From a virus (lineage: Duplodnaviria > Caudoviricetes): a stretch of 39,958 bases of DNA. The notes below the pieces were generated by a model that was not told the origin of the DNA, did not search any database, and saw only the letters and a program-made list of their open reading frames with translations. The stretch spans positions 1 through 39,958 of IMG/VR virus record IMGVR_UViG_3300042906_000754; one strand, 5' to 3'. The first letter of the stretch is position 1; each line of letters begins with the position of its first letter. The position numbers and the translations under genes are program-made. Of the stretch, positions 1-39,958 are shown piece by piece.

Positions 1-127
1 CCTGTGTTTCATGGCACATCAAAAGAATTCAATGTCTTTAAGCCAAACGCAGCGCAAGGCTGGGGAGAAGGAGTTTACTTTGCTTCAGACAAACCTGTTG
101 CAAAAGAGTTTGGAGGCAGAGTCGTTT
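1..127. repeat. Terminal direct repeat (127 bp, copy 1); circular-assembly overlap
   Basis: 1-127 (cctgtgtttcatggc...ggcagagtcgttt) is identical to 39832-39958. It lies inside a continuous ORF and 127 is a common assembler k-mer size. Confidence 0.95.
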
Positions 128-1671
128 CTGCGTTCCTAAAAATTGACAAGCCCTTTACTGGGTCATTTTCACAGGCAGACGAGGCAAAGATTCCTCAGAC
201 AAAAACCTACCAAAACGCACTTAAGAAATACGAAAAGGTTTCTAGGTTTGTTGATCCGGAAACCAAGGAATTGGACTGGTTTGAGCTACAGGCAGAAGAT
301 GGTCAGTTTGCAAACTCGCTCATAAGAGATCTGGGATACGATGGGATCATTTCAAAAGATTCCGCAAATGTTCAGACCGGAGATGAGATCGTTGTGTTTA
401 ACCCGAGCCAGGTTAAATCAGCCGCTCCAATCGTTTACGACGATCAAAATCAAATAATTCCTCCCTCCCGCAGGTTTAACGTAGCTTCTGCTGACATCCG
501 CTTCTCCCCGCGGCGCAAAGGCGAAACACTTCAAGAGCAAAGAGCACGCGAGTACCAAGAGGAACTCATCCGTGTTGGTCTTGGCCGTGAAGGCGGCAAT
601 GTGATAGGCGACGATGCCACTCACGTTGAGGAGATTGTCACTGCTCGCAACCAACTCGTCCGCGAGGAAACGCCGACTTTTGCCGGCAAACTTGGCGACC
701 CTGAACTTGAGCGCCGGCTCGACGTTTCTACGGCTGTGCAAGAAGCTGCGGCAGCAAGGGAAGCCGTCAGCAAAAAAGTCAGCAAAGCCCAACGGATTCG
801 CAAGCAACTGCAAGCCAGGCAGGCCGATATTCAAAGGGCTGTTGCTGCAAAAGCCGCTTCCGGAGAGCTTGGCCCGGTTGAGGTTGGCAGCCCGCAGCAC
901 AAAAAAATGTTTGAGCTCAAGACGCTTGAAGACCTGCCTGGAGGCACCTCGGGCCGTGTGCCGCCAACCCAGCCCAGCTTCACTCTGGAGCAATTCCGCA
1001 GGGCGATTGGAAACGCTTACGTCGAAGAGTTTCCGACACCGGCGGAGGTGCCACCTGCTGTCACCGACCTCATCTCGCAGAAGACTCCTCGCACCGAGAT
1101 TGAGCGCCGCAATGAACTGGCGCGTATCGCTGAAACAGAACGCCGCGCCGGTATCACGCATCGCACTGTGCTAGGCAGCATCCAGTCTGACGCTGCCAAC
1201 GCAGCTCGAGTTGGCGACATGAAGATCGAGCAGATGCTCAAGGCCATGTCCGAGAAACGTGAGGCTATGTTTGACGCGGAGCTTGCACGGGTGCGGAACA
1301 AATTCAACACCATGGAACTGCAAGGCAAGGCCGAGGAGGCCCGGCAGGCTGGCATTGATCCTGAGATCGTCCGCCTCCGGAACGAACACTTTGCCAACGT
1401 GCAGCGCCAGATTGCCCAGGCTGCCGAACCGGCGCCGCTCAACAGTGGGACGCCAGAGCCACCGGCACAGACACAGCTTCCCGGCATTGCCACTGCTGCT
1501 GATGACGCCCGTATCCCGCGGGACATTGCAATCCAGTACAGCCGTGGCAAGTTCCGGATCTGGTCCATCGGCCGACAGGCTGTGCAGGCCGTTACGGAGA
1601 CCTACCAAGAGGCGCTCAAAAAAGCGCAAGCCATTCAACTCAAACGCAGAGGAAAACAAAATGCCGCTTAA
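1..1671 (+). CDS. C-terminal part of the giant polyvalent/ejection protein (continues from 35773); ADP-ribosyltransferase-like (ART-PolyVal type) domain plus coiled-coil tail
   Basis: Same frame as the ORF from 35773 across the overlap. Motifs FHGT...GVYFAS...GYDGII...EIVVFNPSQVKS fit the ART H/Y/E pattern. Confidence 0.8.
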   Translation, partial: PVFHGTSKEFNVFKPNAAQGWGEGVYFASDKPVAKEFGGRVVSAFLKIDKPFTGSFSQADEAKIPQTKTYQNALKKYEKVSRFVDPETKELDWFELQAEDGQFANSLIRDLGYDGIISKDSANVQTGDEIVVFNPSQVKSAAPIVYDDQNQIIPPSRRFNVASADIRFSPRRKGETLQEQRAREYQEELIRVGLGREGGNVIGDDATHVEEIVTARNQLVREETPTFAGKLGDPELERRLDVSTAVQEAAAAREAVSKKVSKAQRIRKQLQARQADIQRAVAAKAASGELGPVEVGSPQHKKMFELKTLEDLPGGTSGRVPPTQPSFTLEQFRRAIGNAYVEEFPTPAEVPPAVTDLISQKTPRTEIERRNELARIAETERRAGITHRTVLGSIQSDAANAARVGDMKIEQMLKAMSEKREAMFDAELARVRNKFNTMELQGKAEEARQAGIDPEIVRLRNEHFANVQRQIAQAAEPAPLNSGTPEPPAQTQLPGIATAADDARIPRDIAIQYSRGKFRIWSIGRQAVQAVTETYQEALKKAQAIQLKRRGKQNAA

Positions 1672-1813
1672 ACAATCCGCCACCGAGAAGGCGTTCGTCC
1701 AGAACATCAAGACCGAGATCAAGCACGGGAAGCCGCGGGACCAGGCGGTTGCCATAGCCTACCGTGTCCAGAAGGAGGCTGCCAAAAACAGCACTCCCGC
1801 AAAAAAACGTTAA
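1661..1813 (+). CDS. Small basic phage protein (50 aa)
   Basis: ATG at 1661 overlaps the previous stop. MPLKQSATEKAFVQNIKTEIKHGKPRDQAVAIAY resembles a widespread small phage family. Confidence 0.75.
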   Translation: MPLKQSATEKAFVQNIKTEIKHGKPRDQAVAIAYRVQKEAAKNSTPAKKR

Positions 1814-1838
1814 AGTCCGGTTGATCTCAGACCGACTG
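1799..1838 (+). promoter_or_regulatory. sigma28/FliA-like promoter 1 (A-tract, TAAAG-N16-CCGA)
   Basis: GCAAAAAAACGTTAAAG (TAAAG 1811-1815), 16 nt, CCGA 1832-1835. Same layout at 11933 and 12737. Upstream of the replication operon. Confidence 0.6.
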
Positions 1839-1911
1839 TGGTATCGTAGAGCCGGGAACGGTTGCTGCGAAGGCTGACGCTTTTGCCCGTTCCTGAAACA
1901 ACAAACACACA

Positions 1912-2583
1912 ATGAAAGTAGCAAAAATAGCTGATATTCAGAACCTTGCCGACGGCAGCGTCATCGGCGAGATGTCCTTCCAGATCGCCAAGGCGTTTCC
2001 GCCCAAGGTGGGTGAAGGCAAGTTTGGGCAGTGGCGCGTCCAAAACTGCATCATCAAGGACTCAACCGGTGAGGCCCGTGCCAGCTTCTGGCTGAACGAG
2101 GACATGAACGAGTTCGTCGGCCAGACCATCACGGTCAAGTCCCAAGGGGGCGCCAAGGGTCTTCAGGGCATCACGGTGAGCTTCTCAAAGCACGCCGGAG
2201 TCAACGAGCTCAAGATCACTGATAAGGCGGCACTGCTTGATGGGGCTGCCGGCGCCTTCCGTCAGGCCGAGACTGCCACCAAGGTCAACGCTGCCCTCGC
2301 CAGTGGCCAGAGCGGCGGCACTGTGGCGGATGCCAAGCGCCTCATCTTCCAGCGTGCTCAGCTCTACGTTGAATGTGCCAAGGCGGCCAAGTGGGTGGCA
2401 GATCAGGCCGGCATCACGGACGCCGAAGGACTCCAGGCCGTCCGTGCTAGTCTGTTCATCTCCGCGGACAAGGCCAATCTCTGGAACGTCTTCCCGGCTA
2501 CTGCGGCCAAGCCGGCTCCCGTTGTGGACGAGATCCCGATGGCAGACGACGTTGACGAGTTCACCAAGGAGGCTGGCTGGTGA
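1912..2583 (+). CDS. OB-fold single-stranded DNA-binding protein (RPA-like)
   Basis: IIKDSTGEARASFW resembles the RPA-type OB strand D.TG.....W; acidic tail DEIPMADDVDEF...W; first gene of replication block. Confidence 0.6.
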   Translation: MKVAKIADIQNLADGSVIGEMSFQIAKAFPPKVGEGKFGQWRVQNCIIKDSTGEARASFWLNEDMNEFVGQTITVKSQGGAKGLQGITVSFSKHAGVNELKITDKAALLDGAAGAFRQAETATKVNAALASGQSGGTVADAKRLIFQRAQLYVECAKAAKWVADQAGITDAEGLQAVRASLFISADKANLWNVFPATAAKPAPVVDEIPMADDVDEFTKEAGW

Positions 2584-2921
2584 ACAACCGCGCCAAGGGT
2601 GTCCGCGGTGAGCGTCTCTGGCGCGATGAACTCCGGGCTGCTGGCTTCACCGCAAGGCGGGGTCAGCAGTTTGCCGGGGGCGCAGACAGCCCGGACGTGA
2701 TCTGCGAGGAGCTTGCCGGACTTCACTTTGAAGTGAAGTGTGTGCAGGCCCTCAACCTTGACGGTGCCATCGACCAAGCCAAGCGAGACGCTGGCACACT
2801 CAAGGACTGGGTCGTTGCTCACAAGAAGGACCGGAAGCCCTGGCGCATCACAATGAGCAGCGAGTTGTTCTTTAAGCTCCTTCGTGACGGCATGGACGGG
2901 CTCAACAAGCTGCCGAAATAA
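2580..2921 (+). CDS. Holliday junction resolvase, Hjc-like PD-(D/E)XK nuclease
   Basis: KGxRGER, SPDV and HFEVK motifs; 113 aa; GTGA overlap with the upstream gene. Confidence 0.8.
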   Translation: MNNRAKGVRGERLWRDELRAAGFTARRGQQFAGGADSPDVICEELAGLHFEVKCVQALNLDGAIDQAKRDAGTLKDWVVAHKKDRKPWRITMSSELFFKLLRDGMDGLNKLPK

Positions 2922-2925
2922 CTCT

Positions 2926-2986
2926 GGGACGCCAGATCGGGAACGCCGCCAAGAGTCAAGAGGCGTGACAATCAGGAGAGACTGAT
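2926..2986 (+). ncRNA. Structured RNA motif copy A (GGGACGCC...GGCGTGAC-A-ATCAG-GAGAGA-CTGAT)
   Basis: Intergenic. Matches the three copies at 21370-21726 with compensatory changes in both stems. Confidence 0.6.
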
Positions 2987-3035
2987 CAGGGGCTGCGCAT
3001 CTGTCCAACACGCAGACCAACAACAAACCAAACAT

Positions 3036-3215
3036 ATGACACCAGAAGAAATTGATTCGTTTCGTCAGGCTGCCCTCCCGCTCATGGAGTGGCTCCGGCA
3101 CAACATGCACCCGCATGCCACCGTCATCGTGGACAGCGACCGTGCTGAACTCGTGGAAGGGCTCGCCATGGCCCGGCGCCGTGAACGGTTCGACGACAAG
3201 GAGGAAGCGAAATGA
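3036..3215 (+). CDS. Hypothetical phage protein (59 aa)
   Basis: Translated by hand: MTPEEIDSFRQAALPLMEWLRHNMHPHATVIVDSDRAELVEG...; A/C-rich leader; ATGA overlap with next gene. Confidence 0.7.
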   Translation: MTPEEIDSFRQAALPLMEWLRHNMHPHATVIVDSDRAELVEGLAMARRRERFDDKEEAK

Positions 3216-3874
3216 ACATCACGATTAAGATCACCCACAGCAATGGGACCGTGCTCGACATCAGCATCCCCGTTTTAACGCCCGAAACTACGCCGTCCGC
3301 GGTGGTGACGCCAGACGAGCCACAAGTGGCATCAGAAACCGGCAATCCGGTCGCTGGCGGGCTAGTCGATACATTCGGCAATGAGGTCACTAAGGAAGAT
3401 CTCAAGCCAAGCGGCAAGCGGTACAAGTCGGTTGAGGAGTTCATCGACGCTACGCTTGGTTCTGATTTTCTTGCCGAAGTTCTCGCGTGCGAAACCGCTG
3501 GAGAGAAGAGGGTGGGTGAGGATGAGGGTGCGGGTAGGATAGGGGGTATGGGGGAAAGGAAGGGTGAGGGAGAAGGTGAGGGGGGAGAAGAGAACCGTGT
3601 GCTCGTTTTTAAGTGCCAAGACGGCGATTATACTTTGCCGCCTGCACTTCATAACGACTTTAAGTCCGCCTTTGGCGCCGACATGGTTGACCGCGAACTC
3701 ACCAAGGCCCGGCTTTGGTGCGAGACCAACCCGCAATCCCGCAAGACCCGCCGCGGCATGGGCCGCTTCCTGAACGCCTGGCTCTGCCGTGCCCAGGGCG
3801 AGAAGCGTGTGCCCATCGCCTCACGCACCGGCAGCCTGCTCGAGGCCAACAACCCGTCGCAGGAGGGCTGGTGA
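3212..3874 (+). CDS. Putative replication initiator/organiser protein
   Basis: C-terminal helical domain VDRELTKARLW...RKT..GMGRFLNAWL.RAQ is typical of phage replication proteins; G/E-rich linker; directly upstream of helicase. Confidence 0.55.
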   Translation: MNITIKITHSNGTVLDISIPVLTPETTPSAVVTPDEPQVASETGNPVAGGLVDTFGNEVTKEDLKPSGKRYKSVEEFIDATLGSDFLAEVLACETAGEKRVGEDEGAGRIGGMGERKGEGEGEGGEENRVLVFKCQDGDYTLPPALHNDFKSAFGADMVDRELTKARLWCETNPQSRKTRRGMGRFLNAWLCRAQGEKRVPIASRTGSLLEANNPSQEGW

Positions 3875-4530
3875 ACATCCCCACCGAGTCTGAACGTGGC
3901 ATCGCTTCAATCACGCTGAACCACCCGGAGTTGGTGCTCAACGCGATCAGTGAGGCCAACTTCAACCCGACCTACATCGCAGACGGCCTGTCCCGGAACG
4001 TAGTCGAGGTCGTTCTCGACCAAGTCTCCCGCCGGGCTGCCTGCGATGTGCGGGTCATCTTTGAGAAGTTGCGTGAGCGCAATGGGAATGTGCAGTTCCA
4101 CGAGCTCACAGACCTCTACACGCTCATGCCGGTGGCCTCTGCGCTGCGGGACTTGATGGCCATTGTCAAGGCTGCTGCCAAGCGGAGGTCCGTTGCCAAG
4201 ATGCTGGCCGAGGGGCAGAAGATGCTCGAAGCTGCGGATGTCTCCACCGCGGATCTCGTCAACACGATCTCCACTGGGATCGAGCACATCCGGGCTGAGA
4301 TGACCCCGCCGGCGAAGTTGGACACCAAGGCGCTCATCATGGATGCGATCACACGCTACCAGGAGGGAGACGACCACACCCAGCGGATCCGCACCGGCTA
4401 CGACAAACTCGATAACCTGACCCCGATTCGCTACGGTGATTTCCTTGTCATCGGCGGCCCTGAAAAGTCCGGCAAGACCATGCTGGCCCTTAACATAGTT
4501 GCAAACATCCTCACAAATGAAACTGATTAA
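3871..4530 (+). CDS. dnaB: DnaB-like replicative helicase, N-terminal half (N-domain, linker, Walker A)
   Basis: GTG start overlapping upstream stop; N-terminal P.ESE.GI; IRTGYDKLDNL; GDFLVIGGPEKSGKTMLALNI. Stops about 15 codons after Walker A. Confidence 0.85.
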   Translation: MNIPTESERGIASITLNHPELVLNAISEANFNPTYIADGLSRNVVEVVLDQVSRRAACDVRVIFEKLRERNGNVQFHELTDLYTLMPVASALRDLMAIVKAAAKRRSVAKMLAEGQKMLEAADVSTADLVNTISTGIEHIRAEMTPPAKLDTKALIMDAITRYQEGDDHTQRIRTGYDKLDNLTPIRYGDFLVIGGPEKSGKTMLALNIVANILTNETD

Positions 4531-4828
4531 CCTGACACCACACACAATCAAGATCACGGGCCACGAGTCCGTGGAGCCCAGCGGGTATATCGCTCGCGTC
4601 AATACGCACATGAATCAAATTGGCGACGTCAACGGAGTACCCGTTGTTGTGGCCAAAAATTTGGGCATATCTAACCTGCCTGATCCTCAACCAGATACCA
4701 TGTTCATCGTCGCCGGGCTTGTCCGGATGTTTGTCCCGCACCGGAAAGACGTTTGCAGCCCTGCAAAACTGTTGCGCAACGAACATGGTGCAGTTGTGGG
4801 ATGCTCTGCTCTGGAGGTGAATCCATGA
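4517..4828 (+). CDS. Conserved hypothetical phage protein (NLTPH family)
   Basis: MKLINLTPH...LPDPQPDTMFIV...VVGC; overlaps both neighbours. Confidence 0.7.
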   Translation: MKLINLTPHTIKITGHESVEPSGYIARVNTHMNQIGDVNGVPVVVAKNLGISNLPDPQPDTMFIVAGLVRMFVPHRKDVCSPAKLLRNEHGAVVGCSALEVNP

Positions 4829-5085
4829 CCGACCAGCAGATCAACGAGGCTCTGGCAGACTTTGCGGGGTACTGGGTGCAGACACTCCCAATCAGCGGAG
4901 TAGTGCCAGAATACTGCACAGACTTAAACGCCATGCACATTGTCGAGAAGAAGCTGGATTACCGCCAGTTTGAAACATACATCCATGAGCTGTGTGAGGT
5001 GCAGCATGAGCCGATGTTGGCAACGGCACGGGAGCGGGCGAAGGCAGCCATGATTGCCATCGGCAAGTGGGAGGTAGCGAAATGA
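4825..5085 (+). CDS. Hypothetical protein, possibly phage ABA-sandwich-like
   Basis: INEALA...PEYCTDLNAM...ATARERA pattern; ATGA overlaps. Confidence 0.55.
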   Translation: MTDQQINEALADFAGYWVQTLPISGVVPEYCTDLNAMHIVEKKLDYRQFETYIHELCEVQHEPMLATARERAKAAMIAIGKWEVAK

Positions 5086-5549
5086 AGCACATCGGACTCA
5101 TCGGGCTGGCCGGTAGCGGCAAGGACACTGCGGCTGAAGTGCTCTACAGCTATGGCTATGCGCGCTATGCTTTTGCCGACAGAGTAAAAAATCTTGCATG
5201 GAGATTTGATTGGGATGGAAACAAAGACGAACGTGGGCGAGCGTTGCTGCAAAACATAGGCATGGCCGGAAGGCAGTATGACCCAGCAATTTGGATCAAA
5301 TACGTTGAGTTGATGATTGAGGCAGGGGAAGATTCAAGGCTGATTGTATTTACCGATGTCCGCTTTCAGAACGAGGCTGACTACGTTCGCGGCAAAGGCG
5401 GTATCATTGTCCGGATCGTCCGCCCGGGACAAATCGCAGAAAATCACGAATCCGAGCTAAAGCAGTGCGAGGTGGCTGCCGATATAGAGATCGTCAACGA
5501 TGGCAGCATCGAGGACCTACACCAAAAAATAAGAGCAATAATCAAATGA
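5082..5549 (+). CDS. Deoxynucleoside monophosphate kinase (T4 gp1-like)
   Basis: IGLIGLAGSGKDT P-loop, FAD.VK, R.LLQ.IG, TDVRFQNEA, H.SE. Confidence 0.85.
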   Translation: MKHIGLIGLAGSGKDTAAEVLYSYGYARYAFADRVKNLAWRFDWDGNKDERGRALLQNIGMAGRQYDPAIWIKYVELMIEAGEDSRLIVFTDVRFQNEADYVRGKGGIIVRIVRPGQIAENHESELKQCEVAADIEIVNDGSIEDLHQKIRAIIK

Positions 5550-6310
5550 TCAAACACAACCTACCCATGGCCGACTACCGTGCGTTGCCCGGCCTTTCCA
5601 AACACGAGCTGGACAACTTCGCCGTGGCGCCGTCGTACTACCTGCATCGCAAGGCGCAGGAGTGGAAGCCCTCCCGCTCGATGGAGATCGGCACGCTCAT
5701 CCACAGCCTTGTTCTCGAAGGTCGCTGCGACTACGCCGTCGGGCCCGAAGTGGACCGGAGAACCAAGGCGGGAAAAGAAGAGTGGCAACTCTTCTGCGAG
5801 GAGAACATCGGCAAGACCATCGTCACCCGCGACGAAGCGATCATGATCACCGGCTGCTTCAAGGCGTGTGCTCCTTTGATGGAGCATTGCGCGTTCGAGG
5901 ACGACAACATCGAGCTCAGCATGTTCTGGGAACGGGACGGGATAGCCTGCAAGGGGCGTCCGGACATGGTGGCGCAGATCAACGGTGAGCTGTGTCTCGT
6001 GGACCTCAAGACGACCGCGGACATCCGCCAGTTCGACAACGCCTTCTCCCGCTTCAGGTACGACGTGCAGGCTGCGTGGTATCAGTACGGGCTGAAGGCT
6101 GCCATGGGTTTGGATGAGGCGCCCGGCTTCTGGTTCCTCGTGGTGGACACTGAGGCGCCGCACCTGGCGCAGTTCATGCGTGCCGGCAGCGAGATCCTGC
6201 TGAATGCGAACTGCAAGATCGAGGAGGAGTTGGCCCACTTCAAGCGGTGCCAGCAGGCTGACGAGTGGCCTGGGTTGCCGGAGTTTAAGTTGATCTTGCC
6301 GAGGTACTAG
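5546..6310 (+). CDS. RecE/exonuclease VIII-like PD-(D/E)XK nuclease
   Basis: GTLIHSLVLE, VDRRTKAGK, CKGRPD, LVDLKTT, Y.VQAAWY. Confidence 0.85.
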   Translation: MIKHNLPMADYRALPGLSKHELDNFAVAPSYYLHRKAQEWKPSRSMEIGTLIHSLVLEGRCDYAVGPEVDRRTKAGKEEWQLFCEENIGKTIVTRDEAIMITGCFKACAPLMEHCAFEDDNIELSMFWERDGIACKGRPDMVAQINGELCLVDLKTTADIRQFDNAFSRFRYDVQAAWYQYGLKAAMGLDEAPGFWFLVVDTEAPHLAQFMRAGSEILLNANCKIEEELAHFKRCQQADEWPGLPEFKLILPRY

Positions 6311-6312
6311 CT

Positions 6313-6660
6313 ATGACCAACGTAAAGTACGAGTTCCATTACCATGGGAACCTTCTCTGGAGGCTAGGCCAACATGGCATTCACCTTACAGCAGAAGGGA
6401 AGCAGCCATATGTCATTGCTAGAAGGTTTGGGCACGACGAGGAATGGCGCAACCAAGCGGCGCGTGACTCAATTTTGGACGGCGCATTAAAGCGGGAGAT
6501 TCAGTGGTTGCTTGAGTCTCATTTTGAGATGCCTCAATCCGATTCAGGATGGTTCTCGCAGCAGATTAACGACGATTACGTGAAGTATCTGGAATCAAAG
6601 AGGATCAAGTTGCGTGCGGCAACTACCGAGGAATCCTCAGCAGATGGATCTATTTCGTAA
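6313..6660 (+). CDS. Hypothetical protein (115 aa)
   Basis: ORF fills the gap in the operon; no recognisable motif. Confidence 0.6.
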   Translation: MTNVKYEFHYHGNLLWRLGQHGIHLTAEGKQPYVIARRFGHDEEWRNQAARDSILDGALKREIQWLLESHFEMPQSDSGWFSQQINDDYVKYLESKRIKLRAATTEESSADGSIS

Positions 6661-6675
6661 CGCCACGAAAATGAT

Positions 6676-6927
6676 ATGAGAAAACACGTTGCACTCAGGA
6701 AGACAACAGTGCGCGACGGCGTGAAGCACCTGCCGCGGCCGAAGATGACGCAGGACGTCCTCTTTATCGGAGACCGGGACAAGTGCCAGGTCGTCATTGA
6801 CCAAGCGGCTCTGCTACCGAACAACCAGAGCACCGATCAAATCGAGGTGGAGTTGGTCATCAAGATCTACCGCGGCCAGATAACGTACAACTCGTACGAC
6901 ATCCACCGCAACAACGGCTCACGATGA
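6676..6927 (+). CDS. Hypothetical protein (83 aa)
   Basis: ORF in operon; stop overlaps the ATG of the helicase C-half. Confidence 0.6.
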   Translation: MRKHVALRKTTVRDGVKHLPRPKMTQDVLFIGDRDKCQVVIDQAALLPNNQSTDQIEVELVIKIYRGQITYNSYDIHRNNGSR

Positions 6928-7505
6928 AGAAGGGCGTTCTAATCGTGTCGCTCGAGATGCCGGCGAGTCAGATCATCGACCGGCTTGTCGCCCGGCTGGG
7001 GAACGTGTCACTCCGTTCTCTGGCTGAGGGCGTGAAGTCTGACGGTGAACTGGCCGGGATGCAGCGTGCGCTCAACGTGCTGCACCGCTCGAACCTGATC
7101 ATCCGGGATGACCTCTACGACGTGCAGAGCATCTGCTCCGTGGCTCGAGCCATGAGCAAGTCGAGCACCGGCCTAGGTGTCATGTTCATCGACTACATCC
7201 AGCTTGTCCGGTGTGAGCTGGGCAAGGATAGCACCCGTGAGCGTGAGGTGGCAGAAGTGTCCCGCTCGCTGCGTCTGCTGGGCCTGGAACTGGGTTGTCT
7301 CGTCATCGGGATCACCCAGCTTAACGAGCAGGGCAAGGCCCGAGAAAGCCGTGCTATCCAGCAGGACGCCACCTGTATCATGGCGATCGAGATCGAGTCT
7401 GAAGACAACCGCAAAATCAACATCCCGTTCCAGCGCAACGGTCCCTGCGGAGTGAGCACCCACCTACGTTTCAACGGCCGGACGGCCAGCTTCCTTAACC
7501 AATGA
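6924..7505 (+). CDS. dnaB: DnaB-like replicative helicase, C-terminal half
   Basis: VLIVSLEM (catalytic Glu), FIDYIQL (Walker B), REVAEVSRSL, ITQLN, ESRAIQQDA, QRNGP (Arg finger). No Walker A. Confidence 0.9.
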   Translation: MKKGVLIVSLEMPASQIIDRLVARLGNVSLRSLAEGVKSDGELAGMQRALNVLHRSNLIIRDDLYDVQSICSVARAMSKSSTGLGVMFIDYIQLVRCELGKDSTREREVAEVSRSLRLLGLELGCLVIGITQLNEQGKARESRAIQQDATCIMAIEIESEDNRKINIPFQRNGPCGVSTHLRFNGRTASFLNQ

Positions 7506-8002
7506 GATTCGCAGCACAGAGAACCATATCCATGCAGGACAACAATCCTGCCGACGGGACAGTCTACATGGCCGACCTCCACAACCATAGCACCGGCATG
7601 ATGCGGGCGCTCCGGGACTGGGAGAAACGCCGCGGCCTGTCGATGCCATTCAAGACGACGTTTGGAAACTCGAAAAAGTTCACCACACCGAAAGAAACTC
7701 CTAAAGAGAAGGAGAAGATCGTCCGACAGAAACCCGTGCGTGTGAAGCGCACAAAACTAACACCCGAACAAATCAAGGAGAGAAAACGTGAATACAATCG
7801 AAAAGCAAGAGAGCGAGATCCAGAACTTTGGCGGCAGCGGAGCAGAGACTTTCGTGCCAAAGCGAGCCCGGAGCAGAAGGCCCTCAGCCTTCAGAGAGTC
7901 CGCGAATATAGGGAAAAGCAAAAGGCAGCCAAGGCTGCTGCTCAGCATGCGGGAGGCAGCGGAGCGGCTGGGGTGCCACTGGCAGACGATTCTGCTGCGT
8001 GA
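7502..8002 (+). CDS. Basic, charged helical hypothetical protein
   Basis: K/R/E-rich (ERKREYNRKARERDPE); ATGA-coupled to the helicase C-half. Confidence 0.55.
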   Translation: MRFAAQRTISMQDNNPADGTVYMADLHNHSTGMMRALRDWEKRRGLSMPFKTTFGNSKKFTTPKETPKEKEKIVRQKPVRVKRTKLTPEQIKERKREYNRKARERDPELWRQRSRDFRAKASPEQKALSLQRVREYREKQKAAKAAAQHAGGSGAAGVPLADDSAA

Positions 8003-8207
8003 GAAGAAGGGCTACATCACGGGCATCAAGATCGGGGGGCGCAAGTACTTTCACCTTGTCGAGATCGAGCAGATGCGCCGGGATTATCCGGTGGCCCGCC
8101 GTGGTCCCGGTGGCGGCCCAGGCAGTGGCATTCCGATCGGGCCGCAGTACATTCTGGAGCCACGCCGGCCAAGCCTGTGGGAGCGCATTAAGTCCCTGTT
8201 CGTATGA
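7788..8207 (+). CDS. Excisionase/MerR-like HTH DNA-binding protein (start uncertain: 7788 GTG or 7947 ATG)
   Basis: LLSMREAAERLGCHWQTI...KKGYI...KIGGRKYF matches the HTH_17/AlpA/Xis pattern. Confidence 0.7.
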   Translation: MNTIEKQESEIQNFGGSGAETFVPKRARSRRPSAFRESANIGKSKRQPRLLLSMREAAERLGCHWQTILLREKKGYITGIKIGGRKYFHLVEIEQMRRDYPVARRGPGGGPGSGIPIGPQYILEPRRPSLWERIKSLFV

Positions 8208-8410
8208 ACTGCATCATCTGCGACATCGTGCTCCCTGAACTTCAGGATGAGATTCTAAGACTGAAAGCCAAAATCAAAAAACTCAAACATGATAGCGTTT
8301 GCAAACTCAACAGCGATCCTGTTCGACCACAACACGGAGATGGTCAAGCCGGTGGAGTTCGACGGGGAACTCGAGAGCCTGAGGACGTTGTTGAAGATAC
8401 CGTGTATTGA
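8204..8410 (+). CDS. Hypothetical protein (CxxC plus short coiled coil)
   Basis: ATGA-coupled start; overlaps next ORF by 122 nt. Confidence 0.4.
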   Translation: MNCIICDIVLPELQDEILRLKAKIKKLKHDSVCKLNSDPVRPQHGDGQAGGVRRGTREPEDVVEDTVY

Positions 8411-8624
8411 CACGATCAGGCTGGACCCGGACCACGTCGTCTATGTGGACGACACCGGGTTTCTGGACAGGATCGAGACCGGCTTTGCGCTGATCTATCG
8501 GGGGCGCCGGATTGAGTGGGCAGGCTCCGGCCTGCTTGCCGGCTGCTCCTACGGTCAGAACGCTCCCATCACACTGGACTTGCCAGAATTGAAGATAGAT
8601 GTTTTGAAATTCAAATATGAGTGA
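8289..8624 (+). CDS. Conserved hypothetical phage protein (DUF3846-like)
   Basis: L..L..LL....ID......VVYVDD.G...AG.GLLAG pattern. Confidence 0.6.
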   Translation: MIAFANSTAILFDHNTEMVKPVEFDGELESLRTLLKIPCIDTIRLDPDHVVYVDDTGFLDRIETGFALIYRGRRIEWAGSGLLAGCSYGQNAPITLDLPELKIDVLKFKYE

Positions 8625-9171
8625 AGCACCAAAGAAGAAAAAGAAACCGGTGTACCGCAGTCCCGAGGCCCGGGCCCGTCAGCTTGCCGGGCTCTCCGGG
8701 GTCAAGATCGCAGACCACGTCCAGCTCGAGCCTGGGGTCGTGATCGAGAAGGTGAATGGCAAGGGGATGCTGGCCAGTATCCCGGAGGAGTCACGGAAGC
8801 TGGTCATAGACCTGTACTGCCAAGGCAACAACCTGGCTGCCATTGAGGAGCGTACAGGGCTCACCAAGGGCACGATCACGATGATCCGGGATCATGCGCT
8901 GGACCACGACAGCCAGTTCCGGGACACGATGTATCATCAGAGCCTCAAGCAGAAGATGCAGAGGGTCGTCGCTGGCGCCGCGGACCGGGTCTCCGAGCTC
9001 ATGCCGGAGATGAGTGCCAAGGACGCTGTGTTGGCGCTGGGCATCAGCACGGACAAGCTGCTGGCGCTCGAGCGGAACAAGGGCCCGGAGAGCCTGCACC
9101 AGCATGTTCACGTCCACACGACCGCGGAGGTTGGGGACGCTTTCATGCAAGCAATGAAGCCGAAAAACTAA
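8617..9171 (+). CDS. HTH protein, candidate terminase small subunit
   Basis: HTH (VIDLYCQGNNLAAIEERTGLTKGTI) followed by helices and LGISTDKLLAL. No other TerS candidate is adjacent to TerL. Confidence 0.45.
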   Translation: MSEAPKKKKKPVYRSPEARARQLAGLSGVKIADHVQLEPGVVIEKVNGKGMLASIPEESRKLVIDLYCQGNNLAAIEERTGLTKGTITMIRDHALDHDSQFRDTMYHQSLKQKMQRVVAGAADRVSELMPEMSAKDAVLALGISTDKLLALERNKGPESLHQHVHVHTTAEVGDAFMQAMKPKN

Positions 9172-9173
9172 AA

Positions 9174-10337
9174 ATGTGGATACTACCGAAACAATTACAC
9201 ACCTCGGCCTATGTGCTGGATACGGAGGCATCGAACTTGGACTTAAACGAGTCCTCCCAAATCTGCGCTCAGTCGCTCTTTGTGAGATCGAAGCCTTCGC
9301 CATTGCGAACCTGGTTGCAAAAATGGAAGCGGGACTCATGGACCCAGCACCTATTTGGACGGATCTTAAAACCTTCCCATGGGACAGCTTTCGTGACCGC
9401 GTGGACATTCTTACTGGAGGCTACCCCTGTCAGCCATTCAGTTCCGCTGGACTCAGAAAAGGATCAGACGATCCCCGTCACCTCTGGCCTTACATCCGAG
9501 ACGGAATCAGAAGGATGGCTCCCCGGCTTTGCTTCTTCGAGAATGTCGAAGGACATATCACTCTCGGACTCCGAGAGGTTATTGCAGAACTGGAAGAGCT
9601 TGGTTATCAAACGGCGTGGGGAATATTCAGCGCGGCTGAATGCGGCGCGCCTCATCAGAGAAAGCGAGTGTTTGTCTTGGCCGTCGCCAGTGGCTTCGGA
9701 GGTGCGGCAGGGCTTTCAGGACAGATCGCGTGGCATGAAGGGCAGTCAGGAATCATTGACGACTGTGGTGATCAAAGATGGCCTAGCCGCCCAGGGCAAC
9801 CACAGCACGCATGGGAGCCGCCCAGAGTCGTGGGCAACGCCGAGAGCGGAGATGGACAGTGGAGCACACAGGGGGAAGCCGGACACGCTGCACAGCCAGA
9901 TCAAGGTATGGGCAACACCCGAGGGAATGGCTGGAGGCAAGACCAGCAGGGGCGGGAATCGAAAGGGCGAGTTGCTGCTGACGGGGCAGGTGAAACAGGA
10001 TGCCAGCGGCAAATTGAACCCGCGCTGGGTGGAGACTCTCATGGGACTTCCGGTGGGCTGGACGATGCCATCGTGTTCGCAGCCGATTGTAGACCCTGCG
10101 AATGCTGTGATGATGTCATCTGCTGGAAGTGTGGAGGACACTACGCAGACTGCCCATGCCTTGGACCAAATAGCAGTGATGACTGACAATCGCACCGACG
10201 AGTTGCGCCTCCTCGGAAACGGAGTAGTGCCGGCAACGGCTGAGAAAGCGTTTAGAACACTGATAAATGACCTACACAAAGATCGGCGCACTGCTGGCAC
10301 ACCGGTACATCTGGGTGGACAGCCGGCACACCCATGA
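9174..10337 (+). CDS. Overlapping alternative-frame methyltransferase polypeptide carrying motifs IX-X
   Basis: 387-codon open frame starting 2 nt before the catalytic ORF. W(P/A)(S/T)P repeats, LNPRWVETLMGLPVGWT (IX-like), LRLLGNGVVP (X). Confidence 0.7.
   Translation: MWILPKQLHTSAYVLDTEASNLDLNESSQICAQSLFVRSKPSPLRTWLQKWKRDSWTQHLFGRILKPSHGTAFVTAWTFLLEATPVSHSVPLDSEKDQTIPVTSGLTSETESEGWLPGFASSRMSKDISLSDSERLLQNWKSLVIKRRGEYSARLNAARLIRESECLSWPSPVASEVRQGFQDRSRGMKGSQESLTTVVIKDGLAAQGNHSTHGSRPESWATPRAEMDSGAHRGKPDTLHSQIKVWATPEGMAGGKTSRGGNRKGELLLTGQVKQDASGKLNPRWVETLMGLPVGWTMPSCSQPIVDPANAVMMSSAGSVEDTTQTAHALDQIAVMTDNRTDELRLLGNGVVPATAEKAFRTLINDLHKDRRTAGTPVHLGGQPAHP
9176..10186 (+). CDS. C5-cytosine DNA methyltransferase, catalytic part (motifs I-VIII)
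   Basis: LCAGYGG (I), GGYPCQPFS (IV), FENVEG (VI), HQRKRVF (VIII). Motifs IX/X are absent from this frame. Confidence 0.85.
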   Translation: MDTTETITHLGLCAGYGGIELGLKRVLPNLRSVALCEIEAFAIANLVAKMEAGLMDPAPIWTDLKTFPWDSFRDRVDILTGGYPCQPFSSAGLRKGSDDPRHLWPYIRDGIRRMAPRLCFFENVEGHITLGLREVIAELEELGYQTAWGIFSAAECGAPHQRKRVFVLAVASGFGGAAGLSGQIAWHEGQSGIIDDCGDQRWPSRPGQPQHAWEPPRVVGNAESGDGQWSTQGEAGHAAQPDQGMGNTRGNGWRQDQQGRESKGRVAADGAGETGCQRQIEPALGGDSHGTSGGLDDAIVFAADCRPCECCDDVICWKCGGHYADCPCLGPNSSDD

Positions 10338-10815
10338 GGAGCCCTGTGGCCTCGTGGAGGCCATGTGGGTGGGCCTAACGGCCATCCCTGGTCGGGCTTG
10401 GGGGATCAACGTCATCCTGCGTGACGGGGGCGCCTTGTACCGGAACATCCCTCCGGACGGTGTAGCCTTCCGGGAGGACGCGGAGAATGATTGGATCATC
10501 AGCGAAGCCCAGCTATGGGACTGTTACAGCTACCACTTCTCCGTGCTCCAGAACCCCATCCTCCGCGGCATGGAGGTCACTGTGAAGGTCGAGGACAGGA
10601 TCCTGCACGGCGAGTACCTGTTCTCCGTCACCCACCTGCACGACGGCTGGTCTGACGCTCCGGAGCAGGACAAGGAGTTCATCTTCGTGCAACTCAACAA
10701 CGGCCGGCTGACGATCCAGCCCACCAACCGGGTGAGGTTCATCGACCCGAGCTTCATCACAGACACATTGCCAAAACTTAAACTGCAAACTACTGTATTC
10801 AGTTGCGAAAAATGA
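10267..10815 (+). CDS. Conserved hypothetical phage protein (182 aa)
   Basis: GC3-rich ORF with QLWDCYSY, EYLFSV and QPTNRVRF motifs familiar from environmental phages. Confidence 0.7.
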   Translation: MTYTKIGALLAHRYIWVDSRHTHEEPCGLVEAMWVGLTAIPGRAWGINVILRDGGALYRNIPPDGVAFREDAENDWIISEAQLWDCYSYHFSVLQNPILRGMEVTVKVEDRILHGEYLFSVTHLHDGWSDAPEQDKEFIFVQLNNGRLTIQPTNRVRFIDPSFITDTLPKLKLQTTVFSCEK

Positions 10816-11054
10816 AATCAAAAAAACTACCAGTGCCAGTTAACTGGGCTAGACCGAACTGGCATCACGCCGCTGCCGGGATTCGCTGCCGGGCAGACTG
10901 GAAGGGTGCTCAAGTGTACCCCACCGAGGTTGGTTGGATCATCGCGTACACCGAGGCGCACGCCAACGACAAGGCCGCGGAGGTTCTGCTTGACCGTGAA
11001 TCCGAGGACGAGAGAATGGAAGCGCAGGCCCAGCTTTGGGAAACAGCCGAATAA
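10812..11054 (+). CDS. Hypothetical protein
   Basis: ATGA-coupled ORF. Confidence 0.55.
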   Translation: MKSKKLPVPVNWARPNWHHAAAGIRCRADWKGAQVYPTEVGWIIAYTEAHANDKAAEVLLDRESEDERMEAQAQLWETAE

Positions 11055-11058
11055 CTTT

Positions 11059-11349
11059 ATGTCAGAAACCAACACAACAATGGAACCCGTAACCGAAACC
11101 AAAATCCGCAAGCCACGCGCCAAGAAGGCCCCGGCCCCTCACATTGCAGAGGTTAAGAAGGCCGTCAGCACGGCGCTGCGTGCCGAGTGGCTATTGCAGC
11201 GTGCCATCGCACAGCATGCCAAGCTGGTGACTGAAGGGGTGCGTAACATCGGCATACTGATCACCGCCGCCCGTGAGTCCTGGACCGTAGTGCAGGTCAA
11301 GGCCGCTGACTGTGCTGTCGCTCACATCCGTGAAGACGATTCTAAGTGA
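11059..11349 (+). CDS. Hypothetical protein (basic N-terminus)
   Basis: ATG 4 nt after the previous stop; MSETNTTMEPVTETKIRKPRAKK. Confidence 0.55.
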   Translation: MSETNTTMEPVTETKIRKPRAKKAPAPHIAEVKKAVSTALRAEWLLQRAIAQHAKLVTEGVRNIGILITAARESWTVVQVKAADCAVAHIREDDSK

Positions 11350-11566
11350 GGATGGCTACATCGCGCAGGTATCAGATGATTCCACCTGTGTGGTGCACCG
11401 GATAGGCGAACTCCCCAACGGACAGGTGCTAAACACCCATGTGGGCGAGAAGTTGCCAAGCCAGGACTGGCGTGAGGTGCAGCTGATGGGCTGCCCGCAC
11501 GAGGTCCGGATGAAGATCATCCAGGCTTGGAAAGAAAACACTTGCCAAGCAAGCAGCAACAACTAA
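11330..11566 (+). CDS. Hypothetical protein
   Basis: GTG start overlapping the previous gene; last ORF before a terminator. Confidence 0.5.
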   Translation: MKTILSEDGYIAQVSDDSTCVVHRIGELPNGQVLNTHVGEKLPSQDWREVQLMGCPHEVRMKIIQAWKENTCQASSNN

Positions 11567-11610
11567 CCTGCCAGTACATAGCTGCCATATACGCGGTGGC
11601 AGCATCTAAA

Positions 11611-11648
11611 AGGGCTGGCTCTGGAAACGGGGTCAGCCCTTCGCTTTT
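11611..11648 (+). terminator. Intrinsic terminator of the replication operon
   Basis: AGGGCTGGCTCTG-GAAA-CGGGGTCAGCCCT then TCGCTTTT. A second hairpin GCTGCCA/TGGCAGC precedes it at 11581-11603. Confidence 0.7.
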
Positions 11649-11650
11649 GG

Positions 11651-11720
11651 AAATCCAAAATCAAATTCAAAAATCAAAATTAAAATTCAAAAATGGAATT
11701 CAAAATTGAAATTCAAATTA
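11651..11720. repeat. Degenerate tandem A3-5T1-2C (AAATTC-like) array, about 11 units
   Basis: aaatccaaaatcaaattcaaaaatcaaaattaaaattcaaaaatggaattcaaaattgaaattcaaatta. Confidence 0.85.
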
Positions 11721-11935
11721 GGGTCATACCAGTGGAATCGGGGGCGCAGACCACAGACGCCTGGGTCGAGCACTGCCGGGTCATCGGGGCCAAAGGGGGC
11801 GCCAGTACGAGTGAGGCGAAGCGCCTGGCCGCTCGAGCCAACGCCCGGCAGCCGCGGCCAGCAGCTCGTCGGAGGAACGCAGAGAAGAGGGCGGAGCGAG
11901 CGCGAAAAAGTGAGGGTGGCGCAAAAAAAGATTAA
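11693..11935 (+). CDS. Small basic protein with KGG-like motif
   Basis: IGAKGGASTSEAKRLAARANA resembles the phage GxKGG.S.SEAK..AAR.N family. Start is uncertain because it lies in the AAATTC tract. Confidence 0.5.
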   Translation: MEFKIEIQIRVIPVESGAQTTDAWVEHCRVIGAKGGASTSEAKRLAARANARQPRPAARRRNAEKRAERARKSEGGAKKD

Positions 11936-11960
11936 AGCCGGGTTCGGAGCGTGCCGACTG
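11921..11960 (+). promoter_or_regulatory. sigma28/FliA-like promoter 2
   Basis: GCAAAAAAAGATTAAAG (TAAAG 11933-11937), 16 nt, CCGA 11954-11957 in the context GCCGACTG. Confidence 0.6.
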
Positions 11961-12005
11961 TATGGGCAGCCGCAAGTCCGCGGTGTCTTAACTCGAATAA
12001 ACTCT

Positions 12006-12212
12006 ATGAACACAATCCTGAAATCCTACGACATCACGGCTCGTCTACCCATGACGACCGAGGCCCGCAATGCTGGCGCAACTGGCCGCACGCACTGGTG
12101 GGCGCTGGCTGGCCGAGTTAACGCAACAAGCAAGCGTGCAGCTTGCGCCAAATTCCGCCGCTCGGAACAGATGCCAGCCGCAGCCGACAAACTCCGCGCC
12201 TTTGGCCGCTAA
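12006..12212 (+). CDS. Small hypothetical protein (68 aa)
   Basis: ATG about 50 nt after promoter 2; MNTILKSYDITARL... Confidence 0.55.
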   Translation: MNTILKSYDITARLPMTTEARNAGATGRTHWWALAGRVNATSKRAACAKFRRSEQMPAAADKLRAFGR

Positions 12213-12222
12213 CAACACCACC

Positions 12223-12390
12223 ATGAAACACGCTACCACACTGCTTTGCTGCGTATACTTGGCGAAGAAATACGACCGGGACTGGAAGTCGAGCATACGC
12301 CTGCAACTGCGTTGCCAGACACTGTACCCGCACGGCCTCTGGCAGCAGGGTAACAGGGCCAAGCGAAGGATGGCAGCCCTGGGGCAGTAA
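12223..12390 (+). CDS. Small hypothetical protein (55 aa)
   Basis: A/C-rich leader aacaacaccaccATG; ends just before a terminator. Confidence 0.45.
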   Translation: MKHATTLLCCVYLAKKYDRDWKSSIRLQLRCQTLYPHGLWQQGNRAKRRMAALGQ

Positions 12391-12406
12391 GGGCAGCCAA
12401 ACACGA

Positions 12407-12443
12407 GAGCCGGTCTCAGCAATGGGATCGGCTTTTCTGTTTT
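12407..12443 (+). terminator. Intrinsic terminator
   Basis: GAGCCGGTCTCA-GCAA-TGGGATCGGCTT then TTCTGTTTT. Confidence 0.75.
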
Positions 12444-12473
12444 CAAATTCAAATTCGAAATTCAAATTCAAAA
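12444..12473. repeat. Second AAATTC array (4 units)
   Basis: caaattcaaattcgaaattcaaattcaaaa, immediately after the terminator. Confidence 0.85.
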
Positions 12474-12723
12474 CGTGTGCCTATGCACCGCGGGCGCCGT
12501 GACACGGTAGCCGGCGGCCGGTTGCCCAGTTGCCCTGGCCAGCTCGCCGGGTGCATAGGTGAACAGGTTTGCATGTATCGGGAAGCGTGCATCCGGAAAC
12601 ATGCAAGGCAAAGCAGGCACAGGAAAGCGTGAATACGGATGCATGCATAGGGAAGCAGGTGAGGGAATGCATGAAAACGGGTTCACCCTTTGCGTAGGGG
12701 TGCATACCAGGCAAAGCGGGCGC

Positions 12724-12764
12724 GCAAAAAAAACGTTAAAGGAGAGTAGCTCTAGAGCCGATGC
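12724..12764 (+). promoter_or_regulatory. sigma28/FliA-like promoter 3
   Basis: GCAAAAAAAACGTTAAAG (TAAAG 12737-12741), 16 nt, CCGA 12758-12761 in the context GCCGATGC. Confidence 0.65.
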
Positions 12765-12806
12765 AAGGGTGCGCCCATATTCCATGGTCGCCTAACTACT
12801 GAATAC

Positions 12807-13445
12807 ATGAAACACCTAGTCGACACCCTCCCGCCCGCGCCTTTTAGCCTTAGCGCGCCTAGTAAAATGCCTTGCCGAAGCTTTAGTTTGCCCCTAAGCG
12901 TCTGTAAGGTCGGAGGAAAGCTGGCCAAGCAACCCGGAACAATCTGCGCAGAGTGCTACGCGGCCGAAGGAAACTACCGTTTTGGGAATGTACAGCGCTC
13001 CTTGGATGCTCGCCTAAGCGCTTTTGAACGGCCGTCTTTCGTCTCTGAAATCACGGAGAAAATCCGGAGAGAGGAAAAGTCTGGTTTCTTCCGTTGGTTC
13101 GATAGTGGCGACATTCCACACTGGAAAGGCCTTCTGAAGATAGTGCAGGTCGCGCTTGCATTGCCATCGGTCCGTTTTTGGCTCCCGACTAAGGAGTACG
13201 CTTTGATTCAACGCTACGCTGAGACCATAGGCGCCTTTCCGGATAACCTTACGGTCCGTCTCTCTGCTTACATCGTCGACGGACCCGCCCCTGCGGCGCT
13301 GGCAGCCCGTCTTGGGGTTGTAACAAGCACGGTAACAAGCAAGGCAGAGAGCGCCATATGCCCGGCGCCGGCGCAGGGGAATAAGTGTGCAGAGTGCCGC
13401 GCTTGTTGGTTGTCTAGTTCGAACGTAGCTTATCTTCTGCACTAA
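12807..13445 (+). CDS. GP88-like Cys-rich (probable Fe-S) phage protein
   Basis: SKMP..SFSLP...C...C..CYA, FRWFDSGDI, FWLPTKE, P.NLTVRLS, CPA....KC.ECRACW. Confidence 0.8.
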   Translation: MKHLVDTLPPAPFSLSAPSKMPCRSFSLPLSVCKVGGKLAKQPGTICAECYAAEGNYRFGNVQRSLDARLSAFERPSFVSEITEKIRREEKSGFFRWFDSGDIPHWKGLLKIVQVALALPSVRFWLPTKEYALIQRYAETIGAFPDNLTVRLSAYIVDGPAPAALAARLGVVTSTVTSKAESAICPAPAQGNKCAECRACWLSSSNVAYLLH

Positions 13446-13447
13446 GT

Positions 13448-13597
13448 ATGACACCTTTTATGATCCGCTTGTGTTGTGTCGGGCTCCTTTGCTTGGATGC
13501 TGCCATGGTTTGTTGGGAGCCTGCCGTTTCTCTGGCCCTTTGGATGCCGGCATCCATGGCGCTTATGCTGGCCTTCGAAGGGGAGGAAATAAGGTGA
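13448..13597 (+). CDS. Small hydrophobic (membrane) protein, 49 aa
   Basis: Translated by hand: MTPFMIRLCCVGLLCLDAAMVCWEPAVSLALWMPASMALMLAFEGEEIR; starts 2 nt after the GP88-like stop. Confidence 0.45.
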   Translation: MTPFMIRLCCVGLLCLDAAMVCWEPAVSLALWMPASMALMLAFEGEEIR

Positions 13598-13681
13598 GTG
13601 ACCGGTTGTTGGAAGCGCTGACGCTGTATCTCATGCTGCGGATTTTCTTCAGAGACTAAGGCAAAGACAGAGCAGGCTTGC

Positions 13682-13714
13682 AAGGGGACGTTTCCTTCGG
13701 GGGACGTCCCTTTT
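13682..13714 (+). terminator. Intrinsic terminator with cUUCGg loop
   Basis: AAGGGGACGTTTCC-TTCG-GGGGACGTCCCTTTT. Confidence 0.75.
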
Positions 13715-14040
13715 GCGTGCCCGGATGCGAAGGGCGGAGAGCAGGCGGAGAGGCAAAGGCGAGAAAGCCGATAAGGAAAAGGGGAATTGCTCAGGGGATG
13801 CGTCGCCAGAGGAAGCACGCCGAAGCACCGCCCGCACGCCCGCGGAACGCCCGCGGAGCGCACCCGCGGCGCCTCCGGAGGACGCCCAGGGCGAGCTCGT
13901 CCACGCTGACGTCCAGGCCGGTTGCGGTCCCAAAGGGGGGGAGGGGGTCCGAATCCCGCGGCTGAGCTGACACGCGACGAGTCCCCGCCCCTGAAATTTT
14001 TTCTCCGCAACCGGGCCCTCCGCACTGCGCACTCCGCACC

Positions 14041-14069
14041 TTGACGCGCCCCCTGCACTGCGCTAGCGT
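14041..14069 (+). promoter_or_regulatory. sigma70-like promoter candidate upstream of the packaging/structural genes
   Basis: TTGACG-N17-TAGCGT. Confidence 0.45.
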
Positions 14070-14227
14070 CCTGCCGGGCTAGTTCAGGGACAAGGCGTGA
14101 GCGATACCGCTCCTGCGGGTCCGGAGCCAACTCCTTCACCTTTGCGGGTGGCGGACGGTGCCGGGCAGGCAGCCGGTCTGCGTGTTGCGGACTGGGCGCC
14201 TTGAATTGGCCTTAATATATTTAAGAT

Positions 14228-14641
14228 ATGGCTTTTACAGTTTCAGAGAAGTTGGTTATGGCGCGTGACGGTGCGTCATATGACGTCAGCAAGTACACGG
14301 AAGGCGTGGACTATGTTTCGAGGAGGGCGTTTAAGGGTGTACGCAGGATGTTCAGGAAGGGCTTTCTCGAGGCCGAGGAGCCTGCCAGCGAGGCAGAGCA
14401 GGATCATGTTGGTGAGCCCGCCGAAATGGTCATCCGGGTGGAGGCGCCCATCGTGGAGCGGCCGGCCAACTTGGATGGCAACGTGAGGACGGCACGGGTC
14501 GTGAGGAAGTATACCAACCAGCGTTTTGTGGAGACGGACACTTTGGGAAGAGTGTTTGTCGGAGAGAAGGGTAACATGATCAAGTTACAGCAACTCATAA
14601 ACGTGAAGGATGGCGTTCTTTACCTTCACAATCGTACTTAA
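14228..14641 (+). CDS. Hypothetical protein (137 aa)
   Basis: Clean ORF after an AT-rich palindrome; no recognisable family. Confidence 0.6.
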   Translation: MAFTVSEKLVMARDGASYDVSKYTEGVDYVSRRAFKGVRRMFRKGFLEAEEPASEAEQDHVGEPAEMVIRVEAPIVERPANLDGNVRTARVVRKYTNQRFVETDTLGRVFVGEKGNMIKLQQLINVKDGVLYLHNRT

Positions 14642-15098
14642 CCACTAAGGACGATCTTAACCTGTACTTGACGTTGACTTCGCTGTTACCCCTTCGGGCC
14701 GTCGGCCCGACCCTTCGGGGTAACCCCGAAGAGAAGCTCATGCTTCCGGTAAGCTGGAACCCGGAGCCTGAGCATAGTACCCCCAAGACTCAGTGTTAGC
14801 CACTTAGAATTGGGGGATATGCTCAAGTTGAAGCGTACACACTTCCGTTTAAGTGTCACCGTCGCGTCGCATTCACAGTCACTGAGATCATGGCTACCCG
14901 TTCAAATTCTCATTGGCTCTTTCGCGGCCAGACTGTGCAGCACTCACTGGCTCTTCGACGCCAGCGATTTTTAATCTCGGTCCAGAGGGATACCGAGAAC
15001 CATGTCTTCACCAGTGGCTCCAGTGTTTCAGGTTGACCAGGGGCTACGCGGCCTCCTTATGTTAGGAGACAGGACGAACATCCCAAAAGAATCCGAAC

Positions 15099-16823
15099 AT
15101 GTCAACACCTGACGACCACAAAAATCGCCTCATCCAGAAAATTCTCACCCAGACTTTGACGGAGCATCCGCTCCTGCCTCTACCGGACAAGCAGCAGCGC
15201 CGGCAGATGATTGAGAACGTGGGGCCTGAGGAGGTCGTCAGGCTCTTTGAGATGCGGGAGCAGCGCGTCAGGGCGGAGCAGGCGGATCCCCACAGGTACG
15301 GGACGGAGCTGGAGTGCTGGAAGGATGCTGACAAGATCCTTAACACCCATGCCGAGCTTCTCGTCCTTGGCGGGAACCGGGCAGGGAAGACTGAGTACGC
15401 CGCCAAACGGATGGCCCAGGCTTTCATTGGGACGGACCTCAACGGGCACTGCCCGGAGTGGGTGAACGAGAAGTTCAAGAAGCGTGGTGTCAACATCTGG
15501 TGCCTGCACCAGTCCAACGCCACCAGCGTGGCCATGCAGCAGAACGTCTTTCACAAGTACCTGCCGACCGAACTCAAGGAGGCCAAACGCAGCAAGACCA
15601 CCCATGTCAGTTGGACCCAGAAGAACGGGTTCTCCGACAACACGGCCGTCTACAACGGCAACCAGATCTGGTTCATGAACTACATGCAGGACATCAAGGT
15701 CGTGGAAGGCGGTGAGGTGGACTTTGTGTGGTGTGATGAGCTTGTCCCGGCGGACTGGCTCGAGACTCTGCGCTACCGGCTTGTCACTCGGAACGGGAAG
15801 CTGCTTGTGACCTTTACGCCGATTCAGGGGTACACCCAGGTGGTTAAGGAGTTCATTTCAACCTCGAGGATCAAGGAGTGGAAGGAGAGTGAGCTTCTGC
15901 CCAACAACAACGTCATCGGCGTTCCCCGCGGCAACATGCCCTACCTGGCAGAAGGCGTGTACGGGAAACATGGCTGCGTCTGGTTTCACTCGAAACTGAA
16001 CCCGTACAACAACTGGGAGCGGATGTGTCAGACCTTGTCCGGCCGCAGCACACACGAGATCAAGATCCGAGCCTACGGCTGGGCGGACCAGACTGCCGGC
16101 AGTCAGTTCCCGCTGTTTGGGGACTTCAACGTGTTTGCGGATCCTGTCACCGAACGAGCACCCATCGGGACCAACTACATGGTGGCCGACCCTGCCGGAG
16201 CGCGAAACTGGTTTATGCTCTGGGCCAGGGTGGACCCCTACGGCACCATCTGGGTCTACCGGGAGTGGCCTGACCAGAGCTACGGAGAGTGGGCTCTTCC
16301 CAGCGACAAGGCTGACGGCAGGGCAGGCCCGGCACAAAGGAGTGGAGCCGGCCGCGGCATCAACGAGTACACCGAACTGGTTTGGTCCCTAGAAACCCAT
16401 GCTGACAAACGCGAGGAGATTGCAGAACGCTACATTGACCCGAGAAGCGCAGGCACGGAGGCTACGACGAAGGAGGGTGGCATCACGCTGCTTGACCTGC
16501 TTATGGACGCTTCTGAACCGCTGTATTTTCAACCTGCCGCAAGTGTTTCAGTGGATGAACGTGTTTTGATTATCAACGATCTTTTGTGTTTCAATCGTGA
16601 AGCGGATATTGACATCAAAACAAATTATCCGCGGTTAATGGTGCATGAAAGCTGTCAGAACTTGATTTATTCTCTCAGGGAGTGGACCGGACACGACGGC
16701 CAGAAGGGGGCCTGCAAAGATCCGATTGACGCTTTGGGCTACCTTGTGGTAATGCAACCTCGCCACGTTTCGTCCTTAACTTCCAAAGAGTGGCAAAAGT
16801 TTAATAAGTGCGGCAGTTATTAA
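15099..16823 (+). CDS. terL: Terminase large subunit
   Basis: Walker A GGNRAGKT, Walker B FVWCDE, coupling motif TFTP, nuclease ADPAG and KDPIDALGY. Confidence 0.92.
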   Translation: MSTPDDHKNRLIQKILTQTLTEHPLLPLPDKQQRRQMIENVGPEEVVRLFEMREQRVRAEQADPHRYGTELECWKDADKILNTHAELLVLGGNRAGKTEYAAKRMAQAFIGTDLNGHCPEWVNEKFKKRGVNIWCLHQSNATSVAMQQNVFHKYLPTELKEAKRSKTTHVSWTQKNGFSDNTAVYNGNQIWFMNYMQDIKVVEGGEVDFVWCDELVPADWLETLRYRLVTRNGKLLVTFTPIQGYTQVVKEFISTSRIKEWKESELLPNNNVIGVPRGNMPYLAEGVYGKHGCVWFHSKLNPYNNWERMCQTLSGRSTHEIKIRAYGWADQTAGSQFPLFGDFNVFADPVTERAPIGTNYMVADPAGARNWFMLWARVDPYGTIWVYREWPDQSYGEWALPSDKADGRAGPAQRSGAGRGINEYTELVWSLETHADKREEIAERYIDPRSAGTEATTKEGGITLLDLLMDASEPLYFQPAASVSVDERVLIINDLLCFNREADIDIKTNYPRLMVHESCQNLIYSLREWTGHDGQKGACKDPIDALGYLVVMQPRHVSSLTSKEWQKFNKCGSY

Positions 16824-16827
16824 AGTT

Positions 16828-18945
16828 ATGCTCAACACCAACACGGACGTTTTAGCCATTGCGTCAAAGAACCCACATGTTGGGGAGCTCTTGAGCGAGT
16901 ACAATCGGGCGATGATCAACTCTTCCCAAGGGAACCTGATCACCAAGTTCGACAACATCCGGTTCTGCCGGTGGCCCGGGCAGACTGACGACGGCAAAAA
17001 GCACTCCGAGAACCGTTCCGAGGGAGACCCGGCCTGGCCCTTCGAGGGTGCCTCCGATGTCCGCACCCGGTTGATCGACGCTACCTGCAACGAGTTGACC
17101 ACCCTGCTTGTCGGGGCCTTTCAGAAGGCTGAGCTCCGGGCCAACGGGAACGAGTTGTCCGACATGCCGGTCTCCCAGATTGGGACGACTCTTCTTCGCT
17201 GGATCCGGGACTGCAAGATGCCCCAGCAACTCTACAAGGAGGCCACTCTGGCGGCTCAGTATGCCCTTCAGTACGGCTGGAGTGCGTTCTTCGTAGGCTG
17301 GCAGCAGAACATCAGCAAGAGGTCCCAGTCCATCACCATGGACCAAGTCATCGCTCTGGCCCAGCAATCCGGCAGTCCGGTGCTGATGGAGCTTCCGCAG
17401 CTCATAACAGGCGCCCCCGAGCAGGCCGCGGAGATCATGCAGACTGCCCTACCCACGTTGAAGGCCAGTGACGCCAAGCGGATGGTGCGCGAGTTGGCAG
17501 ACACCGGCGTGACCTCGATGGACGAGGAGTACGTCAGCAAGAATTTGCCCGAGATTGTGGCGCTCAAGCCCTGGGATGAGATCATTTTTCCGCCGGAGAC
17601 CGCGGATTTGCAGCGTTCCCGCGTGATTTTCCGTCGTACTTGGATGTCTGAGGTCGAATTGCGTGAAAAAATCACGACTGAAGGCTGGAATCCGGATTGG
17701 GTGGAGCGTGCGTTGCAGCAGTTGGGCAAATCCAGCTCCTACTACAACATCAACCTGCTCCCGACTACCACCATGATGGTTTACAACGGTGTAAACTACA
17801 TGAACATGGTCGAAGTGGTGTACTGCTACACCAAGAGCCTCGACGGCAACGCTCCGGCCATCTACTACACCGTCATCTGCCCTCAGGCAGCCTCAAACCG
17901 GCTCTCAGACGGCGATTCTTGGGCCATCCACGAGCGTTTGGACTACGCCCATGGCGAGTATCCCTTCGTGGAGTTCCGCCGCGAGCAGATCCGCCGGGCG
18001 ATTACCGACACCCGCGGGATCCCGGAGCTCGCCAGCACCGATCAAGACGAAATCAAGGCTCAGCACGACTCCATCCGGGATCACACGGCCTTCTCAACGC
18101 TGCCTCCGATCAAGGTGGTCAAGCGCATCGGCGCCATCAACAAGATCGGCCCAGGCGTGTCCCTGCCGGTTACCAGCCAGAACGACTACACGTTCATGGA
18201 GCCGCCAGCCCGTGAGCCCACCGTGGCGTTCAACCTCATCCAGCGCGTTGAGGCTCAGCATGCAGCCTACTTCGGCACCAACAACGGGAACGTGTCGCCC
18301 ATGACCACCCAGTTCCTTCAGCAGGCACTGGTCAACACATGGCTGCTCTCATGGCGCTCAGTGTTCCGGCAGATGTTCTCGCTGTGCTGCCAGTACATGG
18401 CGCCCGAGGAGATCCAACGAATCACCGGTGGCACACTGCCGCAGAACCTGTCTGAGATCCACAATGAGTTCGACATCAACGTCCGCTTTGACGTGATGAA
18501 TCTGGACAAGGAGTACATCGCCCAGAAGGTGGACTTCCTGACCAAGATCAAGCAGATGGACACCGGTGGCGTGCTTAACGCCAACAGGATCACCGAGATG
18601 CTCATTCAGGCCATCGCTCCGGAGATGGCTTCCGAGCTCATCCTCAACCAAGAGCAGGCATCTCAGAAGATGTTCAAGGACGTACAGACTGACATCGGGA
18701 TGATGCTGCTTGGAAACGAGGCGCTCTACCAAGAGAACGATCCCGCGGCGCAGACGAAACTTCAGTTTGCCCAGCAGGTTATGCAGAGCAATCCCAAGGC
18801 TCAGGCTGCGCTTCAGCAGGACCAAATCTTCCAGCAACTCTTCCAGAACTACGTTAAGAACTTGCAGATGAGCGTCATGCAGCAGCAGAACGCCCAGATC
18901 GGCAGGCTTGGCGTGACACCGATGCAACCGCAGCCCGGACAATGA
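16828..18945 (+). CDS. Portal protein
   Basis: 705 aa directly after TerL; WPFEGASD motif; Q-rich C-terminal coiled coil as in P22-like portals. Confidence 0.8.
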   Translation: MLNTNTDVLAIASKNPHVGELLSEYNRAMINSSQGNLITKFDNIRFCRWPGQTDDGKKHSENRSEGDPAWPFEGASDVRTRLIDATCNELTTLLVGAFQKAELRANGNELSDMPVSQIGTTLLRWIRDCKMPQQLYKEATLAAQYALQYGWSAFFVGWQQNISKRSQSITMDQVIALAQQSGSPVLMELPQLITGAPEQAAEIMQTALPTLKASDAKRMVRELADTGVTSMDEEYVSKNLPEIVALKPWDEIIFPPETADLQRSRVIFRRTWMSEVELREKITTEGWNPDWVERALQQLGKSSSYYNINLLPTTTMMVYNGVNYMNMVEVVYCYTKSLDGNAPAIYYTVICPQAASNRLSDGDSWAIHERLDYAHGEYPFVEFRREQIRRAITDTRGIPELASTDQDEIKAQHDSIRDHTAFSTLPPIKVVKRIGAINKIGPGVSLPVTSQNDYTFMEPPAREPTVAFNLIQRVEAQHAAYFGTNNGNVSPMTTQFLQQALVNTWLLSWRSVFRQMFSLCCQYMAPEEIQRITGGTLPQNLSEIHNEFDINVRFDVMNLDKEYIAQKVDFLTKIKQMDTGGVLNANRITEMLIQAIAPEMASELILNQEQASQKMFKDVQTDIGMMLLGNEALYQENDPAAQTKLQFAQQVMQSNPKAQAALQQDQIFQQLFQNYVKNLQMSVMQQQNAQIGRLGVTPMQPQPGQ

Positions 18946-19193
18946 CACAGAAAGAACGCGCAGCTTACGGCTTTGCCGGCAAGAACCACATCTGGGATCA
19001 AATTATTGAAACGATCCAGCAAATGCAGGAACAAATGTGGATTCACGCAATCAGCAATAACGTAAAAGGAGAAGACCGTATTCACGCTTGCGGTCAGGCG
19101 GATGGCGTAAATTTGGTTTATTCCACGCTTTTAACACTTAGACAGGAAGCATTGAAATTAAATGGCTTGACTGAAGAAAAAGATTTGGCATAA
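18942..19193 (+). CDS. Small hypothetical protein between portal and scaffold
   Basis: ATGA overlap; 83 aa helical protein in a position common in podophages. Confidence 0.65.
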   Translation: MTQKERAAYGFAGKNHIWDQIIETIQQMQEQMWIHAISNNVKGEDRIHACGQADGVNLVYSTLLTLRQEALKLNGLTEEKDLA

Positions 19194-19256
19194 CGCCAAT
19201 AACGGCCCTTCCAGCGTTACTGGATTGTAATTAAAGGCACTTGCGACCTTAACCGC

Positions 19257-20240
19257 ATGAACGAACAAGAAATTGGATCACAGCCTGACGCCGGGAGTCA
19301 GGAGGCAGCAGAAAATCCCGTTGCTCAAAAACTCGGTTTAATGGACGAGAGGGACCTTAGCGATCTCTTAAAATCCAGCTTCCTTAACGAGGAGGAGGCA
19401 GCTCCGGCCACACAGGAGCAGGAACCGGAACAGGCAGTGGATTCCTCTGGCGAGGACGATCAGCTTGCGGACGACGATTCCGAACAGCACGACGGCAGTT
19501 CTTTGACACGGGGTGTCCAGAAGCGCATCAGCAAACTTGTTGCTGCGAAGAAGGCTGCCCAATCGGAATTGGAAGCACAGAAGGCGCAGTTGGCGCAGCT
19601 TCAGCAGGAATTGGAGTCCCTCAAGACTTCAGCGCCTGCAAAACAGCAGGCTCCCAGCGAATTTGCAGAACAACTCGACACACCTGAAAAGGTGCAGAGT
19701 GAATACGAAAAAGCTGTGGAGGTTTTGTTGTGGTGCGAGGAAAACCTTGATGGAGGCGTAATCACGTTGCCTGACGGCACGGAGCACGAGCTCTCTGACA
19801 AGGAAGTCCGAGCGATGAAGCGCACTGCTCTGAAGCGCAAGGAGGTCGAGCTTCCTGCAAGACTGAACTACCTGCAACAGCAGGCTCAGGCAGACTCGCA
19901 GACCTTGACTGACTTCCCTTGGTGGAACAAACGGGAAACTGAAGAGTACCAGGTTGCTCAACAGATTCTTCGTGACTTCCCTGAGGTTAAGCGCAGGCCG
20001 GACTGGAAGCACCTCACTGGGTTGGTTGTGTTGGGGGCCAAGACTTACGCCGAGATGAAGGCCAAGTCAAAAGCACCACAGCAGCCGATCAGAAGGGCGC
20101 CTGTACAGCCTGGAGTCACCAAGGCTCCTCCAACCGCTTCCGGCAATTCCGATGCGTCAAAAGCAAAGCAGCAGTTCGCAAAAACTGGTGGCAGTCGTGA
20201 TGGGCTAACTGACCTAGTCAAAGCAATGAACTTCGTTTAG
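19257..20240 (+). CDS. Capsid scaffolding protein
   Basis: Acidic N-terminus, GVQKRISKL coiled coil, directly before the capsid gene. Confidence 0.7.
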   Translation: MNEQEIGSQPDAGSQEAAENPVAQKLGLMDERDLSDLLKSSFLNEEEAAPATQEQEPEQAVDSSGEDDQLADDDSEQHDGSSLTRGVQKRISKLVAAKKAAQSELEAQKAQLAQLQQELESLKTSAPAKQQAPSEFAEQLDTPEKVQSEYEKAVEVLLWCEENLDGGVITLPDGTEHELSDKEVRAMKRTALKRKEVELPARLNYLQQQAQADSQTLTDFPWWNKRETEEYQVAQQILRDFPEVKRRPDWKHLTGLVVLGAKTYAEMKAKSKAPQQPIRRAPVQPGVTKAPPTASGNSDASKAKQQFAKTGGSRDGLTDLVKAMNFV

Positions 20241-20275
20241 TTCACGCAGTAAAACGCAGTAACTCACTCACTCTT

Positions 20276-21358
20276 ATGGCTTCTCTAACTGAACCCAATC
20301 TCTCCGGCCGCGGTAAACGCGAAGACCTCATGGACATGATCGCCTTGGTGGACGCCAAGGACACGCCGTTCACGTCCATGGCCAAGAAGGGCTCCAAGCC
20401 CGGCAACATGTACTTCCGCTGGCAGTCTGACAGCTTGCCGACTCCTCAGGTTGGCGGCACGCCGGACGGTCTTGACGTGAACCTCACGACCGGCGTAAGC
20501 AACTACGTTGTTGGCTACCGCTCTGAGCTTTCCAACTACGCGCAGATCTACCGCCGCGCTGTCCGCGTGTCCAAGCTGACGCAGGACATCGCTGACGTGG
20601 CTGGTGTGCGTGATGAGCTGGCTGACAACGTCGCCAAGGCCATCACCGGGATCAAGCGTGACATGGAAGTCACGATGACCTCGAACCAGGTCTCCCAGCT
20701 TGACACCGGCGACCAGACCACTGCGTACCGCACCGCGGGGGCGCAGACCTGGATCAGCAACGCCGGCACCGGCACGCCTACTCCCGGCGACATTCCCTCC
20801 ATCTTCCGCACTCCGACGACCTCGATCGTTGGGACCGGAACTGCGCTGGGAACGTCCCTGACGGACGCGGTTGTGCAGGGCCTGCTCAAGTCGATCTTCG
20901 ACCAGACCGGTCACTACACCAGCTTCGACTGCATCGTCGGGACGGACCTCAAGCGTGCCTTCACCGGCCTGCTGGGGACGACCTCCCTGACGACCACCTC
21001 GACCGTTGGTGTGACTGGCGCCGGGGCAACAAAGGTGCAGACCTTCCAGCGTGACGCGGCCGCGGACACCTACATCCAGAGCTTGGATGTGTTCCAGGGC
21101 GATTTCGGCACGGTGCGCTTGCATCCGACGACCTTTATCGGCACTGTCGGTGGCAGTCCGTTCGTGTGGACGCCCACTCCCTACAAGGGCTTGGTGCTCG
21201 ACATGAACCTCCTCGAAGTCCGTTACGGTGGCAACGTCGCTCAGGTGACTCCGCTCACCGACAACGGCGGTGGCCCCGGCCGCCTCGTTGAGGCTGTTGC
21301 TGGTCTGGTTGTCGGGAACCCGCTGGGTCTCGGCAAGTTTGACTACAACGCGGCCTAG
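20276..21358 (+). CDS. Major capsid protein (SU10/DUF5309-like)
   Basis: REDL.D.I..V...DTPF.S, W..D.L, NY.QI....V.VS, IKRDME; strong codon bias. Confidence 0.85.
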   Translation: MASLTEPNLSGRGKREDLMDMIALVDAKDTPFTSMAKKGSKPGNMYFRWQSDSLPTPQVGGTPDGLDVNLTTGVSNYVVGYRSELSNYAQIYRRAVRVSKLTQDIADVAGVRDELADNVAKAITGIKRDMEVTMTSNQVSQLDTGDQTTAYRTAGAQTWISNAGTGTPTPGDIPSIFRTPTTSIVGTGTALGTSLTDAVVQGLLKSIFDQTGHYTSFDCIVGTDLKRAFTGLLGTTSLTTTSTVGVTGAGATKVQTFQRDAAADTYIQSLDVFQGDFGTVRLHPTTFIGTVGGSPFVWTPTPYKGLVLDMNLLEVRYGGNVAQVTPLTDNGGGPGRLVEAVAGLVVGNPLGLGKFDYNAA

Positions 21359-21369
21359 TAGCTTCCTCC

Positions 21370-21440
21370 GCGACACCTGCGCCGACGCGATTACGGTTGC
21401 GTTTCTTTAAGTGGTGTGACACTCCGGAGAGACGGAGACA
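21370..21440 (+). ncRNA. Structured RNA motif copy B
   Basis: GCGACACCTGC...TGGTGTGAC-A-CTCCG-GAGAGA-CGGAG; internal hairpin ACGCGAT/GTTGCGT. Confidence 0.65.
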
Positions 21441-21562
21441 ATTTGTGCAAGCGAAGGATTTGTAGCAGCCTTGTTTTTAGAGGGAACAAGCTGTGACCCT
21501 TGGGCACAATGAACCTGACAAGGCTAGACGGGAAACCGTTCCTCAAACCGTTGGGTCGCTTT

Positions 21563-21638
21563 GCGACACCTGCCGCTGGCTCCATGCCGGCGCCACCTTA
21601 GCCGGTGGAGTGGTGTGACATACGGAGAGACGGCTACA
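21563..21638 (+). ncRNA. Structured RNA motif copy C
   Basis: GCGACACCTGC...TGGTGTGAC-A-TACG-GAGAGA-CGGCT; internal hairpins GCTGGC/GCCGGC and CCACC/GGTGG; terminal stem weakened. Confidence 0.6.
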
Positions 21639-21643
21639 GAATT

Positions 21644-21726
21644 GCGACACCTGCCTCCCTGTAATGGGGTGCAAGGACCGGGATACTCGGTCGAAGAATG
21701 GTGTGACAGCCGGAGAGACGGCTCCA
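21644..21726 (+). ncRNA. Structured RNA motif copy D
   Basis: GCGACACCTGC...TGGTGTGAC-AGCCG-GAGAGA-CGGCT-CCA; internal hairpin GACCGGG/CTCGGTC; ends 1 nt before the tRNA. Confidence 0.65.
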
Positions 21727-21727
21727 T

Positions 21728-21802
21728 AGCGAGGTAGAGCAGTGGTAGCTCGCCAGTCTCATAAGCTGGAGGCCGAAGGTTCGATTCCTTCCCTTGCAAC
21801 CA
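21728..21802 (+). tRNA. tRNA-Met(CAU), initiator-like, CCA encoded
   Basis: Cloverleaf: acceptor AGCGAGG/CCTTGCA, D GAGC/GCTC, anticodon CCAGT-CTCATAA-GCTGG, T GAAGG-TTCGATT-CCTTC, then ACCA. Confidence 0.92.
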
Positions 21803-21806
21803 TTTT

Positions 21807-22043
21807 ATGACCGTACTTCCAACCCCAATAATTCCACAACTGATTCAACGATACACCAACACGCTGCCGCCTGCCGGCCTGCTCATTCTGGCGACCAGAA
21901 AGCCGGCTAGCAGTGGCCCTGAGGGCACAAACGGGTCAGCCATGCCGCCGGCCACGATAAACCCGTACAGCGGAATTTACGACGCCAACGGCAAACTCCC
22001 GCGGATCCCTGGCCCCGGCACAACTTTTATGGCCCACGCATGA
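21807..22043 (+). CDS. Hypothetical protein (Pro-rich, 78 aa)
   Basis: ORF 4 nt after the tRNA; ATGA-coupled to next gene. Confidence 0.55.
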   Translation: MTVLPTPIIPQLIQRYTNTLPPAGLLILATRKPASSGPEGTNGSAMPPATINPYSGIYDANGKLPRIPGPGTTFMAHA

Positions 22044-22363
22044 TCAGTATTCCTGAACATCTCATCGGACAGCTTGAGGCTGAACTTCGCCGCGGTTGGG
22101 AGCGGAACAAGATCGACGCTGCCATCGAGGCAAAACAGAACGCTAAATTCAACCAGATGCGGCACAAGTCCGTTGAAGGTCTTGGTCAAAAGATTGCAAC
22201 GATTCCTGCAACAGCTTATCATTTTTGGGGACAGAAACTGGGATATGGTTGCTGGAACGACAAACAGTTCATGGATGAGTTTTTGCGTGACAACCCGGAG
22301 TGCCGTGTGAATAGTGGCGGCACCAAAGAAATCCAAGTTGGTTGGACTCCGCCTAGCAAATGA
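22040..22363 (+). CDS. Conserved hypothetical virion-module protein
   Basis: A.IP...Y..W......W.D..F...FL.DNP pattern common after podophage capsid genes. Confidence 0.7.
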   Translation: MISIPEHLIGQLEAELRRGWERNKIDAAIEAKQNAKFNQMRHKSVEGLGQKIATIPATAYHFWGQKLGYGCWNDKQFMDEFLRDNPECRVNSGGTKEIQVGWTPPSK

Positions 22364-23556
22364 AGACCGTACCGTTCAGCGCAATCCTTGCCGAGTCATG
22401 CCAGCTTATTGGCCTCGACAGGAACACGCTGAACGATAAGTCGTTTGCGGCGATCCGGGATTTCACAAACCGGCGCCTCTCGATGATATGGGACCGAGAG
22501 GACTGGCCGGACATCCAGCAGGTTCAACAGGTTTGGCCTGGCACCCACATCACCAACGTCGTTGCGGATCCGATCGAGCTTCTCACTGAAGCCGGAAACG
22601 AACTGCTTCAGGAAAACGATGACCCGATATTCACTCAAAATGCGGAAAATACGATTCCTGTCGTCATTACGCTTGATCCTAATTATCCAAGGATTTATCT
22701 GCGCGATTTTGCTGAGCAGGCTTGGCAGAAAGGAACAATCGGAGACACGAACGTCAACATCATAAATCCGTTCTTCATCCTGCAAGAGGATGGCAGTCTG
22801 ACCAGTGCAGACGCGGAGCAGTACACGTTCGAGTACACCGTCGGGGACGCGACTACCGACCCGTACATCACTTCGGTCACCATCCAGATGCCCTGGGGGA
22901 CACCGCAGTGGACGGCCATCAGCGGCTCCACGCTCGAGTTCGTCAAGAACCCGCAGCCGATTGTGGTGGTTTCCGGACAGGCTATCGGATGCTGGAACGG
23001 AGACCCGCGGAAGACGTCCCGCATGAACAACGAGTCCTTCGTTGTGGAGAACATGCCGGACCTCGATATCTCGACGAATTCTTTGTTCGAGAACTTCAGT
23101 CAGGATCTGTTCGTCCTGCGGTTTGCCAACTTTGGCACCAAGTTTGTCCTGCTCCGGGCCAACGCCCCCTTCTTGTTTGGCACCCGGTATGACTCCACCT
23201 TGCCCTACGCTGCGGGCTCACAGGTGTACTACGACCCGGGCCAGAGCAGCTCTGCGTACAATCCGCCCAGCAAGAACCTGCCGGTGGCAGGCAACTTTTG
23301 GAACGCCATTGAGAACGTGCTGGTGGACACTCCTCCGGAAAACCCCAGCTTTGATTGGAGCCTTGTGGGGATTCCCTTTCGGTTCAAGGGCTACCTCGTC
23401 AACTCTGTTGCGGCGGACTTCATGCGCTCTGAAGGCCGGCCGACCGAGGCGGACTCGCTCGAGAGCATGGCTGAGTTTGCGGTCCAGCAGCAGATTGACG
23501 TATTGATCCGTCAGCAGGGCCAGATTCAACGGATGAACATGGTTTACACTTACTGA
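22360..23556 (+). CDS. Putative head-tail adaptor (tail tubular protein A-like)
   Basis: Position; N-terminal helices ending IWDREDWP; C-terminal IP..F..YLV..VAAD. Confidence 0.55.
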   Translation: MKTVPFSAILAESCQLIGLDRNTLNDKSFAAIRDFTNRRLSMIWDREDWPDIQQVQQVWPGTHITNVVADPIELLTEAGNELLQENDDPIFTQNAENTIPVVITLDPNYPRIYLRDFAEQAWQKGTIGDTNVNIINPFFILQEDGSLTSADAEQYTFEYTVGDATTDPYITSVTIQMPWGTPQWTAISGSTLEFVKNPQPIVVVSGQAIGCWNGDPRKTSRMNNESFVVENMPDLDISTNSLFENFSQDLFVLRFANFGTKFVLLRANAPFLFGTRYDSTLPYAAGSQVYYDPGQSSSAYNPPSKNLPVAGNFWNAIENVLVDTPPENPSFDWSLVGIPFRFKGYLVNSVAADFMRSEGRPTEADSLESMAEFAVQQQIDVLIRQQGQIQRMNMVYTY

Positions 23557-23557
23557 T

Positions 23558-23761
23558 ATGATTACCAAGTTTATCAGAAAGCGGAATCAAGATCCCACAA
23601 AGGCTTTCAATAAAAACTTTGCCAGAATACAGGTTTCTGGTAACAGTCAGACCTTTCAATTTAAGAAAACCGTCCCGGCATCTACTGGCGCTGATTTATT
23701 GACGACAGAAGCGGGATTTAATTTGACGACCGAAAGCGGACTTCGACTTACACTTGGTTAA
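23558..23761 (+). CDS. Small hypothetical virion protein
   Basis: LLTTEAGFNLTTESG motif, similar to LLTEAGNELLQE in the adaptor. Confidence 0.55.
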   Translation: MITKFIRKRNQDPTKAFNKNFARIQVSGNSQTFQFKKTVPASTGADLLTTEAGFNLTTESGLRLTLG

Positions 23762-23762
23762 T

Positions 23763-26462
23763 ATGGGCGACAAAATCTCTCAACTCCCAGCAGCAACAAC
23801 CGTTGATGGAACCGAACTCGTCCCCATCGTTCAAGGAGGCGCCACCAAGAAGGTCACGGGGTCGATTCTCAGATCTCCCGTTGGAGCTGCAGGCGGCGAC
23901 CTTACCGGGACCTTCCCGAATCCGACACTGGCTGCTGTCACAACTGCGCAGATTGGTGTTGGCTCTGGCAGCGCGATTCCTGTTTTGACCGTGGATGCAA
24001 AGGGGCGCGTCACGTCCCTGACCACGGTTGCCAACCCTGCCTTGACGACCGCTCAGATTGCCGGCCTGACCACAAGCACTCCGGCTGCCCTGTCTACCAC
24101 ACCCACGGCAGGGCTGAGCACGTCTGCCGCACGAGCAGACCACGCTCACCTTATGCCCTCTGCTGCCGATGTGGGCGCCCTAGGGGCCACGGCGGCGGCG
24201 GGAGGCGATCTTGTTGGCAACTTTCCGAACCCCACTCTGGCGGCTATCACGACTGCGCAGAGCAACGTCGGTTCATCCTCGGTGGTGCCCGTCCTCAGCG
24301 TAGACGCCAAAGGCCGCGTGACGAGCCTGACGACGGCAGCAGTCCAAGCTGTGTCAACGACTGCCATCACGGCCTTGACTGGAGATGTCACTGCCGCAGG
24401 CCCAGGTTCTGCCGCAGCAACTTTGGCTGCCATCACGACAGCGCAGTCGAATGTGGGCAGCGGAACTTTGATTCCAGTGTTGAGTATCGACGCCAAGGGA
24501 CGTGTGACTGCGCTTTCCAGCACGCCAATTAGCGGCTCTGCTGGGGGCACTGTGACCAGCATTACGGCTGGAACTGGCCTTGATGGTGGCACGATCACCG
24601 CCAGCGGCACGATCTCGCTGGCCAGCCTGACGACCGCTCAGAGCAACGTGGGCAGCGCCTCGCAGGTTCCCGTTCTGTCCATCAACGCCCAGGGGCAGGT
24701 CACTGCGCTGTCTTCTGTTGCGATTACCACTCAGTCTGGAGCCCCGCTTTCAACTGAAGCACCCGCTGCACTGGCCACCGCTCCGGTGGTTGGATTGAGT
24801 TCTGCCGCAGCCCGTGCCGATCACCAGCATGTGTTTCCGACTGCTTCTGAAGTAGGCGCTCTTGGCGCTACCGCGGCGGCCGGCGGAGACTTGACCGGGA
24901 ACTTCCCCAACCCGACCTTGGCTGCGGTTACTACCGCCCAGTCAAACGTAGGTTCTGCAACTGCAATTCCTGTTGTCAGCGTTGATGCTAAGGGAAGAGT
25001 TACTGGGCTGACCACGGTTCAAATCAACGCTCTTACCACGAACGAAATCGCGGGTCTTTCGACAACAACTCCGGCGGCTCTTGCAACCTCGGCCTTTGCT
25101 GGACTAAGCGCGTTTGCAGCTCGCGCTGACCATCAGCATCTTTTGCCAACTGCTTCTGAGATTGGAGCTTTAACCACTGTTCAGATTGCCGGCCTTTCCA
25201 CTGTGGCGCCGGCAGCACTGGCCACTTCTGCCGTAGCTGGATTGAGCTCGTTTGCCGCCCGTGCAGATCATCAGCATGTGTTTCCGACAGCCGCTGAAGT
25301 TGGTGCGCTAGGGGCAACTGCCGCCGCAAGCGGAGACCTGACCGGAAATTACCCTGGGCCAACTCTGGCGGCAATCACAACGGCAAGGACAAACATTGGG
25401 TCTTCCACTGTTGTGCCAGTCCTTAGCATTGACGCAAAAGGTCGTGTTACCAGTCTGACCACTGCCGCCATTTCTGCCGCAACAACATCGGCTATCAGCA
25501 GCCTGACAGGAGATGTTACGGCAACCGGTCCGGGCGCAGCCGCCGCAACGCTCGCAGCCATTACGACCGCCCAGAGTAATGTTGGGAGTGACGTCAACAT
25601 ACCAGTGTTGAGCATTGATGCAAAAGGACGGGTGACTTCACTCTCTTCTGTTGTTGCTGCATTTGTTGTTCAAGGAACTGCGCTTATTGTTGCGGGTGGT
25701 GGAGGCGCTTCTGGCGGCGGAGGCGGGGCTGGTGGATTTATTGAAACTTCAATATCCTTGGTGCCTGGAACAGTTTATACCGCCACCGTTGGGGCTGGCG
25801 GAGCTGGATCATCTTATCCAACACCTGGATCTGTTGGCGCAAATGGAGTCAACTCTTCGTTATCCTCAAACACAGCGATCGGAGGTGGTGGCGGCGGCAA
25901 ATGGGGGCCCGCGGCGCTTAACGCAAATCCTGGTCAAAATGGCGGATCTGGCGGAGGCGCAGGCACTAATACAACGACAGGACAGTCTTCTTCAGGTGGT
26001 TCTGGAACAGTTGGACAAGGAAACAATGGAGGCGCAACTCCAGGTCTTAGTGGAAGTCCAAGTGGAGGAGGCGGAGGAGCGGGTGCGGTTGGCGCAGCGG
26101 GAACTTCAACATCCGGCGGAAATGGTGGCGTTGGCCTTCAGTCTAGCATTACTGGATCAGCGACATTTTATGCTGGCGGCGGCGGCGGGGCGTTTGGAGG
26201 TGCAACTCAGGGAACTGGAGGATCTGGAGGAGGAGGAACTGCTGCACAAACCACAGGAGGTGCAGGAACAGCAAATACAGGCGGCGGCGGAGGCGGGGCT
26301 TGGGGATCTCCTGCAACTGGTGGAAACGGTGGCTCTGGAGTTGTGATTCTTTCAATTCCAACTTCAAAATACACCGGAGTCACCACCGGATCTCCAACCG
26401 TTACGACGTCCGGGTCAAACACAATCATCAAGTTTACATCATCCGGAACTTACACGGCTTAA
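23763..26462 (+). CDS. Long tail fibre with internal repeats and Gly-rich C-terminal domain
   Basis: KISQLPAA N-terminus; 7 DAKGRVT-type repeats; 4 ARADHxH repeats; GGGGG-rich tip ending GGSGVVIL...FTSSGT. Confidence 0.8.
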   Translation: MGDKISQLPAATTVDGTELVPIVQGGATKKVTGSILRSPVGAAGGDLTGTFPNPTLAAVTTAQIGVGSGSAIPVLTVDAKGRVTSLTTVANPALTTAQIAGLTTSTPAALSTTPTAGLSTSAARADHAHLMPSAADVGALGATAAAGGDLVGNFPNPTLAAITTAQSNVGSSSVVPVLSVDAKGRVTSLTTAAVQAVSTTAITALTGDVTAAGPGSAAATLAAITTAQSNVGSGTLIPVLSIDAKGRVTALSSTPISGSAGGTVTSITAGTGLDGGTITASGTISLASLTTAQSNVGSASQVPVLSINAQGQVTALSSVAITTQSGAPLSTEAPAALATAPVVGLSSAAARADHQHVFPTASEVGALGATAAAGGDLTGNFPNPTLAAVTTAQSNVGSATAIPVVSVDAKGRVTGLTTVQINALTTNEIAGLSTTTPAALATSAFAGLSAFAARADHQHLLPTASEIGALTTVQIAGLSTVAPAALATSAVAGLSSFAARADHQHVFPTAAEVGALGATAAASGDLTGNYPGPTLAAITTARTNIGSSTVVPVLSIDAKGRVTSLTTAAISAATTSAISSLTGDVTATGPGAAAATLAAITTAQSNVGSDVNIPVLSIDAKGRVTSLSSVVAAFVVQGTALIVAGGGGASGGGGGAGGFIETSISLVPGTVYTATVGAGGAGSSYPTPGSVGANGVNSSLSSNTAIGGGGGGKWGPAALNANPGQNGGSGGGAGTNTTTGQSSSGGSGTVGQGNNGGATPGLSGSPSGGGGGAGAVGAAGTSTSGGNGGVGLQSSITGSATFYAGGGGGAFGGATQGTGGSGGGGTAAQTTGGAGTANTGGGGGGAWGSPATGGNGGSGVVILSIPTSKYTGVTTGSPTVTTSGSNTIIKFTSSGTYTA

Positions 26463-26465
26463 TTT

Positions 26466-26840
26466 ATGGCTCACTTTGCAAAAGTTCTAAATGGCACGGT
26501 CATAAATGTGATCGTGGCCGAACCAGAGTTCTTTAGCACGTTCATTGACTCGTCTCCTGGCCAGTGGCTGCAAACCAGCTACAACACCCGCGGAAACGTG
26601 CATTACGGTCCGGATGGCCAACCAGACGGGGGCGTTCCGCTCAGGGCCAACTACGCCGGAGTTGGCTACACATACAACAGCGAGCACGATGTGTTTTACG
26701 CTCCTCAACCTTTCCCGTCTTGGATCTTGTCTCAAACAAGCTGGCTGTGGGAGCCTCCGGTTCCGTATCCTACGGACGGAAAGTTGTACCAGTGGGACGA
26801 ATCCATGACGGCGTGGGTGGAAATTGCAGAACAGGTTTAA
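26466..26840 (+). CDS. Fibre-associated conserved protein (possible assembly chaperone)
   Basis: MAHFAK...WLQTSYN...NYAG.GY.Y...P.PFPSW family, commonly next to Gly-rich fibres. Confidence 0.7.
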   Translation: MAHFAKVLNGTVINVIVAEPEFFSTFIDSSPGQWLQTSYNTRGNVHYGPDGQPDGGVPLRANYAGVGYTYNSEHDVFYAPQPFPSWILSQTSWLWEPPVPYPTDGKLYQWDESMTAWVEIAEQV

Positions 26841-26843
26841 TTT

Positions 26844-27941
26844 ATGGCTGACATCAAGATCTCCGAACTTCCAGCCGCGGCGTCCGTAGCAACAACGGAC
26901 GTCTTGGTGGTGAACCAAGGCACGACCACCCGGAAGGCAACGGTCTCCCAGGCCCTTGCCGGCACGCTGACGACGGCCCAGATCGCCGGGCTGGCCACTA
27001 CGGCGCCAGCAGCCTTGGCAACGGCTCCAGTCGTCGGCCTGAGTCAGTTTGCGGCCCGTGCGGACCATCAGCATCTGCGCCCTTCTTTGGCTGATCTTGG
27101 CGCGCAAGCTGCGCTGACGACCTCGGCGCCGCTGTCATTCAGCCAGGGTGGCACGAGTAACATTGCCTACACGGATGGGCAGCTTCTTATCGGGAACACT
27201 GCCACTGGCGGGCTTTCCAAGGCTGCACTGACTGCTGGCAGCAATGTCACGATCACCAACGGAAATGGCAGCATTTCGATTGCTGCTACTGGAGGAAATG
27301 AAGCTGCCGGAAGTTTTTATGAGTTCTTTGAGCAGTTTTTGGGCACAACTTCACTCTCTGGAAATCTGACGTTTGGAGTCACTGGGGGCACAAACTCACA
27401 GGCAAATTCTGGTTTTGGAGTCGTCGCGATGTCTACGGGAACGGCAGCCGCTGTTACACAGCAAGCTCGGTTAAACCAAGCTGGGAATGTCTCATTAATA
27501 GGCAACTCTGCGGCGCGTGTAATTTTTCGCGCTGGACAAAGCGGACCTACTTGGTTTGACGGAACTCTTACAGGCGCTTTCCGCTGCGGCTGGGGAGATT
27601 CAATCACGGCTGAATCAGCAAACGGCATTTATTTTCGCGTTCAAAACGGACAAGCGATTGATTTTGTCACAAAGGCCGCAAATGTTGAAACCGTCACCGC
27701 AACAGGTGTTTCCTTTTCGCCAAACACGTTTCAATCTTTGGAAATTTTGATCAACGCAGCGGGCACTCAGATCACAGCAAAAATTGACGGATCAACCGTA
27801 GCAACGCACACCACCAACATCCCGACGGCTCGCGTATTTTTCTTCGCACACATCAACCGCACGGCGGCGATTGGAACGGCGGTGGTCGCAAACATCGATT
27901 TTGTGTATCTCAAAGTGACTCCAGCAACGCCATTCTTTTAA
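26844..27941 (+). CDS. Second tail fibre / receptor-binding protein
   Basis: Shares the KISELPAA N-terminus and an ARADHQH repeat with fibre 1; beta-rich C-terminus. Confidence 0.7.
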   Translation: MADIKISELPAAASVATTDVLVVNQGTTTRKATVSQALAGTLTTAQIAGLATTAPAALATAPVVGLSQFAARADHQHLRPSLADLGAQAALTTSAPLSFSQGGTSNIAYTDGQLLIGNTATGGLSKAALTAGSNVTITNGNGSISIAATGGNEAAGSFYEFFEQFLGTTSLSGNLTFGVTGGTNSQANSGFGVVAMSTGTAAAVTQQARLNQAGNVSLIGNSAARVIFRAGQSGPTWFDGTLTGAFRCGWGDSITAESANGIYFRVQNGQAIDFVTKAANVETVTATGVSFSPNTFQSLEILINAAGTQITAKIDGSTVATHTTNIPTARVFFFAHINRTAAIGTAVVANIDFVYLKVTPATPFF

Positions 27942-27944
27942 CAA

Positions 27945-28088
27945 ATGACTACAGTCTACCGCATTGTTCATCCAAATGGCTGGGTTGAGTTCATAGACCA
28001 AGCAGAGGCAGGGGCATATCGCGACAGTCACCATGCTGGTTGCGAGATCCAAGAGCTTCAAAGAAACTTGTCTGAAGATGCCTCGTAA
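27945..28088 (+). CDS. Small hypothetical protein (47 aa)
   Basis: Translated by hand: MTTVYRIVHPNGWVEFIDQAEA...; fills the intergenic gap. Confidence 0.55.
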   Translation: MTTVYRIVHPNGWVEFIDQAEAGAYRDSHHAGCEIQELQRNLSEDAS

Positions 28089-28350
28089 ATCTACATCCCT
28101 ATCTGTTGGTCGCGGCGAGAAGCTGCCTGTGTCCAAAGGTGCCGGTCTCACTGCCAAAGGCAGGGCCAAGTACAACCGGGAGACTGGCAGCAACCTCAAG
28201 GCTCCAGCCCCGAACCCCAAGACCAAGGCTGATGCAGCCCGGAAAAAGTCCTTCTGTGCCAGGATGAGCGGGATGCCAGGCCCCATGAAGGATGCCAAGG
28301 GTAATCCCACCCGGAAGGCTGCAAGTCTCAAACGCTGGAACTGCCGATGA
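28078..28350 (+). CDS. Small basic conserved phage protein (DUF6321-like)
   Basis: GLTAKGRAKYN.ETGSNLKAP...RKKSFCARMSG...W.C. Confidence 0.75.
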   Translation: MPRKSTSLSVGRGEKLPVSKGAGLTAKGRAKYNRETGSNLKAPAPNPKTKADAARKKSFCARMSGMPGPMKDAKGNPTRKAASLKRWNCR

Positions 28351-28493
28351 AAAAGGGACTCTACGCCAACATCCACGCCAAACGCGAGCGCATCGCAGCC
28401 GGCAGCAAGGAACGCATGCGCAAGCCGGGATCGAAGGGAGCCCCCACTGCCGCGGCGTTCAGAGCGTCTGCAAAGACTGCCAAGAAAAAGTAG
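28347..28493 (+). CDS. Small basic conserved phage protein (48 aa)
   Basis: Translated by hand: MKKGLYANIHAKRERIAAGSKERMRKPGSKGAPTAAAFRASAKTAKKK. Confidence 0.75.
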   Translation: MKKGLYANIHAKRERIAAGSKERMRKPGSKGAPTAAAFRASAKTAKKK

Positions 28494-28502
28494 CGGAATT
28501 TT

Positions 28503-28667
28503 ATGGAAAAGTTCATCTCGCACATGCTTGATCAAGTGGCAGGCCAAGGCTTGTCCATGGCCTTCACCATCGTTGCCGTCTGGTATCTGTACGGCAAAAT
28601 CAAGGAATGCGAGGCGGATCGCAAAGCCCTTTGGGAACGACTGTTCGAACACACCGAATCAAAATGA
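28503..28667 (+). CDS. Single-TM membrane protein, holin/antiholin candidate
   Basis: Translated by hand: ...GLSMAFTIVAVWYLY... followed by a charged helix; start of lysis cassette. Confidence 0.55.
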   Translation: MEKFISHMLDQVAGQGLSMAFTIVAVWYLYGKIKECEADRKALWERLFEHTESK

Positions 28668-28840
28668 GCATCCTCAAATCCTACCTCAAACAACCTTCAA
28701 CCTGGCTTGGACTTGCGAAAGTTGGCGCGGCGATCGGGATCTACTCTACGGGGATTGGGAACGCTATTGCGACGGCTGTTGTCAGCATTTTCGGGATCAT
28801 CGACGTCATCCGCAATGAATCCGGGAAACCCCAACTTTGA
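28664..28840 (+). CDS. Holin candidate (2 TM)
   Basis: LKQPSTWLGL plus two hydrophobic segments; overlaps the endolysin start. Confidence 0.7.
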   Translation: MSILKSYLKQPSTWLGLAKVGAAIGIYSTGIGNAIATAVVSIFGIIDVIRNESGKPQL

Positions 28841-29351
28841 ACGGTCTCTGGCGTTCGTTCTGGACGCTGAAGGAGGTTTTTCCAATCACCCGCACGACAA
28901 GGGCGGGAAGACCAACAAGGGCATCCTTCAGCGCGAGTACGACGTCTACCGGGACAACAAGCAGGAGGACCGTCGCTCCGTGCGGGAGATCTCCGACGAG
29001 GAGCTCGAGGACATCTACTACAACGACTACTGGGTCGCCGGCCGGTGCTACAAGTTCCCGTGGCCGCTGTGCGTTGTCCACTTCGATGGCTGTGTTCTCA
29101 CCGGGGTAGGACAGGCCGGCAAGTTCCTGCAACGGGCCGTGGGGGCCAAGGATGATGGCGCCATCGGGCCAAAGACGATGATGGCCTACGAGGACAGGGT
29201 CAAGGCTGTGGGGGTGCAGGCCATCTGCGACTCGATCATGGAGCAGCGGGACGGGTTCTACAAGCTGCTGGCCCAAAAGGACAGCACACAGAACTCTTTC
29301 AAACAGGGCTGGCTAAATCGCTTGGAAAACCTTAAAAACCACATCGCATGA
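28815..29351 (+). CDS. Endolysin, glycoside hydrolase family 108 with peptidoglycan-binding C-terminus
   Basis: EGGFSNHPHDKGGKTNKGI, DGAIGPKT, GWLNR. Confidence 0.9.
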   Translation: MNPGNPNFERSLAFVLDAEGGFSNHPHDKGGKTNKGILQREYDVYRDNKQEDRRSVREISDEELEDIYYNDYWVAGRCYKFPWPLCVVHFDGCVLTGVGQAGKFLQRAVGAKDDGAIGPKTMMAYEDRVKAVGVQAICDSIMEQRDGFYKLLAQKDSTQNSFKQGWLNRLENLKNHIA

Positions 29352-29590
29352 GCAAGCTCACAATCGCACTGGGATCACTTTTTGGAAACACCGGCAAGCA
29401 GTACTGCCCGGACTGCGGTTGCGACATGAAGTCCAACGGCACCTGCCCGGACTGCGGTTATGGTGAGGAAGAGGGCGGTGAGGACGAAGGCGAAGAGGAA
29501 GGCATGGACATGCAGGCCCTTATCGACCTCAAGAACGACCTTCAGCGCGTGATGGAGAAGATCGACAGGCTGATCGTCAATGGCGACTAA
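29348..29590 (+). CDS. Small zinc-ribbon/acidic protein
   Basis: Two CPDCG motifs, Glu-rich linker, short coiled coil. Confidence 0.6.
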   Translation: MSKLTIALGSLFGNTGKQYCPDCGCDMKSNGTCPDCGYGEEEGGEDEGEEEGMDMQALIDLKNDLQRVMEKIDRLIVNGD

Positions 29591-31718
29591 CGAGACACAG
29601 ATTGTAAGCGATGGGGACGCCTGGTTCACTGGTTATGCGAGCCGGCTAGACCCGTCCAACTTGCCGGAGAAGACCTTGCAGGAGTCCTCGAACATGAGGC
29701 TCCAGCGAGGGACTGCCACAATCCGTCTCGGCGCCCAGAGGCTGAATGGTTACCTGACCGACAACCGGATCGGGGAGGTCCACAGTACCACGACCTACAC
29801 AAACCCATCGACGGGGGATGAGTACATTCTGATGGTTTTGGGTGGAGGAATCCTGCTGTGCTATCAGGATGGGACGACCTACAAGTACATCCAATTCACC
29901 TACTCGACGAATGTCAACCCGGCTACGGCAGCCTATCCTGTCATCAACCTAGGCGACGAGGTGCAGGCCATTCAGGCCCTGAACAAGGTGTACATCCTGC
30001 GTGGGGCAGCCACCACGCCAGCGGCACCGGTCACCTTCACAAACGCGGCTATCCCAAACAACACATGGGGCACATTTACAGTCAGTGGGTTTCCTTGGAG
30101 GAAATGGACGTCAATACCATATGTTGTAGACCCTCTTGATTCTTCGTACATTACACTTACGATTCCAAGGGATCATGGATTTTCAATAGGAGATTTGCTT
30201 GTAATTTATTCACCGCAAAATTTCGGTGGAACAATTTTTGAAATAACAAACACAACAATAAAAATTGATACCGGAAATCAAGGCGTGGTCATCCCATCAA
30301 CCGGGGTGCTTTCATTCATGCTTTACGATGATTTGTACGGCACTGAGTTTATCGTACAGAGCACCCATGTGCCGCGTTTCAATGGCACTTATCCGGTTCA
30401 GAATGTTTCAACAATTACCACAACCGGAGCGGTAACATTTCATTTCTTTAACGGCACTGGCAGCAATATCTCTGCGCACACCAACCAGTCCGGAATGACG
30501 CTGCTTCAGGCGAAAAGCCCGATTGTCTGGGATGGCGTGTCCACAACGGCGTCTCCGGTCAACCAGACGGCCGTAATGACGAGCACCACAGCCAAGGTGC
30601 CACCGGCCGACTTCGGGATCTACTTTCAGAACCGGTTGGTGCTGAAGACCAGCGACCACTACATCGCTGTGAGCGACATCTTGAGCGACACGTTCGACAT
30701 GCAGCTCAACAACTTCAACATCAACCTGGGCAGCGGGGATGACATCATCGGGTTCCTGCCGTGGATTCAGAACCAGTTTCTGATCTTCATGCGCCGGGCC
30801 ATCTACATTGCGTTTGTAGAGACCACTAGCTACGTCTCCGGGCCTCCAGGATCCAACAGCAGCATCACGGTGGTGACCAACGAAGTGGGCTGCCTTTCCC
30901 GGCGCAGCATCGTCAACGCCGGCCAGTTCGTGTTCTTCCTGTCCTCGAAAGGCGTCCACATGCTGACGCCGCAGTTGGACCTCAAACTCCTTGGCAACAC
31001 CCAGCCCTTGAGCGAGCCGATTGCCGACCTGTTCGAGCGTCTCAACTACAACTCTTCCAACCACTGCGCCGCGGCCTACCACGCCAACAGGTTCTACCTG
31101 AGCCTGCCGATTGACGGCAGCCGGTACAATAACCGTGTGGTGGTCTACAACACGCTCAACGCCCAGTGGGAGTCTCTGGACCAGTATCCCAGCGGCATGC
31201 ACGTTGACGAGTGGTTTACCTGCGCCTACGGGACTGAAAGGCGCCTGATGGCCGGATGCAGGATCTGGTCTGGCTGGATGAGCGGAGATGCCATAAACAT
31301 CACCGACAGCGCAGGCGTTGCCCTGTTTGAAGAGGTGCTGGACTTTGACCAGTGGCAGTACGTCTACGATGAGCCAAACTACGAGATTGAGCCGACTGCC
31401 ATTCTGGGCTCCATGCGGACGCGGGAGTACGCTTTCAACGCCGTGGATGGAAAGCAGTTTACCAGAGCCCAGGTGGCCTTTGACAACCCGGTTGGCAGCA
31501 ACGTGCAGATCTTTGCCAACACGCATGATCCGGACGTTACGGAGATGATTCTGGACTACACGTTTGAGACGTCCGGAGATGCAACGCTGCGGCCGAGAAT
31601 CGGCTCAAGAGGTGCCGCTATTGATTTGCGTATAAATATCCTGAGTGGATCTCCGTTTGTGAAAACCATTCAGGTCAGCGCATTCACTGCTGACAGGCCG
31701 ATGATTTCCCAAGAATAA
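29580..31718 (+). CDS. Putative tail nozzle (tail tubular protein B / P22 gp10-like)
   Basis: 712 aa beta-rich; YFQNRL, GCLSRRSIV, FFLS..GV, LSEPI motifs; precedes the ejection genes. Confidence 0.7.
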   Translation: MATNETQIVSDGDAWFTGYASRLDPSNLPEKTLQESSNMRLQRGTATIRLGAQRLNGYLTDNRIGEVHSTTTYTNPSTGDEYILMVLGGGILLCYQDGTTYKYIQFTYSTNVNPATAAYPVINLGDEVQAIQALNKVYILRGAATTPAAPVTFTNAAIPNNTWGTFTVSGFPWRKWTSIPYVVDPLDSSYITLTIPRDHGFSIGDLLVIYSPQNFGGTIFEITNTTIKIDTGNQGVVIPSTGVLSFMLYDDLYGTEFIVQSTHVPRFNGTYPVQNVSTITTTGAVTFHFFNGTGSNISAHTNQSGMTLLQAKSPIVWDGVSTTASPVNQTAVMTSTTAKVPPADFGIYFQNRLVLKTSDHYIAVSDILSDTFDMQLNNFNINLGSGDDIIGFLPWIQNQFLIFMRRAIYIAFVETTSYVSGPPGSNSSITVVTNEVGCLSRRSIVNAGQFVFFLSSKGVHMLTPQLDLKLLGNTQPLSEPIADLFERLNYNSSNHCAAAYHANRFYLSLPIDGSRYNNRVVVYNTLNAQWESLDQYPSGMHVDEWFTCAYGTERRLMAGCRIWSGWMSGDAINITDSAGVALFEEVLDFDQWQYVYDEPNYEIEPTAILGSMRTREYAFNAVDGKQFTRAQVAFDNPVGSNVQIFANTHDPDVTEMILDYTFETSGDATLRPRIGSRGAAIDLRINILSGSPFVKTIQVSAFTADRPMISQE

Positions 31719-31721
31719 CAA

Positions 31722-32159
31722 ATGGACTATTGCAGCAAGCCAGAAGAAGTATCTGCAAATCCAGAAGCATTTGGACTGTTTGTGTTAATAGCAAATGGTA
31801 ATGAATGTGCTTTTGATTTCATATGGAGATGCTGGAACTTCTTTCATTTGCTGGACGATTTAATCGACAAGGATAAACCTGTCACAATTCAAGAAACATC
31901 AAGAGAGTTATTTCTGTTTACGCAAACAATCGCGTTAAATCCATTTTTCCAAGAACATAAATTCAGCCTGCTTCCAATGATATTGAATGCCTGTAATGGC
32001 TGGATCTCCGGAGAAGAGGCATCAGAGGAAAACAGGCAGTATGCCCCGGTATTGAAATGCAGCGATTTTAACATTTATTCTCATGTTGCTTTTCTTGTTG
32101 GAGGTTGGGAGCACATGAGGTATGTTGACTCAAAATTCAGAACCTACGATAAGGAGTAA
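31722..32159 (+). CDS. Hypothetical helical protein with DDxxD motif
   Basis: FHLLDDLIDKD; AT-rich compared with neighbours. Confidence 0.65.
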   Translation: MDYCSKPEEVSANPEAFGLFVLIANGNECAFDFIWRCWNFFHLLDDLIDKDKPVTIQETSRELFLFTQTIALNPFFQEHKFSLLPMILNACNGWISGEEASEENRQYAPVLKCSDFNIYSHVAFLVGGWEHMRYVDSKFRTYDKE

Positions 32160-32162
32160 CTT

Positions 32163-33995
32163 ATGGGACTTTACGGCGGCGGCGACACAACAGTAGTACA
32201 GGCACCACCTGCACCGGATTACGCCGGGTCGATGAGGGAGATTCTGACCTCTCAAGTTGAACTTGCTCCGCGGGTATACGAATCTGAAGCAAAGTATCAG
32301 CCGCTTTACAACAAACTCCAGGCTGAGCAGCAAGGGTATCTCGCCCAAGAGTCGCTGAAGCAGGCGGCTCAGATGTTTCCTCAGGTCGCGAACATTGAGG
32401 CTGCATACACCGCCGCAAACCGCGCAGCAGAGCTCTCCCAGCTTCAGCAGGCCCTGCCGCAGTATCAGCAGGCGTTTAGCGCACTTACCCCAGGCTACAC
32501 CGAGGCCATCGGAGCTGCCGGAAAACTGGCGCAGCAGTCGATGCAGGGAGCCCTGAACAGGCCCGCGTTCAACGTCTACACGAACACTGTCAGGGACCCG
32601 TACGGCACCTCTACAGCGGCAAGAATGCCTTCTTTGCCATCTCCGGCACAAAGTCTTGCCGCCACTCCCGCGGCCGCCGCAGGACAGAGAACCGCTGTCC
32701 CACAGGCTGCCCCTGGCGCTCAACCCGGTGGACTGAGGGAAACCGTTGCCGGCGGATATGTGAATGCAGTTCAGGGCTTCAACCCCATGAACGTAGCGCA
32801 GCAAGCCGGTGCTGTTCCTGACGCCGCAAACATGCGTGGTATTGCAGGGCCGGCTCTGGCCTCGAACATCCAAAATCTGGATGCAAATGCTGTTAAGGAG
32901 TACCTGCAAACCATGCCAGGCATGGAGGCTTATGCCAACACGCTTTCGGCTCAAGCCAACCAAGAACTGGCCGCCGGCAGAAGCCTGACCGCAGAAGAAC
33001 AGAGGCTTGCTGATCAGGCTGCCAGATCCGCCTACGCAGCCCGTGGCATGGCCCTTGGCCCGCAGGCTGTGGCTGCCGAGGTGCTCAACCGGGCTGACGT
33101 TGCCAACCAACGGTTCCAGCAGCGCATGGCTACCGCCCAGTCTGCCATGGGACAGGTGCAGGGCATCTACCAGCCGGCACTCCAGCAGTCCTTGCAGCGC
33201 CAGCAGCTTGGCATTGAGTACGGACTCTCCAAGCAGCAGCAGGCGTTTGCTCAGGCGCAGGCCCGTGATGCGATGGCACAGCAGATTCAGGCGCAGCGTT
33301 ACGGCCAACTCATGGGCCAACAGCAACTCGAGCAGGCCGCTCAGAACCAGGCCTACGCCCAAGCAATGGGGCGTGAAGAGTTGGGTGCTACCACACAGCA
33401 GGCAGCCTTCCAGCAGGCCCTACAGCGCGGCCAAGCTGAACAGCAGGCGTACATGGCCGGCGTTCAAGGGCAGGCGGCCGAAGCTCAGCTTGGTGCCGGA
33501 GCCCTTGGCCAGTTGCAGACGGCTCAGGCTCCAGTATTGCAGGCGTTCTACAAGCAGCCGATCTTGCAAGGGCAGACTGGTGCCTCCCAGCAGATGGGAG
33601 TGAACATGAGTCAACTTGCCGGGCCTCAGTACTTCAACCCGGAAAGCCAGACTGGTATGGGTAGCATCTACGGTGCGTACAACGCGCAGATGAACTTAGC
33701 TGGTGCTCAGGCTCAGGCAAACGCTGCAAAACAAGCCGGGAAGTCCAGTATGTTGGGTTCAATCGGCGGCGGCCTACTCACTGGAGCAGCATTAGCGTTA
33801 TGCTGGGTTGCTCGTGAAGTGTACGGAACAGAAAATCCAAAATGGACTCAATTCCGTGACTGGATGCTTGCAAATGCCAGCGACGACTTTGTGGACACCT
33901 ACATTCAGCACGGCCCAAAAATTGCAGAGTTTATTTCCGACAAGCCTGAGCTTAAAAACATGATCCGTTCTTGGATGGATTCAAAGATTTCCTAA
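32163..33995 (+). CDS. Internal virion/ejection protein with C-terminal CWVAREVYG (CFI-box-CTERM-like) domain
   Basis: Q/A-rich coiled coil, Gly-rich hydrophobic stretch, then CWVAREVYG...FRDW...Y..HG. Confidence 0.65.
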   Translation: MGLYGGGDTTVVQAPPAPDYAGSMREILTSQVELAPRVYESEAKYQPLYNKLQAEQQGYLAQESLKQAAQMFPQVANIEAAYTAANRAAELSQLQQALPQYQQAFSALTPGYTEAIGAAGKLAQQSMQGALNRPAFNVYTNTVRDPYGTSTAARMPSLPSPAQSLAATPAAAAGQRTAVPQAAPGAQPGGLRETVAGGYVNAVQGFNPMNVAQQAGAVPDAANMRGIAGPALASNIQNLDANAVKEYLQTMPGMEAYANTLSAQANQELAAGRSLTAEEQRLADQAARSAYAARGMALGPQAVAAEVLNRADVANQRFQQRMATAQSAMGQVQGIYQPALQQSLQRQQLGIEYGLSKQQQAFAQAQARDAMAQQIQAQRYGQLMGQQQLEQAAQNQAYAQAMGREELGATTQQAAFQQALQRGQAEQQAYMAGVQGQAAEAQLGAGALGQLQTAQAPVLQAFYKQPILQGQTGASQQMGVNMSQLAGPQYFNPESQTGMGSIYGAYNAQMNLAGAQAQANAAKQAGKSSMLGSIGGGLLTGAALALCWVAREVYGTENPKWTQFRDWMLANASDDFVDTYIQHGPKIAEFISDKPELKNMIRSWMDSKIS

Positions 33996-33997
33996 TT

Positions 33998-34609
33998 ATG
34001 GCAAAACCAATCAATCCCTATCAAGGTCCGGCACCGGCAGCCATGTCTCAGATGGGCCAGGGTCTCCTTGAAGTTGGCGCCAACATCGGCCGGACGTTGC
34101 AATCCGGATACGAGTCCATGGGCAGAGGCATTGCCGGTGGGATCAGCGCTGTTGCCGGGGCGTACGGTGACTACAAAAAGATGCAGTCCGGTGTGAAGGC
34201 GTCCGAAAAAGCCTACGACACCTTCAGGAGCTTTCTTGACCCTGAAGTCCAAAGGAGCATTGATACGCGAATTGAGGAGATGAACAAGGACACCGGCGTG
34301 TCGCTTCAGGACAAAGCTGCGTTCTGGGATCAGGCGAAGACTGTCATGGGTGGGGCGATCAACCAGAAGTTTGCCATCGACAAGCAGCAGCAGGAGCTCA
34401 ACGCCAAAAAGGCGATGACGGAGTATGCACAAACTCAGGAAAATTTAAGGCAGGAGGCTGAGTTCAAAAACCGCCTTGAACTTAAACAGCTAGAAGCAAA
34501 GTACAGAGCCCTTGAAAGTGGCGGTGGCGCCGTGGATTTTACTTTAATGCCGGGCGAAGAAGGTGGTGGAGCAAAATCAAGTTTGTTCAATAAAAGGTTT
34601 GGAAAATAA
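33998..34609 (+). CDS. Putative ejection protein
   Basis: Glycine-zipper-like N-terminus plus coiled coil; position in module. Confidence 0.55.
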   Translation: MAKPINPYQGPAPAAMSQMGQGLLEVGANIGRTLQSGYESMGRGIAGGISAVAGAYGDYKKMQSGVKASEKAYDTFRSFLDPEVQRSIDTRIEEMNKDTGVSLQDKAAFWDQAKTVMGGAINQKFAIDKQQQELNAKKAMTEYAQTQENLRQEAEFKNRLELKQLEAKYRALESGGGAVDFTLMPGEEGGGAKSSLFNKRFGK

Positions 34610-34610
34610 T

Positions 34611-35771
34611 ATGGACGGACAACTCCAACTTCCTCAGTCCTATGCTGGTCAAGTTCAAGCGATAAAAAGGCCATCGCCCAATCCTGAAATTGATCAGGAA
34701 ATTTCGCAGATCTATGCGCAGCAGGCAGCCCAGAGAAAGGCTTATCTGCAAGCCCAGGCTGCCGCCATCGAGCAGGAGAAGGCTCAACGTCTGGCTGCCT
34801 TTGACGACGACATCAACAAAAATCTCGACCCTACACTGTTCAATTACCCACAGGTGCAGCACGAACTCGCTCGTGAGCGTGCGTTGATTGAGATTGATGC
34901 ACTGAGAAAGTCCGGCTTGATGAAGACCTCTGGGATGAGATCCGGGCAAGGAGAGCGTGAGATGCACGCACTGGAGAAGAGCATTGAGAACAGGTACGGC
35001 AGCATCCTGAAGCCGTTTGAAGAAACGGAAGGGCACAAGGGCGCCGAGAAAAACTGGCAGCAACTTCGCGGCAAGCATGACATTCTTTCAAACCTAAACA
35101 AGCTCATTGAGGAGGCGCAGGGCATCTACCAAAAGAGTGTTGCCGCAGAGCAGGCTGGAGACTCGGAGCTAGCTGCCTCGCTCAGAAAACGAGCAACAGA
35201 CTTTTCATCTCAATCAATTGCCAAGGCACTGAACTCTGCAATCACTTCATCAGATGCGATTAGCGTTGGTGAAATGCTTACGAAGTTTCCTCAGCTTTTG
35301 ACAGCAGGCCAACAGGCCCAGCTTCAGAAGGTTGGTCCATTCAGCCCAAACATGCTTGTTGCGCGTTGGATGGATATGGACAGGGGCGAAAAGAAGGGTC
35401 TTATTAATGATTTTGTAAAAGTGTTTCAGTCTGATCCTGGCTCGTTTCTTGTGAACGCAACGGACGCCGCAAACATCTTTTCCAAGAACTACAATCAGTC
35501 CCTGAAGGAGCAGGTTATTGATGTCACCTCTCCAGGGGGCGCCAAGCGCATGGGTGCCGTCCCGATCAAGGAGATCATCAACCTTGCACCAGCGGAAGCT
35601 AAACGAAAAATCAACCCGCTAGACACTCCAAGGCCAGGCGGTCAGCAGATCTCTACTGGAGCTGCAACTTCATCTGGGGGGATTGCTCCTGAACAAGAGC
35701 AAAACGTTCTGAATAGACCGCTGGGCGGAGTCTCTTCCACGATTTTTACGATTAACCCACCGAGACGATAA
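34611..35771 (+). CDS. Putative ejection protein
   Basis: 386 aa helical ORF between ejection-type genes. Confidence 0.55.
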   Translation: MDGQLQLPQSYAGQVQAIKRPSPNPEIDQEISQIYAQQAAQRKAYLQAQAAAIEQEKAQRLAAFDDDINKNLDPTLFNYPQVQHELARERALIEIDALRKSGLMKTSGMRSGQGEREMHALEKSIENRYGSILKPFEETEGHKGAEKNWQQLRGKHDILSNLNKLIEEAQGIYQKSVAAEQAGDSELAASLRKRATDFSSQSIAKALNSAITSSDAISVGEMLTKFPQLLTAGQQAQLQKVGPFSPNMLVARWMDMDRGEKKGLINDFVKVFQSDPGSFLVNATDAANIFSKNYNQSLKEQVIDVTSPGGAKRMGAVPIKEIINLAPAEAKRKINPLDTPRPGGQQISTGAATSSGGIAPEQEQNVLNRPLGGVSSTIFTINPPRR

Positions 35772-35772
35772 C

Positions 35773-38700
35773 ATGGAACTGCAAGGCCAACCTACTGTTC
35801 GCATTCTCCCCGCTGGGTCAACGGTTACGTTGCCATATCACACCGATCCAGAGACCGGCAATGGGTATGAATTGACACTTCAGGCAGACACGCCGGAGCC
35901 TGTGTTTCAGGAGGAGGTGAATCGCCTGTTTCCAAAGACGCTGGCGTCACTTTCAAGGCAGTTGTTAGACAAAAATCCAACCGCTCCGATGCTGACAAGG
36001 GAAGAGTTCATGCAAGTCTGGAACAGTGCTCAGGCCATGGACGCTGGCAAATCCGAGAAGCAGAATCAGATCAAAGGTGGCCCAGGATTCTGGAAGCAGG
36101 GCTACGACATCATCAAGGAAGCCGTCGGCTCGATGGCAGAGGGTGCTGGGGAAACTGCCCTCGCAGGAGCAGAGGTGTTTAGTCTAGATCCGAATGCCAG
36201 ATCCACAGCCGCGGTAAAGCTCCTCAACGGCATTATGACCGGCACTGGCAGGCTTATTGACTCTGCTGCTGTTGTTGGTGCTCTGGCTTGGGACAAGATC
36301 GCCGGCGACCCATACGCAGTCTACAGCATGGGCAAGAATGCCCAGCAGTCTGAGTATCTGCGTAAAGCTCAAGGGTACGGGATGATGCCTGGATCTTCTC
36401 AGGAAGAAATTGACGCTGCCCTGAAGATTGGAAACATCATGGACATAACCATGCTTTTTCCCATGGTCTCAGCCCTTACCAAGGGACTGACCAAGGGTGG
36501 TGAGGTTGTCGCAACGCAGACCATGGAAGAGCTTTCAAAGGCCATGGCAGAGCGATCCATGGAGAGCTTGGGACGCCGCGCTGCTGGCCAGGTGCTTGAA
36601 AATGTTGGCGCTATCACCGAGAAAATTGGCTCCGTGTCTGCGATTGGAGACTCCCTTACCAAAGGCTTGCTTGGCAAAGCGACAACGGCCGGAGCCTTGG
36701 CTGCTGCCTATGTGCTTCCTGAAGAGGGGCTGTTGGGAGATGTTGGCACTGCGCTTGGAGCTTACGGCACCCTGCGAACCATGCAGACCGCTGGAGCAGG
36801 CATGAAGTGGGCCGGCAAAATCCTTGGCTCTGAAGAGCTGGCATCCAAGATTACGCAGCAAGCTCTTCGTAGCGCCGAGGTTCAGGGCGCAGAGCGCTTG
36901 GCAGTCAAGCTCGTTAAGAACATCCCTGATCCTGTAGTCCGCATGACGCGCAAGGTCATGGACGGCGCGATGATCCCGGCTGCCATCGGCGCCACCTTGA
37001 GCGGCGCACAGGAAGCCTCTGACCCGTTCAGTACTCCTCTCAGTATAGCACAGGCAAGTACGCTTGGTGGCGCTGCTGGAGCAGCCGTTGGCGGCATGAT
37101 CAGCGGTGCCGTTGGCATTGTGCCAGAGTTTACCGGCAAGGCCGCGGAACAGTCGTTCGTGCGTGAGATCCTGACCGACCTGACGACCCGCCCACAGGAG
37201 CGGTCCTTCGTCATCGGCAACCAGGATGTCCGGATCCCGGACGACATCCAAAACAGGTTGAACGTGCTCAACTCTGACACGATGACGACCCGCCAGAAGG
37301 CGTCCCTGTTTGGCATCCTCGACAGTGCAGAGCATGCCGGCGTTGAGGTGGCGTTCATTAACGATGCTACACCTCTTCCGGACGCTCTGGGCGGCTCAGG
37401 CGCCAACATGGGGAAGGGCGTTAAGTTCGTCAACGACGCCGGGCGCAAGACGATCTTTGTCAACGCTGACCAGATCAACAACACTGGCGCGATTCACGAG
37501 GTGATGCACGCCTACACCAGCGATCAGGTGGCGTCTGACTTTGTGCGAAACCTGTCTAGGGAACGCGGTGGCGAGTTGGGTGCGTTCCAAGAACTGGGCA
37601 CGATGGCTCAGCGGTACTACGACACCCAGGTGCAGACTAACCCGGAGGCCGCCGCGCAGATCAAAGCAAACATCGACCGGATGAACGATCCGCAGATTCC
37701 GCTTCAGGACCGGCTTGTGGCAGCCACCGAACTGGCGCACGAGTACATCGCTGAAGGCGTGGCACAGAGCCTTGCAGATGCCAAGCCAGAGTCCCTGCAA
37801 GACTTCCGCGGCTCTGCCATCTCGGCAATGGCAGACAGGGCTTTCCGTGGTGCTTTGGAGAAGATCTACACGGCAACCGGGATGAGCTCCGTGGGTGCAA
37901 CTCACGACCCTATCTCTGGGCACTTTTTCAAGGATGGCAAGATCATCAGCGATGCGCCGCTGGCTGACATGACCAAGAAGCTGCGCACTGCCATCAACAC
38001 CCGTGGCGAGATTCCGGTGAGTCCGGAGGCCATTCGGACTTCGTTTGGTGGAGAGATGCCGCGGGATGTCCCGTTTGTTGGCGAGACCATGCAGAATGGT
38101 GGCCGGGTGGTTGCAATCGAACCGCGGGCTACCTACGAGGACACGCATGCCAACGGCGCGTTGACCACTGAGGCGGAGAAGACTGTTTACCACAAGGCTG
38201 TGTACAACCAAGTGGCGCAGGCCATGGGTGCAACCAATGCAGATGCCGTGTCGATTCAGCAGGGCGTTTATCCTGGGAACATCAAAGAAGGCACGCCGAT
38301 CATCTACACGGACAAGCTGACTCCGCAAAACATCTCTGCGCTGTTTCAGGTCCAGACGCATCATGGCCGGCCGTTGATTGCCCCGGAGAACCGTGAGGCT
38401 GTTGCAAGGTTTGCTCAGGCCCTGAATGACGGTCATCTGGTGTCCGTGACGCACAGTGTGAATGTGGGTAAGTCCACCGGGAAGAACCGCGCCTACACCG
38501 CAAGCATTTCTCAAGTTGGTTTGCCGATGGCGTTTAGCCAGAGCAGTGGCAAAAAGGGCTCCGGACCAAAGATGGAGTTCTTCAATCTGTCGCTAGTGAA
38601 CGACATGATCAACCTGAACCGGACAAACTCCCGCACGATTGACGCTGCGCTACGGGACTTGAAGGTCAACTCGTTGGATGATGTCATTCCCTACGCCAAG

Positions 38701-39958
38701 GCATATATCGACAATCTGAGCTCAACGGGATCAGTGCCATCTGCACGGGCGCTGGCTGCCGTGGCTCCCGAAGGTGTCAGCCCAAAGAACCTGGAGTTCA
38801 TGCGCGACATGCTGCACATGTCCTCTGCCGTGCAGCCTAGGAAAGACACTGGCGAAGTTCGTATCAACCAACCGTACATGAATCCGGAGGCATTCCGGAA
38901 TGTACCCAAAACGGAATTCATGGCAGTGACTCCGCAGGGGCAGAAGTTTAAGACCACTCTGTCCCGTGAACGCACTGGCATCCAGAGCATCCGCTTGGAC
39001 GGCATCAGCGACGTGCAACTGTACCAGCCCAACGGGCAGCCGGTGCAGGTCAAAGTCAACAAGCCGGAGCTCATCAACAAGGTCCGAGCCAACTGGAGCC
39101 CGGCGACTACGCAACGCGAAAAACTGCCCAACGGTGAAACCGTCACGGACACTGCTACCGGTGAGCGGATGATCATCTTACCCAAGGGAAAGGTGAAACT
39201 GTTTGGTGCCGATGGGCAGTTGGCCGGTGTCTTCGAGGATGAAGACGCTGCTGTGCTCAAGAGCAACCAGGACAAGTTGAAGTCAGCAATGTCCAGCATT
39301 CAGGGCAATTACATCAAAGTTCCAACACAAAAAGAACTGGATGTAATGAAGGCCAATCTTCCAGAGCATTCTGCAAAAATTCAATCCTCAAAAGGAGAGT
39401 TTGGAACAACATACAAGATAGATTTGTTTGATCAAAACTCAAACAAAGCAGGGTACGCTTATGCGTATACTGATGTTGATAATTTAAATTTACTGCACAT
39501 AGAGGCAACCTACATTGATGACCCCTACAGAAGCCAAGGATATGGGCAGGCATTGTACAGAGAAATTGCAAAAATTGCCCAAGATATTGGAGTCAAAAAA
39601 TTAACATCATCTGAAACTTCAAAATCTGCTGCTATTGCAAGAAGTAAGATTTTAAAAACAAACTGGAGCGGAGAATGGGGATCTAGTGCTGAAAGTGTTG
39701 TCCCTTCTGATATTCGTTTTAGTCCAAGGGCAGCAGATTCCGCTTACGCAAAAGCAACAAAAGAAAACAATACAAAAGCAGCACAGCAAATAGTCAATGA
39801 AGCTGCAAAATTTGCCGGATATACCATCGGACCTGTGTTTCATGGCACATCAAAAGAATTCAATGTCTTTAAGCCAAACGCAGCGCAAGGCTGGGGAGAA
39901 GGAGTTTACTTTGCTTCAGACAAACCTGTTGCAAAAGAGTTTGGAGGCAGAGTCGTTT
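35773..39958 (+). CDS. Giant polyvalent/ejection protein, N-terminal part (about 1,909 aa in total with 1-1671): Gly/Ala-rich region, HExxH metallopeptidase-like motif, GNAT domain, start of ART domain
   Basis: ATG 35773, frame stays open to the window end (hence missing from the ORF track). HEVMH at 37495-37509; YIDDPYRSQGYGQALY at about 39510-39560. Confidence 0.85.
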   Translation, partial: MELQGQPTVRILPAGSTVTLPYHTDPETGNGYELTLQADTPEPVFQEEVNRLFPKTLASLSRQLLDKNPTAPMLTREEFMQVWNSAQAMDAGKSEKQNQIKGGPGFWKQGYDIIKEAVGSMAEGAGETALAGAEVFSLDPNARSTAAVKLLNGIMTGTGRLIDSAAVVGALAWDKIAGDPYAVYSMGKNAQQSEYLRKAQGYGMMPGSSQEEIDAALKIGNIMDITMLFPMVSALTKGLTKGGEVVATQTMEELSKAMAERSMESLGRRAAGQVLENVGAITEKIGSVSAIGDSLTKGLLGKATTAGALAAAYVLPEEGLLGDVGTALGAYGTLRTMQTAGAGMKWAGKILGSEELASKITQQALRSAEVQGAERLAVKLVKNIPDPVVRMTRKVMDGAMIPAAIGATLSGAQEASDPFSTPLSIAQASTLGGAAGAAVGGMISGAVGIVPEFTGKAAEQSFVREILTDLTTRPQERSFVIGNQDVRIPDDIQNRLNVLNSDTMTTRQKASLFGILDSAEHAGVEVAFINDATPLPDALGGSGANMGKGVKFVNDAGRKTIFVNADQINNTGAIHEVMHAYTSDQVASDFVRNLSRERGGELGAFQELGTMAQRYYDTQVQTNPEAAAQIKANIDRMNDPQIPLQDRLVAATELAHEYIAEGVAQSLADAKPESLQDFRGSAISAMADRAFRGALEKIYTATGMSSVGATHDPISGHFFKDGKIISDAPLADMTKKLRTAINTRGEIPVSPEAIRTSFGGEMPRDVPFVGETMQNGGRVVAIEPRATYEDTHANGALTTEAEKTVYHKAVYNQVAQAMGATNADAVSIQQGVYPGNIKEGTPIIYTDKLTPQNISALFQVQTHHGRPLIAPENREAVARFAQALNDGHLVSVTHSVNVGKSTGKNRAYTASISQVGLPMAFSQSSGKKGSGPKMEFFNLSLVNDMINLNRTNSRTIDAALRDLKVNSLDDVIPYAKAYIDNLSSTGSVPSARALAAVAPEGVSPKNLEFMRDMLHMSSAVQPRKDTGEVRINQPYMNPEAFRNVPKTEFMAVTPQGQKFKTTLSRERTGIQSIRLDGISDVQLYQPNGQPVQVKVNKPELINKVRANWSPATTQREKLPNGETVTDTATGERMIILPKGKVKLFGADGQLAGVFEDEDAAVLKSNQDKLKSAMSSIQGNYIKVPTQKELDVMKANLPEHSAKIQSSKGEFGTTYKIDLFDQNSNKAGYAYAYTDVDNLNLLHIEATYIDDPYRSQGYGQALYREIAKIAQDIGVKKLTSSETSKSAAIARSKILKTNWSGEWGSSAESVVPSDIRFSPRAADSAYAKATKENNTKAAQQIVNEAAKFAGYTIGPVFHGTSKEFNVFKPNAAQGWGEGVYFASDKPVAKEFGGRVV
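39832..39958. repeat. Terminal direct repeat (127 bp, copy 2)
   Basis: Identical to 1-127. Confidence 0.95.

What the first reader, a model, noticed from the sequence alone, without database searches (positions are those of the whole stretch)
21370..21726. Four-copy structured RNA motif with covarying stems, three copies stacked directly upstream of a tRNA
Seen: three units between the capsid stop and the tRNA (21370, 21563, 21644) and a fourth 18 kb away (2926-2986) share G(C/G)GAC(A/G)CC-[28-48 nt variable]-GG(T/C)GTGACA-[stem]-GAGAGA-[stem]. The first stem covaries (ACACC/GGTGT versus ACGCC/GGCGT). The second covaries freely (CTCCG/CGGAG, AGCCG/CGGCT, ATCAG/CTGAT) around an invariant GGAGAGAC; it is weakened in copy C. 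The inserts of B-D are unrelated in sequence yet each folds into hairpins. Both loci begin within about 12 nt of a stop codon, and copy D ends in CCA 1 nt before the tRNA. Inference: a selected RNA fold with a conserved core, such as a processing or self-cleaving element, an antiterminator, or a protein-binding decoy released by tRNA processing. I could not match it from memory to hammerhead, twister, pistol, hatchet or HDV/theta cores.
Basis: partly seen in the sequence, partly recalled or inferred. Interest (0 to 1): 0.85.

Follow-up and report, generated by a model that had tools for sequence, protein, structure and literature searches.

The report
Shuffled RNA-decoy rack behind phage capsid
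Four copies of a small motif predicted to fold as a knotted RNA, which matches no Rfam family yet recurs in thousands of phage sequences, lie in this phage, three of them in a reshuffled rack of RNA cassettes behind the capsid gene beside a likely orphan antitoxin RNA, so they are probably cut out as small RNAs that likely soak up a host protein.

Summary
The motif is real and widespread. Four copies occur where about 0.0002 are expected. All three helices covary, and the motif is on the sense strand. No Rfam family matches.

All 50 distinct post-capsid regions of related phages carry 1-4 copies with exchanged inserts. Only 6 of 50 have a tRNA. The terminal UGAC-hairpin occurs in over a thousand IMG/VR stretches and in cultured phages. 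Where a tRNA follows within 400 nt it starts 3-8 nt behind the hairpin in 50 of 71 cases, and three copies alone fill a tRNA-tRNA gap.

The gap between copies B and C holds two more cassettes. One resembles the abiF antitoxin RNA (relatives score 25-28 bits, threshold 37), and no Abi_2 gene was found in the genome.

Best reading (0.4): RNAs released by host RNases that act as protein decoys. Rivals: ribozyme (0.25), end-protector (0.15), antiterminator or translation element (0.12). Transcription and function are untested. Earlier scan notes describe what seems to be this family on other DNA.

The parts
2580..2921 (+). RusA-like resolvase gene upstream of copy A
   Evidence: PHROG 244, E 9e-16
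   Evidence: fold; the same hairpin precedes this subtype in relatives
2939..2986 (+). copy A: P1 2939-2940/2949-2950, P2 2943-2947/2962-2966, GACA 2967-2970, P3 2971-2986 with loop 2976-2981
   Evidence: model R1 52 bits, but this copy is in the model's training set
20276..21358 (+). major capsid protein gene (SU10-type); a second stop follows at 21359-21361
   Evidence: PF17236, E 8e-44
21370..21437 (+). copy B: P1 21370-21371/21379-21380, P2 21373-21377/21413-21417, hairpin insert, GACA, P3 21422-21437
   Evidence: model R1 35-44 bits, not in the training set
21445..21507 (+). cassette M3: separate conserved stem with internal loops, no Rfam match
   Evidence: in 8 of 50 related arrays; variants
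21513..21556 (+). cassette M2: abiF-like RNA (closing stem, AAG, inner hairpin, CUCAAA)
   Evidence: relatives hit RF03085 full length at 24.7-28.0 bits, gathering score 37; the window's own copy does not score; in 8 of 50 arrays
21563..21635 (+). copy C: P2 21566-21570/21612-21616, two-hairpin insert, weak P3 (3 of 5 pairs)
   Evidence: R1 E 0.05
21644..21723 (+). copy D: P2 21647-21651/21700-21704, two-hairpin insert, P3 21708-21723
   Evidence: R1 E 0.0025
21728..21802 (+). tRNA-Met(CAT), 4 nt behind P3 of copy D
   Evidence: ARAGORN, Rfam RF00005

Best explanation
The four units are copies of a phage motif with three covarying helices, predicted to fold as a pseudoknot plus a GARAGA-capped hairpin, that are likely transcribed with the neighbouring genes, likely cut out as small RNAs by host ribonucleases, and would then act in trans as decoys for a still unidentified host RNA-binding protein, probably a defence nuclease or RNA-processing factor.

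Shown: sequence, covariation, strand, copy-number variation, exchange of inserts, spacing to tRNAs, and an abiF-like neighbour with no Abi_2 gene.
Inferred: transcription in the capsid operon (high late dose); release by RNase P where a tRNA follows and by single-strand endonucleases at the AU-rich linkers elsewhere; a binding surface formed by UGAC and the loop at a fixed distance; inserts as peripheral, exchangeable hairpins; the decoy role itself.
For: 1. Dose varies while position does not: 50 of 50 distinct arrays from loci chosen by the capsid protein alone carry 1, 2, 3 or 4 copies (11, 20, 16, 3). In 24 of 193 other loci the loop octamer occurs 2-7 times on one strand.
2. Copies stand alone between two tRNAs in gaps of 50, 53 and 77 nt (L070, L560, phage MD18), with no mRNA to protect or regulate. 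In phage Alexa the next genes lie on the opposite strand.
3. Spacing resembles that of a cluster RNA: 50 of 71 downstream tRNAs within 400 nt start 3-8 nt behind P3 and none at 0-2 nt; 30 of 60 tRNA-tRNA gaps are 15 nt or less.
4. The geometry is fixed like a recognition surface: 85 of 86 hairpins found by their loop alone have YGAC 5, 6 or 8 nt before the loop (20, 64, 1).
5. The same slot holds an abiF-like RNA (5 of 6 loci hit RF03085; 3 of 8 at a stricter cut-off). No Abi_2 gene was found in the window or in 10 other records, 3 of them complete. abiF RNA neutralises its HEPN toxin in trans by direct binding (PMC12373285, passages).
Against: No partner protein was found. No recurring toxin or defence gene lies beside the motif in 45 GTDB loci (118 ORFs; single CBASS-type phospholipase, TIR and DUF5131 hits only), so there is no cognate toxin-antitoxin locus to copy from.
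The hosts span many phyla, which fits a protein-independent function at least as well.
In some phages the module precedes each of two successive tRNAs (L550, L502, L546), and 41 of 92 loci have an ORF start within 40 nt. Both look like cis action.
The abiF hits are below the gathering score, and neither the window's own M2 nor its closest relative L656 scores.
Confidence: 0.4

Rival explanations
1. A new class of small self-cleaving ribozyme, or a dedicated endonuclease site, that cuts polycistronic phage transcripts between genes and ahead of tRNAs, a 5'-side counterpart of theta ribozymes.
For: It has the size, pseudoknot, invariant core and tolerance of peripheral inserts that PMC10085705 (section 17) lists as ribozyme-like. 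It is intergenic and sense, beside Mu gp36, portal, capsid, ParB and replication genes. It is portable across phyla. It is repeated before successive tRNAs. A pistol ribozyme lies about 130 nt downstream in one locus (L032).
Against: The gap to the tRNA is 3-8 nt, not fixed, whereas 77% of theta sites lie within 1 nt (PMC10879173 section 7). In the wider family the 5' helix is often not evident: 5 bp or more in 19 of 98 loci against 9.6 expected, and 33 of 100 against 10.3. That leaves a core of about 21 nt, small for a catalyst. Only one known ribozyme turned up in all the Rfam scans. Tandem copies 5-10 nt apart gain little from several cuts.
Confidence: 0.25
2. A protein-independent end-protector: the compact knot and hairpin block exoribonucleases, so the capsid mRNA (or whichever RNA ends in the module after an RNase P or RNase E-type cut) outlives downstream RNA.
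For: The first ACRCC element starts 12-22 nt from the capsid stop in 48 of 50 arrays. The terminal hairpin closes unrelated 5' domains, such as the PL-leader RNA of mEp390, phiV10 and cdtI. A 3-8-nt tail would remain after an RNase P cut.
Against: Copies alone between two tRNAs have nothing to protect. One copy would suffice. Strict loop and linker sequence is not needed for a simple barrier.
Confidence: 0.15
3. A cis element of transcription or translation: a nut/put-like antitermination or pause site, or a leader element for the next gene.
For: A conserved single strand plus a GNRA-like hairpin recalls boxA-boxB (recalled, not tested). A variant lies in PL leaders of enterobacterial temperate phages. 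Long untranslated regions need protection from Rho (general knowledge). The octamer also overlaps ribosome-binding sites in L405-type prophages.
Against: No likeness to HK022 putL/putR (PMC9378689 passages). mEp390 has two copies on the leftward strand and none on the rightward one. Downstream genes share no function. Some copies have no same-strand gene downstream.
Confidence: 0.12
4. A DNA-level or neutral repeat (recombination site, attC-like cassette end, duplication debris).
For: Cassettes are clearly exchanged between relatives. One contig replaces 21592-21671 with 162 other letters.
Against: G-U outnumbers A-C 68 to 24 in P3. Nearby tRNAs lie on the same strand for 98 copies and on the opposite strand for 0. 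P1 covaries in pseudoknot geometry. No integrase was found among the 33 ORFs scanned.
Confidence: 0.03

Closest known systems
abiF RNA antitoxin (Rfam RF03085; RCd22/AbiF, PMC12373285 passages) - for cassette M2 only
   Same: Same closing stem, AAG and CUCAAA layout; full-length model hits in relatives.
   Different: 6-7 nt longer inner hairpin; below the gathering score; no Abi_2 gene found in the phage. The four-copy motif itself has no likeness to abiF.
Phage RNA decoys: pseudo-ToxI repeats of phage PhiTE and RNA anti-CRISPRs (both recalled; Racrs also named in scan notes e1-9704439 and e1-3408896); type III antitoxins ToxI/CptI (PMC12373285 passages)
   Same: Tandem pseudoknot units whose number varies, carried without a toxin gene, in a slot likely to be strongly expressed late.
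   Different: No Rfam match to any antitoxin or CRISPR repeat; units carry large variable inserts; no cognate system found; far wider host range.
Stable small RNAs of the T4 (rnaC, rnaD) and T5 (RNA I, III, IV, 1, 2, 2H, 3) tRNA clusters
   Same: Small non-tRNA RNAs packed among phage tRNA genes at tRNA-like spacing; function unknown.
   Different: None holds the motif.
Theta (minimal HDV-like) ribozymes (PMC10879173; abstract and section 7 read)
   Same: Small pseudoknotted phage RNAs next to tRNA genes, sense, intergenic.
   Different: Theta lies at tRNA 3' ends at a fixed distance and has a nested double pseudoknot. This motif lies 3-8 nt before tRNA 5' ends and has one knot plus a hairpin.
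Pistol ribozyme (RF02679)
   Same: A hairpin loop pairs with a downstream strand that is followed by a short linker and a hairpin (compared with the pistol in L032).
   Different: No enclosing P2 helix; the conserved letters are in the P3 loop, which is variable in pistol; no Rfam hit.
HK022 put RNA (PMC9378689 passages) and lambda nut (recalled)
   Same: A variant of the motif sits in PL leaders.
   Different: No sequence or structure match to putL/putR; not paired on both early operons.

Membership tests
Any Rfam 15 family (four-copy motif) | covariance-model score at or near the gathering threshold | tested here: not met
   window and related loci: no family hits the motif other than chance-level matches
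abiF RNA RF03085 (cassette M2) | closing stem, AAG and CUCAAA layout as in the model | tested here: met
   alignments; window copy aligned by eye
abiF RNA RF03085 (cassette M2) | score at or above 37 bits | tested here: not met
   24.7-28.0 bits in 5 of 6 loci; no hit for L656 or the window
abiF RNA RF03085 (cassette M2) | adjacent Abi_2/AbiF gene | tested here: not met
   0 of 1 (window) and 0 of 10 records, 7 of them fragments
abiF RNA RF03085 (cassette M2) | binds and neutralises AbiF | not testable with these tools
   needs a bench assay
Type III antitoxin array (ToxI/CptI/TenpI kind) | tandem H-type pseudoknot repeats | tested here: met
Type III antitoxin array (ToxI/CptI/TenpI kind) | terminator and toxin gene directly downstream | tested here: not met
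   no terminator-like site; no recurring toxin neighbour
Theta/HDV-like ribozyme | nested double pseudoknot with catalytic C in J4/2 | tested here: not met
   covariation supports three helices and one knot; no Rfam HDV-like hit
Theta/HDV-like ribozyme | cleavage site abutting a tRNA 3' end | tested here: not met
   upstream tRNA distances are variable, 2 to over 600 nt; the close link is to 5' ends
Hammerhead, including the SGC/CSG/GCS permutations | CUGAnGA, GAAA and cleavage-site blocks | tested here: not met
   no CUGAnGA in the consensus; blocks as defined in PMC10085705 section 13
Self-cleaving ribozyme (any class) | protein-free site-specific cleavage | not testable with these tools
   needs an in vitro assay
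put antiterminator RNA | two-stem put fold, one copy behind each early promoter | tested here: not met
T4/T5 tRNA-cluster stable RNAs | sequence or structure homology | tested here: not met

The most novel reading that the evidence does not exclude
Phages keep a recombining rack of small RNA decoys behind the capsid gene, including orphan abiF-like antitoxins against HEPN abortive-infection nucleases. Its commonest unit, the UGAC-GARAGA module found in phages of many bacterial phyla, neutralises a widespread host defence or RNA-surveillance protein that nobody has yet linked to an RNA ligand.
Probability: 0.3. Interest if true: 0.9.

Novelty: new variant of a known kind. Interest (0 to 1): 0.72.

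Why it matters
It is a 45-nt fold with a 21-nt core, absent from Rfam, present in over a thousand phage sequences and in cultured coliphages, so it can be tested at once. If it is a decoy, it names a new RNA counter-defence and gives the bait to fish out an unknown host factor; the orphan abiF-like neighbour would be an RNA counter-measure against the toxin family linked to the origin of Cas13. If it cleaves itself, it is a new ribozyme class. Either result bears on the old question of what the non-tRNA RNAs in phage tRNA clusters do.

Tried and rejected
Known RNAs that do not match:
- T4 rnaC/rnaD and the T5 stable RNAs do not hold the motif.
- HK022 put does not match.
- The HRIMA motifs do not match: no GGAGAGAC in the one supplement searched.
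- P22 carries a similar hairpin inside the expressed sRNA P22G (PMC13397905 table passages), but model R1 does not score it, so I do not count it as a member or as evidence of expression.
- The PL-leader variants of phiV10 and cdtI score weakly (E 0.14 and 0.74) and are linked only by the pattern match.

Readings rejected:
- tRNA-like CCA end as a general feature.
- An alternative helix between GGYGU and the bases behind P3: no covariation.
- Stop-codon read-through signal: double stops and variable spacing.
- A fifth copy at 18882-18943: E 0.09, inside the portal gene, no P3.

Searches that gave nothing usable:
- My own descriptor scan for hammerhead, pistol and twister found nothing and missed the known pistol in L032, so it is uninformative.
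- Expression: no RNA holder listed; contigs only.
- Host: no genus assigned. An array with the same cassette subtypes lies in a Chthoniobacter bin (L225), but tblastn with five window proteins gave no hit in the GTDB loci.

Literature: searches found no paper describing the motif. The supplement of PMC5737381 could not be read, three files of PMC10690425 were not searched, and PMC4509812 is not held. The motif could be listed in any of these.

Full report
Setting. The window is a complete 39,958-base phage genome with direct terminal repeats. It has terminase, portal and an SU10-type capsid gene at 20276-21358. DNA runs that hold it are from lake and fresh water. Its only tRNA is Met(CAT) at 21728. 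The host is not established.

Observation. GGAGAGAC occurs four times, all on +, each behind GGYGTGAC, against about 0.0002 expected.

Distribution. The pattern GGYGTGACA-N4-GGAGAGAC is held by an estimated 620 IMG/VR stretches, its GAAAGA variant by 34, and both together by about 310 GTDB stretches (chance hits included). Dropping the GGYG part shows a much larger family: one exact 21-mer is in about 1200 stretches and a second stem variant in about 410. Cultured carriers include mEp390, CS01, phiM9, MD18, Pokken, Medea1, Alexa, MinM2, and Vibrio and Gordonia phages. Model R1 scores all 10 of those loci at E below 1e-4; they were picked by similarity to family members.

Structure.
- P3: among 175 distinct hairpins picked by fixed letters only, 533 of 700 cells pair, against 263 of 525 and 309 of 700 with partners slid by one base. 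Mutual information is 0.36-0.96 on the expected pairs and 0.15 or less elsewhere.
- P2: the middle pair follows C with G 107 times and T with A 52 times, of 189.
It forms two Watson-Crick pairs in one of two registers in 58 of 108 distinct contexts, against 18.9 +/- 3.6 in shuffles (0 of 2000 reach it). The shuffle ignores relatedness.
- Alignment A1 was chosen for P2 and P3 pairing, so its 100% values are by construction. Its P1 pairs in 70.8% of cells.
The loop of P1 holds the P2 strand, so the fold is an H-type pseudoknot with a variable loop 3 of 6-81 nt, then UGAC, then P3. G-U exceeds A-C 68 to 24, and nearby tRNAs are on the same strand for 98 of 500 copies and on the other strand for none. 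This supports sense-strand RNA. In the wider family the upstream helix is enriched but often not evident, so the constant core is about 21 nt: UGAC at a fixed 5-6 nt from a GARAGA loop (84 of 86 loop-anchored hairpins; one more at 8 nt). The loop reads as a GNRA tetraloop with two extra bases (inference).

The rack. I fetched 80 loci by the capsid protein alone. Ten were dropped as too short or lacking the stop; the other 70 give 50 distinct post-capsid regions. All 50 carry 1-4 copies and 6 carry a tRNA. Inserts are a shared pool of hairpins in new combinations, with covarying stems. Units are mostly parted by short AU-rich linkers (read). One contig from another sample swaps part of the window's array. 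Two other cassette types sit between copies B and C, each in 8 of 50 arrays. M2 is itself a covarying family: 31 of 97 pattern hits close a stem of 5 bp or more. It aligns end to end with the abiF model in 5 of 6 loci at 24.7-28.0 bits, below the gathering score of 37. The window's copy and its nearest relative do not score. No Abi_2 gene was found in the window or in 10 other records. abiF RNA binds and neutralises a HEPN toxin in cis and in trans (PMC12373285, passages). I therefore read M2 as a likely orphan antitoxin, that is a decoy; this is inferred.

Context elsewhere. Of 71 copies with a tRNA within 400 nt downstream, 50 have it 3-8 nt behind P3 and none closer; tRNA-tRNA gaps in the same loci are of like size. 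Three copies fill a gap of 50-77 nt between two tRNAs with nothing else. Some phages repeat the module before successive tRNAs, and some prophages hold up to 7 loop octamers in 800 nt. Flanking genes share no function, and no toxin gene recurs beside it in 45 GTDB loci.

Mechanism. Shown: a conserved, portable, dose-variable RNA module packed like an RNA gene. Inferred: it is made in bulk with late or tRNA transcripts, trimmed out by host nucleases, and presents UGAC plus the loop to a protein. I put the trans-acting decoy at 0.4, mainly because of the stand-alone copies, the varying dose and the abiF-like neighbour. The chief weaknesses are the missing partner and the cis-looking repeats before tRNAs and start codons. 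A ribozyme or cleavage signal (0.25), an end-protector (0.15) and a transcription or translation element (0.12) remain open.

Known systems. It fails membership of every family tested (Membership tests). It is laid out like tandem pseudoknot antitoxin mimics and RNA anti-CRISPRs (recalled) and placed like the T4/T5 cluster RNAs, without homology to them.

Papers and what I saw: PMC10085705 (abstract, sections 13 and 17, one supplement searched); PMC10879173 (abstract, section 7); PMC5737381, PMC6765202, PMC9378689, PMC12373285, PMC13397905 and 10.64898/2026.09.22.753630 (passages); PMC10690425 (passages, 6 supplement files searched, 3 not). Ten library searches found no description of the motif; unread supplements could hold it. 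Earlier notes of this scan report what appears to be the same family on other DNA; they are leads, not support.

Verdict. Real, widespread and uncatalogued in Rfam; function untested. Among the scan notes I saw, none mentions the 21-nt core family, the reshuffled rack or the orphan abiF-like cassette. Interest 0.72.

Noticed in passing
window 21513-21556; L612, L627, L636, L643, L651, L662, L674 and others: abiF-like RNA cassette (M2) in many phages with no Abi_2 gene found; pattern held by about 470 IMG/VR stretches, about a third with a closing stem. Deserves its own follow-up as an anti-AbiF decoy.
   Followed up: partly
window 21445-21507: Cassette M3, a second uncatalogued covarying RNA with a possible loop-E-like internal loop (label recalled); in 8 of 50 related arrays.
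   Followed up: partly
L278, L031, L073 (M4); L006, L280, L311 (M5): Two further recurring cassette types in the same post-capsid slot, absent from the window.
   Followed up: no
L357:1150-1325, L729, L730: PL-leader RNA of enterobacterial temperate phages ends in a 7-nt-loop variant of the motif; part of this leader matches 1527 of 5426 E. coli genomes.
   Followed up: partly
L405, L416, L424, L444: Prophage operons with 4-7 copies of the loop octamer in 800 nt, some as hairpins and some overlapping ribosome-binding sites.
   Followed up: no
L358:1534-1727 (phage CS01): Unannotated tmRNA-like RNA directly behind the motif (weak Rfam hits).
   Followed up: no
L032:1300-1372 (-): Pistol ribozyme about 130 nt downstream of a copy.
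   Followed up: partly
L607:40290-40310 (P22) and L728 (HK022): Similar hairpin inside the expressed P22 sRNA P22G; the region is shared by 1124 of 5426 E. coli genomes; not scored by model R1.
   Followed up: partly
window 4-1671 and the genome end: ADP-ribosyltransferase (ART-PolyVal) domain at the genome junction, typical of polyvalent phage proteins.
   Followed up: no
window, gene starts: Most gene starts lack a Shine-Dalgarno sequence; an array with the same cassette subtypes lies in a Chthoniobacter bin (L225), a weak hint at a Verrucomicrobiota host.
   Followed up: partly
L363:1989-2060: A tRNA-Gly annotated on the opposite strand in a Vibrio phage record lies on the motif's strand by Rfam.
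   Followed up: no
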